DNA from: a virus
Taxonomy: Duplodnaviria > Caudoviricetes
IMG/VR virus record: IMGVR_UViG_3300031867_000001
Location: 128,001-192,000 of that record
DNA length: 64,000 bases
Strand: one strand, 5' to 3'
Positions 1 to 64,000 of the stretch are shown piece after piece (the stretch's first letter is position 1; each line of letters begins with the position of its first letter). A program made the translations under genes and the position numbers. Below the pieces are notes generated by a model that worked only from the letters and a program-made list of their open reading frames with translations, searched no databases and had not been told where the DNA came from.

Positions 1-3000
1 GGAAGTATATGCAATTCCATTCTTTGTACCAAGTACATTCACGTAGTGTGGAGATGTGGATCGTGTTCCAAATCCACTACCGGATCCAATGACTGTGATT
101 GGATTGTTTGGTGTTGCACGATGCAACGATGTAGTTGTAACACCACCAGGTGTATACCCAATACCCATCGCACTTGCGGTATTAAGGAACCCAGATACAG
201 ATGTTCCACGTTTGGTAGAATAATTGCCGGACGCATACATTGCCGAAGTCAACGAACGTGGATCAACACGTGAACCAGTTCTACGTGATGCAGCATCAGC
301 AAGTGCGATTGGACCACATCCATGTTTTGCCATGTTGAGATATGTTCCATACGAACCTTGATCACCTGAACCATATGTTCCATCCAGATTCATTCCATTT
401 GTTGGCATTCTGTCTGGCAGTGTTGTCTCAGTCGTATTGGGTTCAGTTTTCTTCTTAGTAGGATTATCCAGACCCATCATCATCAATGTACCGTTGACGG
501 TATTATCGATACCCTTGTCGATAATCTCCAATCCAGACAATGATAACTTTTCACCAGTTTTCTCAAGTGCATTGTTTCCGGTAAAGTGTGCTACTAATGA
601 ACCGATTCCTTCAATGACAGTACCAATCGCATGTAAATTATGTCCAAAGCCCATCTCAATCGCACCAAGAATGGATTGAATTAAACCAATACCAGTCTTG
701 AGCTGTTGAACGAATGTGCCAACAAAGAATTTAGCAGCAGACATCTGAATCTTGATGAGAGGCTCCATCAATTCCCAGAACGGTTGTGCAATATCAAATA
801 TCATATCCGTAACGACTGTTACAAGATTACCCAATGCTTCACCGATCTCTTCTGCGTATGGTAACATTTCATCCATGAATGGTTCAAACTGACTAAAGAA
901 CTGATCAGCCAATTCACCATACTTTTCAAAGTAATCACTTAATGCATCAAGAATTGGTTCAAGAATCTTGACAATTGCTTCAAGTCCCTTGGTGATATTT
1001 GCAATAACCGATCCAAGCATCTTTGCAAGACCACGTACAATCTTTGCAACCATTGTTGCGAGTGATGTTAATGTCTTGGAAATTGCATTGATCAATGGTT
1101 TCAGTGTCTTTGTCAGATCCTTGATCAAATCATTGATTGGTTTCAGACCCTTTGTCAATGCTTTGGAGATTAAATCGAGCAATGTCTTGGTTGCAGCCAT
1201 GGATGCAATCACTGTCAACAGTATCTTTGTGATACCCATTAATGCAGAACGGATACCTTTTCCAATCAGCGAAATTGCACCAATTCCGGTTGCAGCAGCT
1301 GCGGCTCCTGCACCTGCTTCAGCACCTACAGTCGTTGCGCCAGCTTGTACTGTACCACCAACAGTTGTTGTGGCATTTGCCGGAATAGGTGTTGGTGGCG
1401 GTGTTGGTGTGCTATTTGCCATGTAGAATCCTTCTGCGCCAGTTGTTGTAAATGTCGTTCCACCAGGTTGCATTTGTGGAGTACCAATACCAGTGTTTTG
1501 TGTTTTAACAGTTGATGGTTGTTCTTTGGCTTTATTATCAACTGATTGTTTTACTTCCCCCACTGCCTCAACAACCTCTTCAATACTACCCTCTATTGAA
1601 GAAATATGTTCTTCCAATGTTTCGTCGTTTTCCTCATCTTTTTCATCCATCTTGTTAACGATACTGGTCTTTGTTGATTGAATACCTTCAACAACTTGAA
1701 CCAATAAGCCATTGATATTTTGAACGTCCTCCCTGATATTAGCCGTATCTTCTTTTACTTGGACGGATGTTTCTAACTCACCAATTCCTTCAGATTCTCC
1801 TGGATGAAAGAAGTTGGAAACTTTACCCTTGATGTCAGATATCTTATTCTTGGCTTTGGAATACAAACCATGTGTTGCAACATCGAGTAATTGACCAGCT
1901 CCTTCTTTGATCATTTGTCCACCGGCTTTAACATCCTTAACACCACTGGACAATCCCTTCTTGATCAATGCCAATGCGGGTTTGAATAATACACCAAGTA
2001 TTCTGGTGACTGGAGCGAGTAATGTTGTTATAGGAGCGAATAATGTTTTTGCACCACTGAACAAACGAGACACAATACTCTTCGGTTTTTCCTCTTCTTT
2101 CTTGGAACCAAGTGTTTTACCAATCTTGGAAACCAAATCACGAGCACGTGTCTTGTAATCAGCATTCTTAAACGAATTGGAGAGTTGGTTTAAGACATTA
2201 TTATCTTCAGCAATGTCTTGGTCTGATACAGCAGCTGTCATACCGGTCTGGAACATCATCATGTCCATGAGAGAATCATTGACATTGAATTTAGTTCCAC
2301 CAGTTATGTCTCCGCCATTTGTATAACTAATTCCATCTGGTAGTTGGGGAGGGTCGTCTGACGATGAATCACCACCACCATCAGATGCATTTTGTTGAGC
2401 ATGTGAACCACCGCTACGTTTCTTGACGGTGAATCTTTGCACAGGACGTTGATGATTGACTGGAGCTGCTTGAATTGGCATGTCAACAACAGTTGTTTGG
2501 ATAGATCCAGTCTTCAGAATCGAAAGAATATCAGCCAATGAATCAGTGACGGATTTTTGATAAGCCATCATGGTTTTGTTTGGTTTGAACAATGTTGTGT
2601 TTTCTGTTTTGATTGTGGTTTTACCACTTAAGATACCATATGCATTTTCAATATCATTTTTAAATTGCTCATTCGTATCACCATATTCATTTGGATTTAA
2701 TTTCCGTTCCAATTCGTCAATAAGCTTCTTAAGCTGTTTCTCTTCATCACGTTCTTCCTTGGTTCTCTTTCGTTGTGATGCAAGTTCATCAATACGATAT
2801 TGTGCTGCATTCAATTGATTCATCAAACCGATTCGTTCTTTATCAGAGAAGAACTCATCAAATGCATCTTGCATTTTGCCATTATGTGCAGTTCCGAGAT
2901 TCTGGATATTGGAAGTATTCTGGGCATGCTGGGTTAACATTGTCACTTGCTTTCCCAATGCTTCATTGATTGATGCAATGAACTCGGTTAATCCACCACC

Positions 3001-4479
3001 ACCAAGTGTTGAATTACCAGACGCAATAAGGACCATGAAATATTGGTCTACTAAGGAAGCCCAATACGACAAGTTTCCACCATTTGTTTTTTGTAAGAAT
3101 TTCGCAACATTGGATTTGATATCATCGCGATATGTTTTACTACGAACAATGTTTTCGGTCATTCGTTTTAAACCATTATTCTGTAACCATATCGTTGATC
3201 CAGCAACAACCAATCGTCCGATTGTATCCAACTCTGTATTGTCAATATCAAGTCTGGTTAACAATTCATTTCGAACTCCGCGGTTGACAACACCACTACC
3301 CATCGACTGATAAGATGATCGAACGACTTGCTTGAAGTCATTGACTTGAATACCTGAAGACAACGTACCCATTTGTGTGACATGATAATTCTTACCAGTT
3401 AATGCTCCAGCAATTACTCTCAAATATTCTGGGATAACAGTCACAATGGATTGACGTGTCATGTTGTCGAATATTGCACGTTCTTTGTTAAACGTGTTTT
3501 TTGCCATATATTTGTAATCGATATTACCTTCTCCAGCATTGATATCAAACTCGATTAAATCGGATAACTTATTAAATACTTTAGAATCAAATATGCTGGC
3601 AATGGATCTGGATATCATATTACCAATTCCACGATTCAATTCTTGACCAAGTTCATCAATCGATCTACCACCGAATTTTGCAATACCTCTATTTTTCAAA
3701 TCACCGAGTGGAGTGATATCAATAAGACCACTGATCAATTGTGCGGGTGAAACTTGCTCTTTAACCAAATCGGCTATTTGAACACCTGTTGACAACAATG
3801 ATTCGTCAATCATTTTCTTGAAACCTTCTGAGAAAGATTTCAATGTGAATCTACCTTCATCATTCAACATCGAATCATATTGATTCACTGCTTCTTGATT
3901 TTGTTGAATACCCAGTGATTGTAATTTGATTAATGCATCTAATTTACCATCGATCTTGGTTAACGTATCATTCGTTGTTCTGAGTGCGGCAGTAATCAAA
4001 TTTGTTTGATTAACGATTGTCGTTTTGATTTCGGAAATGTTCATAATGGACGTTTCAGCTTGCTTACCAGCAATCTTATACATCGCATTGACTTGTCCTT
4101 TGGCAATGTTACGAATTTCCTCTGTATCTTGTTTTACCTTTGTAACAGATTCTTCTTCGCCATTATCATCATTGACTAATTTGAATCCGGCATCAAAATC
4201 GGATTCAGAATCATCATTATCGAAATCATACTCACTTGTCGAATCAGCACTACTATAGAACCAATCGACAAATTTCTTCATACCATTCTTTCGTAAATCG
4301 GTAAATACTTCTTTAGCAGTATTCTTACCACCATTGAGTTGATTACCAAGCTCTTGAGCATCTGTCTTCAGTTGACTGATGTTTTCAACATATGGAGATG
4401 CTTGCAGTTTAAATACTTCTCCAACAATCTTTGCAGTTTGCATTGCAAAATTACGATTGTTTTTGTTTTTATTTGGCAT
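1..4479 (-). CDS. Tape-measure-like large virion protein (phiKZ gp181-like) with a papain-like C39-type peptidase domain; 3'-partial, runs off the window start
   Basis: Absent from the ORF track because no stop falls inside the window. ATG at 4479 follows AAGGTGGTG and reads MPNKNKNNRNFAMQTAKIVG. Contains RAIFDNMTRQSIVTVIPEYLRVI (resembles the gp181-like N-terminal motif), long helical/low-complexity tracts, and HGCGPIALA...HYVNVLG (Cys/His dyad) near positions 30-340. Confidence 0.75.
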   Translation of the reverse strand, partial: MPNKNKNNRNFAMQTAKIVGEVFKLQASPYVENISQLKTDAQELGNQLNGGKNTAKEVFTDLRKNGMKKFVDWFYSSADSTSEYDFDNDDSESDFDAGFKLVNDDNGEEESVTKVKQDTEEIRNIAKGQVNAMYKIAGKQAETSIMNISEIKTTIVNQTNLITAALRTTNDTLTKIDGKLDALIKLQSLGIQQNQEAVNQYDSMLNDEGRFTLKSFSEGFKKMIDESLLSTGVQIADLVKEQVSPAQLISGLIDITPLGDLKNRGIAKFGGRSIDELGQELNRGIGNMISRSIASIFDSKVFNKLSDLIEFDINAGEGNIDYKYMAKNTFNKERAIFDNMTRQSIVTVIPEYLRVIAGALTGKNYHVTQMGTLSSGIQVNDFKQVVRSSYQSMGSGVVNRGVRNELLTRLDIDNTELDTIGRLVVAGSTIWLQNNGLKRMTENIVRSKTYRDDIKSNVAKFLQKTNGGNLSYWASLVDQYFMVLIASGNSTLGGGGLTEFIASINEALGKQVTMLTQHAQNTSNIQNLGTAHNGKMQDAFDEFFSDKERIGLMNQLNAAQYRIDELASQRKRTKEERDEEKQLKKLIDELERKLNPNEYGDTNEQFKNDIENAYGILSGKTTIKTENTTLFKPNKTMMAYQKSVTDSLADILSILKTGSIQTTVVDMPIQAAPVNHQRPVQRFTVKKRSGGSHAQQNASDGGGDSSSDDPPQLPDGISYTNGGDITGGTKFNVNDSLMDMMMFQTGMTAAVSDQDIAEDNNVLNQLSNSFKNADYKTRARDLVSKIGKTLGSKKEEEKPKSIVSRLFSGAKTLFAPITTLLAPVTRILGVLFKPALALIKKGLSSGVKDVKAGGQMIKEGAGQLLDVATHGLYSKAKNKISDIKGKVSNFFHPGESEGIGELETSVQVKEDTANIREDVQNINGLLVQVVEGIQSTKTSIVNKMDEKDEENDETLEEHISSIEGSIEEVVEAVGEVKQSVDNKAKEQPSTVKTQNTGIGTPQMQPGGTTFTTTGAEGFYMANSTPTPPPTPIPANATTTVGGTVQAGATTVGAEAGAGAAAAATGIGAISLIGKGIRSALMGITKILLTVIASMAATKTLLDLISKALTKGLKPINDLIKDLTKTLKPLINAISKTLTSLATMVAKIVRGLAKMLGSVIANITKGLEAIVKILEPILDALSDYFEKYGELADQFFSQFEPFMDEMLPYAEEIGEALGNLVTVVTDMIFDIAQPFWELMEPLIKIQMSAAKFFVGTFVQQLKTGIGLIQSILGAIEMGFGHNLHAIGTVIEGIGSLVAHFTGNNALEKTGEKLSLSGLEIIDKGIDNTVNGTLMMMGLDNPTKKKTEPNTTETTLPDRMPTNGMNLDGTYGSGDQGSYGTYLNMAKHGCGPIALADAASRRTGSRVDPRSLTSAMYASGNYSTKRGTSVSGFLNTASAMGIGYTPGGVTTTSLHRATPNNPITVIGSGSGFGTRSTSPHYVNVLGTKNGIAYTS

Positions 4480-4501
4480 TTGTTTACACCACCTTTATGA
4501 A

Positions 4502-4529
4502 GTATGGTGGTGGTATACCACCACCATAC
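4502..4529. terminator. 28-bp perfect palindrome GTATGGTGGTGGTA/TACCACCACCATAC
   Basis: Intergenic inverted repeat between the neck and tape-measure genes. Confidence 0.6.
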
Positions 4530-4543
4530 GTCTCATTATACAT

Positions 4544-5305
4544 TTAAAAGAATTGAACAAGTTCAGCCACTTCATCCAAATGAAATGTGGATGTCCATTT
4601 ATCAATCAATTCATTTCGTTGTGATTCAGCATTGGACCAATCATCAATCTTCAGTTGAATCTCTTTGAATGCTCCACCGACATTCACCATATTCTTCAAT
4701 TGATTATATAATGTCATTTGAACATCCAATCGAGCCAACTTCATAAATGATTCCACACAGGAGTACGGAATCGTTTCTCCACTTGGATCGTGATCACATT
4801 TTACAACAAATTGAATCCATCCATCTTTTGGGAAATTAAATAATTGCACCTTATTAAATCCCAACCATTTGGATGTTGGTACAGCACCAGTCAATCCAGC
4901 ATACTTATTAATTGCAGCACCAGTCTGTGTTGCATTCATAATGTCTTGTGGATAATATGAACCGAAACCAACGAATGGAGAAGTTGTTGTAAATGCATTC
5001 ATTGTTGATTCTGCATTTGTTAATTTATCCGGAGCAACATATGCATCTGCATACTGGACATGAGTTGTTGTTAAAGATTCCGGTAGATAGAAAATACCAA
5101 CTCTACCACTCATCTCGTCTGGAGATCTTAAATTCTTATACTGTTCATATCCTTCTTTGATATGGGGTTTAAAACGTGAAAACGTTCTGATGGATGTTTC
5201 CAAGATATTGGATATAATATTCTCAGTTGAATCATTGAATGGTAATGCAATTGTATTCAATCCCAATGTCAATTTCAAATCATGAACAACTTCCGAAATA
5301 TTCAT
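4544..5305 (-). CDS. Putative neck/head-completion protein (T4 gp13-like)
   Basis: N-terminal LKLTLG...IRTFSRFKP and C-terminal GGAFKEIQLKIDDWSNAESQRNELIDKW resemble the gp13 pattern; lies between head and tail genes. Confidence 0.5.
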   Translation of the reverse strand: MNISEVVHDLKLTLGLNTIALPFNDSTENIISNILETSIRTFSRFKPHIKEGYEQYKNLRSPDEMSGRVGIFYLPESLTTTHVQYADAYVAPDKLTNAESTMNAFTTTSPFVGFGSYYPQDIMNATQTGAAINKYAGLTGAVPTSKWLGFNKVQLFNFPKDGWIQFVVKCDHDPSGETIPYSCVESFMKLARLDVQMTLYNQLKNMVNVGGAFKEIQLKIDDWSNAESQRNELIDKWTSTFHLDEVAELVQFF

Positions 5306-5316
5306 ACGACTTCACC

Positions 5317-5859
5317 TCAAATGCTTTTATGCATAACCGGAGTAGTTTTATCTGAATAAGCAGAAGTAATGCTCGAAGGTACTGCTTTACCTTGTGTAAT
5401 CCACAGATAAATTTGCATATCATCATGGAATACTTTACCGATCTTACGATATTGACGATCGGTGATAATCAACATTGCTTTTGCTTCCGTATCGATCAAA
5501 TCGTCCAAGTCTTGCATTTTATCTTGTAAGCGTTTTGTCAGCTGTAAGAACGTACGATTGATGTTTTGGAATTCTCCAAGTGAAATAGTCTGACGATAGT
5601 TCGTTGTATCAGAAAACATCTTGTTGTAAAAGGCTTCAGTTGATGCAGCAACTTTACCACGATATGTATCTTCATCATCGTTCTTGTATTTCATATATCC
5701 ATCCAAGTAATCAATCATTTCAGTCAACATCTTCTCATAGTATAAGATGGAATATTTTCCATATTTATCATAAGAAGTATTTGTCTGTTTAAATCCATCT
5801 TGAACATCCACAAACAGATCTTGATTGTTCGAGATGAATTGTTTAATATGCATATCCAT
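5317..5859 (-). CDS. Hypothetical protein (structural operon)
   Basis: Start moved to the ATG at 5859 after AGGAGGTG; TAATG overlap with the upstream gene. Confidence 0.7.
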   Translation of the reverse strand: MDMHIKQFISNNQDLFVDVQDGFKQTNTSYDKYGKYSILYYEKMLTEMIDYLDGYMKYKNDDEDTYRGKVAASTEAFYNKMFSDTTNYRQTISLGEFQNINRTFLQLTKRLQDKMQDLDDLIDTEAKAMLIITDRQYRKIGKVFHDDMQIYLWITQGKAVPSSITSAYSDKTTPVMHKSI

Positions 5860-7847
5860 TAATATACACCTCCTGGAGATAAGATTGCTTTCCACATTCT
5901 ATCATTATGATTGATTGGTTTAATCTGAAGAATTCTGGTTAACAACCGATTCAAATCAGTTTGCATCTGTACCAGATACTGACGAGTGTGAGGTACGATG
6001 TAACGTTCGTCCTTGGTATCAATACATGTGATATAGAAATCTACCAATTCCAATTTCGCACATGTATAAGAAGCCAACATAGCTTGATCGTTAGCGTCCT
6101 TAATTGCATTAATCTCGACGGTAATGTATGCCACCACGTCTCGAGGAATTGGCTTTAACTTCTTAGGACGTTTGAACAATCCTTCTTGAATGTATTCATC
6201 ATATACATCATCAACATATGATTCATTAACATCCCCAACGAGTTTACCTTGCTTCTTCATTTCTTCAATATCTTCATCACTAAATACAACGATAGATCTC
6301 ATGTAGTATTTAAGCTCAGTGGTGATTGAAGTAATGGATTTAATGAAGTATTCGAAATACTCACGCCACAAACGTTCATCGAATTCTTCATTCTTACGAT
6401 TTTGCTTATTCCATGCTTTAAAAGCTTTAATACCAGCTGATATGATTTTTGATTCATTTTCAATACTTGCTTGATTTGCAGCAAGAATCGTTCTTATCAC
6501 AGAATTGGAAGATTTTGTATAAATTGTATAATTACTCGGTTCCTTTCTTGCATTCTTGAGAACCGTCTTTTGCTGCTCAATACAAGACTTATACTTATCA
6601 CAAACCTCTTTAAGCACCTGGGTATGCTGTTTAATTTTGTTAGCATCATTCGATGCATTATCCATTGCCAAGAACTTCCAAGCTTCTTTCAAACGGTTGA
6701 ATTCAGCATCTTTGAGTGGTGCACTTGGCATATCTTTTAAGACACCAATCGCTTTATTAGCATCAATGGCTTTATTGATTGACTTGGTTCTATTGTTGAT
6801 CTCCATCTTTTCGAAATTAGAGATAATGATCAAGAATGTACGACGGAACCACTGCTTGATCTTCTCCCAAGTACTTTCAAGCTTGGATTCCTTATTTGCA
6901 TCAGATGCTTGACCAGTTTCCATATAATATTTCATTTCATTAGGATCCATTGATGCATAAACCAGATCAAGCTCTTGATACAACTCATTCAGCTCATTGA
7001 TATTGATACCAAACTCGTTGAAGATTGCATACTCGGTCATTGTTGAAGAATCTTCAGTTGGAGTAGTTTCACTTTCTCCAGATTCAATCTCACCATCTTC
7101 ATCGAATGTATCAACATCACCACATTCACCACATTCATCGATATCATCAATGTCGTCGTTCTTGGATTCGAAATCTTCATCATCGATATCTTTCGCTTTG
7201 GATTCACCATCACCAAATCCATCATCAATGTCATTCACCGTCAGAGTGTCACTGGGTTCAACACTATTGATATTCTTGATTTCATCATCAATACCACGTA
7301 TTGCTTTACGGAACTTCAAAGACAACTTACCAGAATCCTTAGCGTCGATATAAGAACCGATTAAGTCATTGATGTTATCATCATTACCATGATCGATCAC
7401 ATCTTTTGTGAAGTTAATACCGTTCTGAATATCTGTTTCGTCAGTACCGAAACGCCCTTCATGGTTCATTGCACCAACAACAGGACCCATTGAATATTTC
7501 AATACGGCAGGTCGATCAAACCCTCTGTTGGTCATACCCGTCATTGGGAGTTTTGTCATTGCAATATAATCACATGTGTTTTTAACGGTATTTGCATCAT
7601 CGAATAATGTACCGGTTGCAATTGCATCAACAACCGCATTTTCAACAACCATGTCCATATCATTCGGAAGCATCAATTCAATTGTATTGTCTGTTCCGAA
7701 CAACCGAGGAACATCACCATCATATTCGTGAATAATGAATTCCTTATCTTTTACGATATCAGGAAACACAATTGTTAATGCTTGATTGAGAGTGGATACG
7801 TTTCGATTATGAATCGAAACTTGTACCAGATCTTTCAACAGACTCAT
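5859..7847 (-). CDS. Putative inner head/virion protein, probably proteolytically processed
   Basis: 662 aa with an acidic linker and several candidate maturation sites (YYME-T, VNE-S, YIQE-G). Confidence 0.6.
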   Translation of the reverse strand: MSLLKDLVQVSIHNRNVSTLNQALTIVFPDIVKDKEFIIHEYDGDVPRLFGTDNTIELMLPNDMDMVVENAVVDAIATGTLFDDANTVKNTCDYIAMTKLPMTGMTNRGFDRPAVLKYSMGPVVGAMNHEGRFGTDETDIQNGINFTKDVIDHGNDDNINDLIGSYIDAKDSGKLSLKFRKAIRGIDDEIKNINSVEPSDTLTVNDIDDGFGDGESKAKDIDDEDFESKNDDIDDIDECGECGDVDTFDEDGEIESGESETTPTEDSSTMTEYAIFNEFGININELNELYQELDLVYASMDPNEMKYYMETGQASDANKESKLESTWEKIKQWFRRTFLIIISNFEKMEINNRTKSINKAIDANKAIGVLKDMPSAPLKDAEFNRLKEAWKFLAMDNASNDANKIKQHTQVLKEVCDKYKSCIEQQKTVLKNARKEPSNYTIYTKSSNSVIRTILAANQASIENESKIISAGIKAFKAWNKQNRKNEEFDERLWREYFEYFIKSITSITTELKYYMRSIVVFSDEDIEEMKKQGKLVGDVNESYVDDVYDEYIQEGLFKRPKKLKPIPRDVVAYITVEINAIKDANDQAMLASYTCAKLELVDFYITCIDTKDERYIVPHTRQYLVQMQTDLNRLLTRILQIKPINHNDRMWKAILSPGGVY

Positions 7848-7886
7848 TTTTTACTCAACTCACTTTCTTATTATTAGGAGGATTTT

Positions 7887-8369
7887 ATGGAAATCACAAA
7901 TCTAATTGAATGTATTCTGATTGTTGCAGTTCAAGTTATTTGCACAATCATCATTTGCTTATTCGTCAATATCAAATATGAAGTTTTAAAGCAATTAATG
8001 AAATTGGATCGTAATGATATGTTTGATTCATTCAAAAGCACAAATGCATTGATCAATACAAATACTGAAGAGTTGAACCAGTTATCGGAGAGTTTAAAGG
8101 TGTATACCAGTACATTACTTGAGAAAGCATCTAATGATAATACACATGGAAAACTACCAACACCTGAAGAAGAAAAACAAATTACAGAAACAATCAAAGA
8201 CTTGATTGCAACCGAAGTTGCATTAGCATCAAGTTTACGTTCTCCACATAAAGATTCCTTAAAGGATATTGTGTTTAAAACAGTTGATACATATCCAGAC
8301 ATTGATATTGAATACATATGTAGAAAAGTTGTCTCGATTATTGAATTATACACAAAAGGACTTTCATAA
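7887..8369 (+). CDS. Hypothetical protein with N-terminal transmembrane helix
   Basis: AGGAGG SD; hydrophobic residues ~6-28. Confidence 0.7.
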   Translation: MEITNLIECILIVAVQVICTIIICLFVNIKYEVLKQLMKLDRNDMFDSFKSTNALINTNTEELNQLSESLKVYTSTLLEKASNDNTHGKLPTPEEEKQITETIKDLIATEVALASSLRSPHKDSLKDIVFKTVDTYPDIDIEYICRKVVSIIELYTKGLS

Positions 8370-8381
8370 AAACAAATGGAT

Positions 8382-8403
8382 TACCGGGGCATATGCCCCG
8401 GTA
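8382..8403. terminator. Bidirectional terminator-like palindrome TACCGGGGCATATGCCCCGGTA
   Basis: 22-bp perfect palindrome between convergent genes, 3' of the capsid gene. Confidence 0.75.
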
Positions 8404-8437
8404 TCCACTTATAATACTCACATTTTTACAGATTCGA

Positions 8438-10585
8438 TTACGGAGTGTTGCCGCCGTCAGTACCGGAACCATCATTCTCAGTAGCGTCAGTGGTAGTAAC
8501 CAGACCCGCCTTGGAATCAGGAACGAGAACAGTATTCTTGAATACGATTCTACCCTGGATGCCCTGGATAGCAATGGTCTTGTACTGTGCAGAAGTAGTT
8601 ACATATACTGCTGCACCACCCGGATTAGCTGCATCTGCATATGCTGCATTCTCAGGAGAGTTCGTCAGGTGACGAGCGAATCTGAGGTGCTTGTAAGAGA
8701 TGTGGAACTTATCCATCGGGTAAGCCACGATGTGGTAGAAGTACTCACGAGATACATCGGTCTCCTCAGTATTCTCCTGATATGCTGGAATGGTGGTGTA
8801 TGCATCAATTCTGTTAGAAGCAACTACACGTACCGGAGTCTCGAAGTCAGTCATAACGCCGAAGCTGTGGTTCATCTGAACACCACCGATCTCGGTGCTC
8901 TTCTGTACAGTCCAAGTTACGAACTTCTGAATCAGACGGATAGCCTTCGGGTTACCGTATACAACGAAACCAAGGTTCTCCAGCTTGCCTCTGTCACAGA
9001 GCTCATAGATCAGAGATGCGAGAGAGTTGTGAATTGCATTGGTTCTGTACTCCCAAGGATCACCAGCAAAGTTCGGAGACAGTGCGGTCGGATCCATATC
9101 AACATACTCAGTATGAGTGTAGGACTCCAGAGCCCATACGTCGGAATCATAACCGTCGTACTTATCAAACTCCTCATCGAGGAACTCGAGAATGGATTCG
9201 TCCTCGAACATCTCCTGAGCAGTTACGAGCTCCTGAACGAGTCTGTTGTAGAGGTTGAAGTTCAGAGAAGCGTTAGCCTCAGCAAAGTCCTCAACAGTGA
9301 ACGGAAGCTGGAAGCGGCAACCATCAGAAATGAGGAACTTACGGATTTCCGGATACTCACGGAAACCGATGGTTCTCATGTTGGTCTCGTTGGACATACG
9401 ACCATTGATGTAGATACCATCAATCGTGCCGCAAGAAGATGCAGTTACATAACCCTTTACAAAGTCAACGATACCACTCAGTCTGTCTGCAATACCAGTA
9501 ACAGTCTTGCCAGTAGGAAGACCAGTAGCCTCATCGATAATAGCAAGCTTCATATCCTCAGTGATACCACCGTTCAGGAATACACCACCGTTCTGGATAT
9601 CAATTGCGATACCGCCGCCAGGGAGCTTAACCTTAGTACCAGTAGAACCACTCTCTTCGCGAGTGTAGTAAGTACCAGCTACGAACGTCTCAGGTGCAGG
9701 AGTACCCTTATCATCTGCATAGTAACCAGTAGGCCAACCTGCCGGCTCAGTATCAAGAGTTACTGCGGTGTAGGTGTAAGTAGGATCGCCACCCTCAGCG
9801 ATGTGAACGAACTGGATGTTGAAATCGTAAGAAAGACGAGCTCTGAGATTCTCCTGACGATTGAGAGTCATGGGGTTGCCATTGTCATCAAGCAGCCAAG
9901 TGAAGATGTCGAACTTCTTGTTCGGGGAGTTCTTGATAACATCAAGAGAGAGCATTGCCTCATTGATTCTGTAACCCTTACCAGCGTTCCACAGCTTCTT
10001 CCACAGCGGCTTACCATCAGTATCCTTCTTGAAGTAGATAGCCGGAGTCTCATACTCTTCATTGGTCTGGTTGTTTACCAGATACTTGGTGAAGATTCTC
10101 TGTTCAATGTTGGTAGAAGATGCAGTCTGTACCGGAATAATCTCCTTACCCAGGAATCTGATGTACTGCTTAACCAGTGCCGGGAAGTCCAGAGTAGACA
10201 GCGGGAGATAGTTGGAAACGTTATAAGACTCTTGTACCACGAAGGACTTTACAGAAGAATCCCATGCAGAATCGAGCTGATCTGCAACCTGCTCCATATG
10301 CATTCTCTCTGCATCTGTCTCAGCAGGATAAGAACGAAGCTCCTCAAGAATCGGATCAAGCAGAGTAGTCTTATACTCAGTCATGATCTCGGGGTTCTCA
10401 AGCATTCTCTTAGCATCAGCCATTACGTTGACGCCGTATGTATGCTTAAGATCACCAACGGTCTGCTCAAACCGAGAATCGAAATTATCACGGAGACCTC
10501 TGAGTTCATTATCAGCCAGGCTGTTGATCATTGCCTGCTGTTCCTGGAACCAAGTTCCATGTGTAGCATTACGTGAAAAAGCCAT
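8438..10585 (-). CDS. Major capsid protein precursor
   Basis: 715 aa, downstream of protease and scaffold-like genes. Strongest codon bias in the window. N-terminal propeptide ends near FVVQE-S. Size is typical of phiKZ/AR9-like MCPs. Confidence 0.8.
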   Translation of the reverse strand: MAFSRNATHGTWFQEQQAMINSLADNELRGLRDNFDSRFEQTVGDLKHTYGVNVMADAKRMLENPEIMTEYKTTLLDPILEELRSYPAETDAERMHMEQVADQLDSAWDSSVKSFVVQESYNVSNYLPLSTLDFPALVKQYIRFLGKEIIPVQTASSTNIEQRIFTKYLVNNQTNEEYETPAIYFKKDTDGKPLWKKLWNAGKGYRINEAMLSLDVIKNSPNKKFDIFTWLLDDNGNPMTLNRQENLRARLSYDFNIQFVHIAEGGDPTYTYTAVTLDTEPAGWPTGYYADDKGTPAPETFVAGTYYTREESGSTGTKVKLPGGGIAIDIQNGGVFLNGGITEDMKLAIIDEATGLPTGKTVTGIADRLSGIVDFVKGYVTASSCGTIDGIYINGRMSNETNMRTIGFREYPEIRKFLISDGCRFQLPFTVEDFAEANASLNFNLYNRLVQELVTAQEMFEDESILEFLDEEFDKYDGYDSDVWALESYTHTEYVDMDPTALSPNFAGDPWEYRTNAIHNSLASLIYELCDRGKLENLGFVVYGNPKAIRLIQKFVTWTVQKSTEIGGVQMNHSFGVMTDFETPVRVVASNRIDAYTTIPAYQENTEETDVSREYFYHIVAYPMDKFHISYKHLRFARHLTNSPENAAYADAANPGGAAVYVTTSAQYKTIAIQGIQGRIVFKNTVLVPDSKAGLVTTTDATENDGSGTDGGNTP

Positions 10586-10602
10586 TAAAAATCGCTCCTT
10601 TT

Positions 10603-11211
10603 TTAATTATTTTCTTCATATTGTTTTAGGTTTGTATCAATGCTTTGTAGAAGAAGTGTATACAAAGCATCTACTTTTTGGAAGAACATGATGTTCTCAC
10701 CATACTTGGCATCAACAAATTTATTCAACATATAATCTTGACATTTCTCAAGAGTATTCCGTAAACGAGATACAGGTGTATCATTTAATTTGATGATGTC
10801 ATATGACAATACAGGATTGATCTTATTCAAATTCTCCAATATATTCTCAATCTCAGAATTACGCTCAATCATTTGTTGATATAACTTGTGATTCAGAACC
10901 GCATTTGCTTTATCGGATAATTTGGTATCATTTGCATTGTCATCGTTTGTTTGATCGTCCGATGATGAATCATCACCACCATCGAGTTGATCATCTTGTT
11001 GAGTTGTATCCCCATTTGATGAATCATCAAATGAACCAAGATCCAATGATGAATCATCAGCAGGTGGTGGTTCATCCATTCCATCTGGTGGAGCTGACTG
11101 CTCAGGTGCTGTATCAACACCTTGGTCTGGAGGAGTGTCAGTTCCACCATCGAATGGCTCAACCAAATCCCCATCAGCTTCCATAACCATCAGGAACAGA
11201 TCAGATGCCAT
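10603..11211 (-). CDS. Acidic scaffold-like/head protein
   Basis: Asp-rich disordered N-half plus helical C-terminus, directly upstream of the MCP; LMVME-A site; ATG after GGAGGTG. Confidence 0.55.
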   Translation of the reverse strand: MASDLFLMVMEADGDLVEPFDGGTDTPPDQGVDTAPEQSAPPDGMDEPPPADDSSLDLGSFDDSSNGDTTQQDDQLDGGDDSSSDDQTNDDNANDTKLSDKANAVLNHKLYQQMIERNSEIENILENLNKINPVLSYDIIKLNDTPVSRLRNTLEKCQDYMLNKFVDAKYGENIMFFQKVDALYTLLLQSIDTNLKQYEENN

Positions 11212-11225
11212 CGCAGTCACCTCCG

Positions 11226-13958
11226 TTAATTTACATTTTTGGCTTTAATAATCGGAGACTTTGTAACAGCAGCCGCTTGATTCTGCATCTTAACACGTAA
11301 ACGCATTAAACGATACTTCTCTTGCAATGCCGCTTTCTTTTGTTCTGGAGTACGAGCATAAGATGCTTTGTGATCCAGCTTTTCAATCCGATCATTAAGG
11401 ATTTCGATCTCAGTGACAAATTCTTCTTGGACTTCTTTACGAAGACGAGTATTTGCATCATACTCACGTTTGCCGAGTGCAACTGTTGCCATGAATCCCA
11501 TGTATGGATTCAATGCATATGCAATTGCAACCGCACCAAGTTTCATAGCCCACCGAGACGCTGTGAACACGCTGCTTCGATATGATGGAGAGTCAAGTAA
11601 TTCTTGCTTGACCTTATCATCATCTTGCTTGATCAAGTTGTCGACAAACTGGGTTAACCATGTTTTTGCACGATCAAACGGTCTGACAACAGCTTTACCA
11701 ATCGAAACACCAGCGTTCAATTGTTTCTTGGCTTCTTGTTGTTTAGCCAATGATTTACGATCAACATCCATTGCCGTTGTCAATAGATCCGGTTTTGGAC
11801 GATTGTTCGTATTGGCATCTTCCTTGACAAATAGGGGCTCTTCATTATATAAAAAAGAAAATACTTCTTGAATGGTTTTACCGGTGGAAAAGGTAGAATC
11901 ATCGTTTTTCGTATCTTCAGATTTTACATTTGATGAAGTATTTGTGGCAGAAGGTGTGCCATTATTATTACTGTTTGATGGGGTATTATTGATGCCTCCT
12001 TTAATCGTAGAATTCTTGATATCGTGAGAATTCTTGCGAATGGTTTTGTTTTCAGACATATCATTCGTTGTTCGATTAAAGGAATTATTGTAAGTAATGT
12101 TATAAACAATTTGTCCGTGCTTGTGCGGTTTCGATGGATCAACGGGATCAACATCCGCATCTTTACCAAATGCATCGTCCATGTCTTTACCGTCTTGACC
12201 AAATACATTTGCACGGGTTTCAACCGAATCCGCCAATTCATCAATTGGATTCTCGGGGATTCCATCCGGAACCGGTGCGTCTTCAACTTCCGTTTCAGCA
12301 TCCGAAGAATCACCGGGTGAATCTACTTGCATGCGGGTTTTCATATAATTGGGCAATTCACCATTCACCGCGGGTTTTACTTCTTGAATGAATTGTAATA
12401 CTTCAAGTGGTGAATATCCTTCATTGTAGAATCGATCTCCCAATGTATTGATTTCTTGATGGACGACATCCAAGAATTCTTCACACAGATGCATTTCCGA
12501 AATTGTCATGTCGGTACGTTTATCAATATAATTGTAAACATACTCGGTGACATCCGTCATGTTTTGTACGTCGTTATTCACCGTTTGATCAATTGGCTTT
12601 TTAGCCGCTTGATCATATGGATTGGATTTACGGGAGTTTGCATTCAACCGAGCACGGATGCTTTTGACAAAGTTGTCTTCATTCTTCCATTCATTCTCAC
12701 GAACGGATTGTGGCATGACATTATAAAGAATATCAAAATAGATCCGAGAATCAAAGATGTTAAACAAAATCAACAGCTCATGATTCTTGACGTATGCATT
12801 TGGATCCGATGCAAGACGCAATGTCAGAAAGTCTTCCAAGAATTGAAGCGTTCCTTCTTTGTCTGTTTTGAATACAGTAAACAGATCGTAATTCTTGAAA
12901 CGCTTCGCTCCATTGTTTTGTTTCATAATGGACGCATACGAATCGGTGTATTTCTTCAAGGCTTTGTCATCAAACACACGATTTGTGAATTTCTTGGGAT
13001 TGTCAAATACACGTGCCAGTATCACAGGCAACACCATGCAAGTATAATCATCAGGATTGATTTTATTTGCATTTGTATTAATGAATTCTTCAATGTCTTC
13101 GACAGTGTCACATGTTTTCAATCCAGCCAACAAACGTGTGATTGCAGCAGTGAATTGTTTTGAGATTTGCCACTTCTTGGAATCTTCATGATATCGAATG
13201 TGTGGTGGATTTGTTTCTTCAAAAAAATTAATCTCCGCACGTTCGATCAAATATGATTCGGCAACCACCGAATTACCATCATCACCATTATCACCACGAT
13301 CATCAACAACGATTTCAATATCGGTTCGATCTTTTGATTTCTTGATTCTTTCAATCTCAATTTCCGGTTTCAATACATTTGGTGCATTGATATATTCCGA
13401 ATGTAAAACACCTTTGACATATGTGGAAACATCAAACAGTTTGTATCCTTCATCACCAGTCAACATGTTCACAATATTCTCACCAAGTTCATTCAATGAA
13501 ATTGGTTCGGAAAATGTATTGATTACATTTGCATACTTGGATGGAGTTGTGAACAGTTCCAATGAATAGATTCCTTCAAAGAGTTCTTCAATACCACTTT
13601 TATGTTCACTCATAAATTGCAGCATCTTATATCCAACGAATGAATCAATCAATGATTGGGTTTCTGGTTCTAAAGAAAACTCATTATCTGTATCCGCATC
13701 TTCTGATGTAATTTCATCCAATGCTTTATGAATTTCTTGTAAAGCATCTTCAATTTTGGATGTATCATCAATCCATGTTGGATCAATCGATTCCATCCAT
13801 TTTAAGATACCAAGCATTGTTGGTTCTATTTCCACATCATCTTCATCCAGCATTGGAAAGTTCTTTGTTTTATATTCAGATTGAAAGAAAGCATTTAACG
13901 ATTCAACACATTTTGCAAAATTTGTAAAATATGTATTCTTTACTGTAATTTGAATCAT
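11226..13958 (-). CDS. Large head/virion protein
   Basis: 910 aa between protease and MCP. Candidate sites VVAE-S, FIQE-V, TIQE-V, FVKE-D; C-terminal hydrophobic segment and coiled coil. Confidence 0.6.
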   Translation of the reverse strand: MIQITVKNTYFTNFAKCVESLNAFFQSEYKTKNFPMLDEDDVEIEPTMLGILKWMESIDPTWIDDTSKIEDALQEIHKALDEITSEDADTDNEFSLEPETQSLIDSFVGYKMLQFMSEHKSGIEELFEGIYSLELFTTPSKYANVINTFSEPISLNELGENIVNMLTGDEGYKLFDVSTYVKGVLHSEYINAPNVLKPEIEIERIKKSKDRTDIEIVVDDRGDNGDDGNSVVAESYLIERAEINFFEETNPPHIRYHEDSKKWQISKQFTAAITRLLAGLKTCDTVEDIEEFINTNANKINPDDYTCMVLPVILARVFDNPKKFTNRVFDDKALKKYTDSYASIMKQNNGAKRFKNYDLFTVFKTDKEGTLQFLEDFLTLRLASDPNAYVKNHELLILFNIFDSRIYFDILYNVMPQSVRENEWKNEDNFVKSIRARLNANSRKSNPYDQAAKKPIDQTVNNDVQNMTDVTEYVYNYIDKRTDMTISEMHLCEEFLDVVHQEINTLGDRFYNEGYSPLEVLQFIQEVKPAVNGELPNYMKTRMQVDSPGDSSDAETEVEDAPVPDGIPENPIDELADSVETRANVFGQDGKDMDDAFGKDADVDPVDPSKPHKHGQIVYNITYNNSFNRTTNDMSENKTIRKNSHDIKNSTIKGGINNTPSNSNNNGTPSATNTSSNVKSEDTKNDDSTFSTGKTIQEVFSFLYNEEPLFVKEDANTNNRPKPDLLTTAMDVDRKSLAKQQEAKKQLNAGVSIGKAVVRPFDRAKTWLTQFVDNLIKQDDDKVKQELLDSPSYRSSVFTASRWAMKLGAVAIAYALNPYMGFMATVALGKREYDANTRLRKEVQEEFVTEIEILNDRIEKLDHKASYARTPEQKKAALQEKYRLMRLRVKMQNQAAAVTKSPIIKAKNVN

Positions 13959-13963
13959 TCGTA

Positions 13964-14842
13964 TTAGCTCCTTCCACGCAGAATATTCATTGCCTCTCTG
14001 TAAGTATCTCCCTTCAACGGAACAGCGATTCTGGAACGATCATGAGAATCAATAATGATATTACCATTTGCAATACCAGTGATCTCGTCCATAGAAATCT
14101 CAAAGGATTCCATAATGACGTTCATACCCTCATCCTTGTCTGCACAATACTGAGCCAACTCCTGTAAGAATACAACACGTCCATATCCATTCTCATCACC
14201 TTCAAGATTCATCTGATATGACTCATTGAAACTACGTGGAGTGATGTCTGCATTCGCATCATGATGAGACGGGAAGTTCACACAGTCGAATGTGATAACC
14301 TTATTGACTCTGATGTTGGGAGAATTCGGACGTGCATTCGGAATCATATTTCCAAGTAAACGAACAGAATACGATGGTACGGCACCCTGATCAAGAATCA
14401 ATGAGGCAACATACTTACCAGCATCATTTGTTGCTTGTGTGGTGATATGACCCTTGTAACGATCACCCTCCAGTCGGGGTTTGGAAATGTATGAACAAAT
14501 GTTCAATGGCTTTGGGATTGTCATACGGATGTCACTCAATTGCTCCCCTTTATTTAGAGGCGATGGATGATCCAGCTCTTGACCCCATTTGTTCTGTCTT
14601 AAGAGAGTCTGGATTCTTTCATCATTGTCGATACATGAAACAAGGTTTTGTGCATCATATCGACGTCCCATTCTGTTATAACAATTGAATGTCTGGAGTG
14701 TTGCATCAAATTCAACAATCGGTGTACCAAATGCGGATTGACGAACCGTGTATCCACCGGGTTTCAGTTCAGAAGACTGTGGAGACTCTTGGATGAAACA
14801 CGCTGTTTCGTACTGATTCGTTTGAGTACTCTTTAACGGCAT
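13964..14842 (-). CDS. Prohead core serine protease (T4 gp21 / phiKZ gp175-like)
   Basis: Motifs NRMGRRY, GQELDHP, SYSVRLLG and TFDCVNFPSH match the gp21-type protease pattern. Confidence 0.9.
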   Translation of the reverse strand: MPLKSTQTNQYETACFIQESPQSSELKPGGYTVRQSAFGTPIVEFDATLQTFNCYNRMGRRYDAQNLVSCIDNDERIQTLLRQNKWGQELDHPSPLNKGEQLSDIRMTIPKPLNICSYISKPRLEGDRYKGHITTQATNDAGKYVASLILDQGAVPSYSVRLLGNMIPNARPNSPNIRVNKVITFDCVNFPSHHDANADITPRSFNESYQMNLEGDENGYGRVVFLQELAQYCADKDEGMNVIMESFEISMDEITGIANGNIIIDSHDRSRIAVPLKGDTYREAMNILRGRS

Positions 14843-14895
14843 ACTATACCATTCCTTTCGTAATTAATGTATTCATTGAATATATATGATCAATG

Positions 14896-14908
14896 TTAAT
14901 GATTCGTT
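14896..14908 (-). promoter_or_regulatory. Putative late promoter AACG-AATCAT-TAA
   Basis: Identical 13-mer at 51558-51570; upstream of the protease-capsid operon; resembles the AR9 late consensus AACA-N6-TA. Confidence 0.55.
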
Positions 14909-14924
14909 TTCACAAGAAAAAAGA

Positions 14925-14945
14925 ACCCCGCTTGTGATGCGGGGT
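14925..14945 (-). terminator. Intrinsic terminator hairpin
   Basis: ACCCCGC...GCGGGGT followed by a U-tract on the minus strand. Confidence 0.7.
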
Positions 14946-15075
14946 CCTTTGCCAGTTATGATAGTTTTTCAGCTTCAATGTTCTTGCGAACTTGATGAAT
15001 ATTTCGATATTGGTCATAATAACATTCTCCATTTCTCCGGGACACTTTTAGGGGGTCCCGGGTTCCCTATCTTGG

Positions 15076-15582
15076 TTACTCATCTGGAGTAATTTGATCT
15101 TGCTCGTTTTTATGTAATACACCTGTCTGTACCATATCCTGAAAAAGTCTCTCATAGAATGTGCGTTTTTCTGGGGTTATGTTATGGATATCACTTACAA
15201 GAATGCGAGTGATTCCATCATTACCGTTACACAACTGGAAAACGTCTAATACTTTTGAAATGTTTTCAGAACAAATTACTGTACAATGCACAGTAATACA
15301 TTTGTAACCATTTTCAACAACGATGTTGCTATCATCCAGATAATAGCGTTGTTTGTCTAACGCTATTGTGTCAAATGCCTTCTTATATTTTCTAATATAG
15401 GCTTTGCATACTGCGTTTCGCAGCAACCTTCGGATCGTGGTATAATACACGTATTTTCTCCCGTTGTCATCATAGATAGACAGTGCATTTCCTCTTTCAC
15501 AAACGATTTTCTCTTCGAGCAAATCGGGTTCATTACCTTCGAATTTAGCGTCGATGAATGTGATCGTGAGCTTTCTTTCCAT
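15076..15582 (-). CDS. Hypothetical protein
   Basis: AAGGAGG SD; 168 aa. Confidence 0.75.
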   Translation of the reverse strand: MERKLTITFIDAKFEGNEPDLLEEKIVCERGNALSIYDDNGRKYVYYTTIRRLLRNAVCKAYIRKYKKAFDTIALDKQRYYLDDSNIVVENGYKCITVHCTVICSENISKVLDVFQLCNGNDGITRILVSDIHNITPEKRTFYERLFQDMVQTGVLHKNEQDQITPDE

Positions 15583-15616
15583 ACTAATTCCTCCTTAAAG
15601 GTGTGAGATGCCGCTG

Positions 15617-16445
15617 TTACGCGGCATCTCTATTGTTTAATACTTCATTGGCGAGTTCGATCGCACGGTCGATGGAGTCGACCGTGATCATGGTCCGCCA
15701 GTTAACCATGAAGGTTACACCTTCGGGCTTGGTGGTGAGCCACTCTGCAGGGAAGAGACCCTTGCCCTGGGGAATCTGAAGATTCCACGTTCCAGGATCA
15801 CGTCCAGGGAACACGACCGCGATGACATCATCACGCTTCTTCATATAACCCTGCCAAGGCACGAACTTTGTCAGGATCATAACACCATTGCGTACTTCAA
15901 CGGTGTCAAGTACTTCGTCCACGTTAAGACGCGCTTCGTCCTTGCGGATGATACGATCTACGAGTGGCTGAAGCCATTCGAGAGCCTCGAAGAATGCTTC
16001 ACCCATGGGTGAAGTCTTCCTCATCCCAATTGGGAGCAAACGATCTGATCGCTGCTCCAAGCGGAGTCCACTTGACTCCAGTGTCATGCAGGTCAACTGC
16101 ATGTACCAGTTCAGTCAGCCCCGCATAGTCCTTGGTGCGACCGAATGTCTCCCACATCCGACCGACAGCTGCCTTTACAGCAGCAGGGTCGGACTCTGTG
16201 TTGTATACGTCCTGGTGGTGGTCAAAAAGCCACCTTTCGGGATCGTACACTTTGCCGACATCTGCGATCACGACGCCGTTCTCAGGACCGGCGGTATTGA
16301 GACTGGGGTTGTTTAACCGAACCACCTCAACGTCGGGAAACTCGTGACGAATGATCGCCACAGTCAGAAGATCATCCAAGTGGAATACACCACCGTGAAC
16401 GATAACTTTGCGGATGCTACCTACAGACTCATTGAAAATAGACAT
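15617..16445 (-). pseudogene. MYG1/UPF0160-family (DHH superfamily) exonuclease split by a frameshift near 16004
   Basis: The 5' part (16445-15999) has HGGVFHLDD, DVGKVYDP, FDHHQ and FAPNWD. The 3' part in another frame (16006-15617) has EAFFEAL, VPWQ and VFPGR..W, the typical MYG1 C-terminal half. Confidence 0.75.
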
Positions 16446-16505
16446 GAGATCTCCTCCTTAAGAATGATTAGGTTTTTCGGAAAGGTTTGAAATTTCTTTC
16501 TATAC

Positions 16506-16538
16506 CATATTAATTATATATATTTCAAATTTTAATAT
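16506..16538 (-). promoter_or_regulatory. Putative early promoter ATATTAAAATTTGAAATATATATAATTAATATG
   Basis: 33-nt exact copy at 52115-52147; variants at 23517, 30341, 54837 and 37131; always upstream of minus-strand accessory genes. Confidence 0.7.
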
Positions 16539-16550
16539 AATAAATTTAAG

Positions 16551-16572
16551 GATGGGGGCATATGCCCCCATC
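16551..16572. terminator. Perfect palindrome GATGGGGGCATATGCCCCCATC
   Basis: Immediately 3' of the 16578-17804 gene. Confidence 0.75.
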
Positions 16573-16577
16573 ACATA

Positions 16578-17804
16578 TCATTGTTTTACTTGATTGATTT
16601 TCATCAGAATGAATGTTGCTAATAAACAAATATAAGCACGTGTGTATTCATCTTTACATTTGTACTTCTTTGAGAATGGAGCAACGACTGGTTTACCGGC
16701 AATTGCACGATCAACCGCTGTTGGGAAGTTTGTGATTCTACCAATATACTTTGAAGAATTGATATCTTTGATTTCATTTCCTTCTTTGGTAATGAATACA
16801 TACAGAATCAAATCCAATATATTGGAGATGTCTTCTTTCTCAACACGTTGTGCCAATTCAAACAATTCGTTTTGTTTCACATTCTTCTGTTGAGCAATGG
16901 CTTTGTACAACCGACCATTGTTATGGTAATCCCGATCTCCTTGACGAATCATACGCAATAATGTATTACGTATACCAGATGTGGATTTTGTTTCAACATA
17001 TTCGGTATCATCTCCACTCTTGATATCATCACCGATTTTATTACCATTATCCAAATTATCATGGTAACGTTGTGCCAACAAACGCATGTTCTGATTGAAT
17101 GATGTACGAACACGATTCAAGAAATTGAATAATGTCGTTGGAGTCATATCCAGTGATAAAGATGAACGGAAGAATGCAAAACAAGAATCAACCGTACCAC
17201 CAATCCAATTGATTACATTTTCACTTTTAACCAAGTTCCATGTATGGTCCAATTGCATGTACGTATATGTCATGACCGGGACGGACGGTTCTGCTTTTTG
17301 GAAATATTTATTAAAGATCAATGCATAAATTGTCAATCCAAGTTGTTGACGTGCCGAATCACGTAATTGGCGATTACCGGACATGTCGGAATAATATAAC
17401 GCAATTGCATGAATGATGTTGGATGGTGTTTGTGTGATTGTTTTAAAGTCAGCAGATGAACTGACAAACTTACCCATCTCTTTTACGATTTGTGTGATCT
17501 CGCTCTTTGTAAAGCCAAACAATTCAAAGATGTGATCAACATACTTTCTTGGATAGATAACACGTTTCGTTGGAAACTCACGTGCAAGCATTTCTGCATT
17601 TGCATCCAAAAAATCAACACCATATTTGATGTATTCATTTCGATTTTTTGGTACTGATAATACATCAATGATTGGATCGATTAATTTCGTCTTTAAGAAC
17701 AATGATGCTTCTGTTGGTTTAGAATTGTTTCCTTCCATAATCATGGCGAACAATTCCGATTGCTCTTCATAAATATCAACACCATCTGATTCCATAAAAA
17801 ACAT
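16578..17804 (-). CDS. Conserved jumbo-phage virion protein (possibly phiKZ gp174-like)
   Basis: ATG after GAGGTG; N-terminal FFME-S. Position near the protease and small beta fragment recalls phiKZ gp174-176; homology not verified. Confidence 0.45.
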   Translation of the reverse strand: MFFMESDGVDIYEEQSELFAMIMEGNNSKPTEASLFLKTKLIDPIIDVLSVPKNRNEYIKYGVDFLDANAEMLAREFPTKRVIYPRKYVDHIFELFGFTKSEITQIVKEMGKFVSSSADFKTITQTPSNIIHAIALYYSDMSGNRQLRDSARQQLGLTIYALIFNKYFQKAEPSVPVMTYTYMQLDHTWNLVKSENVINWIGGTVDSCFAFFRSSLSLDMTPTTLFNFLNRVRTSFNQNMRLLAQRYHDNLDNGNKIGDDIKSGDDTEYVETKSTSGIRNTLLRMIRQGDRDYHNNGRLYKAIAQQKNVKQNELFELAQRVEKEDISNILDLILYVFITKEGNEIKDINSSKYIGRITNFPTAVDRAIAGKPVVAPFSKKYKCKDEYTRAYICLLATFILMKINQVKQ

Positions 17805-17819
17805 TTGTGAAATCACCTC

Positions 17820-18392
17820 TTACTGGTTATTGTTATTATGCTTCTTTCTGTTACGACGATTACGTCTGATGTTGTTGATGGTATCTTCTTTGGTTGATGA
17901 TGCTTCATCGGCGGTTGTTTCATTCTCAACAGTGGTGGTTGTTTCAACAACTTCATCAGAAACGGCTACAACAATATCATCATTTGTAACACTTTCATCA
18001 ACAATTACTTCATCATTCGATACTTCTTCCACCATCGTTGTTTCTTCTTCCGCAGGTTCAGGTGTTTCAGTATGTACAACCGGTTCGGGAACGATTGTTT
18101 TTGTTTCAACAACCGGAACGTTTTCCTTCGGAATTGGTTTGATAACAACCTTCTCCATCTTAGGAACGTTGATATTGAGTCTATTAGCAGCCTCTTTCTC
18201 TTCAAGCTCAATCTTTGCAAACTCACACACATTCTTTGTTGTGATTTGTAAACCAGATTCACAATCAAACACACGAAATACACGATATGCCAAAATACGT
18301 TGAATCAGCGCAATATCGGCTTCACGATTATAAACCGGAGCAAGTGCGTTAATACCCGGAACTCTACCTCTACCCGTAACATTTATCTTCAT
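17820..18392 (-). CDS. Hypothetical protein with E/T/V-rich low-complexity tail and basic C-terminus
   Basis: AAGGAGAG SD; 190 aa. Confidence 0.75.
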   Translation of the reverse strand: MKINVTGRGRVPGINALAPVYNREADIALIQRILAYRVFRVFDCESGLQITTKNVCEFAKIELEEKEAANRLNINVPKMEKVVIKPIPKENVPVVETKTIVPEPVVHTETPEPAEEETTMVEEVSNDEVIVDESVTNDDIVVAVSDEVVETTTTVENETTADEASSTKEDTINNIRRNRRNRKKHNNNNQ

Positions 18393-18421
18393 ATAAAATC
18401 TCTCCTTTTATAATATAATGA

Positions 18422-19171
18422 TTAATCATCATGCATTGCAGCACGAATCTTATCGACACTGTAATACGATGGGGATACAATATCGGTTTTGAAACCCATC
18501 AACTTGAAATACAAATCTGCTTGTAACAAAGATGGTTTATCAAATTGATTCGTCTTGATATCGCTTAACTTAACCGATCCAGTTGACGAAATCTCTTCCA
18601 ACATATTATCATACTCAGCAACATTATCTGCACGAGCTCCACATATTTCAGATAATACATTGGTTGCACCCATACCTGCAAGCAACTCATTCTCAATTGC
18701 AGTCATTGTACCAGCCTTGGAATCGCCACGCAATTGACCGGATTCTTCATCACGTTTTTTATCGTCCAAAGCCAAACCAGTCTTCTTGGAAACGAGCTGT
18801 TGTACACGTTTGATATTTAAGTATCCAACCAGTACGGGTTGTTTTGTACGAACTGGACGATTTGGATCGGATGATAAATGTGGAATATAAACGTATTCGT
18901 ACAATGGAATGTTCAAGAACTTAGCGGCTTTATCAATGTTCTCATATTTCAATACACGAGAACCATCACCAAATTCTTCAATATCCAAACGAAAGTTTGA
19001 TTTATCATCTGCCAAGAACTTTGTAATCCAATTCGTGAATTGAACGTCCGACATGGATGCAAACATTGCTTGATATTTCTTTGCATTAATTCCAGTCGGG
19101 TCCATCAAATTCATTGTTTGAATGACTTTGAATTCGATCTTCTTTCGTTTTTCTTTGATATCTGTAGCCAA
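18422..19171 (-). CDS. RNA polymerase beta subunit C-terminal fragment (phiKZ gp176 / SPN3US gp244-like, probably virion RNAP)
   Basis: PVLVGYLNIKRVQQLVSKK...GQLRGDSKAG.MTAIE.ELL.GMGA...L.E...ARAD aligns with the C-terminal conserved regions of RpoB. Confidence 0.8.
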   Translation of the reverse strand: MATDIKEKRKKIEFKVIQTMNLMDPTGINAKKYQAMFASMSDVQFTNWITKFLADDKSNFRLDIEEFGDGSRVLKYENIDKAAKFLNIPLYEYVYIPHLSSDPNRPVRTKQPVLVGYLNIKRVQQLVSKKTGLALDDKKRDEESGQLRGDSKAGTMTAIENELLAGMGATNVLSEICGARADNVAEYDNMLEEISSTGSVKLSDIKTNQFDKPSLLQADLYFKLMGFKTDIVSPSYYSVDKIRAAMHDD

Positions 19172-19214
19172 TGAAGTTTCCTCCTTTCATATCAATGAAT
19201 TTTACATGGAGGAT

Positions 19215-20873
19215 TTAGTCCTCCATGTAATCTCCGAATACATTTTCGTATGAATAATATTCCGACATAAATTCTTCGAAACATTCATGGACATATTTCT
19301 TTACAAAATCATGTCTCATTTGCGTCGACTCATTCGGTTTGGTATCTTTTAATATTCTCATTCTATATTTAAATTCTTTTTCAAGATCTTTCTTTGCTTT
19401 ATCATATTTTTCTTTGTATTGAACAAGTTTGTCATTAGAAGATATGAAATTCTTCACTTCGTCAAAAAGATTTAAGTTTTGTTTTAATTTTTCCAATGTA
19501 TCAGAATACTTTTCTCGAGTATACTCAGACAATTCCTCAAATTCTGTATCAAAGCTTTCATATTTACTAATTAAAATTCGATTGAAGGCCCTGAGCTTAT
19601 AAAGACTCGACTTTCTGACTTCTGCATAAGATTTAATCTCTTTTAAGATATCATTTATTTTTGACATAGCTTTATTGATTTCAGCCGTGCCTTCTTCTAT
19701 GTAATGTTTAAGCCAAGAGCGATTTGGGTTTTCTTCAAGATCCTTTTTATCACTGTCCACACGTTTTTTGTAAAATTCGATATCATGTTCAGCATTATCT
19801 TTATCATGCATTAAATCTTCGAGACGTTCTATATTTTCTAACAACTCATCATTCACGGACGCACGTTCGTTCCGAATCAATTTATCAATCGAATCATAAA
19901 AATTCCCATATGTATTGATGACAGATTTTAAGTATTGATAAAGTTGTTTTCCGGATTTAATTTTTACAACCGCTTCTTTAAATTTATCAATAAATTTTAA
20001 GCTTTGTATTATTTTATAATTCTGCTTAATTTCGTAATCAATTGACATTCTACCCATTTCCATCGATTTCTGCATATCGACATACCATCTTTCGATTTCT
20101 TTGCTGGTAACACCACGTGTTGCACCAGAACGTTTTACCGCACGTTTTCTACCAGCATACTTTGTACGTACTCTGGCGGTTTTAGCTGCATGAAGATCGG
20201 CTTCAATTTCTTCCGGATTTTTCTTTGGACCCCCTCCACCAATACCAAAAAATCCAGTTTGACCAGGCATCATATATGATCCATCATCATGTGTATTAAT
20301 ATTCTTACCGGAATCGATAGCTTGACGAATATGTTTAATTCCTCTTTCGTTTGGATCCTCACCACGTTGCCAATGATCGCTTTGACCAGTTACGTCAAAT
20401 TTATTATGTCCTTTTTCATGTTGAAGTGTTAATACCCGTTCGGTTTGATGTTTATTTCTATTTTCAATATTAATCGATTTTGCATACGGGCTGTATTGGG
20501 ATCCCTCGGCATTGTTGATATTAAACTTTACTCTGTGACCTTCAGCATCGGATTTGATGGTGTTGGTTTTTGGATCAAAATCTTGCATGATTAAAAAATT
20601 ACGCAATGCACGTGCTTTCTTTGCAGCAGCTGGAGATTTTGCATTAACATCACCCCAGTTATGTTTCTTCATGTATGCATCAATCTCGTCTGCTTTCTTA
20701 CGACGAACGGTTGCCTCCATGAACATATCAAACATTTCCGAAACATATTCGTCCAAAGCATCATTACCATATCCAGCGTATTCCAACATCATGTCTGCTT
20801 TATCCAAACATGAAAGCATTGCTTCTACAACATTATCTTCTGATTGTTGCATTAACATATCTAATTCATACAT
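19215..20873 (-). CDS. Putative head protein with zincin-like metallopeptidase motif
   Basis: Acidic Met-rich N-terminal segment ending MFME-A; HEKGH (HExxH) followed by EEIEADLHA; coiled-coil C-half. Confidence 0.6.
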   Translation of the reverse strand: MYELDMLMQQSEDNVVEAMLSCLDKADMMLEYAGYGNDALDEYVSEMFDMFMEATVRRKKADEIDAYMKKHNWGDVNAKSPAAAKKARALRNFLIMQDFDPKTNTIKSDAEGHRVKFNINNAEGSQYSPYAKSINIENRNKHQTERVLTLQHEKGHNKFDVTGQSDHWQRGEDPNERGIKHIRQAIDSGKNINTHDDGSYMMPGQTGFFGIGGGGPKKNPEEIEADLHAAKTARVRTKYAGRKRAVKRSGATRGVTSKEIERWYVDMQKSMEMGRMSIDYEIKQNYKIIQSLKFIDKFKEAVVKIKSGKQLYQYLKSVINTYGNFYDSIDKLIRNERASVNDELLENIERLEDLMHDKDNAEHDIEFYKKRVDSDKKDLEENPNRSWLKHYIEEGTAEINKAMSKINDILKEIKSYAEVRKSSLYKLRAFNRILISKYESFDTEFEELSEYTREKYSDTLEKLKQNLNLFDEVKNFISSNDKLVQYKEKYDKAKKDLEKEFKYRMRILKDTKPNESTQMRHDFVKKYVHECFEEFMSEYYSYENVFGDYMED

Positions 20874-20887
20874 AAAACATCGTCCTT

Positions 20888-21364
20888 TCAAATATAATGT
20901 TTCCGCATATATAAACGATTCAATTGATCATATGTAATACCAATTACAACTTGATTGGATTCCGATCCATATGTCAAACGATCGGTTCCAGTAATCATAA
21001 TGACCAATGCATTTGTATGCGGATCTGTTGAATCGATTGATACATCAACCGTTATCCCAGTCAATTGTAAACGATTACATTGATCATTGATTTTTGTTTT
21101 GATTCTATCAATATTTGATTTATCATCTGCATACTCATGTAAGTATGATTCAATATCAATACCCAATTCCGGAATGGACGGATACTGACCCGGTTTCATC
21201 ATTAATAATGTTAATATGATATTCACACACATTTCAAATGATGATAATACTTTTGGTTTATGTAAATCATTTAATTCCAAAGGCGTATCATATCCGATTG
21301 TTTGAAACTTGGATGGGTATCGCTTCTCAACTTCTGCCAATGCAATTCCTTTAATGTCCAACAT
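20888..21364 (-). CDS. Baseplate wedge protein, gp25-like
   Basis: ILTLLMMKPGQYPSIPELGIDIESYL matches the gp25 L.T.PGE....P.FG pattern. Confidence 0.7.
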   Translation of the reverse strand: MLDIKGIALAEVEKRYPSKFQTIGYDTPLELNDLHKPKVLSSFEMCVNIILTLLMMKPGQYPSIPELGIDIESYLHEYADDKSNIDRIKTKINDQCNRLQLTGITVDVSIDSTDPHTNALVIMITGTDRLTYGSESNQVVIGITYDQLNRLYMRKHYI

Positions 21365-21379
21365 ACAAAATCACCACCT

Positions 21380-22126
21380 TTATTCTGGTCGGTTTGTATT
21401 TGACTTCACATATGATGCAATAAACTCCTCATAGTTTTTATCAACGATTTTGATGTAATTGATTCCATTCGTATTGGTTTCTGCACGCATACGTTTATCC
21501 TTCAAGAATTCAATCTCACGAGAATGCTCCATTCTACCAGACGTATTATCACTCTCTTTGATTTCTACCTCCAATGACAATGATGGAATGTAGAAATCCG
21601 GAATGTAAAGATGTGTCGAACCGTCTTGCCACTTGTACCAATAATTGTTTGGTGATGGTGCAATGATATCATCTGGAGACCAATCCAATGATTTCAATTG
21701 ATTCAAGAAATCCGCTTCATATGAACCAATCACACGGAATTTATGTTTTTCATCCCACACATAATCACGTGCTTGTGGATGATTGTATATCATCTTACGT
21801 TGCATATCCGCATCATTCAACAAATGTTCTTTTCCATACTTATTCTTCATCCGAGTTTTCATCATGGTAACGTATGCTTCCTTGCAATGTGGATCATCAC
21901 AAAGTCGTTCATACTTCAATGTCTCGCGATTGAAATGAACTGGATTCTTTCGGCATTGTGTACACAACCGACCCATGTCTTTATGGACAAATAATGAATA
22001 TGCATATTCCAATGGTTCACATTCATCTGGAATCATGTCATTGTGTTTACCTGCAACATGATTACAGTATTTATGTTTATCATTGAAGGATCGATCACAG
22101 AACAAACACTTTACTGCTCGAGCCAT
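21380..22126 (-). CDS. Zinc finger plus TnsA-like PD-(D/E)XK endonuclease
   Basis: CxxC...H...H finger, further Cys pairs, GSYE and YIPDFY...EVEIK; start moved to the ATG after AAGGAG. Confidence 0.7.
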   Translation of the reverse strand: MARAVKCLFCDRSFNDKHKYCNHVAGKHNDMIPDECEPLEYAYSLFVHKDMGRLCTQCRKNPVHFNRETLKYERLCDDPHCKEAYVTMMKTRMKNKYGKEHLLNDADMQRKMIYNHPQARDYVWDEKHKFRVIGSYEADFLNQLKSLDWSPDDIIAPSPNNYWYKWQDGSTHLYIPDFYIPSLSLEVEIKESDNTSGRMEHSREIEFLKDKRMRAETNTNGINYIKIVDKNYEEFIASYVKSNTNRPE

Positions 22127-22190
22127 AAAAATAACTCCTTCCTTATTTAATATACACTTAAAGTGTTTATGATTTCCGTTGGACAAAAAA

Positions 22191-22202
22191 TAAACAATCG
22201 TT
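22191..22202 (-). promoter_or_regulatory. Putative late promoter AACG-ATTGTT-TA
   Basis: AACG-N6-TA upstream of the 22126-16578 virion operon. Confidence 0.45.
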
Positions 22203-22243
22203 TATATCCAAACATTATTCATATACATAAAAAAATACAAACT

Positions 22244-22271
22244 TGGAAGCCGGGGATATCCCCGGCTTCCA
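22244..22271. terminator. 28-bp perfect palindrome TGGAAGCCGGGGATATCCCCGGCTTCCA
   Basis: 3' of the 22286 gene. Confidence 0.75.
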
Positions 22272-22285
22272 TTCATGCTAATGGT

Positions 22286-22687
22286 TTACTTTGAATTGAA
22301 ATATTCTGCGTATTTTTGACGCAGTTCTTCAATCATTGCCTCTCTTTCGTTTTCCAGTTGCTTCTTACGCTGGTTTGCAGCCTCTTCTTTCTCCGCAATC
22401 ATTCGGTGCATTGCGAAACGCTGCTCCAGAGTATAGCGCTTGTAGATCTTGCGATACGCTTCGCCGTCCTTGAAATGGACAACGATCTCGTCCATTTCAA
22501 TTTCGCCATATGCGTACTTCTTGAAGAATCTGACATGGATATCATCTCTATAGACAGCCATTCCATCGTAGGTGTAGCCGTCATCCAACAGCTGTCTGCA
22601 ATACGGAATCATTCCGTGCAGGTCGCCGGTTTTACGCTCAGCATACACCCTAATCTGAGCGATTGCATCGTATTTGTTTTCCATCAT
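22286..22687 (-). CDS. Hypothetical early protein
   Basis: AAGGAGG SD; higher GC than the flanking genes. Confidence 0.75.
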   Translation of the reverse strand: MMENKYDAIAQIRVYAERKTGDLHGMIPYCRQLLDDGYTYDGMAVYRDDIHVRFFKKYAYGEIEMDEIVVHFKDGEAYRKIYKRYTLEQRFAMHRMIAEKEEAANQRKKQLENEREAMIEELRQKYAEYFNSK

Positions 22688-22709
22688 GATAAATTCCTCC
22701 TTAAAAAAT

Positions 22710-22731
22710 ACCCCCGCCACATGGCGGGGGT
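22710..22731. terminator. Hairpin ACCCCCGCCA-CA-TGGCGGGGGT
   Basis: Followed by ATTTTT on the minus strand. Confidence 0.7.
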
Positions 22732-22742
22732 GCAGTGTGTTC

Positions 22743-23396
22743 TTAGTACGACATCACTCTCGCGAGCTTGGCGAACTTCTCCTTGTTGTAGTCCTTTACA
22801 AGGAGCTCATACTCCTTGAAGACCTTGTTGGAAGAGCTATAGCGAACCAACTTTCCGTCGTACGCATATACGGTAATTCCCCCAATAGAACTGAGGGTGA
22901 TCTTGAGTTCATTACCGTCACAGCAACGACCCTTGATACGGAGGTCACCGAATTCAGCTTCTGCGGAGTTGATGGTCGCACCCTGTGCAACAATCTCACG
23001 AACGATAGCAGTCATGACCACCATCTTGTTAGTGATCGACTCTTTCATACAGAACTCGACAATTGCTCCGGTCACATCTTCAGTGCTCATACCATAAAGA
23101 GCTCTCCGCGCAGCTCTCTCGGCTTCGCGTCTGATCTCTTCTGCACGTCTTGCGGCATCGCGCTCAGCCTGACGGCGAGCTGCAGCACGCTCTGCTTCGC
23201 GGCGGATCTCTGCAGCGCGGCGAGAGGTGTAGTCCTCATCAGCTGCTGCTGCGACTGCTGCAGCACCCAACAGCCCGCCAATGATCATTGCTGCGCCGAT
23301 TGCAGCGTCATTGTCAGTGTTGTTGTTTCTACGTACAGGTGTTGCATTGGAGAAACCTCCATAGATTTTCTCCGAATCGTTAAACTTAATGCTCAT
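22743..23396 (-). CDS. Hypothetical early protein with a hydrophobic helix and an internal R/A/E repeat
   Basis: ATG at 23396 after GAGGA; AAIGAAMIIGGLLGAAAVAAAA; RRAAEIRREAERAA and RRAEEIRREAERAA repeats. Confidence 0.75.
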   Translation of the reverse strand: MSIKFNDSEKIYGGFSNATPVRRNNNTDNDAAIGAAMIIGGLLGAAAVAAAADEDYTSRRAAEIRREAERAAARRQAERDAARRAEEIRREAERAARRALYGMSTEDVTGAIVEFCMKESITNKMVVMTAIVREIVAQGATINSAEAEFGDLRIKGRCCDGNELKITLSSIGGITVYAYDGKLVRYSSSNKVFKEYELLVKDYNKEKFAKLARVMSY

Positions 23397-23516
23397 AGCA
23401 TCCTCACTTTCTCTGGGATAGTCCCAGGTCATGTCTCATCATAAGGAAGCATACATTAATTGCAAGATTTTGCTTCCATGATAATAAGGTTACGAGACGT
23501 TTGGTTATTCCCTTAT

Positions 23517-23543
23517 CATATTAATTATATATATTTGAAATTT
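23517..23543 (-). promoter_or_regulatory. Putative early promoter (TATATAATTAATATG motif)
   Basis: Variant of the 16506/52115 motif. Confidence 0.65.
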
Positions 23544-23579
23544 CGAAATAATAGAATCGACATACATTATTAGTTATCA

Positions 23580-23592
23580 AACGAGATTTTAA
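23580..23592 (+). promoter_or_regulatory. Putative late promoter AACG-AGATTT-TAA
   Basis: Upstream of the 23657 virion gene. Confidence 0.5.
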
Positions 23593-23656
23593 CTTTGTTG
23601 ATTATACATTTAATATGTAATCAACTTTGAAATTCATATGTTAAGGAGTAAAGTTT

Positions 23657-26600
23657 ATGGATAATAAGAACGATGTAAAATTCATTTACAACAATGGATT
23701 CCGTGAAACTTGTGAATCTATGTTAAAAACATACGATCACAGTTTAAATGAATTAAGAAATGTTGTAACTGGAAAAACCGTAGCACCTGACGAGTATGCA
23801 GTATGTAATCGCGAATATAAGTTCAGATACATCAGTCCAAACAACATTGCAGAATACGCTTCATTGTTAATCAAAGTTTTGTTCAACCATTTGATTTCAG
23901 TAAATGTAACTGACATTGAGAAGTTCTCTGTTGAATGTGCTTGCAGATTCGTTGGTGAAAATGATTGTGATGGATTCAAATGGGATAATATCTATGAGGA
24001 TTCTGGATATACCCGACATGATATTGGTTTGAGAGAATTGATTGTGTATTGTCAGAATGAGTTCTTCTCCAATATCGTAGTAAGCAAGTATGAGATGGAT
24101 GAACGTCGTAATCACATCAAGAAGGATTATGATAAGATTAATGGCATTCACTTGTCTGCAAACATCAGACGTATGATCGATGCAATTCCGAGACTTATGG
24201 AGAAGACGGACTTTGTCAACATGGGTAATGACGAGAGACTCGTCGTTACAACATTCATCGAGAACTTTGTGATGTTTGCAATCAATCTGACATTGTCCAG
24301 TGTTGTATCCATGATCATGTATTGTGTTCCCAGAAGTACTTACAATACTGCATTGAGACATCATGACTTGAAGGTTGATAATAATTCATTGCTGGATGAT
24401 GAATACTTCAAAGAGAGTGTTGATGAATCAACTCACAAGCCGGTATATGTGATCTTCACCGATACCAAGAGTATTGTTGCAAACCCAATCAAGAAAGTCA
24501 CCAAGAGCGATTTCAATCATGCGTCATTTGCATTTGATCCATCATTTGAAACCGTTTATACATTCAATCGTAAAGGTGACTCTGGATTCACCATTGAAGA
24601 CTTCTCAACGAACTTATTCCAACAGATGGATTGTTCTGTATTTGTTGCATTTGTTTCTGATTCCGATTACAGGAAAATGAAGAAATATGTAAAGTATATT
24701 GAGAAGAACCAGATGTTTACAAAATATGATTGGGGTGTTGTTCGTGCAATGTTGTTCAACAAAGACACCGAGTCTTCTGATTTCCGTGGTGTTTGTTCCA
24801 CATTCGTAAACAACATCTTCAAAGTCATTGGTAAGAATTATACCGAGAAAGACAGCCCCAATCAAGAAGAGTTGAGAAGTTCAATCAATACAAACAAGGA
24901 TCAATTCAATGAAATCTACAATGGTCCTGTTGCAGATATGACCAAGGATTCCATTGTCGAGAAAACACATGACTTTGCAAAATACAAGAAGAGTCATTCT
25001 ATTTCCGAATATGTAACTGAATGCTGCTTACTGAAAACAAACAACATCGTATTCAATAACAAGCTTCCGTTCAATATCAACATGAGAAACATTGTTCTTC
25101 AGGATATGCATCCAAACTTCAAGGATACTGTTACGGCTGTGAAATTCATTATGAACGATAGTCGTTCTCCGGTAAACCAGATGATTATCAAGTATGGATC
25201 ATATAATGTTGGTAATCAAATCAATCCCGACATGATTGTTCGGATGTTTATCGGACAACCGTGTTCAACATTTGACAACTTCTCCAATTATCAAAACTTC
25301 TACAACGATACGGATTTCCATTCCGATGTCAATTGGCTTGATAAAATCACATTTGGTGACCCATATCAAGACGGCAATTACCGAACCGATGCCGTTGGTA
25401 ATAACCACAGACATCCAGTTGTTATGACCTTGAGAACACTGTATCAGATGTATGGTGATCATTTGTGTAAAACCAACCAAGACTTGGCTGACAATATCGA
25501 GCGTGTTGGTAATGCAATGATTGGTATTGCTCAAGTATACAAAGATTGTGGAATCAGAAACTGGGAACTCGTCCGTGACATTCTTGCAGTATTTGGTGAA
25601 ATCATGACCAAGTGTATCATTCGTTTGTACAATAACCACATGACTGTGATTGTTGCATCTGACAATATGGATGACACTATGATTCCTGGATATATGTATG
25701 AAGAATACTTTGTCGAAGATGGTGAAAGTGGTAAACCCACTGTAACTGTTGCAAATGCAAATTCTGCATCGAACCAAGGCAAGTCCACTGGTAAGCAGAT
25801 TCTTGCAAAAGGTAAAGAATTCTTAAAGCAGATGATTCATAAATTCTCCGGTTGGGTTACGGATGGATTGGCAAAGGTTCCACAGAAGTTTGTGGATGCA
25901 CATAAAGCCGAACTGGATTGGGTTTCTAAACATTCCGATTTGAACAATAAGATCGCGGCATCCATTTGTAACGACTTTAATCCGCATGTCGAGAACTGGC
26001 CTCTGTACAAGATACCGATTCAAGATATCAAAGCTGCGGCTAATAAGATTCCTACAATTGTTGCAGAATTAAAGAATTCCAATGATCCTATTGATATGAC
26101 TTCCGTTAAGAAGAGATTCTATAACGCAATTGGCTCAGAGAGTGGTTTGTCCAATATCGAAGTGAATGGACATGAAGGTTCTAAAGAAAATAAGAATATG
26201 TCTGCTGAAGAAAAGGCAGTAACGAACTGGATCTTGTATTCGAATGTAAATCCAACCAATACCACAACAAATCAATTGACTGCTGATAACTGGACTGATT
26301 TGATTAAAAACATTTCCGAATCTCCTAAAGCAGTTAAGGAAGCAATTGATGCAATTTCCAATGGATTTAAGAAAGCTTCTGAAGACATCAATAAAGAACT
26401 CAGTGCTCTTAAAGAAAGCAAACCAGATGGAGACGCTACAACCGAATATGCTTTCGATGATATTTCCGAATATGATTATTACGCTGAAGCAGATAATCAG
26501 ACACCACAAGGACAAAACTCTGGTAATGATGCTGATGCTAAGATCAAGAAACTCACTACAATTTTCAATGGTTTGACTGATCTGTCTAAAGTATTTGGTT

Positions 26601-26821
26601 CCAGTGTTGCTAAGGTTTTGAACGAGAAGTTCTATAGAACTTGCTATAACTTGTACAGAGATATGGTAACTGCATATCAGCAAAGCAATGGTAAATTCAA
26701 TGATCAGCAGCCTGAGAAGAAGGAAGAACCAACAAAGGATCAAGCTGCTGATGAATCAGCTGCAACAAATAATGTGAATACTAATCAAGCTACTGGTGAG
26801 ACCAATCCTGAAACTAAATAA
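23657..26821 (+). CDS. Large virion protein with an internal permuted papain-like NlpC/P60 (YaeF/YiiX-type) domain
   Basis: IKKVTKSDFNHASFAFD...YDW...GVCSTFV places His before Cys (permuted dyad); candidate sites YFKE-S, YVTE-C, YFVE-D, YYAE-A. Confidence 0.7.
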   Translation: MDNKNDVKFIYNNGFRETCESMLKTYDHSLNELRNVVTGKTVAPDEYAVCNREYKFRYISPNNIAEYASLLIKVLFNHLISVNVTDIEKFSVECACRFVGENDCDGFKWDNIYEDSGYTRHDIGLRELIVYCQNEFFSNIVVSKYEMDERRNHIKKDYDKINGIHLSANIRRMIDAIPRLMEKTDFVNMGNDERLVVTTFIENFVMFAINLTLSSVVSMIMYCVPRSTYNTALRHHDLKVDNNSLLDDEYFKESVDESTHKPVYVIFTDTKSIVANPIKKVTKSDFNHASFAFDPSFETVYTFNRKGDSGFTIEDFSTNLFQQMDCSVFVAFVSDSDYRKMKKYVKYIEKNQMFTKYDWGVVRAMLFNKDTESSDFRGVCSTFVNNIFKVIGKNYTEKDSPNQEELRSSINTNKDQFNEIYNGPVADMTKDSIVEKTHDFAKYKKSHSISEYVTECCLLKTNNIVFNNKLPFNINMRNIVLQDMHPNFKDTVTAVKFIMNDSRSPVNQMIIKYGSYNVGNQINPDMIVRMFIGQPCSTFDNFSNYQNFYNDTDFHSDVNWLDKITFGDPYQDGNYRTDAVGNNHRHPVVMTLRTLYQMYGDHLCKTNQDLADNIERVGNAMIGIAQVYKDCGIRNWELVRDILAVFGEIMTKCIIRLYNNHMTVIVASDNMDDTMIPGYMYEEYFVEDGESGKPTVTVANANSASNQGKSTGKQILAKGKEFLKQMIHKFSGWVTDGLAKVPQKFVDAHKAELDWVSKHSDLNNKIAASICNDFNPHVENWPLYKIPIQDIKAAANKIPTIVAELKNSNDPIDMTSVKKRFYNAIGSESGLSNIEVNGHEGSKENKNMSAEEKAVTNWILYSNVNPTNTTTNQLTADNWTDLIKNISESPKAVKEAIDAISNGFKKASEDINKELSALKESKPDGDATTEYAFDDISEYDYYAEADNQTPQGQNSGNDADAKIKKLTTIFNGLTDLSKVFGSSVAKVLNEKFYRTCYNLYRDMVTAYQQSNGKFNDQQPEKKEEPTKDQAADESAATNNVNTNQATGETNPETK

Positions 26822-26836
26822 GGAGGTATATGAATA

Positions 26837-28960
26837 ATGGCTTATGTTAAACATACACGAGAAGAGATCGAAAAAGTTATTAACGAATCTCCTGATATGA
26901 TTACTGCATTAGAAGCAGTTGGTGCAATGTATGGTATTCCATCAACACACATTATTGCTCAACCCGGATTAAAATCGATCCGGGTTGAATGTGATAACAT
27001 CATTGCTCCACCAGATGCAAAACCAAACACCAAAGCAATTGTATGTGCAATTGGTGCAGTACTTGATCAGATCTCTCAAAGAATCAATGATAAGTTGGAT
27101 CATTACCAAACAAACGTTTCAACAAAAGGTCAGATCGATGATAAGGTATCTCAAACTTCCAATCCAGCCAAGGGTACAGTCATTGCACATCATACGTTGA
27201 GTGATGGTAGTGAAATCATTGTATATGATTCCGGTTTGGTAGATATGCCACATACAGATGAAGCACGTGCAAAGGTCGCCGAGCTTCGTGCAAATGGCGG
27301 TATTCCACAGATCAACATTTTCAATGATTCAAAAGAATATACAAAAGAACCATACTTCACGAACGACTACAACATTGGATTGACCGATATTGAAAAGTCT
27401 CAGTTGTATGGAAATGATCCAATCCCAACCGACCATGCAAAAGAGTTGGATGAATGTGACATGCACATGGAAATGTTCGTTCAATATAACGAAACCGATT
27501 ATCTTGGATATGATATCTTCCAGGAGATGGGATTTGACTTTATTGAAAGAACAGAGTCATTTGTTTCAGAGGCTTCCAATCATAAGAAGATCAACGTCAG
27601 TGATTTCAAACATTCTAAGTTTGATAATAAAGAAATCACCAAGGCTATTCAGTGTTTCAATGAAGCACGTCTTGAACAGAAGAACAAAGGCAAGGGTAAG
27701 TTCGATATTAAGACATTCATCGATAATCCAAAATACAAAGAAGGTGTGAATCATCTGCAGAAACAGTTTGATTGTCAGCTCTCTGTATATTGGCACACTG
27801 ATAGTGAAAATCCAGATGCAACTACTGTGTTCACATCATGCTATGATATGATTGCACAGAAGATGACTGTATCTAAGACCAAGGGTTTCCAACTTGCTGG
27901 TTTACCGATCCAGGTTCATATTCTCAATAATGCAATTGATGAAGAGATGAGTCTTGATACAAATATAAAGTTATTTGGTCAATTCATGTGTGCAACCTTG
28001 TGTCATGAAATCTTCCATAACATTGCAAATGCTTTAAGATTGAATAATGGAATCTTTACGTTTACACTTGATTCTGCTATGAGTCTTGCTGCATCTACCA
28101 ATAGTGCAAAACGTAAACGTGAAGTATTCGATCATTACGTTGCAACTTTGAGAGATGGTAAGAATGATCCAATCTCCAAGATTCAAAGAAAACGACTTGT
28201 CTCTGCACTTTGTAAAGCATCTGCATTGGCAGAGAACAACAAGGCTTTGATGAATCTGAAGAGTTCTGTGACTGTTAATCCAAATGCAGAACAAGAGATC
28301 GACAAATTGATCAATGCATATTCCCAGAAGTATCAAGAATTAAACACCATTCACACCAAGATGATGAAGAAGGGTAAGAAGTACAACAAGGGTCGTGCAA
28401 CGGCAATGACTGTGATTGGTATCATCTTATTGATCACAATCATTGGTTTGCCGATTGGTATCATCATGCTTGCAAACACCGGTGATATCGAATATGAATA
28501 TATGAAGGAATACGAGAAGTACATGAGAACTCCAAACAAGGAAGAGTACTATTGTGATCTGTTTGCTGGTATGTACAATCTTCCAATCTCGTTCACATAT
28601 GGATATGAAAAACGGAATTACACAGCAAATATGGTTTCACCCGAGAAGCTTCAGCAGTTGAAGGATCTGGAAGGAAAGGTTCGTAACTTGAAGCAGTCTA
28701 AATATCCGACAGAAAGTGAACGCAATTATGCGGGATTCTTAATTGCAAAAAATATTCTGGAAGGAAAGACTGCTGTATCCAAGGAAGTTCGTGAGTATTG
28801 CCAATGGGTTGTTGCAAACTATTCGAACATCGCTGATACGGATATTGCTGCGAACTATCGTTCTCATGTATTCAATCCTAAGGAAGCAGAAGATTTGGAT
28901 ACCCATCTCCAGAATCTGATCAACAACAATCAAATCAACATTACCGAATACGCTATTTGA
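26837..28960 (+). CDS. Virion protein with zincin-like metallopeptidase motif and transmembrane segment
   Basis: LCHEIFH (HExxH), EEYYCDLFA, hydrophobic VIGIILLITIIGLPIGIIML, FVSE-A site. Confidence 0.65.
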   Translation: MAYVKHTREEIEKVINESPDMITALEAVGAMYGIPSTHIIAQPGLKSIRVECDNIIAPPDAKPNTKAIVCAIGAVLDQISQRINDKLDHYQTNVSTKGQIDDKVSQTSNPAKGTVIAHHTLSDGSEIIVYDSGLVDMPHTDEARAKVAELRANGGIPQINIFNDSKEYTKEPYFTNDYNIGLTDIEKSQLYGNDPIPTDHAKELDECDMHMEMFVQYNETDYLGYDIFQEMGFDFIERTESFVSEASNHKKINVSDFKHSKFDNKEITKAIQCFNEARLEQKNKGKGKFDIKTFIDNPKYKEGVNHLQKQFDCQLSVYWHTDSENPDATTVFTSCYDMIAQKMTVSKTKGFQLAGLPIQVHILNNAIDEEMSLDTNIKLFGQFMCATLCHEIFHNIANALRLNNGIFTFTLDSAMSLAASTNSAKRKREVFDHYVATLRDGKNDPISKIQRKRLVSALCKASALAENNKALMNLKSSVTVNPNAEQEIDKLINAYSQKYQELNTIHTKMMKKGKKYNKGRATAMTVIGIILLITIIGLPIGIIMLANTGDIEYEYMKEYEKYMRTPNKEEYYCDLFAGMYNLPISFTYGYEKRNYTANMVSPEKLQQLKDLEGKVRNLKQSKYPTESERNYAGFLIAKNILEGKTAVSKEVREYCQWVVANYSNIADTDIAANYRSHVFNPKEAEDLDTHLQNLINNNQINITEYAI

Positions 28961-28981
28961 TTAAAAAATAACATCGTGATT

Positions 28982-29001
28982 CCCCGCCCATATGGGCGGG
29001 G
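28982..29001. terminator. Bidirectional palindrome CCCCGCCCATATGGGCGGGG
   Basis: Between convergent genes. Confidence 0.75.
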
Positions 29002-29012
29002 GATACACACAG

Positions 29013-30278
29013 TTATGCGTTCATCATTGCGAGACGTCTCTTACGATTTTCATCGTAATAATCCAAGATGTTCTTAACTTCGATCGGGTCAAGGTATACC
29101 CCAATCATTTTATGGAGTTTCTCCGAAATATCAGATGGTCTGATGATACCAGCAGACCGCTGTAAGTTAATGCAGATTGTTTTCACATCCGTATCTGTGA
29201 TTGTTCCGATTTTCTGCTTCACCTTATACGCATCAAAGATGGTAATCGGATATGGTGTTGCTCGGAAGTGCAAGAACGTCTGTAATATGTTCATTTCCAA
29301 CCGGCACAAGACGTGAGAGATCGCGTCATCGTCATCCGATAAATCGGACTTACGAGACACGATTCTGTCAGACTCACCTGCATTCTTACCAACCTTCAGT
29401 GCCATCTTTCTAATGACATGGAAGTGGGTCGCGTCGAGAATGACATCGCACTTGTCTCTCATGACACGGGAGATGTCACCGATGTTGTAGTCATAGTCGG
29501 GTGCGATATGACGTACAATCACGCAGATGTCATCGTTCTTGATCGGCTGATCACGACGATTCTCATATGCGATGTTGAATACGTCAAAGATATTCACATC
29601 GATGCTTTGTTCTTCACACCACGTGAATGTCTTCTTGATCGAGTTTCTTGTTTCGGACAACTTATCCTGAACAAGTTTCTTGATCATTTCGGGAGGGAGT
29701 GTCACTGTTGACAGATCTGTCGTGGTTGTAACAACATCTTCTTCAACAGCGGGAGTAGTAGTTTCAGTTGCAGCATCATCAGTTACGATTGTAATGATAT
29801 TGCCGTTCTTCGTAAACAGCTTGTCTGTTACTTCGGAATATCTCCTCTTAGATTTGATCATGTAGCATGCGTATTTGCTACATCTGATTCCCTTCTCCTC
29901 ACATTCTTTCAGTGTTTCAGTCACATTGAAATTGTGCTTGATCATGATGCGTGTGATATCCTCGATGGTCTTCACACTGAATGCGTCAACACATGACGGT
30001 GCGTTCGGGGATGCTGGTATTTCTTCAGTTGTGTTGGTTGATGTTGTTACGACAACATCATCATTGTGAATAGGCTGGGACTGTGGTTGAGTCTGGTTCT
30101 GTCCCCAGAAAGACATTACCGTATTGAGGGTCTCAATCGTTTCAGGGTCGATGACGGATAGTACTGTCATCACATCCCGTCCAGAGAGATTGTGTACTTG
30201 AACTGCCTGTTCACAGATTGCCGCCATTTCGTTAATGGATTCTGTCAGTACGTTGATCATTTCCAGCTTTTCGTTCAT
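29013..30278 (-). CDS. Hypothetical early protein with tandem HTH-like helical repeats
   Basis: AAGGAGG SD; about five degenerate helical repeats. Confidence 0.7.
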   Translation of the reverse strand: MNEKLEMINVLTESINEMAAICEQAVQVHNLSGRDVMTVLSVIDPETIETLNTVMSFWGQNQTQPQSQPIHNDDVVVTTSTNTTEEIPASPNAPSCVDAFSVKTIEDITRIMIKHNFNVTETLKECEEKGIRCSKYACYMIKSKRRYSEVTDKLFTKNGNIITIVTDDAATETTTPAVEEDVVTTTTDLSTVTLPPEMIKKLVQDKLSETRNSIKKTFTWCEEQSIDVNIFDVFNIAYENRRDQPIKNDDICVIVRHIAPDYDYNIGDISRVMRDKCDVILDATHFHVIRKMALKVGKNAGESDRIVSRKSDLSDDDDAISHVLCRLEMNILQTFLHFRATPYPITIFDAYKVKQKIGTITDTDVKTICINLQRSAGIIRPSDISEKLHKMIGVYLDPIEVKNILDYYDENRKRRLAMMNA

Positions 30279-30340
30279 AATAAAATTCCTCCTTGATAAT
30301 AGATAAGAATAGATTTATATAAAGCGATATTGCTTTATAT

Positions 30341-30360
30341 CATAATAATTATATAAATAT
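30341..30360 (-). promoter_or_regulatory. Putative early promoter (TATATAATTATTATG variant)
   Basis: Upstream of the 30278 gene. Confidence 0.55.
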
Positions 30361-30425
30361 GCAAAAATCGTATTTTCGATTATATGACGTTTCTTTAAAT
30401 CTCATATTTAAGGAGGTAATTCACA

Positions 30426-32369
30426 ATGGCTGAACAAGCTACATCCACTAACATCGCTTCCATTCAAGTAGCAGTTGATAGAATCCTCGGAGTGAATGCA
30501 GATGATATCAATAAGACATTCTTGGAAGGCATGTTTGCTGGATATCATGATAAAGCAACAAATCGATTCATGCCGCCAAATTATAAACCAACATCAAAGT
30601 TTATGTTAACAAAAGACAAATATCCATATGTCAAAGAACCAACTGAAACAACTCTCGGTAGATTGATATTAAATCGATATTTGTTGGAACGGACTGGGGC
30701 AATCAAACACATTGGTTATTGGAATAAACCAATTAATTCAAAAGCATTGAATTCATTAAATACCGAAATCAATAACTTGGTTGTTACGGATATTTTGACA
30801 ACAGAAGATTTGGCGAATTATATTGATTCACGAGATCGGTTGGGATTCTGGTGTGCTGCATTCTTATCAGTGTCGATTACACCTGCACTGTTATTGCCAA
30901 TGCAAAATGTTAATAAACGTAAACAAGAATTATTCAAACAATATCAGAAGGAATTAAACTCTGACAATCCTGTTGAACAGATTATGACTAACAACAAGAT
31001 TGAAGCAGAGTTGATGGATATGGTTCGTGCAAACTTATCTAAAGATACTGGATATGATTTGTATGCTTCCGGAGATGGAAATCTTAATAACAACTATAAG
31101 ACGATCAATGTCATGAGAGGTGCTGTATTCGATAATACAAAACACAAATACTCCATCGTTGATCATTCTTTGATGGAAGGTATTACCAAGAGAGATATTC
31201 CCGCATTTGCAAACTCCGTTGTTGCTGCAGCATATCCTTCTGCGGTTGGTACTGCTGATGCTGGATACTTGTCTAAAATCATCATGGCTTTATTACAGTC
31301 AGAAAGTATTGATCCAAATCCGGAGAGTGATTGTGGTACTGAATCAACAATTCCAGTCACTGTTACGAACAGAAATAAACAGTACTTGTTATTCAGATAC
31401 ATCAAAGAAGGTAAGGGTAAAAAATTAACCACGCTTCATAACATTGATTCTTATGTCGGAAAGACCATTCGATTGTATTCTCCACAGTGTTGCTGTAATG
31501 ATCCAATCTGTGGAAAGTGTGCTGGTAGAGTCTTCTACAATCTTGGTGTTACAAGAATTGGATTACTTTCATCTCAGATCACACAGAAGATGTTGAATAT
31601 CAAACTGAAATCAAAACATGACTTATCACAGAATGCAGGTATTGTACCACATGAGATGACATTCATGCATCCATCTCAATTGTATGAAGTAACAAAGGAT
31701 GGTTATTTAAAAACGAATGCGAACTTAAAGTTGTTCTTACCTAAGTTTGCAGAAGACTTCGCCAATTATTCTCGTGAAGTAACCACGATTAAGTGTCTTG
31801 GTATTATGCCAGCTAAGTTCTATGATAAGAATGGAAATGAAGTGCAATCAACTTTAATGATTACACCAACAATGTTGGATTTCAACATCTATACAGAACC
31901 ACAAGAAACAAAAGACTACATTGTGATGAGTTATGAACCCGGAGCAACTATTACATCATTAAGTATGCAGAAGAATGTTAAGAATGTTGAATTCTTCATC
32001 AATTCTGTTTATCTGCATTCAAAGAATCCAATGATTCCATATAACTTGTTAACGGATATGATGTTCCGTTGTTTGGAGATTAATGGTATCGACTTAACAG
32101 GTCCGAGTATCACATACGAGATTTTGGCAAGAAGAGTTTGCAGAATTGGTGATACAAATACACCATTTGCATATGCGTATGGTAAGAATCCAAACATCGA
32201 TCAGATGTCATATACGAAATTGGCATTCCGTGAAGCAGTACAAAGAGCTGGTGTGTTGCAAGGTGTTTTATTCCAAGCCGTATCTGATTCAATGAATATT
32301 GGTTTGGCTCAAACGTTGAATGGTGAAACACCAACGTACACACCTATCGAAGACTTAATCAAAATATAA
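30426..32369 (+). CDS. RNA polymerase beta' subunit C-terminal fragment (probably virion RNAP)
   Basis: TTLGRLILN, bridge-helix GTADAGYLSK, DCGT and Zn site SPQCC..ICGKCAG; preceded by late-like GACG-N6-TAA at 30386. Confidence 0.85.
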   Translation: MAEQATSTNIASIQVAVDRILGVNADDINKTFLEGMFAGYHDKATNRFMPPNYKPTSKFMLTKDKYPYVKEPTETTLGRLILNRYLLERTGAIKHIGYWNKPINSKALNSLNTEINNLVVTDILTTEDLANYIDSRDRLGFWCAAFLSVSITPALLLPMQNVNKRKQELFKQYQKELNSDNPVEQIMTNNKIEAELMDMVRANLSKDTGYDLYASGDGNLNNNYKTINVMRGAVFDNTKHKYSIVDHSLMEGITKRDIPAFANSVVAAAYPSAVGTADAGYLSKIIMALLQSESIDPNPESDCGTESTIPVTVTNRNKQYLLFRYIKEGKGKKLTTLHNIDSYVGKTIRLYSPQCCCNDPICGKCAGRVFYNLGVTRIGLLSSQITQKMLNIKLKSKHDLSQNAGIVPHEMTFMHPSQLYEVTKDGYLKTNANLKLFLPKFAEDFANYSREVTTIKCLGIMPAKFYDKNGNEVQSTLMITPTMLDFNIYTEPQETKDYIVMSYEPGATITSLSMQKNVKNVEFFINSVYLHSKNPMIPYNLLTDMMFRCLEINGIDLTGPSITYEILARRVCRIGDTNTPFAYAYGKNPNIDQMSYTKLAFREAVQRAGVLQGVLFQAVSDSMNIGLAQTLNGETPTYTPIEDLIKI

Positions 32370-32384
32370 AAAAAAATAATTTAA

Positions 32385-32405
32385 GAGGGGGCTTTAAGCC
32401 CCCTC
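32385..32405. terminator. Bidirectional hairpin GAGGGGGCT-TTA-AGCCCCCTC
   Basis: Between convergent genes. Confidence 0.7.
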
Positions 32406-32409
32406 GATA

Positions 32410-33435
32410 TTATACAATGATTGTTGATTTGTCAAATACGTTTCTGTCAATTATGCCGGAAGCAGCATGTACATGTCCACCCTGTAATCCGAGGTCGTTG
32501 AAGTAACGTTTAACAAGTTCTTCGCAGTTTGCTCCGTCGTCCTTGGAATAGAAAGAGTACTTCCATCTGTCGGGTGAGAGCTGATGATATTTGCATACGA
32601 AATCATAGTCATTGATCAAATCACCGAACAGTCTGGAATTACCAACAGAACTATTCACTGCAATGCCTTTGTATTCACCGATGATAACTTCAAACGAATT
32701 TGACATCGTTGATTTGTACAATGTGTCTTGATACGCAAATATGATTTCACCTTTGTCGATTGTATCATATGCCATCTTTGGACCACTGTAAAGCATTTCG
32801 TTCCAGAATTCAAGATTCATTGGATGACGTTCTGACTTTGGATAAACAAACCATGCTGCAGCAAACAGCTTGGACTCTGGTAATGAGTGTCTCCAAACAT
32901 CATTATCATCAATCAATCTAACTGCTAATGGAATTCCAACGACTTTAATCTTGTCGGAATCTGGATACAATGCAACTTGTGCCAGATCTTCAGATAAATC
33001 AAACGGAACTTCCATTGGACGCAGTCGGTCAGTTTCACCCATACACGAATAGATCCAAGTCAACATACAACCAGAATATTCGTTATTGTAGAACCGAATG
33101 ACATGGTCGTTGTACAATGCTTTGTCTTCTTCAGACATGATTTCGTTCAGATACTTATCACCAGAAACGTGATGATCAATATGAACAACCTTCATGTGGT
33201 GATCAATTGCTTTCTTAATGACACTGAAGATGGTTTCGTCAAGTGCCAAATCAACAATGTACAATTGATCATTGTCTTTGTAGAAGTCTTCTTCATTTTC
33301 GATGTTGATCTTTCCATTGTGACAGTATTCAACAAAATGGGAGCTGGTCATGATGTCAAAGACGGAACACAGTTCCGTCTTGACAATTGCTGCAGCACCA
33401 TAACCGTCTGCATCATTATGATGTAATATTCTCAT
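32410..33435 (-). CDS. DHH/DHHA1 phosphoesterase (NrnB-like)
   Basis: HHNDADG, IVDL, IDHH, D.DVW and GGHVHAASG motifs. Confidence 0.9.
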   Translation of the reverse strand: MRILHHNDADGYGAAAIVKTELCSVFDIMTSSHFVEYCHNGKINIENEEDFYKDNDQLYIVDLALDETIFSVIKKAIDHHMKVVHIDHHVSGDKYLNEIMSEEDKALYNDHVIRFYNNEYSGCMLTWIYSCMGETDRLRPMEVPFDLSEDLAQVALYPDSDKIKVVGIPLAVRLIDDNDVWRHSLPESKLFAAAWFVYPKSERHPMNLEFWNEMLYSGPKMAYDTIDKGEIIFAYQDTLYKSTMSNSFEVIIGEYKGIAVNSSVGNSRLFGDLINDYDFVCKYHQLSPDRWKYSFYSKDDGANCEELVKRYFNDLGLQGGHVHAASGIIDRNVFDKSTIIV

Positions 33436-34057
33436 CGTTTACTTCCTCCTGATTATCTTCCTGCATTGCCGGAAGCGGGTTTTCGGATGTCTGCTGACCA
33501 ACTGTGTCCATCAAGTTATCAAGATCATCCATGGAAATGTCAAAGTGTGCGTTCTCCATCATCTCAGCCAGTAATGACGATGTATCAACCTTTGACAGCT
33601 GTGCAATTCTTGCATAACTGATGAGTGCTTCTGCAATCATGATACCATCCATACAAGCGATTGTTGCTTTCTCAACGATTGTGATGTCCGATCTGAGATC
33701 ATAGTTCAGTTCCTGCAAACCAGAACTCTTGAGGAACTCAGTTGCAGTTGTGAAGATGCTTTCAGCAGCATTGTTTCGTGCATTGATATCTGCTTCGGTT
33801 GTGGAAGGCATCTTCATGATGTCATAGATCATGCTCTTGAGCGTCATGATGTTTTCTTCCAACTGTGGAGTGCAGTCATATACATCATCCCAGTTCATTG
33901 CTTCTTCATCAACAGAAATGCCAGCACCACACAGCAGATTCACATACAGATTGGGAGTGACCTCTTCTGTTTCTTCGGATGGAATTGCAGAATTGTCATT
34001 GATACCAACCTCAATGGCATTATCCATTTCCATCTCATTGTTCTTGTTTTCTTCCAT
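33416..34057 (-). CDS. Acidic hypothetical protein
   Basis: GGAGG SD; 213 aa. Confidence 0.75.
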   Translation of the reverse strand: MEENKNNEMEMDNAIEVGINDNSAIPSEETEEVTPNLYVNLLCGAGISVDEEAMNWDDVYDCTPQLEENIMTLKSMIYDIMKMPSTTEADINARNNAAESIFTTATEFLKSSGLQELNYDLRSDITIVEKATIACMDGIMIAEALISYARIAQLSKVDTSSLLAEMMENAHFDISMDDLDNLMDTVGQQTSENPLPAMQEDNQEEVNDENITS

Positions 34058-34072
34058 TGTAAATACCTCCGT

Positions 34073-34288
34073 TTATTTATATTCTTTAAAAGTCTTAGGA
34101 TCAATGAATGTTACATCAACCCCTCGACGTTTTAACGCGGTTATGATTTTACTCTTGATAGTTGGCTTTGTTGGTTTTGTTGCAAGCAAGTCTACTTGTA
34201 ACATTGTACCACCATCGATATTGACTGTCGGTGGATGAGAGCTTAAGATCTTGGCATACTCTTCATCATACAAATGGGTGTCATCCAT
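34073..34288 (-). CDS. Small hypothetical protein
   Basis: AAGGACGG-like SD; co-oriented with the downstream genes. Confidence 0.6.
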   Translation of the reverse strand: MDDTHLYDEEYAKILSSHPPTVNIDGGTMLQVDLLATKPTKPTIKSKIITALKRRGVDVTFIDPKTFKEYK

Positions 34289-34395
34289 AAAATACACCGT
34301 CCTTTCTGAACATCATTCATGTATTTTATTGTCATCACTCTTGATTAAAACTATTGTCGGGCTTAATATAATACCCGCGAAAGGAGAGATATGTT

Positions 34396-34869
34396 ATGTT
34401 AGAATTCACCATTACAACAATATCGGTATTTGTTGCTGCGCTGAATGAACTCGTGAAAACAATATCCATGAAATGTTTCAATTACGACATTAAGAAGTAC
34501 ATCCCATTGTTTTCCATTGGATTTGGTTTGATCCTCGGAATACTTGGTTATTTTGCTCCAAATATCAAAATGGGAAATAACATCGTTGAAGCAATCTTCA
34601 TCGGAATTGCATCTGGTGGTAATGCGGTTGGCTTCCACCAAATCTACAAACAACTTTCCAAAGGTGAAGTTGTAATCAATAATGATTCGGTTGAAGATGA
34701 TGAAACACAATCAGAAGATCCAGTTGTTTCTGAAGATGAAGTCATTTTAATGAACCATGTGAAAGAAGAACCAGAGAAAACTGATTCTGTTGATGATTCA
34801 ACCGTTGAAGATGAATCAATCGAAACATTGATTGATGAAGACATTGAAGATTATACCGAAAACGAATAA
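34396..34869 (+). CDS. Putative holin with acidic C-terminal tail
   Basis: Three hydrophobic helices; KKYIPLFSIGFGLILG and G.HQIYKQ are typical of small Firmicute phage holins. Confidence 0.7.
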   Translation: MLEFTITTISVFVAALNELVKTISMKCFNYDIKKYIPLFSIGFGLILGILGYFAPNIKMGNNIVEAIFIGIASGGNAVGFHQIYKQLSKGEVVINNDSVEDDETQSEDPVVSEDEVILMNHVKEEPEKTDSVDDSTVEDESIETLIDEDIEDYTENE

Positions 34870-34873
34870 TAAA

Positions 34874-34896
34874 TGGTGGGGGATTATCCCCCACCA
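34874..34896. terminator. Bidirectional hairpin TGGTGGGGGATTATCCCCCACCA
   Basis: Between convergent genes. Confidence 0.7.
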
Positions 34897-34904
34897 AATA
34901 CAAT

Positions 34905-35153
34905 TTATTCACAATCATCGTCTGCTGAATACACTAAGTCTCCATCTTTGATGACACAATAGTGCTTACTCATCACATTTGTTCTACCAAATTCGTCCGA
35001 GAGTTTCTCTAAGAAATTCCAATGATTGTAATTTCTAAAGATTGCTCTCTGATTGCGGGTTATCTTTACTTCAAGACCTTCTGTATCATAAACAGATACG
35101 TGATCACCATTAATCAAGATCTTCTGGATTTCTGTTCCTTTTTTCATAGCCAA
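34905..35153 (-). CDS. Small hypothetical protein
   Basis: AGGAGAG SD. Confidence 0.65.
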   Translation of the reverse strand: MAMKKGTEIQKILINGDHVSVYDTEGLEVKITRNQRAIFRNYNHWNFLEKLSDEFGRTNVMSKHYCVIKDGDLVYSADDDCE

Positions 35154-35181
35154 GTTTCTCTCCTATTGATTTATTGATTAC

Positions 35182-36009
35182 TTAATTTACCAAGTATGCA
35201 TCCAAGTAACTCGGAAGTGCATAACACTCCTTAACAGAATTACAGAATACATCAATTCTACCGGACTTACAACCACAGTCTTCAAGTGTGTATGTACCAA
35301 GTCCATCTACATAGATTTGATCACCATACTCCAATCCCAACGAATTCATCTGGGATTTGTTCATTGCGATTGTTCTTCCGGCTGCGGGCCATGTACCGGA
35401 TGCTGTCTTACAACCGGTTGCAACATAACCTGTGATTCTAAAATTACCAAGATAAACTTCATTCTCTACTTCTGTTACAACTTCCTCAACAGTTGTTGTG
35501 GATTCCTCTGTAACAACTTCTTCTGATGTTGTTGTTGTCACAGTTGTTGTATGAGTTGTAGTAGATTCAGTAGTTGTATCAATTGTAACCGTTTCATTGA
35601 TTGTTTCAATCGGATCAGAATCATTGATCGTGATTGCTTCAACCGGATGAACAATTGCAATCTGTGCATTGTTTACAACTTCTTCCTCTTGAACTTCGTT
35701 TCTCGTTGGTATGTCACGGATGTAGCCAATTGTCGTTTGAGTTGTTGTTTCAACATTTGATGTTGCTGATGTCGTTTCATCAGTTGTTTCTGTAGTAGCA
35801 GTAGTGTTTGTTGTAGTAGCAGTATCAGTAGTAGCAGTAATAGAAACATACTGGGTTGTTGATACAACATCATTGTCATCAATGTTTGCGTGTGCGGTAT
35901 GTGAAATGCGCATACCAACACCCCATGCAATCATAACAATTGCCAACAGAGTGACAGAAATAATCATAATCTTACATCTCTTAGAAATAAATTTCTTCTC
36001 TTCAAACAT
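35182..36009 (-). CDS. Membrane-anchored 3D (Asp-Asp-Asp) domain cell-wall protein
   Basis: N-terminal TM/signal, Thr-rich linker, C-terminal FRITGY..TASG..GRTIAMN..GDQIYVDGLG.YTLEDCG...RIDVF. Confidence 0.85.
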   Translation of the reverse strand: MFEEKKFISKRCKIMIISVTLLAIVMIAWGVGMRISHTAHANIDDNDVVSTTQYVSITATTDTATTTNTTATTETTDETTSATSNVETTTQTTIGYIRDIPTRNEVQEEEVVNNAQIAIVHPVEAITINDSDPIETINETVTIDTTTESTTTHTTTVTTTTSEEVVTEESTTTVEEVVTEVENEVYLGNFRITGYVATGCKTASGTWPAAGRTIAMNKSQMNSLGLEYGDQIYVDGLGTYTLEDCGCKSGRIDVFCNSVKECYALPSYLDAYLVN

Positions 36010-36246
36010 ATTAAAAGTTCCTTTCGTTTCGAGTGGATTTAACTAATGATGACGGATTTCATCATTAGATGACCTAACCTTTCTGTGTCACTTTCATTTA
36101 TTGAAGAGCTATGAAATAAGGATCCAATGTTTATTTATATCTGATACATTGGTAATTCATAGTTGCAACTCGACAATAATAAAGAGGCACAATGCATATG
36201 ACTGTATATCTCTTTAACAGAATTAATTTTATGAAAGGCGGTCAGT

Positions 36247-36738
36247 GTGATGGATAATATTCTTGAACTCATCATCGCAATTCTTGGATCGGGCACGGTT
36301 GCCACAATTGTAACACACGTTATGAACAAACGAAAGTACAGTGCCGAAGTAGATGAATTGCGTCAACAGATTGATGCAGCACGTACAGACGATCGAATCA
36401 AGATTGATGAACACATTCAATCCCAATTTATGGAGATCGCGGAGTCATACAAACGTGAGATTGAAGAACGCAAAAAGGAGATGGATGAATTACGCAAACA
36501 GAACGTGCAACTCATGCAACAAGTTGACGAGTTCCATAAACAAATCAATGAACTGAATACTCAAATCGATCAGTTCATGAGTTGGTTTGCATACGATATG
36601 ATGGGATATCAAACTTGGATTGAAAAGGAATTGTTGAAGTCTAATCCAAATGTTCAATTGCCTTCATATCGAAAACCACCAAAGTTCGTTCAAGAATACT
36701 TAGAAGCAAATAACATTGATTGCTGTGATGAGAAATAA
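36247..36738 (+). CDS. Hypothetical protein with N-terminal TM helix and coiled coil (possible lysis accessory)
   Basis: LIIAILGSGTVATIVT followed by a long coiled coil. Confidence 0.7.
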   Translation: MMDNILELIIAILGSGTVATIVTHVMNKRKYSAEVDELRQQIDAARTDDRIKIDEHIQSQFMEIAESYKREIEERKKEMDELRKQNVQLMQQVDEFHKQINELNTQIDQFMSWFAYDMMGYQTWIEKELLKSNPNVQLPSYRKPPKFVQEYLEANNIDCCDEK

Positions 36739-36747
36739 CATGAAGGA

Positions 36748-36772
36748 ATCATGGGGCGTTAAGCCCCATGAT
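36748..36772. terminator. Bidirectional hairpin ATCATGGGGC...GCCCCATGAT
   Basis: Between convergent genes; overlaps the stop of the 36759 gene. Confidence 0.65.
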
Positions 36773-37109
36773 GATCACTTTCATATTTCTCAACAAGTTG
36801 TTTCATTATCTTATATGACTCTTCACTGGTAATGTTCATATTCTTAAAATCGTCACCGAGCAATAGCGCTTTTTGTTCGAGAGAACGATTATAAGAAGCA
36901 ATGTAATTAGAATCCATCCTTCTTAAATACCAATTCAGAATCATATACGAAACAATGTTCAATGCCATTCGCATTAGTGTTGGATTAGCATCTGTTATCG
37001 GTTCCAACAGCATTGGAATAAATACTGTCAAAAGCAGATATACTCCAACAACCACGAGAGTTGCAATTCTGTGTAATTTGACTTGTCTGTCTAAAGATTG
37101 CGTACTCAT
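36759..37109 (-). CDS. Small membrane protein (2 TM)
   Basis: GGAGGTG SD; two hydrophobic helices. Confidence 0.75.
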   Translation of the reverse strand: MSTQSLDRQVKLHRIATLVVVGVYLLLTVFIPMLLEPITDANPTLMRMALNIVSYMILNWYLRRMDSNYIASYNRSLEQKALLLGDDFKNMNITSEESYKIMKQLVEKYESDHHGA

Positions 37110-37149
37110 GTGATATCACCTCCATTCTTACATATTAACAATATATTTA

Positions 37150-38688
37150 TCAATTCTTTATATTCTCATCATCAGGTGTCCACTGTAAGAACTTTGTCTC
37201 TAATGCAAGTGCTGATATTGTTTTAGAACGAGATCTAATCCAGTATTTATCCATCTTAACAGATGAATCATAAATGTCGTAATAGTAACATTTCTTACCA
37301 CAATATCTGAGTCTCCATGCAACTTGCTTTGCAGTTAATGTTGATACAAATGGAGAACATGAAATGATTGCAGTAACTCCCGGAATATCCGTTCCAGTTC
37401 CACATGAACCAATTGTCGTTACAATCACATCTGCATGTTTATTCTCTTCATTTTCTGTTTTAGAATTCTTGGAGTTAACAGTTTGGATATTTAAATCATA
37501 TGCAAATGATTCATCATAATTCAAATGTTTGCGCAAATGATATGCAACTTCTTCACACAATTCAATCAATGGCATGAAGATCAATATCTTTGCCGTTGAA
37601 TCGCGTTCATATATCATCCGAACGATTTCTGTCACACACTTGATGTGGGTTTTCTTTTTGTCATATTGGATTACCCATTTTCCATATGATGCTGGAGACA
37701 TTTTACCACGATATCCTTCAACACGATATCTGACAATTTGTGGTAACGCATGTGTGTTGATTTCAACGATGTTGTATTCAATCCACTTCTTGGGCTTTTC
37801 TTTTGTTAACAATGAAGATGGTTTATAGAACAACGTGTTTGAGAATACATGTCTGAATATCACATTTTCATCTTTTGATGATCTACCATCTGTTGCTGTT
37901 AAATATAAATTGCGATGTATGTTAAATAAGAAATCCATCAATAAAGTATCACGGAATTCCAAATGTGCTTCGTCAATGATTTTCAATCCAATACCAAGTA
38001 TCTGGGGGATTCTGGATATCTTCTTTAAATTGCGAATACGTTTAACACCTGCACGAAATGTTGCATGAGTCATTAAGTAGATATCATGTTCAGGATCATA
38101 ACCATTTGCAATTTCTTCTAACTGTTCAGAAGATGTGATTTCGTATACATCATCAGATGTCAATCCTTGTAAGTCATGTAAAGACTTCTTCCATTGTTCA
38201 CGCAATTGATCACGGTGCATAATGATTAATGTTTTCTGGTTATATAAACATGCAGCTCTACCGGCGCAGTAAGTCTTGCCGAATCCACCCGTCTTAACTA
38301 AGAAGAGTTGTTGGCTATTTACATTTGCAGAATGTTCATCCAATCCGGCTATGAAGTTAATCACATCAATTTGTTCCTTATTACGAGGAGGAATGAATTC
38401 TTCATGTTCATATTTCATTGGACGAGCATTTACGGCTTTCACATATTTCACACGAACATTTTGCAATAGATTTCGTAAGTATTCCAAATTAACACCACGA
38501 TGCAAATATAACATATCGCGATCTTCATCGAGCATATATCCCAATGCAATAATATCATCTTGGAATTCATCTTCGAATTCCAATCGACTAATCAATTGAG
38601 ACAATTTCTCCATTGCTTCTTTTCCTGGAAAAATTTTGTAAGATGTTGGACAAACTCTCATCTCAAATTCAGTTGTTTGTTTATCCAT
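37150..38688 (-). CDS. SF2 DNA helicase (UvsW/XPB-like)
   Basis: Walker A TGGFGKT, DEAH, TAT, GTGTDIP and QVAWRLR motifs. Confidence 0.9.
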   Translation of the reverse strand: MDKQTTEFEMRVCPTSYKIFPGKEAMEKLSQLISRLEFEDEFQDDIIALGYMLDEDRDMLYLHRGVNLEYLRNLLQNVRVKYVKAVNARPMKYEHEEFIPPRNKEQIDVINFIAGLDEHSANVNSQQLFLVKTGGFGKTYCAGRAACLYNQKTLIIMHRDQLREQWKKSLHDLQGLTSDDVYEITSSEQLEEIANGYDPEHDIYLMTHATFRAGVKRIRNLKKISRIPQILGIGLKIIDEAHLEFRDTLLMDFLFNIHRNLYLTATDGRSSKDENVIFRHVFSNTLFYKPSSLLTKEKPKKWIEYNIVEINTHALPQIVRYRVEGYRGKMSPASYGKWVIQYDKKKTHIKCVTEIVRMIYERDSTAKILIFMPLIELCEEVAYHLRKHLNYDESFAYDLNIQTVNSKNSKTENEENKHADVIVTTIGSCGTGTDIPGVTAIISCSPFVSTLTAKQVAWRLRYCGKKCYYYDIYDSSVKMDKYWIRSRSKTISALALETKFLQWTPDDENIKN

Positions 38689-38747
38689 AATGCTTCCTTT
38701 CTTAAACAAATGGATGGACCAATATTGGTCCATCCATATCATTCATA

Positions 38748-41003
38748 TCATGAAATTGTCGCTTTGACTACCTTAACGGCTGGAACGTGCTTTGGTCTTT
38801 CGGGTGGAATAGACATTGTTGTTGGTGTAATAGACGAAACATTCACAGTCGTAATCCGACCATCAACATGATTCAATTGAATCGATTGTGTTTCATCCAC
38901 ACAGAACACTGCAATCAAATCATCTTGTGGTGTCATCGAAATGATGGGTTTCAATTTACCAAACTTATTACCAGCAATCAAGAACTTGGAATGATTTACT
39001 CTGATTCTGCCAAGTTTCGTTACATAAACGAGAAGTGGTTTCTTTGGATTGATAATGAACATTCCAGCCGCTGTCTTATTATCAACCAAGAACTGACCTT
39101 GTGCATCTACTGACAATACCTTATTCAGATTGGTCAACTGGAAACGTTTACCAAGTCCATCTGATGTATACATTAACAAATCCTGTGATGTGTCATGTAC
39201 TTCCAAGATGGATACTAAGTATTCATCTTCGTCCAACGGAACAATCGGTTTACGTGTTTGATTAGATGGAATCTTATCAATCGGCATATACTTGATACGA
39301 CCTTTATTGGACAAAATCACAATGTCATTCTGTGTATTGGATACGGCTGCGATACACTTTGACATCTGGGTTCTACCAATGGATGTTAACATGATACGTT
39401 TGTCATGTGGAACCTTTGTTGTATCAACCCACAAGAATCGACCCTTATCATCAATCAAACAAACATTCGTTCCACTGACGGGTGTGATATCAGATGATAG
39501 ATGTTCCGGAGTTGCTGTCTCTGAAAAGATGACAGATCCATCTTGGAAGATTTGAACAACGCCAATGTTCACTGTTGAATTGTTTAAACCAAGAATCTTG
39601 GAGCGTCTGGGATAGCCATACTTCTCTTTGATCTCTTTCAACTCATCAATGATGCATTGATTAATCTTGACGGGGTCTGATACGATGTCTTCAATTCTAT
39701 CGACTTCTGCTTGAATATCATCCATCTTCTTAACAGTCTTCAGATATTCTTCATGTGTCAATTGATACATCTTTACATCGATCATGTAATTCGCTTGTGA
39801 TGATGATACATGTTTCGGATATGCTTTCATCAATGCACCGACAATATCCGAACGATGTTCACAATTCTTGATCGTCGTAATGGTTTTATTCAGATTCTTT
39901 TCTGATAACATGAATGCCTTACCTGTAAGCATGTTGTATTCGGTTTGTAAGATAACCGTTCTACGCAACAACCACGAACGTTTGAACTGGAAACGTTCTT
40001 TGATCCATGCCAACAGAATCTGTCGAATATTATACTTGCGGGTTCTGTATAAAGAATCTGTTACGATCATATTCTTTGTTGAGATTGGAATTCTCAATCC
40101 TGGAATAGATGTAAACAATTTATCCAATACACGATACAAGTTACATGGCTTACACCGAATCACATATTTGATTTTATTGTGAAGCAAATCCGATTCATCA
40201 TCTGCTGATAGAATCTCAGGGAATGGATTTGTCGAATCATGTAACTCATTCAGTTTCTTATTGATATCCCGCAAGAATCTCTTGTATGGTGTATTGGTAA
40301 AGGTGATGATATAATTGACATTATCCAACTCAAAGGACGATTGCATCCAAAATGTTTCATCGTCCTTTGGAATGATATCACATCCAGTCGGTGAATCTGG
40401 AATGAGCTTTACATCTGCATTTGGATTCTTTAACAGCTTAATCGTTGCATCTGCAATCTCATTCAAGTTGTATGGATAAATATCGGATGATAATGTATAT
40501 CCAATACCTGCAGATCCATTCAACAGAATGATTGGGAACTTTGCAGGAAGAATTGTCGGTTCAACAGTAGAATCATCATAATTGGGATTCATACCCACTT
40601 TACCATCAAATTCCGAGAATAATACATCATATGCAAAATCTGAAAGATACACGCCCCAATATCTACCAGCTGCAGAATCATCTCCGGCTGTTGCAGTACC
40701 GCAGTTACCAGATGCTTTTAACAACGGGATGTTATTTGCGAATGGCTGTGCCAATCCCGCAAATACATCTTTCAATCCCAATTCACCATGTGGTGAAATC
40801 TCCAATACTTTACCTGCCGCAATCGCAACGGTTACTTTGGAATGTCTGGGATAGTTCTTGTAGATTGTATACAAGATTCGACGATGGATTGGTTTCAATC
40901 CATCATAAATCATTGGAATGGAACGCTGTAAGTTTACATTTACACCATACAACGACATCCAACGTTTCGAAGCGGTATACATCTCCAATTCTTTTTCTTC
41001 CAT
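38748..41003 (-). CDS. gyrA: Type IIA topoisomerase subunit A (GyrA/ParC-like) with C-terminal pinwheel repeats
   Basis: DGLKPIHRRILY, PHG, catalytic AAGRY, P..LLNG.AGIG, KYG.PRRS and CTD repeats. Confidence 0.92.
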   Translation of the reverse strand: MEEKELEMYTASKRWMSLYGVNVNLQRSIPMIYDGLKPIHRRILYTIYKNYPRHSKVTVAIAAGKVLEISPHGELGLKDVFAGLAQPFANNIPLLKASGNCGTATAGDDSAAGRYWGVYLSDFAYDVLFSEFDGKVGMNPNYDDSTVEPTILPAKFPIILLNGSAGIGYTLSSDIYPYNLNEIADATIKLLKNPNADVKLIPDSPTGCDIIPKDDETFWMQSSFELDNVNYIITFTNTPYKRFLRDINKKLNELHDSTNPFPEILSADDESDLLHNKIKYVIRCKPCNLYRVLDKLFTSIPGLRIPISTKNMIVTDSLYRTRKYNIRQILLAWIKERFQFKRSWLLRRTVILQTEYNMLTGKAFMLSEKNLNKTITTIKNCEHRSDIVGALMKAYPKHVSSSQANYMIDVKMYQLTHEEYLKTVKKMDDIQAEVDRIEDIVSDPVKINQCIIDELKEIKEKYGYPRRSKILGLNNSTVNIGVVQIFQDGSVIFSETATPEHLSSDITPVSGTNVCLIDDKGRFLWVDTTKVPHDKRIMLTSIGRTQMSKCIAAVSNTQNDIVILSNKGRIKYMPIDKIPSNQTRKPIVPLDEDEYLVSILEVHDTSQDLLMYTSDGLGKRFQLTNLNKVLSVDAQGQFLVDNKTAAGMFIINPKKPLLVYVTKLGRIRVNHSKFLIAGNKFGKLKPIISMTPQDDLIAVFCVDETQSIQLNHVDGRITTVNVSSITPTTMSIPPERPKHVPAVKVVKATIS

Positions 41004-41022
41004 TTAAACATACCTCCAAATC

Positions 41023-42843
41023 TTAATCTAATATCATCAATTCCGTATCCAATGCATCAAACAATTCTGTTACACTTGGAACGTTCATCCAATTGTGCAA
41101 TAAGGAATCATAATTATGATTCTTATATGCATTGACAATTGGTCCGGTGATATCTTTCTCATGTAACCGATTCTTTGAATCTTTCCACTTGTACTCTTGA
41201 TTGAATGATAGATTGATACATTGAGATGTTCTGAATACATCATTGTTGACAACACATTTGAATTTCAATGACATTGGATCTTGGTTGCCACCCATCTTAT
41301 TGGACGGATAATATGATTTTGCATCTGCATCCAATGATCCATAAATGATATTATTGTGATTCTTGCCATTGATGATTAAACCCGTTGGTGCATTTAATGA
41401 AGGCTCGGCAACATATGCACCTTCATATGCAGTATCATATCCTTCAGGGATTAACAATCTACAAGCTTGGATATAATTCTCCTTCTCAAAGAAATACTCG
41501 CGTCTATTACGAACGATATGTGTTTCTTGGAAACACTTTGAATACTGTGTTGCAAATGTATAAGATCTTGCATATAAAGAACCACAATCATTCGTTTGTT
41601 TCTCAATTGCCAGTTGGACAACAACATCTCGAACGTTATATAGTATGAAGTTGATAAAGTCTTCATATGCAAAGTTGCGGAATGAATATTTCTTCGATGA
41701 AGATTTCTTCTTATGAATGTTTGCAACTTTTCCACCGATATAATCCAACTTCAATGAACGTTGTTCTTTCTTGGATTTACGAATTGCCGCAAAGTTTCGT
41801 TCTTGACATAAATACTGCGAATAGGTTGATGCAAAGAAGAAGTCTTTTGATGTTTTCATTGCTGCATCTTTCGACTTATCTTTCTTGAAGTATAATGTGC
41901 GGGTTTTGAATTCTTGTGGGATGAAGAATGATCTCGGATCATATCCAAGTGTCTCGATACGATTCTTAATGTAATTATCATCAAAAGGTGCATTCCATGA
42001 TAATACAAACCATGGTCGATATTTATTGATGTATTCAATAATGGTTTTCAACATATAGATTTCTTTTTCATAATCAAATATGTGTAACCGAATATCATAT
42101 CCTTCCAAGTATTGCTGGTTGTCTTTATCAAATACGGCTATTTTCTTTTTCATTTCTTCTTGATTGTTGACCAACCAATTATACGCTTTGATTTGTTTAT
42201 CCAACAATTCATGGAAAGATGGATCGAGTAAATGTCTTGGTCGAGGACCTAATACAAATACTGCACATATCTTCTGTTCTTCCAAGATTAATGTCACTGC
42301 ATTGACCGGTTGTGGTGCTTCAAAATAATTGTCCATATCCAATGATCGATCAATGACATCAACCTCAATATCCAAGAAGGACGGATGTACGTGAGAAATA
42401 TCCGTTTGATCTCCATATGTTTGAATCCACAATAATCTGAAGTACACATCTTCGGTGAAATCTGCTTTAAAGACCCATGGGCACTCACACATCTTCTTTT
42501 TGATTTCATGTGGTTTGTAGTCATACTCTTTCATTTCTTCATAAATTTGTGCCCACTCACCACCAATATTTTCCGCAATCTTTGCAGAAATCTGTGATGG
42601 TTTACAATATACTGGATAACACTTGTCTCGCAATACTTGTGCAACTTGATACTTGTGTTCTTTTGTATTTCGATATTCTTCTTTTAAGAACCAAATATCT
42701 ACAATTGGATTGATATATTTCAATTCCAATCTATTTGTAAAGGGATCCCAATAAATGACTTCGTATGTTTCTGGAGAACTGGAATATCTCACATCTACTA
42801 ACAAAGATCCTTCGGGAAATAGTTTCTTTAAGTTTATCAACAT
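41023..42843 (-). CDS. Split family B DNA polymerase, N-terminal part (3'-5' exonuclease plus motif A)
   Basis: ExoI LDIEVD, ExoII WNAPFD, ExoIII YNVRDV, YEGAYV and motif A DAKSYYPS; motifs B and C absent. Confidence 0.9.
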   Translation of the reverse strand: MLINLKKLFPEGSLLVDVRYSSSPETYEVIYWDPFTNRLELKYINPIVDIWFLKEEYRNTKEHKYQVAQVLRDKCYPVYCKPSQISAKIAENIGGEWAQIYEEMKEYDYKPHEIKKKMCECPWVFKADFTEDVYFRLLWIQTYGDQTDISHVHPSFLDIEVDVIDRSLDMDNYFEAPQPVNAVTLILEEQKICAVFVLGPRPRHLLDPSFHELLDKQIKAYNWLVNNQEEMKKKIAVFDKDNQQYLEGYDIRLHIFDYEKEIYMLKTIIEYINKYRPWFVLSWNAPFDDNYIKNRIETLGYDPRSFFIPQEFKTRTLYFKKDKSKDAAMKTSKDFFFASTYSQYLCQERNFAAIRKSKKEQRSLKLDYIGGKVANIHKKKSSSKKYSFRNFAYEDFINFILYNVRDVVVQLAIEKQTNDCGSLYARSYTFATQYSKCFQETHIVRNRREYFFEKENYIQACRLLIPEGYDTAYEGAYVAEPSLNAPTGLIINGKNHNNIIYGSLDADAKSYYPSNKMGGNQDPMSLKFKCVVNNDVFRTSQCINLSFNQEYKWKDSKNRLHEKDITGPIVNAYKNHNYDSLLHNWMNVPSVTELFDALDTELMILD

Positions 42844-42993
42844 TCACACCACCAATATCTTTATTTGAATACTTTCCCTCGTATTCCAAAATAAGTATAT
42901 GTATACAAAGTGTCAGTATTATTTTGTCAAATGTAATTTAAAATTTAAGAAATACTAAAAGATACATTTCACAGAAAAGGAGTTGTTTATCTT

Positions 42994-43425
42994 ATGATAA
43001 CAAATGCAAATGCAAACGTAGAAAAGTCTGGTGGGTTTGATATCAGTACTGGAGAGTGTAAGATCAGTATTGGTACAATTAACAAAAATTCTACGGTTTA
43101 CAACAGAGAGGAGTTCGTCCAGACATTGCAGTATAATCTTTCCGTATATCATCAGATTCTTCAGCAGATGATGTATGATCGATATGTAGAAGAACTTCCA
43201 GAGGACACAAAGAAAGAATACTTCGATAGATGTTTTAAATTCCTGATCGATTCTGGAATTTCACCTTATCAGTATTTCAATCCGTTCACCACTGATACTT
43301 CTGAAGTCACCAAGAGAATTGCATGTGATGCAATTGTCGTCTTCAATGCATTATATGATGCATTGCAGAAAGCAGAAACAACAACAACTGAACCAGTTGA
43401 TTCCGAACTTGTTGAAAATGAGTAA
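42994..43425 (+). CDS. Hypothetical protein
   Basis: AAGGAG SD; 143 aa. Confidence 0.75.
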   Translation: MITNANANVEKSGGFDISTGECKISIGTINKNSTVYNREEFVQTLQYNLSVYHQILQQMMYDRYVEELPEDTKKEYFDRCFKFLIDSGISPYQYFNPFTTDTSEVTKRIACDAIVVFNALYDALQKAETTTTEPVDSELVENE

Positions 43426-43434
43426 TATGAATGA

Positions 43435-43457
43435 TGTGGGGGCTAAACGCCCCCACA
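43435..43457. terminator. Bidirectional hairpin TGTGGGGGC...GCCCCCACA
   Basis: Between convergent genes. Confidence 0.65.
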
Positions 43458-43543
43458 ACATTATCATTTGTTTGCTTTAACATACACTACGATGCTTCAG
43501 CCCGCCTTACAGACACAATACACTACGTTACTTAACCATCGCA

Positions 43544-46399
43544 TCAATTAGAACGTCCTGGTGGTTTACCCGAATCTCCATATTTTGTATTCTTAATATT
43601 GGAAACTTCGGTCATCCATTGTTTACCAGAAACATGTCTAACGGAATTGATTGCAGATATTGTCTTGGTGGTTCCTTGAATTCGGTGTGTTAATGCAAAT
43701 TCAATTGGTATGAAATTGAATCCCTTTGTTTCGGCATTGATATCAACACCATAATCATATATGACATAATATGGTCCATAACAATAGATACCAGATCTGT
43801 TGGCATTGTTATGGGAGTCCGAAGTTCCAGATGCATAATCCCAGTCAATACCAGTTGCAGCATCAACCGGTTTATTCAAGAACTTACCAAAATCGGCAAT
43901 TGCAATACACGAGCCAGGTGTACTACCACCACATCCATGACCCATAACCAATACAAGTGTTGTGCCTCTGATATATTTAAGCTTCATATACAATCGCGAG
44001 TAAATATAAGAAGATGTCGGATCGGTATATGGAATATTGTGAATATTCGTTGGCTGTTGTGTATAAATATAAAACTGCTCTTGGAATTTAATACCCTTCG
44101 TATATGAACCATTGCTGTCATGCAAATACAATACAATGCAATCTTCAACAGATGTCATTGATAGATATTTCGCACCAAATTTCTGTGTGATGATGTTGAT
44201 GACTCCATCACATGCAATTCCCGTACCACTTGCATCGGTTATATTATACATATGCGTGTATGATGAACCATTCGTGATCCATACTCGATCATTTAATCCA
44301 AATATTAATATTGGATCAGAATATCCGGATGGAAGATCGAAATCACATATTTGAGTCCACGTATTTGCGGTTACATTATACTCGGCAACATAAACATGTT
44401 TATTGTAGTAATATGCAATTCGATTACGCGATTGAGTATCTTGTATACAGCAACCCATTGAAGAAGTGAATCTGAAACGTCGTGCCATATGTCCAATAAT
44501 ACCAGCAGTCGGATTATCGACTTCATACTGGATATACATGACAACGAATTCACTCTTGTTTCCAAGTGCTTGGAATCCAATCACACCATTGTTGGTTTCC
44601 GTATGATATGTGTCATTTAATGCGGTATCAACAGTGAATCCATTTGTTGCATTGGTGCACGAATATTGTGTTGTGGTAATATTACCAATATCATGCAGAT
44701 ATTCAGACATGTTTGTGAAATAATATGATGGATTACCAGTGGTGGTTCCAAGCATTCCAAATGTTACAATATTTTCTGCATAACAGTAGTGATTCAAAGA
44801 CTCTCGATACAGAGATGCGAATTGTGGGATTTCATATATGGAACGTTTATTCGGGAAATAAACCGTATGACCAATGACAAAATATCCAACATCATAATTC
44901 TCACAAGTTGCATCTTCGCGCGTTGTACTCTTATTGAAGTTGATAAAGAAGCGATCACCCGCATTACCAGTCAACGTAAATTCGATTGATTCACGAACGG
45001 GATTCAATGTTACATTTGTTCCAGAGATGTAATAATGTTTATTACGCAATTCCGTCGGAACATTGGAGACATCAGTGATTAATGTCCATGATGAACGATT
45101 CCAATATTCGTCGGTGGCATAGATAGTTGTATTGCCATTATTGAATTTCACAATCGAATCGTTTACATCGGGATTCACATGCAAGAAACATTCAATGATA
45201 TTTCCGGTTGTTGTATTTGTGTAATAAATCGCAATTGCACATGTTGTTCCAAATGCAGTTTCATCATATTGATGATTTGGATTATTCTGGTATTGTACTT
45301 CATTTGAATATGTCGCAGTTGATTTATTGAACAAATACGCTTTGGATACATCAATATTCGTGAATGGATAATCGGGATACGAATTGTTTCCAAATTTCGT
45401 AGCAATTGAATTTGCTGTGATATGTGAACCATATGAATCATAATTTTCACCGGGTAATATTTGAAATGGCGGTTTGATCAACACATCAACGTCTTCACGT
45501 GATCCCGTTTGAAATTGTCTTTCCAAACAGATATATCCATTTGACTTTTGTACAAATCCGTCCAAGTAACCGAGCAACTCACCAGAACCTTTGTAAATCT
45601 CATATGGTTTCATTGTCATATACACAGATGCGTTTGAGTTTGTTCCAACTTCAATGATTCTATCGACTGACAATTCACCAATGACATTGTTCCGTTTGAA
45701 AATATATCCGTCAGCATCGTCACTTCCAAATCGATCATTCACAAAGAATTCCATTGTTGTTAATGCAATATTCTTACCAGCACTCAATGCATCTGTTATC
45801 AACTTTTTGTCATATGTTAATACAAAGAATACTTGTATGTCAAGTCTTTCATTTGCATATTTGGTAAAGTTATTGATCTTATCACCTTGAAGATCATATA
45901 ACCAAGAATGCGTCCATAATTCATTAATTGCAGTACCAATACCATATTCCGTAATCGAAACATCGGTTGATGGACCACCGGACACTTGGTCATTGAATCG
46001 ACAATCCATGTATCGACAAATTACCGAGATCAACCCAGATGTGGAATCATACCACAATGGATACTTATAATGATCATTATACGTATATGGACCATTGCAT
46101 GATGATATAACCGTTGCTGCTTTATCGGTTGATGGTGAGATTAATGTTTGAGTCGTTTTGAAATTGACACTTTCATCTGTTCCTTTACCGATGTACAATG
46201 ACGTCGGGAAGTCTCTTTTATTACTGAAATATTGAGCAAATCCATAATCTGTCATTGTATTCATTCCGTATACTTCATCACCGACTTGAACATCGTTTAC
46301 GTATTTACGGAATACATATAAATTGGAAAAGGCACCGCTTGGTCGATGCCTTTTCGCAAATTCCATCATTCGTTGAAATGATTGATAATCATGGTTCAT
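43544..46399 (-). CDS. Putative tail fibre/baseplate protein
   Basis: 951 aa, beta-rich and Y/T/N/S-rich; N-terminal N.MTD.G...Y..G...I.EYGIG pattern seen in tail proteins. Confidence 0.6.
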   Translation of the reverse strand: MNHDYQSFQRMMEFAKRHRPSGAFSNLYVFRKYVNDVQVGDEVYGMNTMTDYGFAQYFSNKRDFPTSLYIGKGTDESVNFKTTQTLISPSTDKAATVISSCNGPYTYNDHYKYPLWYDSTSGLISVICRYMDCRFNDQVSGGPSTDVSITEYGIGTAINELWTHSWLYDLQGDKINNFTKYANERLDIQVFFVLTYDKKLITDALSAGKNIALTTMEFFVNDRFGSDDADGYIFKRNNVIGELSVDRIIEVGTNSNASVYMTMKPYEIYKGSGELLGYLDGFVQKSNGYICLERQFQTGSREDVDVLIKPPFQILPGENYDSYGSHITANSIATKFGNNSYPDYPFTNIDVSKAYLFNKSTATYSNEVQYQNNPNHQYDETAFGTTCAIAIYYTNTTTGNIIECFLHVNPDVNDSIVKFNNGNTTIYATDEYWNRSSWTLITDVSNVPTELRNKHYYISGTNVTLNPVRESIEFTLTGNAGDRFFINFNKSTTREDATCENYDVGYFVIGHTVYFPNKRSIYEIPQFASLYRESLNHYCYAENIVTFGMLGTTTGNPSYYFTNMSEYLHDIGNITTTQYSCTNATNGFTVDTALNDTYHTETNNGVIGFQALGNKSEFVVMYIQYEVDNPTAGIIGHMARRFRFTSSMGCCIQDTQSRNRIAYYYNKHVYVAEYNVTANTWTQICDFDLPSGYSDPILIFGLNDRVWITNGSSYTHMYNITDASGTGIACDGVINIITQKFGAKYLSMTSVEDCIVLYLHDSNGSYTKGIKFQEQFYIYTQQPTNIHNIPYTDPTSSYIYSRLYMKLKYIRGTTLVLVMGHGCGGSTPGSCIAIADFGKFLNKPVDAATGIDWDYASGTSDSHNNANRSGIYCYGPYYVIYDYGVDINAETKGFNFIPIEFALTHRIQGTTKTISAINSVRHVSGKQWMTEVSNIKNTKYGDSGKPPGRSN

Positions 46400-46406
46400 T
46401 TATGAC

Positions 46407-49400
46407 TCATCCTCCTTCTGAAAAAGTTTTTAAATCATATGCGAATTTATAATCCGACTTCTTTACATTGATACTTGCGATATGATTTGTAAATGTGGAT
46501 ACTGGATATTTCAAATATCCATCTGTGATGACTGCACATTCATCTGTTAATGCACAATACGATTCATCATATTCAATGTTTTCCGATTCACTCGCATTAT
46601 ACAAATATACCGCTTGTGTATATTTCTTACCGAGATTATATTTCAACGTACCAACATAATTCACACAGAACAAACCAGCGCCTGTTGGATCTAAATATAG
46701 ATTCTTATACACACATGGTATCTTTCTGAAATCATATGCTGATACACGAGAATCAGATCCTGGGTATTGAGTGTATGTTGATTTCAAAGAATCGGTTTTC
46801 AAATCATAAATCATAATATAATTTGATTGATAACAATTGATGATCAATGCATTGTTTTCATACATCACAGATGATGGATAATCACCAATTGGTGTGATGA
46901 CTTGTTTGTCACATGCGAGTGTTTCTTCATCATAAATATTGATCAAATTCTTTGTTGCAATATAGAACTTTCCATCATGGTAACAAACAGCCGCATATGT
47001 ACCTTGATATTGCGAAACCCATGTCGTTGTCGCAATCGTAAGATCATGTGCTTCTTTATCAAAGAAGAAAATCTTACATGGATTTGGTGATGGGATTATG
47101 AAGCATACCTTCTTTTTACCAACCGCAAAATCCGTAATCATTCCACTGTATGACGATGGGAAGTTGTGGTATGTGTAAATATTACCAATGATATCAAACA
47201 ATGCAACACGGCTTCCACATATATTGATGATGGTACGATGGTCGTCATCGTACCAATCCATCTTTGTACACCATCCAGTTGTGTTTGTGCTCATTTGATA
47301 ACTCAATATGTTCAACGTTGTTCGATCAACGGTGATGATACGACTGACTTCTCTTGATTGTGTTTGTGCACTACCACCTGCTACGGTTGGTCTCAGATAA
47401 TAATAGTTATCATCAACCAAGAAACATGCCATGCCATAATATGGCGTATCAATTAATAAATTATATCGGATTTTAGCAACTGGATGTATCTGGTTGGTAT
47501 CATAATGAAAACGTTTGATATCAAAATATGCAACACTTGCATCATTGACTTTTTCTATCGTAACACTTCCAATGTATACAGATCGTCCACTCACCGTACA
47601 TGTTGATGTATAACGGGCTGTCGTGTTTTCATCTGTCAAGTTTGGTACAATAAACGTTGGTATGGATTTGGAACCACCAATCTTTGTTGGTAGTAACCAT
47701 TGTGCCGTTTCAATTACACCCGTATCCGGATTGCGATAATCTTCCATCTCACCACGTGGTTTCACCAATGTGCCATAACACGGATTTTCGGGTTCACAAT
47801 CCAAAGATGGTGTAACTTCTTCTTTGGAATAATATCGATAAGATGTTGTTGATGATTTTCCTTGAGTCTCAACCGATGCGGCGTATATCTCACACTTCTG
47901 TTTTGTTGGTTCTGCAATGTCGACATTTGCAACAATTGTAATCAATCCATCCAATCCCTTTTCTGCAGAATACACAACAGTGAATATGGATTCATCTGCA
48001 TCATAATCAATCGCTGCAGATAATACGTTTGCTGCATCCAGATCTGTTTTATATTTTACAGACACACGATTTGGTGTTGATAATAAACCAACATGTGTAG
48101 TGGAATCTGTTTCATCATAAATATACAATGAATAGGATTCCGATAGTCCATTGTCTGATTTAAAGAACGATGTTGGGTGTACATCAAATATTTCTTTTGT
48201 TAATGTGGTTGGTTGTGGTACAATTAATTCCCACATTTGATTTGCTTGATTATATGCTTTATAACCATCATTATCACGTGCAATACATGGCTCGATGATA
48301 TAATTCGCAATGATTTTTGCCATGGATGTGAATAATGGAAGTGTGTTTCCACCAGCATCCGTTGTTGCATTGATCAATTGATATTTTTCTGGGACAAGAT
48401 ATCCAGATACAATATATGATGTTCCGGTATAAACATATCCTGAACCACCTTGTGCTCCATCGATGGTGTGTCTGGATTGGTTGTCGTATACACCTGAACC
48501 ACCATACCATCCGCCTCCACCACCAGCACAACGTTTGTATGTTGATGATTTAACAGAAGCGACACCACCATTTCCAAATGAACCTGCAACTGTTGTATTG
48601 AAATTGGTTGGTGCGGATGATTGTGTTGATGGATCATTAACACCGACATTATTTACAACAATTGAACGTGTTCCACCAGTTAATCCACCACCAGCACCTC
48701 CAGAAGCCAAACCTCCATTTCCTAATGCAGTACCGTTTGCTCCAGCACCACCAGCAACAATCAATCGATGATATAATGTATCACGAACAATTCTGATATC
48801 AGTTGCTCCTCCACCAGGAATTTGGTCTTGTGAATCATATGTCGTGGATGGTAAACCACCACCGTTATATGCCATAATCGGCATGTATTGAATTGCCGTT
48901 GTATGATCATCTACATCAAATGTTGGTGATCCATAATTCCACATGAATCCACATCCACCAACATTCACGTATATATCAACTGGATTATCAACCGTCAATA
49001 CACCTTGTGAAAATCCTCCTCTGGATGAATCGACAAACTTGACAGAACCACCATCTCCACCATAACATTGAACGGTATATTCACCTCTCTTCAATATCAT
49101 AGTTTCTTGTTCACCAACACATGGGAATTCAATCGTATCACCAGTTGAATATGTATCCGTCAATTCACATATGATGATTTCTCCTTCAACGGATTGTCCC
49201 GAACATTGGAAAACATCTGTGAAATAATACTTTGGATCTGGATTATACCCGTCTGGTTTATAAGATGATGCGGTCAATACATAACCGGAACCACCACCGC
49301 CATTGATTGGAGTTGTGTATTTTTTGGATTGCGTTTGGTATGTGAAACCACCATACCAGCCTCCTCCTCCACCACCACAACCTTCATCAATACCAACTGC

Positions 49401-50804
49401 ACCGCCACCTTCATTGCTGGCTTTCCGTACTGGCATTTTCGAATATCCTTCGGTGAATCCAAATGTCTGGTTTGCGATCAATCTACTATTTGGATCAAAC
49501 GCATCATATGTATCCATATAACCGCCATTGATGCCACCACCAATGGATGTAACATATGCGCTCGTTTTAACACATGCTCCACCACCACCAGCAACCATGA
49601 TTCTGGAATCGATGGACGGATGTAATCTTTTATAGTCAGATAATGCGGTTGGTAATACACCTTGGATGGGATCGAGCATTGGCATGTTGGATACTTTGTC
49701 ATACAAATAAATCTTCCCATCATACAGTCGAGTGGTTGGAATATAGTCACGAACAAGTGTTTCTCCTTCATATATTTTACAGCCATAAAACTTCATGAAA
49801 GATGGTTCTGTTACATTTCGGATGTTTGTACCATTACATGCTCCACCAATTGTGAATGGAACGCTGTAAGTTGGAACTGTTCCCGTAGCTCGTTCAATCT
49901 TACCAACTGATGTACCATTCAAGAACCACTCAGCTTTATTAACATCCATTACCAATTTGATTCTTTGATTCCATACAAACTCACCAACGATATTTTGGTT
50001 CGTTGTGGAATTGATTCGGAATGTTGGTTTAAATGAACTTGAAAGAACTGTGTAGAATGAAAACTCGGTATTGCCCGAAGAATTTCTGGAAGTGATTATT
50101 CCAGAACGTGCATACTTTGTAGATCTTCTGTACATCAAAACACAATCCAATTCAACACGTGTATTTTCATTTGGAATATAATCCGTTATGAAATAATTTC
50201 CATCCATTGTTGTTGCTTCATCTCGAATATTATTAAAACCAATAAAATCATAATAATCAAGCTGTTGGAAGATGTGTGTTTCATCATACACACCTGGAAC
50301 TGCATCTGCATCTTCATATTGTACAACTGGATTTGCGGGTGGAATGTATGCCGCCGTTTCTGGATCATTCGTTGGATATTCATTTGGATCATATGCCAAT
50401 AAACGAATATCCGATGCTCCACCACCTCCACCTCCAGGAATGGAGTCATTATCACGTCCAACTCCACCATGTGCTCCGCCATTAAATCCACCGACTTGAT
50501 CAAGTATGGATTTCCCATCATACTTGTAATCACGATCATTTGTCACATCAGCGCCGTTACCACCAACAACTGCATGGAATGTTTCGGTTTCATTTAATGT
50601 GATTACACCATATGAAACACCACCCATTGACAAAGCGACATTCTCATCTTCACCAAATGGTGAATAGACACCGCCTCTGCCACCTTTACAGATAAACAGA
50701 TATGTTCCAGATGGTAGTGTGAATGGCTGATCACCATTCACACATTTAAAGTCATAGATTACTTTCCACATGTTATTCTTATATACAATAATACGATCAT
50801 TCAA
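46407..50804 (-). CDS. Glycine-rich tail fibre/receptor-binding protein
   Basis: TTG start after AGGAG. Two Gly-rich domains (GGGASDIR / GGGATDIR, GGGGGWYGG, GGSGYV), an inserted ConA/LamG-like segment and a C-terminal propeller-like region. Confidence 0.75.
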   Translation of the reverse strand: MNDRIIVYKNNMWKVIYDFKCVNGDQPFTLPSGTYLFICKGGRGGVYSPFGEDENVALSMGGVSYGVITLNETETFHAVVGGNGADVTNDRDYKYDGKSILDQVGGFNGGAHGGVGRDNDSIPGGGGGGASDIRLLAYDPNEYPTNDPETAAYIPPANPVVQYEDADAVPGVYDETHIFQQLDYYDFIGFNNIRDEATTMDGNYFITDYIPNENTRVELDCVLMYRRSTKYARSGIITSRNSSGNTEFSFYTVLSSSFKPTFRINSTTNQNIVGEFVWNQRIKLVMDVNKAEWFLNGTSVGKIERATGTVPTYSVPFTIGGACNGTNIRNVTEPSFMKFYGCKIYEGETLVRDYIPTTRLYDGKIYLYDKVSNMPMLDPIQGVLPTALSDYKRLHPSIDSRIMVAGGGGACVKTSAYVTSIGGGINGGYMDTYDAFDPNSRLIANQTFGFTEGYSKMPVRKASNEGGGAVGIDEGCGGGGGGWYGGFTYQTQSKKYTTPINGGGGSGYVLTASSYKPDGYNPDPKYYFTDVFQCSGQSVEGEIIICELTDTYSTGDTIEFPCVGEQETMILKRGEYTVQCYGGDGGSVKFVDSSRGGFSQGVLTVDNPVDIYVNVGGCGFMWNYGSPTFDVDDHTTAIQYMPIMAYNGGGLPSTTYDSQDQIPGGGATDIRIVRDTLYHRLIVAGGAGANGTALGNGGLASGGAGGGLTGGTRSIVVNNVGVNDPSTQSSAPTNFNTTVAGSFGNGGVASVKSSTYKRCAGGGGGWYGGSGVYDNQSRHTIDGAQGGSGYVYTGTSYIVSGYLVPEKYQLINATTDAGGNTLPLFTSMAKIIANYIIEPCIARDNDGYKAYNQANQMWELIVPQPTTLTKEIFDVHPTSFFKSDNGLSESYSLYIYDETDSTTHVGLLSTPNRVSVKYKTDLDAANVLSAAIDYDADESIFTVVYSAEKGLDGLITIVANVDIAEPTKQKCEIYAASVETQGKSSTTSYRYYSKEEVTPSLDCEPENPCYGTLVKPRGEMEDYRNPDTGVIETAQWLLPTKIGGSKSIPTFIVPNLTDENTTARYTSTCTVSGRSVYIGSVTIEKVNDASVAYFDIKRFHYDTNQIHPVAKIRYNLLIDTPYYGMACFLVDDNYYYLRPTVAGGSAQTQSREVSRIITVDRTTLNILSYQMSTNTTGWCTKMDWYDDDHRTIINICGSRVALFDIIGNIYTYHNFPSSYSGMITDFAVGKKKVCFIIPSPNPCKIFFFDKEAHDLTIATTTWVSQYQGTYAAVCYHDGKFYIATKNLINIYDEETLACDKQVITPIGDYPSSVMYENNALIINCYQSNYIMIYDLKTDSLKSTYTQYPGSDSRVSAYDFRKIPCVYKNLYLDPTGAGLFCVNYVGTLKYNLGKKYTQAVYLYNASESENIEYDESYCALTDECAVITDGYLKYPVSTFTNHIASINVKKSDYKFAYDLKTFSEGG

Positions 50805-50861
50805 ATTAATCACACTCCTTATTGTCTCATATATGATATAAGACAAAACGTTACAATTTTG

Positions 50862-50883
50862 TGACGGGGCATATGCCCCGTCA
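50862..50883. terminator. Perfect palindrome TGACGGGGCATATGCCCCGTCA
   Basis: 3' of the 50893 gene. Confidence 0.75.
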
Positions 50884-50892
50884 ACATGTAAA

Positions 50893-51300
50893 TTACTCTT
50901 GTGATGAAGGTGTATATGGAGTATCGGATGCACTGTAAATAGCAACCAATGTATCGTCTGGAATAACATTGAGTTGTCGTTGTGTTGGATCTCCATTGAA
51001 TGTAATGACTTGAGATTCAAAGCCAACAACTTTCAAGTTACCATTCTGACAATCCTCTTCAACTGTACGAGACATGTATTCTCTGATGGCTCTGTATACT
51101 GTCTCAGTTGCAGTGTCAACCAACAATGCATTTCTCTTGTACAACTTATTCGATTCATAATCGGCAATAGAAGCATTACCACTTCCACCGCCCAATTCCA
51201 ATTGCTCCAACTTTTCAGTCAATTGTGCCAACAACTCTTGTTGTGTTGCAATTGTTTGAAACAATGTTTGGAAAATCTGATCATCAAACTGTTGAGGCAT
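50893..51300 (-). CDS. Hypothetical virion-associated protein (coiled coil plus small beta domain)
   Basis: AAGGAGGGAG SD; starts MPQQFDD. Confidence 0.75.
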   Translation of the reverse strand: MPQQFDDQIFQTLFQTIATQQELLAQLTEKLEQLELGGGSGNASIADYESNKLYKRNALLVDTATETVYRAIREYMSRTVEEDCQNGNLKVVGFESQVITFNGDPTQRQLNVIPDDTLVAIYSASDTPYTPSSQE

Positions 51301-51325
51301 TTGTAACTCCCTCCTTTATAAAAAA

Positions 51326-51529
51326 TTAACCTTGCTGTTGTTCCAACCAATAATCTACTCGTGCATTAATTCTTGTTAATAATGAATTAATCGTTCCAAG
51401 CTGTTCAATCGTTGGTTGTAACTCTGTATTCAATTTTTTGATTACAAACGCCCATGTGATAACATTTGCAATATCTCCATCTGGTAATTCAAATGACAAC
51501 GGTTTTGTATCATCAAACTGTTGTGGCAT
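51326..51529 (-). CDS. Small hypothetical protein
   Basis: GAGAGG SD; also starts MPQQFDD. Confidence 0.7.
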   Translation of the reverse strand: MPQQFDDTKPLSFELPDGDIANVITWAFVIKKLNTELQPTIEQLGTINSLLTRINARVDYWLEQQQG

Positions 51530-51557
51530 ATTGAACACCTCTCTTTCTTCTATAATA

Positions 51558-51570
51558 TTAATGATTCGTT
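51558..51570 (-). promoter_or_regulatory. Putative late promoter AACG-AATCAT-TAA
   Basis: Identical to 14896-14908 and likewise placed directly after a terminator. Confidence 0.55.
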
Positions 51571-51582
51571 TTTACAACAAAA

Positions 51583-51610
51583 AAGAACCCCACGTGATTG
51601 TGGGGTTCTT
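51583..51610 (-). terminator. Intrinsic terminator AAGAACCCCAC...GTGGGGTTCTT
   Basis: Hairpin plus U-tract on the minus strand. Confidence 0.75.
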
Positions 51611-51635
51611 CGGGAATCGCAAGGTTGAACGGTTG

Positions 51636-51842
51636 TTAATCTGGGAGCTTGATAAACAACTCCGAGTATTTAACAGCCCAGCATGCAAAGGCTGTCATAA
51701 CGATGAACCCGAAAGTCCATCCGATTGCTGGGCAATACTCAGGGTCTCCCAGCTTGTACAGAACATAGATGACAGTCGGGATGTGGATGGTCATAACCAT
51801 CCGAGCGATAGCTATGCGCAGTTTTCTAATTTTGTTTTTCAT
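51636..51842 (-). CDS. Small 2-TM membrane protein
   Basis: AAGGAGAGG SD, MKNKIRKL start, two hydrophobic helices. Confidence 0.7.
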   Translation of the reverse strand: MKNKIRKLRIAIARMVMTIHIPTVIYVLYKLGDPEYCPAIGWTFGFIVMTAFACWAVKYSELFIKLPD

Positions 51843-51874
51843 AATGAACCTCTCCTTTTTTACTTTATAAATAA

Positions 51875-52075
51875 CCAATTGAACATTGTGATGAGTTGGT
51901 TTGTTGCGTACTCGTGGAAGCCGCTAACTCTAACTTCCACGTTTATTTGCGATTTTACTCGCAAATTATGATACTACCCGTAGTGTCGGGAATATAAATC
52001 TCGCCGATTTCAGTCATATTAACACCTCCTTTATACGGAGAATTCCACTCCGTCGATTTCACAATGTTCAATTGG
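51875..52075 (-). ncRNA. Structured RNA element with micro-ORF, copy 1
   Basis: 17-bp perfect terminal inverted repeat (51875-51891 / 52059-52075) and three internal hairpins shared with copy 2. Confidence 0.65.
51955..52017 (-). CDS. Micro-peptide MTEIGEIYIPDTTGSIIICE (20 aa)
   Basis: AAAGGAGG SD, 8 nt from AGGAG to ATG; paralogue at 54721-54774 differs largely at synonymous positions. Confidence 0.7.
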   Translation of the reverse strand: MTEIGEIYIPDTTGSIIICE

Positions 52076-52084
52076 CTTTTGGTA

Positions 52085-52114
52085 ATATATGCGGGGAATA
52101 TTCCCCGCATATAT
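52085..52114. repeat. 30-bp perfect palindrome ATATATGCGGGGAATATTCCCCGCATATAT
   Basis: Lies between the early-promoter motif and RNA element copy 1. Confidence 0.7.
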
Positions 52115-52147
52115 CATATTAATTATATATATTTCAAATTTTAATAT
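52115..52147 (-). promoter_or_regulatory. Putative early promoter
   Basis: 33/33 identical to 16506-16538. Confidence 0.7.
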
Positions 52148-52453
52148 TACATAAAATTAATCATGTCTCATGTTTGATGAATATGACTTGTATGGTTTTC
52201 TCAATTCCTTTACGTCAATACCACGTCAGGTATAAGAAATGAAAATGAAATGAAAGTGAAGTAGATTTCTATCATGACCATATTCTCAATAATAAAAAAA
52301 TAAAAATTCACAATCTTGTGTCTTTTTCAGCCGCTAACTGTTTTATTACCATGAGACGGATATGCATGGTCGGAGTATTAGGTTGCATTGTACTAATACT
52401 TCGACGCGGAGTCAATAATGAAGCTCGGTTCTGATCTTCTCTCATATATGGTT

Positions 52454-52483
52454 TGATTACGGGGGCGTGTGCCCCCGTAATCA
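52454..52483. terminator. Hairpin TGATTACGGGGGC-GTGT-GCCCCCGTAATCA
   Basis: 3' of the 52498 gene. Confidence 0.7.
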
Positions 52484-52497
52484 TTCCCCTCTCATGA

Positions 52498-53244
52498 TTA
52501 GTTTCCATACCACCAAGTCTTGAATGCCGAACCGAAATTGATCGGTCTTTTTACATAGTCATCGCATTCATCACAGCCGGTTGTGATATCAGTATAGATG
52601 ACTCCTTTATTGGTGAATACGTGTTTACCATACTCTTGCTGAAATTCTGCAATAGTTGCATTCTCTCCACCATTAGAAGGAGTGAATGTACAAATCTGAC
52701 ATCTACCATATCCTGGTTTACCCATATTCTGGCAGTATTTGCATGTACGGCAAACGTTTACAGATGTCGGTCTATTGTCGAGAATATCATTGATAACCTC
52801 GAGAATCATGTTGTCCAACTCTCCATCAAACGCATTGTAGATGGCTTGGAATACGATTGACATCTTCTCGGTATCATATCCACCATCATCAACAATCTGA
52901 ATCATTCTGAAGAAGAGCTCTCCCATGAATTCTTTCGATTGTTTTGGATCAAGAGCTATGATGCGTTTTGCAATAGCCGAGTTGTTGATCAACGTTCCAT
53001 ACTTCTTGATGACAAGCCATGAGAACTTACCAGCTTCATTCAACTTATCATCCATATGAATCAGCTGACGATGCGACATGTGAACGCATGTCGGAGATGA
53101 GATCTCGATTGTATCATCGGTTCTGTCAACGATAATAGACAAGTGGGCAGTTGGCTGCCCACTCACACGAATGTTTACATTACCTTTCTTTTCAAAGTCG
53201 TTTAAAGCTTTGATGAAGGAATCGCCGAGTCTTTCATTATTCAT
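52498..53244 (-). CDS. Hypothetical protein with C-terminal Cys-rich (metal-binding) domain
   Basis: CRTCKYC...C..C...C..C; AAGGAG SD. Confidence 0.75.
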   Translation of the reverse strand: MNNERLGDSFIKALNDFEKKGNVNIRVSGQPTAHLSIIVDRTDDTIEISSPTCVHMSHRQLIHMDDKLNEAGKFSWLVIKKYGTLINNSAIAKRIIALDPKQSKEFMGELFFRMIQIVDDGGYDTEKMSIVFQAIYNAFDGELDNMILEVINDILDNRPTSVNVCRTCKYCQNMGKPGYGRCQICTFTPSNGGENATIAEFQQEYGKHVFTNKGVIYTDITTGCDECDDYVKRPINFGSAFKTWWYGN

Positions 53245-53246
53245 TT

Positions 53247-54599
53247 TTATTCTCCTTTCTTATATACGGAAGCGAATTCAACAATCTCTTGTGCGGTTTT
53301 ACCTTTCAACAGTTCCACCTGCAAAGTTGCGAATGTCAAACCTTCTCCAACATGTGTCGGAGTGATACCATTACCAGGGAAATATTTGTCTATAAATTCC
53401 TTTAATGTCTCCGGGCATACGGATGGGATCTCAACACAAATGTCACATCTACCGGGTCTGATCAATGCTGGATCCAACTTATTCTTGTGATTTGTTGTCA
53501 TGATATAGATGATGTTCTTTGGTGATGCAGCTCCATCAAACGTGTTCAAGATTGTTGCCAAACCACGACTGTTGCATTTAATGTTGTCGAAGTCTGTATC
53601 ATCATTATCATCATCATTGATAACTAATCTGGATCGCAGCATGTTAGTTGTTTCATTTAATCCAGAATCGATATCCTCAATACATAATACTCGATAATGT
53701 GATTTTGTTACCGGGTTTAACCTGATATGATTTTTGACGATATTGTCAATATAACGAATATTATCGCCCGAGGTAACATAGAATGCTGCATCAATTTCAT
53801 TCGCAATTGCTTGCGCTATGGAGCTCTTGCCAGTACCAGGATCTGAGTATAATAAGATACCAAAATGGTTGGGGATATTGCTCGACTCATAGAAGTCGTA
53901 TGATTCAACGTACTTCTTCACTGGATCCATGATTTGATGATATATGGAATTCGGAATGAATACGTCTTCGAACGTTCGCAGCTTTCGATTGTCTACAATG
54001 TCAATATTGCTGTAGTCACTGATGACAAAGAACTGTCCATACTCACGCATACGTTCATTGATCTGTAACATCGACAGTTTGTAGCATTCAGCAATAAACA
54101 TCTTAAGTGTCTTGATACACTTGTCAACATTGAGTGTCGACAAGGTCAATTTATACTTAGATTGTCCATCAACATACTCCGGATTGTATGTGGATTTCAG
54201 CAGTATCGGAACGTTGTGATACATGATGATTTTCTGGAAATTGCTGCCTCTACTCCACATCAAATCCTTCTTATACTTGATTGGTTCAAAATCATCAAGA
54301 TGGTTGATCCTTAAGCAATCATCATAGTTATTGAAGAATTTAAACAAACCATATGAGATTTGTTCATATGTGTCTTTGATGGAGATGGTGTGGATGCAGT
54401 TGGACTTTGTTTGTTCAAGCAATGTTTTGATGACTGGTGATAATACTTCTGCAGCAATAACAGTCCCCGCTGATTGGAACATCTTTGCTTTGAGATTCTT
54501 GATCTTTTCCTTCCTCTTGTCGTTGTTCAGTTTGGCATGGTATTTATGCCATTCACGTGGATTTAAACCGGATTGCTTCCTCCGTTTGTTGTTGTTCAT
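53247..54599 (-). CDS. AAA+ ATPase, BCS1-like
   Basis: GILLYSDPGTGKSS, IEDID, LNTFDG and MTTNH..KLDPALIRPGRCD. Confidence 0.9.
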   Translation of the reverse strand: MNNNKRRKQSGLNPREWHKYHAKLNNDKRKEKIKNLKAKMFQSAGTVIAAEVLSPVIKTLLEQTKSNCIHTISIKDTYEQISYGLFKFFNNYDDCLRINHLDDFEPIKYKKDLMWSRGSNFQKIIMYHNVPILLKSTYNPEYVDGQSKYKLTLSTLNVDKCIKTLKMFIAECYKLSMLQINERMREYGQFFVISDYSNIDIVDNRKLRTFEDVFIPNSIYHQIMDPVKKYVESYDFYESSNIPNHFGILLYSDPGTGKSSIAQAIANEIDAAFYVTSGDNIRYIDNIVKNHIRLNPVTKSHYRVLCIEDIDSGLNETTNMLRSRLVINDDDNDDTDFDNIKCNSRGLATILNTFDGAASPKNIIYIMTTNHKNKLDPALIRPGRCDICVEIPSVCPETLKEFIDKYFPGNGITPTHVGEGLTFATLQVELLKGKTAQEIVEFASVYKKGE

Positions 54600-54633
54600 A
54601 TCATTTCTCCTTTACCAATTTACTTATGATTAA

Positions 54634-54835
54634 TCCAAATCTGGGATACTTATGATACGTTTGTTTATTACGGGTACGGAAGGTTGTGGCTTCCGTTTAT
54701 TATTCTTTAATTATTTGCGATTATTCGCAAATAATAATACTACCATCAGTATTAGGAATATAAACTTCTTCCACATTATCAGCTCCTTTATACGGAGAAT
54801 TCCACTCCGTCAATTTCATGAGTATTCCATTTGGA
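54634..54835 (-). ncRNA. Structured RNA element with micro-ORF, copy 2
   Basis: Imperfect terminal inverted repeat (54634-54655 / 54816-54835); 29-nt block identical to copy 1 (54783-54811 = 52026-52054). Confidence 0.65.
54721..54774 (-). CDS. Micro-peptide MEEVYIPNTDGSIIICE (17 aa, GTG start)
   Basis: Same AGGAG-8 nt-start spacing as copy 1; conserved YIPxTxGSIIICE. Confidence 0.65.
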   Translation of the reverse strand: MEEVYIPNTDGSIIICE

Positions 54836-54836
54836 C

Positions 54837-54858
54837 CATATTAATTATATAAATATAA
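54837..54858 (-). promoter_or_regulatory. Putative early promoter
   Basis: TATATAATTAATATG directly abuts RNA element copy 2. Confidence 0.65.
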
Positions 54859-54866
54859 AAAATACG

Positions 54867-54890
54867 AATGCGGGGGATATCCCCCGCATT
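54867..54890. terminator. Perfect palindrome AATGCGGGGGATATCCCCCGCATT
   Basis: 3' of the gyrB-RNAP operon. Confidence 0.75.
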
Positions 54891-54900
54891 ACATATACTT

Positions 54901-55653
54901 TTACTTCTTCCATCCGTATGAATGTGCAATGATCTCTCCCAACACATTGGAGAAATTATTTGATTCGGATCGAGGTCCATTTCTGAACTCAATGCCTATA
55001 TGATAATAACCTTCTTTGTTCTTATATGTCTCTATTACCGAATAATCGGTGTGTTTCTTTAATAACGCAATCAATTCCATCAGCTGTGATTTGTTGTAAC
55101 ACTGGAATGTGTAAACACCATTGTTTTTGGTTTTGTCATTCTGATATACAACATGTGCAATCAAATCTTGCGGAACCAATTCGCGTAACTTATAAATTCT
55201 GGACGTATCAAACCCGGGTTCTTTTTCAAAAGACATCATTGTCAATGTTTTGAATCGATCATGATAATACTCTTGTCTACCGAGTGAATTATCAACTAAG
55301 AATCCATGTAACAAATCCGTGATGTCTTTGATTGTTGTGATATTAGATGCGATTTCTGATTGCAACCTGGATGGTGTGCATGCATAAATATAATCAATCG
55401 CTTCTGATAATCTCAACTTGAGAACAATCGTGTCTTTATCCATGTATTGTGTTTGATACCACAACGTATTTGCATGAAAATGGTTTGTCTCCCAGAACTT
55501 ACGACAGAAGTATTCCCACGGATGATCATACTTCAACGTGACTTCGAATATACCATTGTCATATAATCCTTCGGATCTGTATCCTTTTGAAAGAAGATAT
55601 TTCAACGTATCATCGAATGTTCGAACAATCGGTTCTACCAACAATACTTCCAT
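54901..55653 (-). CDS. Hypothetical protein
   Basis: GGAGG SD before MEVLL. Confidence 0.7.
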   Translation of the reverse strand: MEVLLVEPIVRTFDDTLKYLLSKGYRSEGLYDNGIFEVTLKYDHPWEYFCRKFWETNHFHANTLWYQTQYMDKDTIVLKLRLSEAIDYIYACTPSRLQSEIASNITTIKDITDLLHGFLVDNSLGRQEYYHDRFKTLTMMSFEKEPGFDTSRIYKLRELVPQDLIAHVVYQNDKTKNNGVYTFQCYNKSQLMELIALLKKHTDYSVIETYKNKEGYYHIGIEFRNGPRSESNNFSNVLGEIIAHSYGWKK

Positions 55654-55680
55654 ACTATTACCTCCCATTTTGTATGTGTG

Positions 55681-56718
55681 TTAGAATAACTCTAACAGAT
55701 TCATTCCTTGAATGGACAACTTTGACAGTCCATCAATATCCAACTTATCAACCATTTGAGCTTTGGTTTTCTCCAATGCAGATGGCTTGATTAATTTGAC
55801 ATGTGATTCAATATCAATCAATGGATAATTCTTCAGAATGTATTCATGATAAATTGGTTTCAAAATCGGAAGTACGGATTCAACCGCTTTTGGATCGGAT
55901 GGTATTTTATGTTGTTCAACTGCACGAATCAAATCATTTGCATATGCAGTAATACCAAGTGGCTGAATTCCTTGGATTGCACGATCCTTGGAACCAATCA
56001 ACAGCTGTAATGTATTATAGAATACTTTGTTTGCAATAAATGCATCCACCAACTGGTCATCAATCTTGGATACTGCATGAACAAGCATCTGTGGATCGGA
56101 TATCTGTGACAAACCATTTGCAACGAATCTGGAATAAATGACTTTTGTATTCTCCATATAGAAATGGGAAGACATGAATGGATCCGCCGTTACAACGATT
56201 TTATCACGCTTTGGTTCAGACAGTACTTGTGGCAGTACATATGAATCAAACTTATCCGACTTGATCAGATATCCAGATGGTATATACTGCAATACTGTCT
56301 GTACGATCTTGATGGATTCGTCCCAGTAATATACCAACTGTCGGAAATTGTCCTGTTCGAATTTATGTTTGAACGGAATCAAATATGAACGCAATGTATC
56401 ATGTTCACATAATCTTTCAAAGTGATAATCATTTACGATCATAAAGATTCTTGAATTATTCCATTTTCTTGAATAATCTTTCCAATGTTTGAATGTTTGT
56501 AATAAACACAAAACAATGTCAACTTGAACATCCGATGAAAATGGTAATGAATTCATGAACTTTCTTGAAGAAGCCATTGACGACAATAATGAGTTGAGGT
56601 CGATAAAGATATCGACCCCACACACTGCTGGTATATATGTTTCACCCAATGCCATTGTTATGATCTTATAACGCGGCTTCAATTGTCCTGTCAATGGTCC
56701 AATTGAATAACTTCTCAT
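55681..56718 (-). CDS. Putative PIN/FEN-like 5'-3' nuclease-fold protein (degenerate)
   Basis: IFIDLNSL N-terminal strand, IVVTAD and LIGSKDRAIQGI (H3TH-like); replication cluster context. Confidence 0.45.
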   Translation of the reverse strand: MRSYSIGPLTGQLKPRYKIITMALGETYIPAVCGVDIFIDLNSLLSSMASSRKFMNSLPFSSDVQVDIVLCLLQTFKHWKDYSRKWNNSRIFMIVNDYHFERLCEHDTLRSYLIPFKHKFEQDNFRQLVYYWDESIKIVQTVLQYIPSGYLIKSDKFDSYVLPQVLSEPKRDKIVVTADPFMSSHFYMENTKVIYSRFVANGLSQISDPQMLVHAVSKIDDQLVDAFIANKVFYNTLQLLIGSKDRAIQGIQPLGITAYANDLIRAVEQHKIPSDPKAVESVLPILKPIYHEYILKNYPLIDIESHVKLIKPSALEKTKAQMVDKLDIDGLSKLSIQGMNLLELF

Positions 56719-56736
56719 TGCATTTCCTCCATTGTA

Positions 56737-58737
56737 TTATAAGTAACCTTCACCAAACATGAAGTCGGAGAATGAACGAACACCAACTCGGTTGATTTCA
56801 TTTCTTGCATCAAATACGGAACGTAACAACTGATCGGATGTCTTCTCAAATGCAACAGCAGTCATTGCGGATTCGGAATTATCCAATGCAGTCTTAACGG
56901 TCACGATCTGATATGGCTCATTGTCATTCAACCAATTTGGACGCAGCATTCTGTTGTCGATGTCTCTGACCAAATGACCAATGATGATTTCTCCATGTAC
57001 CGAGAAGATCGGAATCAATCCATGCAAGATATTCATCAACGAGCAAACGGCATCTGCAATATTGTCATATTTTGCAATACCGGAATTGAAGAACTTGATG
57101 ATGTCCATATACTTGGAGATGACACTGATGTTGACTGGTGTGATTTCACATAATGCACCACCAGATTCCACAACCTTGAAGTTTGTGGTTTGGAGATATG
57201 TGACGTCATCAATCTCAACACGTTTCATCTTATCCAGTACTTGAGATGGAATATGGATATCTGCATAATTGGATACAGTTACTTCTTCCATGTCTTTACC
57301 CATATAGAATGTCAGTGACTCACTCAGATTGTTGTGATAATCTTCACGAATCATGATATTGAATCTCTTCTCATCTAAAGGATATACATTTGAAGAATAC
57401 ATTTGTAACCACTTATCCCAATTGGTTGTGAATTCAACACGTTCTGCATCTGTCTTCAACAAATGTTTTGCACTTAAGATATTCTGCGACACACGGGATG
57501 TCATAAGCTCTGTCGTGTAAATGAATCCACCTTCCAAGTCACCAACTTGTGTTGCGATTGTTCCATAACAAACATGACAACAATCTTCATTCAAGTTACA
57601 TGTACATGGAGAACGGAACCACAGCGTTTCACCGATCAAATCACGATCAGTCTTATGCAACACATGTAAGATTCCATCATTCTTATTCTTCATATAGAAA
57701 CGACCTTGCATCATATGAAGTACGGTATCATCAACTGTAATCGGAATGGGATTGCGTGATCCACAATCATAAATGGTTTTGGAGATTGTACCGTATGTGA
57801 GCATCATCATGTTTCGATTAAAGTATCCAGATTCTCCCATCCATCTTTCATTCATTAAGTCTGGAACTTTCGCTGCAATTGAGGCGGCATAGAAAACTGG
57901 CTTGTCATGATAACCCGCTTTGAATCCATTACCATTCATAATTACGGGAATGATGTCACGACCATCAGGAATCTGGGAGAAGTTGATATACAATTCTTCC
58001 ATCTGCTTCGGTTTAACAATCTTCGCATATTTCGAATCGATGAAGAATGGATTACCACGTTTCATCATTTCTTGTTCCAGAATCTTATACTTCGCAGCAT
58101 TGTTTGCAACAATGTCAACCGTCTGCATATCAGGTGGATATTCCGTATCATTAATCTCGCGAACGATTTCAGATTCCATATAATGATCCAAGAACAGATT
58201 CTCAGCTGTGAAGATCTGTAAATCTGCTTGTGAGAAGATTGCCGTTTGCTCTTTCAAATCAAGTGACATTCTCGCCATGATGGTTTGGATTTCAAAGTTG
58301 CTTAATCCATTTCCACGTAATACCAGAACGATATGATCTTGAATTGCTTCACGATCCTTTTCTGACATGAACTTATGCAGAATGAAATCATTGATATCTA
58401 CTTTATGCAGATATGGAAGAATGGTTCTGATAAATGCCATTGAAATCATGAATCGATTTAATGGGATTGCATAAACCATTGTATCATCAACCGATACTTT
58501 GAAATGCATTGGTGTATGCTGGAGAACATCATTGTTGTATTTGATATTCCAGCAACAAACACACACATCAACAACCCGGTTGTATAATTGATCATATAAA
58601 TCGGGATCTGTATATCGATCCAGAATGATTAAATCACCAAGCAATTGATACACCAATTCAGGTGTATCAATCGTTTGGTACTGACGGATGTCTGGGAATT
58701 GCGATTCATTCACATCTGTGTCACGATTAAAATTCAT
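56737..58737 (-). CDS. RNA polymerase beta' subunit C-terminal fragment (probably non-virion RNAP)
   Basis: ESGYFNR, DCGS, FRSPCTCN..CCHVCYG, SQNILSAKH and VHGEIII; co-transcribed with gyrB. Confidence 0.85.
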   Translation of the reverse strand: MNFNRDTDVNESQFPDIRQYQTIDTPELVYQLLGDLIILDRYTDPDLYDQLYNRVVDVCVCCWNIKYNNDVLQHTPMHFKVSVDDTMVYAIPLNRFMISMAFIRTILPYLHKVDINDFILHKFMSEKDREAIQDHIVLVLRGNGLSNFEIQTIMARMSLDLKEQTAIFSQADLQIFTAENLFLDHYMESEIVREINDTEYPPDMQTVDIVANNAAKYKILEQEMMKRGNPFFIDSKYAKIVKPKQMEELYINFSQIPDGRDIIPVIMNGNGFKAGYHDKPVFYAASIAAKVPDLMNERWMGESGYFNRNMMMLTYGTISKTIYDCGSRNPIPITVDDTVLHMMQGRFYMKNKNDGILHVLHKTDRDLIGETLWFRSPCTCNLNEDCCHVCYGTIATQVGDLEGGFIYTTELMTSRVSQNILSAKHLLKTDAERVEFTTNWDKWLQMYSSNVYPLDEKRFNIMIREDYHNNLSESLTFYMGKDMEEVTVSNYADIHIPSQVLDKMKRVEIDDVTYLQTTNFKVVESGGALCEITPVNISVISKYMDIIKFFNSGIAKYDNIADAVCSLMNILHGLIPIFSVHGEIIIGHLVRDIDNRMLRPNWLNDNEPYQIVTVKTALDNSESAMTAVAFEKTSDQLLRSVFDARNEINRVGVRSFSDFMFGEGYL

Positions 58738-58761
58738 AATGGAATCCTCCTTCTCATTACA

Positions 58762-61104
58762 TTAAGAATCAATATCTGCTTTTGTGAACTTGAAATTCAT
58801 CAACATATCTTTTCTTTGGTTGATATAGTCCTTACCTTGTCCGACTAATGCACCCATCTGAGACATTACAATCGCATCGTCCATTGTGACACGATAAATA
58901 CGTCTGACACTTGGATCCATAACCACTTCCCGCAGAACTTCTGGATCAGAAGATCCCAGTCCTTTGTAACGTCCTTTGATCTGAGGATAGATGTCTTCGA
59001 TATATTCAAAGAAGTGAGACAATTCACACTGTTCATCAATCTTACGTTTGTTCGATGTATAATGAATCATCAAACCATACTTCTTCAAGATATCAATCAC
59101 GGATGATAGTTCGGTAATTAATTCGTCATCAATCATTACGAAATTATCCGTCAATTCAATGACTGAATAAATCTGATTGGTGTTATGGTCATATCCGATC
59201 TCACTAAAGACGGATGCAACAGACTTCAACCATTTGTCGATATGCTTGATGAATGCTTCTTTACTTCCGTAATGTGCAATACCAAATGCAATGTACTCCA
59301 ATAAGTATCTATTAACGGAACGATTGATCGAACACTCCTTCAGAATATTCAAGTAATCAAATGCATCTGTCACGAAATCAGAAGTTGAGATTTTGATTTT
59401 AGACATCGGGAATTCGGTCTTTAAATCACCAATGGATTTGATACACTGCTGAATGTATTCAGTTTGTGTTGCAACATACTTGACATCCTTACCACGCACG
59501 AGTTTGTACAGCGGTGGTTCTGCAATATACAACTTTCCTGCAAGAATCAACTCTGGTAAGAATCTCATAAAGAATGTGCACATCATGACACGAATATGGA
59601 ATCCATCAATATCTGCATCAGTTGTGATAATGATCTTATCATATTTCAATTTCTTTAAGTCCGGCGGATATCCACACTCCAATGTCGGAATGACATGTTT
59701 CCATGAATCAGATGTTAATGCCTTTTGTGGATCCGATTCGTATGTGTTTAATGGTTTACCCTTGAAGAAGAGAATTGCTTGATACCGTGCATCACGTGCA
59801 CCATTCAATCCACCACCTGCGGAATTACCCTCAACCAAGAATAACTCTTTTGGATGATCGGTTTTTACATTGGAACACGGAATGAATGAATCTGGGGTTG
59901 ACCATTGTCTCTTGACCTTTGTGACAGATTTCAAATCACGTGCTTGTTCACCTGCCATACGAGCACGGTGATTTCCAAGGATTGCTTCCACAATGGAACC
60001 AATCGCTGTATGATTCGATTCATTCAATGCATCATAACACTTCTTGGCAATTTCTTGTCCAAGTGATTTTGATAATACTTTATGTTTCGACTGAGATGAG
60101 AAGATGTGTGCCATATCACATTCTCCACGAACAACCAACTGCATATGTGCAAGAATGTCTTTCCGCAAATCTTCACCTTGTAATCTCTTATTACGACGAA
60201 CACACTCTTCGGTCAAATACTTTGTTAATGCACGAATGATACCATCGACATGATCACCGTTCTCTGGTGTATAAATCATGTTCATCCAAGAGTGACGGAT
60301 GTCTTCTTGATTATTGGCATACATCAATGCAAAATCAATCTTGTATTTACGATGTGTGGTTTTGTCCATAAAGGTTTCATCAATATCACCATGGAAGGAT
60401 AAACTCAAAGTATCGCTTAAACACTTTTCATCTTCACGATCAATTCCGAAGAATTGTTTCAATGGTTTATGTTGTACTTTATATGTCTTGCCATTTGCAA
60501 TGTAAGTGACGTTTGTGTTCGGATGTAACGTGTAATCAAAGTCTTTCAACCAATCCAATACTCGATCGACGGGAATGTTTCCATAACCCATGACTTTCTT
60601 AGACGGAGCATAAGTGACATCCAATCCATGTTCATCACCATTGTACTCTTCCAAGATTCGATCAACCAATTCCGCTTCTTTGTAAATCAGCGTCAAACGC
60701 TTATGTTCATTTGGACGTGTTGATACGACTTTGAGATATGATGATAGTGCCAACAAACATGTGGAACCACCAAGTGAGTTTTCACCACGTGTTGCACCAT
60801 TGGATCGTGTCATATTGGTACCAGCTTGCATTGTCTCGTAAATCTTCTGCATAATGTCGGTCGGAATACCACGTCCATTATCAACAACTCGGATTTGTTT
60901 ATCCGTCATAGTAATGGTGAATGAATCACATGGTGAATCTACTTTCATTGCTTCATCCGATGCATTATCAATCAATTCTTTACAAAGGTGAAATACTCCC
61001 GCTTCACCAATTGCGGAAATGAACATTGTCGGACGAGTTCGGATTCTTTGTATATCAACTTCAATGATATCATATTTGTCATCCTTGAATTGTTTCTTCT
61101 TCAT
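58762..61104 (-). CDS. gyrB: Type IIA topoisomerase subunit B (GyrB/ParE-like)
   Basis: IRTRPTMFI, ELIDNASDE, DNGRGIP, TOPRIM VEGNSAGG, TDADIDG.HI, PPLY and RYKGLG. Confidence 0.93.
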   Translation of the reverse strand: MKKKQFKDDKYDIIEVDIQRIRTRPTMFISAIGEAGVFHLCKELIDNASDEAMKVDSPCDSFTITMTDKQIRVVDNGRGIPTDIMQKIYETMQAGTNMTRSNGATRGENSLGGSTCLLALSSYLKVVSTRPNEHKRLTLIYKEAELVDRILEEYNGDEHGLDVTYAPSKKVMGYGNIPVDRVLDWLKDFDYTLHPNTNVTYIANGKTYKVQHKPLKQFFGIDREDEKCLSDTLSLSFHGDIDETFMDKTTHRKYKIDFALMYANNQEDIRHSWMNMIYTPENGDHVDGIIRALTKYLTEECVRRNKRLQGEDLRKDILAHMQLVVRGECDMAHIFSSQSKHKVLSKSLGQEIAKKCYDALNESNHTAIGSIVEAILGNHRARMAGEQARDLKSVTKVKRQWSTPDSFIPCSNVKTDHPKELFLVEGNSAGGGLNGARDARYQAILFFKGKPLNTYESDPQKALTSDSWKHVIPTLECGYPPDLKKLKYDKIIITTDADIDGFHIRVMMCTFFMRFLPELILAGKLYIAEPPLYKLVRGKDVKYVATQTEYIQQCIKSIGDLKTEFPMSKIKISTSDFVTDAFDYLNILKECSINRSVNRYLLEYIAFGIAHYGSKEAFIKHIDKWLKSVASVFSEIGYDHNTNQIYSVIELTDNFVMIDDELITELSSVIDILKKYGLMIHYTSNKRKIDEQCELSHFFEYIEDIYPQIKGRYKGLGSSDPEVLREVVMDPSVRRIYRVTMDDAIVMSQMGALVGQGKDYINQRKDMLMNFKFTKADIDS

Positions 61105-61203
61105 GTATAATAACCTCCAAATCATAAAAAGTATACGTAAAGAGAAGTTTCCTCCATTCGCATCTTAAATATGTAAATATGAAAAATGATAAAAAATGCA
61201 TTG

Positions 61204-61229
61204 GATTGCGGGGGATATCCCCCGCAATC
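61204..61229. repeat. 26-bp perfect palindrome GATTGCGGGGGATATCCCCCGCAATC
   Basis: Same palindrome family, but located between divergent genes. Confidence 0.7.
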
Positions 61230-61413
61230 TAAATAGCATGATGGATTCACATATACTCCCGACCAATATATGTGAATGTGTTATCAGCATTAAGCCAATT
61301 CAATTGATCATGAATTGATTTATTATCAGAGTAAGTATGTGTGGATAATTATTATTAACGACCAAAATGTAACTTTCTTGTTTTTCCATAATGATTAAAG
61401 GAGGCTTATTATA

Positions 61414-62922
61414 ATGAAAATCCAAAGCTTATATGATATTGAAACAGAAATCAAAGTCAATGGATTGAAAGAAGTGACTTCACAAAATCCATACAAGACA
61501 CAGAACCAATATAATCCAGATGGTTTGTTCTCGGAAGAGATATTTGGTCAAACCGAGAATGAACGTCGATACAGATGTGGTTATATCAAATTACCAATTC
61601 ATGTCTTTAATGGTGGAATATATAAAACCATCATTTCCAGAAGCGGTGGTATTATCAAGAAAATGGCATGTGGTGAAGTCAAATGTAATTTGATTGATGG
61701 TGTACTCACGGCAGATGAAAATGGTAAATATTGTGGATTGGTCGATTTATATAATATCTGGGATAAGATCGATATTGAGAAAACATTATCGTCAAAACGT
61801 AAAGTGAATTTGGATATCTTAACCAAAAGCCCAAAGCGTTTGATATTCATCGATAAAGTATTGGTTGCACCTCCCAGTATGCGTGCAATTGGTATTAGAA
61901 ATGGAAGACAAGTAAAGAGTGAGTTGAATACCTTCTATATGACTTTATTGGGATTAAAGAGCGTCATGGCTCATACAACAACCGAAGATACATATCAAGT
62001 GTACAACAAGTATCAATCCACCGTTGTTTCCATATATGATTATATCAAGAACTTATTTGGTTCAAAGAATGGATTTGCACAAAAACACTTAGTAGCAAAG
62101 ACAACAACGTTCAATGCACGTAATGTCATATCTGCTCCAAAGTATAATACGGATAAACCAAACATTGGTTTATTCAGAACCGGATATCCATTACATTCAC
62201 TATGTTCCATGTTTAATCCATTCATCAAATTCCAATTGAAACAATTCATGTCATATTCCAATATCGTTTCGTTTCATCCAAATAAAGAAGAAGTAGATGC
62301 AGCATTATTGAGTCAAATTTATGATGATAAAATGATTGATGATTTGGTTAAAATTTATATGAACAATCCCGGATCACGTTTTCGTATTTTGTACTTAGAT
62401 CCAGATAATACAAAACCAATTATCTTTGAAGCGTTTGATATCAAGAATCAACAGCGTATTTCACGTCCATTAACATTAACCGACATTGTTTATATTGCAT
62501 GCAAACATGGTGTTGTGGATGCAAATAAAATGGCATATACGGTTCGATATCCAATCGGCGATTATATGGGCGCATTCTTCACCAGAATCCATATCTTATC
62601 AACCAACAAAGTCATGGACATTATGTTTATGGGAGAAACCTTTGAACAATATCCCGTTGTTGATTTGGAAGCATCACATGTTCGTGTATCAACCATGTTT
62701 GCAGAAACATTAACTCCATCCAATTCTCGGTTGAAAGCAATTGGTGGTGACTATGATGGTGATACCGTAAAGAGTGTTGGTATTTGGAGTGATGAAGCAA
62801 ATGCAGAAGCAGAGAAGCTTATGTTAAGTAAGATCTACAATATCACAACACAATGCACAACCATGTTTCCTATCGAGATAGAATGCTTGAATGGTTTATA
62901 TGCATTAACAAAAGATGAGTAA
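61414..62922 (+). CDS. RNA polymerase beta' subunit N-terminal/catalytic fragment
   Basis: DGLFSEEIFG, GYIKLP, PPSMR, RNVIS, RYP and catalytic GGDYDGD; lacks the N-terminal Zn-ribbon cysteines, as virion-type beta' does. Confidence 0.92.
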   Translation: MKIQSLYDIETEIKVNGLKEVTSQNPYKTQNQYNPDGLFSEEIFGQTENERRYRCGYIKLPIHVFNGGIYKTIISRSGGIIKKMACGEVKCNLIDGVLTADENGKYCGLVDLYNIWDKIDIEKTLSSKRKVNLDILTKSPKRLIFIDKVLVAPPSMRAIGIRNGRQVKSELNTFYMTLLGLKSVMAHTTTEDTYQVYNKYQSTVVSIYDYIKNLFGSKNGFAQKHLVAKTTTFNARNVISAPKYNTDKPNIGLFRTGYPLHSLCSMFNPFIKFQLKQFMSYSNIVSFHPNKEEVDAALLSQIYDDKMIDDLVKIYMNNPGSRFRILYLDPDNTKPIIFEAFDIKNQQRISRPLTLTDIVYIACKHGVVDANKMAYTVRYPIGDYMGAFFTRIHILSTNKVMDIMFMGETFEQYPVVDLEASHVRVSTMFAETLTPSNSRLKAIGGDYDGDTVKSVGIWSDEANAEAEKLMLSKIYNITTQCTTMFPIEIECLNGLYALTKDE

Positions 62923-63125
62923 TGTGTATAATAAGAAAAAACTTTTTCATTGTACATATATTCTTTGATTGACCGGAGGTCAATCTTATTATATAATATT
63001 ATATAATAGAGAAAGAATAAAGAAAGATATACACATAAAGAGATATAACATGATACACATAAACAGCATACATAGGTATCATAGTATATTTTTTCCGCAA
63101 AGGAAATATAAGGGGCTGAGGATTT

Positions 63126-63437
63126 ATGGCTAAATTCTATATAGATGATCACAACAATATATCCGGAGACCATTACTTGGATTTATTCGGGAATAATGAT
63201 GTAAAAGATCGGTTGGTGGAAGATATGGATATTAAGAATTATAGCGATAAAATCGCCAGTAAATCAATTGGTGATACATTGGTCAAAATTCAAAATGGTA
63301 TCAACAATGGTGACAATTGTTTGTTACATATTCTTTTTTGTAATGAAATGAATATTGATGAATCATGTAACCATGATGATTGCGAACAATGTATCTTGAA
63401 ACACATCAATGATCGCATTCATAATAACAAGAAATGA
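63126..63437 (+). CDS. Hypothetical protein
   Basis: GAGGA SD; C-terminal Cys cluster. Confidence 0.6.
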   Translation: MAKFYIDDHNNISGDHYLDLFGNNDVKDRLVEDMDIKNYSDKIASKSIGDTLVKIQNGINNGDNCLLHILFCNEMNIDESCNHDDCEQCILKHINDRIHNNKK

Positions 63438-63478
63438 TGCGATTGATATAATAATGATAACAGATAGGAGAGTTGTTT

Positions 63479-64000
63479 ATGAAGTTAATTGATGGATTAC
63501 AGATGGCTTACGACATGTGTCCAGATGTGGATGAAAGCGAACAAACGAAAGAGCTGAATAAGTTATACCCAGATCCACAAGAATGGGCGGATGCTTACAA
63601 TTCTTACAGAGCGCAACCCCAGTTATATCCCAATATCGCAACAATGTTATGTTCTCCATACATTGAAGACAATTGGGGTGATGTCAATGGTATTGTCGCT
63701 ACATTCAATGAAGATGTACAAACTTCATTCCGTGAAGATTACAAGATCGATCCAAATAAGATCTTTACACAAGACATTGCTGCATTGCGTAGTCTTGCAG
63801 CGGATCAGATTCGTGTTAAGAAGTTATTTGAAAAACGTTTAACCGAGTCTTTGAAGGATAAGGATAAGTATGGATTGAATGAAAATGATATCATGGCAAT
63901 GCAAGCTTTAACTGCAGCGAATAATGCAGTAACAGCAATCAACAAAGAACAGATCAACATTCGTAAAAATATTGCGGATATTCGACTGAAACAACAGCAG
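63479..64000 (+). CDS. Hypothetical protein, 3'-partial
   Basis: AGGAGAG SD, ATG at 63479 (MKLIDGLQMAYD...), open to the window end. Confidence 0.75.
   Translation, partial: MKLIDGLQMAYDMCPDVDESEQTKELNKLYPDPQEWADAYNSYRAQPQLYPNIATMLCSPYIEDNWGDVNGIVATFNEDVQTSFREDYKIDPNKIFTQDIAALRSLAADQIRVKKLFEKRLTESLKDKDKYGLNENDIMAMQALTAANNAVTAINKEQINIRKNIADIRLKQQQ

Follow-up and report, generated by a model that had tools for sequence, protein, structure and literature searches.

Jumbo phages of an AR9-like clade from the rumen carry a module of ~200 nt in which a conserved RNA fold, its two ends paired, surrounds a gene of 16-20 codons. Seven copies are present in a 250.5-kb AR9-like rumen jumbo phage genome (G000), five in its sole IMG/VR relative (G001) and further copies on bovine-rumen contigs, giving a total of 24 distinct copies (25 covariance-model matches contributed 23 distinct sequences, and another IMG/VR contig added one). 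No described family of RNAs or proteins in the databases searched matches the module. The reading that we favour, with moderate confidence, is that the module is an early micro-gene of this clade, autonomous and present in several copies, in which the fold would insulate and stabilise the RNA and the peptide would be the product, acting in trans.

Architecture of the two copies in the window

The window analysed here, a stretch of 64,000 nt (positions 128,001 to 192,000 of IMG/VR record IMGVR_UViG_3300031867_000001), holds two of the copies. The original prediction had described a duplicated cassette; both elements and all the features listed for them are present on the minus strand where it placed them, but its count of two was too low, the genome holding seven. 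An nhmmer search of the 250.5-kb genome found no copies beyond these seven.

Copy 1
52115..52141 (-), promoter-like motif AAATTTGAAATATATATAATTAATATG; predicted transcription start at its final G (52115), by analogy
52085..52114 (-), 15-bp palindromic hairpin ATATATGCGGGGAAT/ATTCCCCGCATATAT, beginning at the predicted +2
51875-52075 (-), whole element
52059..52075 (-), P1 5' arm, pairing perfectly over 17 bp with 51875-51891
52035..52053 (-), P2 hairpin ACGGAG-UGGAAUU-CUCCGU, with the junction AAUCG just 5'
52023..52032 (-), extended Shine-Dalgarno (SD) AAAGGAGGUG
51955..52017 (-), micro-ORF MTEIGEIYIPDTTGSIIICE and stop; dN/dS 0.08 (family)
51945..51966 (-), P3 hairpin AUUUGCGA-GUAAAA-UCGCAAAU, UAA stop in the loop
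51913..51941 (-), P4 hairpin CGUGGAAG...CUUCCACG
51892..51906 (-), CA-rich junction CAACAAACCAACUCA; 0.75 identity across copies
51875..51891 (-), P1 3' arm
51636..51842 (-), gene for a 68-aa hydrophobic protein, downstream and outside the module; no family

Copy 2
54867..54890 (-), terminator of the upstream unit, ahead of the copy
54837..54862 (-), promoter-like motif; predicted start at G 54837, 3 nt before P1
about 54635-54834 (-), whole element
54816..54834 (-), P1 5' arm CCAAAUGGAAUACUCAUGA
54792..54810 (-), P2 hairpin
54780..54789 (-), Shine-Dalgarno AAAGGAGCUG
54721..54774 (-), micro-ORF EEVYIPNTDGSIIICE and stop, GTG start
54707..54737 (-), P3 hairpin, UAA in the loop
54676..54696 (-), P4 hairpin ACGGAAG-CCACAAC-CUUCCGU; terminator-like when read on the + strand
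54635..54655 (-), P1 3' arm UCAUAAGUAUCCCAGAUUUGG
53247..54599 (-), gene for a 450-aa AAA ATPase, downstream and outside the module; PF00004, E 1.8e-17

P1 of copy 1 is, as predicted, a perfect 17-bp stem (CCAATTGAACATTGTGA / TCACAATGTTCAATTGG), and its helix extends to ~27 nt with 85% complementarity; P1 of copy 2 has a different sequence and still pairs, imperfectly. A 29-nt block, GACGGAGTGGAATTCTCCGTATAAAGGAG, is identical in the two copies and occurs twice in the window versus zero expected occurrences (100 shuffles). In both copies the start codon lies 8 nt past AGGAG (ATG in copy 1; GTG in copy 2, overlapped by an out-of-frame ATG), the UAA stop sits in the P3 loop, and P4 and the CA-rich tract lie ahead of the P1 3' arm. 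The encoded peptides are MTEIGEIYIPDTTGSIIICE (copy 1) and (M)EEVYIPNTDGSIIICE (copy 2).

Early-type promoters and a facultative genomic position

Both window copies follow the motif ...TATATAATTAATATG, which, when up to two mismatches are allowed, is found at about 22 sites in the genome. The early promoter of the virion RNA polymerase (RNAP) of phage AR9 has been defined experimentally as AAATATATATTAT-(6N)-G+1 (PMC5312081), and the window motif AAATATATATAAT-TAATAT-G has one mismatch to this consensus, which is in line with the early-promoter motif originally proposed upstream of the copies. An RNAP subunit of the phage is 27% identical to the AR9/PBS1 subunit. By analogy, we infer that the motif is an early virion-RNAP promoter and that the module would be made at the onset of infection, with a predicted 5' end 1-15 nt from P1 or from a separate hairpin; behind the predicted start of one other copy in the genome (copy B), the arrangement is like the palindromic hairpin of copy 1.

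Neighbouring genes differ at every copy, and those behind the two window copies are, as had been noted, unrelated. Five of the seven copies in the 250.5-kb phage stand directly behind an early-type promoter and ahead of genes, as exact 5' leaders, a position that is expected of a cis element and counts against autonomy. Autonomy is argued for by three other observations. The copy at 67486, its G001 counterpart at 47607 and the L037 copy are followed by a terminator and then a convergent gene, and have no gene downstream; G001 carries two modules in tandem; and the G001 loci orthologous to both window copies have kept the promoter and the gene and have no module, neither upstream of the ortholog of the 68-aa protein gene nor between the promoter and the ortholog of the AAA ATPase gene. 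The module is facultative: it can serve as a 5' leader, lie between two genes or close an operon.

The micro-ORF evolves as a coding sequence

The micro-ORF has the consensus GE[IV]YIP[DN]TxGxIIIC[E/G], followed by the stop codon. Across family copies, dN/dS was 0.08 in frame versus 1.44 and 0.98 in the two other frames, and the minimum numbers of changes at codon positions 1, 2 and 3 were 13, 7 and 27. The proline is invariant (21/21 copies), yet all four of its synonymous codons are used, and in the variant peptide MGEIITGEEIFLG the two phages differ at synonymous sites only. Every subfamily shows this coding signature strongly. Consistently with the selection on the peptide proposed at the outset, these substitution patterns indicate that strong purifying selection acts on the ORF as a coding sequence. 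The conserved part, the last 13 residues, is fixed relative to the stop codon, with an N-terminus that is short, acidic and variable in length. To judge from its residues, the peptide looks like a beta-hairpin (strand EIYIP, turn D/N-T-x-G, strand xIIIC). The SD complements the 16S 3' end almost perfectly and over an extended stretch, and its region is 0.87 identical across the core copies.

Covariation and sequence conservation in the RNA fold

Both window copies fold better than shuffled sequences (z = -6.7 for copy 1 and -4.9 for copy 2; 0/200 shuffles equally good). In the family alignment, 93.3% of cells were paired, versus 28-43% in controls with partners slid, and double changes were found at 27 of 37 pairs (15 of 17 in P1), which bears out the claim that the structure, like the peptide, is under selection. 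The outer arms of P1 are only 0.43-0.46 identical between copies, about equal to third codon positions (0.54). The mean pairwise identity of P2 is 0.92 over 15 core copies, about as high as at non-synonymous sites (0.87 and 0.93 at ORF codon positions 1 and 2), and P2 together with the junctions (0.75-0.78) stands well over the neutral level of ~0.45-0.54. On these comparisons, P1 is selected for pairing only and P2 for its sequence; because the P2 sequence is so highly conserved, the RNA carries a function beyond that of a scaffold. In P3, the ratio of G-U to A-C was 29:5, and the structure therefore acts on the sense RNA strand; the ratio in P1 was 10:10, giving no strand preference. The P2 loop UGGAAWU and the GGAG of the SD are ~20 nt apart. 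A pseudoknot of the loop GGAAU with the AUUCC of the Tyr-Ile-Pro codons was rejected, as the loop variant does not covary with the Ile wobble base, and so was a hammerhead reading, CUGAUGA being seen in only one subtype.

Divergent copies (G001 39118, G001 153339 and the E-type) keep the peptide and P1 and have lost or replaced P2 and P4, and for this reason the alignments point to peptide plus P1 as the core of the module. In G001 39118 the P2 stem is swapped for AUUAU/AUAAU and the loop UGGAAAU is retained. The single copy with a premature stop also has no P4, and looks like decay. Two further matches were set aside: metagenome match L032, a false positive inside a long ORF, and an nhmmer match within the RNAP subunit gene (MEELYI...IPDG..DII, E 0.007), which is at chance level (BLASTP E 0.11).

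Searches for known families

The earlier statement that the cassette belongs to no recognised family held in every collection searched (Rfam, Pfam, NCBIfam, cultured phages and prokaryote genomes). Rfam 15 gave 0 matches over the whole window at the gathering threshold, and an E-value scan of 51500-55100 returned sub-threshold matches only, none spanning a whole module; traJ_5, sraA and frnS touch a module at its promoter-proximal end only or on the opposite strand, with E values no better than 0.05. Against 50,697 cultured-phage records, neither the cassette nor the peptide gave a match by megablast, blastn or tblastn, Pfam and NCBIfam gave none for the 20-aa peptides at E up to 10, and two peptide-derived patterns had 0 matches in 185,579 prokaryote species genomes. 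Covariance model R1 found only hairpin-sized matches, with E above 0.1, in the whole AR9 genome, where the early leaders within the first 50 kb are short. A literature search for a described equivalent returned nothing relevant.

ARAGORN found no tRNA or tmRNA in 51000-55500. The module resembles tmRNA in its paired 5' and 3' ends and its short internal ORF with the stop in a hairpin, but it has no tRNA-like domain and is initiated in the ordinary way, by an SD and an AUG or GUG codon, and we rejected that identity. A RiPP precursor or quorum peptide (RRNPP/arbitrium, SHP, Phr) was likewise rejected, with no NCBIfam or Pfam match, a short and acidic N-terminus, and neighbours that vary per copy.

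Proposed mechanism and competing explanations

In the autonomous micro-gene that we favour, a very strong ribosome-binding site, AAAGGAGGUGAU, would drive the 16-20-codon ORF to yield a conserved product, and an efficient UAA stop would end translation. The RNA scaffold seems arranged to survive translation intact: P1 joins the module ends, ~40 nt upstream of the start codon and ~60 nt downstream of the stop; P2 stands just 5' of the SD and holds an anti-SD-like CUCC; and a terminating ribosome would open P3 only, P4 lying outside its footprint. P1 may insulate the fold from flanking sequence and stabilise the RNA, and may also let host RNase III excise a discrete ~190-nt RNA. In many copies P1 has only 11-20 bp, which is short for a classical RNase III site (about two helical turns), and neither phage has an RNase III gene (PF14622, PF00636). 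P2 is a candidate sequence-specific operator or protein-binding site controlling translation, and a host or phage partner is the probable target of the peptide, acting in trans.

A variant with two effectors appears unlikely: here the ~190-nt stem-closed RNA would be excised at P1 from early virion-RNAP transcripts, P2 and the junctions would bind or titrate a host or phage factor, and the beta-hairpin micro-peptide would hit a separate target. Such a unit would work alike wherever it lands in the genome.

We also regard as doubtful a cis-acting leader, in which the nascent peptide would stall or slow the ribosome near the stop, as in TnaC, ErmCL and SecM, or a strongly bound ribosome would be a 5' stabiliser, as with STAB-SD and the ermC leader in Bacillus; in both cases the leader would set how stable or how strongly expressed the early operon behind it is. 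It would fit the five copies placed between an early-type promoter and genes, but the trailing copies have no gene downstream, and the G001 orthologs of the 2-TM and AAA genes do without a module. It would fit, too, the extended SD, the stop-anchored conservation behind an N-terminus of variable length, and final codons that form the 5' arm of P3 with the stop in its loop; the stop context UAA-U/A, however, favours fast release. The stop-anchored conservation is compatible with the constant spacing between peptide and stall site that marks arrest leaders (ErmCL, TnaC, SecM, MifM) and is not specific to them. A stalled ribosome in such leaders remodels a structure that masks the RBS, a Rho site or a terminator downstream; in predicted folds of the module, the downstream SD regions do not pair with it. 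The leader-peptide attenuator suggested originally is disfavoured by the same geneless copies and module-less orthologs, and by the lack of a sense-strand terminator or an alternative RBS pairing. One of trp/his/ilv type was rejected: no sense-strand terminator lies in the module or after P3 or P4, P4 is followed by GUCC... rather than by U's, and the copies at 67486, G001 47607 and L037 break the rule that such attenuators always lie upstream.

It is quite improbable that the effect lies mainly in the RNA, with the ORF secondary or a second function as in RNAIII/hld, whether the RNA would bind a protein, serve as a sponge (for CsrA, for example) or act on polymerase or RNases. The P2 hairpin loop presents a GGA, and the SD has another ~20 nt away, a layout that CsrA might bind; the P2 stem-loop and the junctions exceed neutral conservation, G001 39118 kept the loop when its stem was replaced, the fold is very stable, and module-sized RNA contigs were found. 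These points meet a coding signature that is strong in all subfamilies, a peptide retained in copies without P2 or P4, a premature-stop copy that resembles decay, no Rfam match, and a P2-loop pseudoknot with the YIP codons that lacks covariation.

A selfish MITE-like mobile element with the P1 arms as terminal inverted repeats is highly improbable. The element would explain the many copies, their presence or absence at orthologous loci and the inverted repeats at both boundaries, but these repeats vary between copies (0.45 identity) with compensatory changes, whereas a transposase would require its end sequences to be conserved. Inspection of the flanks found no direct repeats that would mark a target-site duplication, the internal peptide is under purifying selection, and the copies could have spread more simply by recombination at the promoter, which is itself repeated.

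Relation to known systems and significance

Like RNAIII/delta-haemolysin of S. aureus, SR1/SR1P of B. subtilis and SgrS/SgrT of E. coli, the module combines a structured RNA with a micro-ORF, both conserved; unlike these dual-function RNAs, it is much shorter, has a single long-range stem as its closure, numbers 5-7 copies in each phage genome, is encoded by phages behind a virion-RNAP-type promoter, and has no sequence or Rfam relation to them. With the RNase III stems of T7 and SP82 early transcripts and rRNA precursors, it shares long stems, conserved in pairing rather than in sequence, that here too would bound discrete stable RNAs; its P1, however, is often under two helical turns and encloses a whole micro-gene rather than being intergenic, and the two phages have no RNase III of their own. 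ErmCL/ermC, TnaC and the cryIIIA STAB-SD likewise have a short strong-SD ORF near the 5' end, the peptide conservation being end-anchored; the module differs in that it shows no alternative pairing with an RBS or terminator downstream of it, some copies have no gene behind them, and the orthologous G001 genes do without it. P2 is like the T4 gene 43/regA targets and the MS2 coat-protein hairpin only in its position just 5' of the SD and its conservation pattern.

Gene callers miss nearly all micro-proteins of <20 aa, which are barely explored in phages, and the comparative evidence for this one is unusually clean, combining a coding signature, covariation and many paralogs. By analogy with AR9, the module heads what are probably the first transcripts of the injected virion RNA polymerase; should the peptide and/or the P2 RNA act on host or phage machinery, they would represent a new class of takeover or regulatory factor. 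Closed by its long-range stem, the module would also be a natural context-independent expression cassette, and its covariance model and peptide signature can be used for annotating this uncultured rumen jumbo phage clade.

Module-sized contigs in rumen metatranscriptomes

Three bovine rumen metatranscriptome runs contained contigs of 176-246 nt over cassette 1, together with pieces of a cassette like copy B, and left most of the surrounding 3.7 kb uncovered, a weak hint at the RNA level. Copy 2 was uncovered in these runs, an absence that is uninformative. The longest contig (51850-52095) extends beyond both P1 arms, which counts against cleavage there, and where contigs end near 51886-51890 the assembly may have broken at repeats.

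A multicopy family of modules in two related phages

The original prediction had described a duplicated cassette, an RNA element of about 200 nt with a closing stem (P1), three hairpins (P2-P4), a Shine-Dalgarno sequence (SD) and a micro-ORF. However, when a covariance model was trained on eight copies of this module, it recovered seven copies in the genome, a complete virus of 250,503 bp with terminal repeats and 37.6% G+C, and another five in G001, a 257.9-kb record that is its sole IMG/VR relative. An nhmmer search of the genome gave no copies beyond the seven, and the exact P2 sequence occurred five times in the whole genome. A pattern derived from the peptide added eight more true metagenome contigs and one more IMG/VR contig, and the model alignment held 25 copies, 23 of them distinct. 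The sequencing runs containing the stretch were bovine gut/rumen samples. Nothing similar to the module was found in the cultured phages searched, in the AR9 genome or in 185,579 prokaryote genomes, no equivalent was found in the literature and, as had been predicted, it matches no known family in Rfam, Pfam or NCBIfam. A weak likeness to the micro-peptide within the RNAP subunit gene (57922-58004, minus strand, residues 246-270, MEELYINFSQIPDGRDIIPV) is probably due to chance (nhmmer E 0.007, BLASTP E 0.11).

Architecture of the two window copies

51875-52075, minus strand: module copy 1
about 54635-54835, minus strand: module copy 2
52115-52141, minus strand: promoter-like motif 5' of copy 1
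54837-54862, minus strand: promoter-like motif 5' of copy 2
56737-58737, minus strand: multisubunit RNAP subunit gene, matching phrog_3015

Sequence inspection bore out the common architecture proposed for copies 1 and 2. P1, a long-range stem, is a perfect 17 bp in copy 1 and is formed by a different sequence, with imperfect pairing, in copy 2; 3' of its 5' arm both copies carry UGAAAUYG and then hairpin P2 (ACGGAG-UGGAAUU-CUCCGU), followed by AUAAAGGAG, with the start codon 8 nt from AGGAG. The micro-ORF is 17 or 20 codons long in these copies, its UAA stop lies in the loop of hairpin P3, and hairpin P4 and a CA-rich tract precede the P1 3' arm. The 29-mer common to both copies occurs exactly twice in the window (0 expected), and the two elements fold far better than shuffled sequence (z = -6.7 and -4.9). 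About 17 nt separate the end of P2, which holds CUCC, from the start codon. P1 stays clear of the ribosome footprints at both start and stop, and P4 is out of reach of the terminating ribosome.

The conserved frame of copy 2 has a GTG start overlapped by an out-of-frame ATG; this ATG, 1 base 5' of the GTG, opens another frame (54714-54779, minus strand) encoding a hydrophobic 21-mer, MWKKFIFLILMVVLLFANNRK, which is not conserved in the other copies. An A-rich tract lies ahead of P4 (54676-54696 in copy 2, and the equivalent P4 of other copies) on the sense strand, so that on the opposite strand P4 reads as a good intrinsic terminator (hairpin then UUUAUUAUU), which could block antisense transcription.

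Promoter and phage affiliation

The promoter-like motif predicted 5' of both window copies, AAATTTGAAATATATATAATTAATATG, was present, and has about 22 occurrences in the genome, only five of which precede a module. It differs by one mismatch from the experimentally defined early (virion RNAP) promoter of AR9, AAATATATATTAT-(6N)-G+1 (PMC5312081). The best cultured relatives of the RNAP subunit are AR9/PBS1, at 27% identity, indicating a distant AR9-like jumbo phage; its remaining matches were other jumbo phages of Bacillus, Staphylococcus, Yersinia, Serratia and Salmonella. By analogy, transcription would start at the final G of the motif. With this predicted start, the first base of P1 falls at +3 to +5 in copy 2 and in several others, and the remaining promoter-led copies, such as copy 1, have a separate hairpin at the 5' end of the transcript. 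Since both start and promoter class rest on the AR9 analogy, early transcription of the module is plausible but inferred. Elsewhere in the window, a 1540-aa ORF (46407-51029, minus strand) contains three stretches of ALK/LTK glycine-rich domain (PF12810, E 9e-62; phrog_1589), unusual in a phage protein.

Varied genomic contexts point to an autonomous module

The genes downstream proved unrelated across copies, as had been noted for the first two, and one encodes only 33 aa. Behind copy 67486 (genome position) come a terminator and a convergent gene, and the same holds for its counterpart in G001, where two modules stand in tandem. At the G001 loci orthologous to both window copies, the promoter and the downstream gene (2-TM protein for copy 1, AAA ATPase for copy 2) are kept and the module is absent; at the cassette 1 site (178,800-178,250, minus strand; locus L040) two small genes, a 33-aa ORF and a Cys-rich zinc-ribbon-like ORF, stand behind the same promoter. 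It seems that small genes are exchanged at early leader positions. Predicted folds of the module with the downstream leader showed no pairing of the module with the downstream RBS, and no sense-strand terminator was found in or after the module. Together, these results weigh against the leader-peptide attenuator first suggested, at least a gene-specific one, and argue for an autonomous module. A cis-acting arrest peptide or 5' stabiliser would suit those copies that lie between promoter and gene; considering also the copies with no gene behind them and the orthologous genes that do without a module, we find it unlikely.

The micro-ORF encodes a conserved peptide

Across the 21 main-type copies the peptide reads E-[IV]-[YF]-[IV]-P-[DN]-T-x-G-x-x-[IV]-[IF]-C-[EGDN]-stop; one of the predicted module peptides is EIYIPDTTGSIIICE. 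Although their codons vary, Pro, Thr, Gly and Cys are the same in every copy, Pro being encoded by all four of its codons. Consistently with the predicted selection on the peptide, pairwise Nei-Gojobori dN/dS was 0.08 in frame versus 1.44 and 0.98 in the other two frames of the same stretch, and minimum changes by codon position were 13/7/27. By these measures the ORF is protein-coding, and purifying selection acts on it. A second peptide type, MGEIITGEEIFLG, found in a shorter module, showed five synonymous and zero non-synonymous differences between the two phages. One copy, present in two metagenome contigs (L030:3988-4167 and L033:2204-2383, minus strand), has TAA at codon 3 and no P4, but its P1, its P2 and the remainder of its peptide frame can still be recognised; it looks recently inactivated and decaying. 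We infer a strand, D/N-T-x-G turn, strand arrangement for the peptide, which matched nothing in Pfam and NCBIfam searches. The peptide is Ile-rich, and Ile tRNA is absent among the 11 tRNA genes that ARAGORN detected in three clusters outside the window (genome 26236-50721).

P1 is selected for pairing and P2 for sequence

Selection on structure, also predicted, was evident: pairing held in 93.3% of cells of the model alignment versus 28-43% with slid partners, figures somewhat inflated by fitting the alignment to the model, a bias that the slid controls carry too. Double changes affected 27/37 pairs, including 15/17 in P1.

Mean pairwise identity by region (15 core copies)
P1 outer arms: 0.43-0.46
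Third codon positions: 0.54
Junctions: 0.75-0.78
P3 3' arm: 0.81
SD region: 0.87
ORF position 1: 0.87
P2 stem-loop: 0.92
ORF position 2: 0.93

These identities indicate that P1 is selected for pairing only and P2 for sequence, and one divergent copy kept the loop UGGAAAU with the P2 stem swapped to AUUAU/AUAAU. G-U outnumbered A-C in P3 (29 vs 5), identifying it as a sense-strand RNA structure; P1 had 10 of each, favouring neither strand. The most divergent copies kept the peptide and P1, with P2 and P4 lost or replaced, so that peptide plus closing stem form the invariant core. An RNA-centred function with a secondary peptide would draw on the stability of the fold and on the constancy of P2, but with the peptide retained where P2 is lost it appears quite unlikely. 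A MITE-like element would match the copy number, but for a module with a coding sequence under purifying selection it is very improbable.

Two conserved sequence types, GGAUUAAUCAUWRGU and GGUUAUUUAUAAAGU, account for the 13-20 nt that follow the 3' arm of P1 (54620-54634, minus strand, and flanks of other copies). The former resembles the promoter core AAUUAAUAUG and may be a trace of module insertion via recombination at promoters.

A proposed reading: a portable early micro-gene

The layout lets translation and RNA structure coexist, P3 being the sole hairpin that must open and P2 holding a CUCC otherwise able to pair with the SD. We give an even chance to a joint reading of the module as a portable early micro-gene. 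P1, beyond the ribosome footprints, would insulate and stabilise the module and may permit excision by host RNase III; neither phage was found to encode an RNase III. P2 is a candidate operator or binding site, and the peptide would act in trans. The concept has known precedents in structured RNAs that encode small peptides, in phage early RNAs bounded by RNase III cleavage and in leader peptides; there is a real chance that the module is more than a variation on them.

Metatranscriptome contigs at cassette 1

Metatranscriptome contigs of 176-246 nt spanned 51850-52095, 51890-52076 and 51889-52064; they give no ends, strand or level, DNA carry-over is possible and, because one extends past both P1 arms, they lend no support to P1 cleavage. 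Further pieces corresponded to a copy-B-like cassette. Otherwise the 3.7-kb stretch was mostly uncovered in the metatranscriptomes, whereas one DNA run covers all of it. For a 3.5-kb query, three bovine metatranscriptome runs contained 5-7% of its words; for a 501-nt query with cassette 1 at its centre the share was 18-40%. Together with the contigs, this hints weakly at abundant module RNA.
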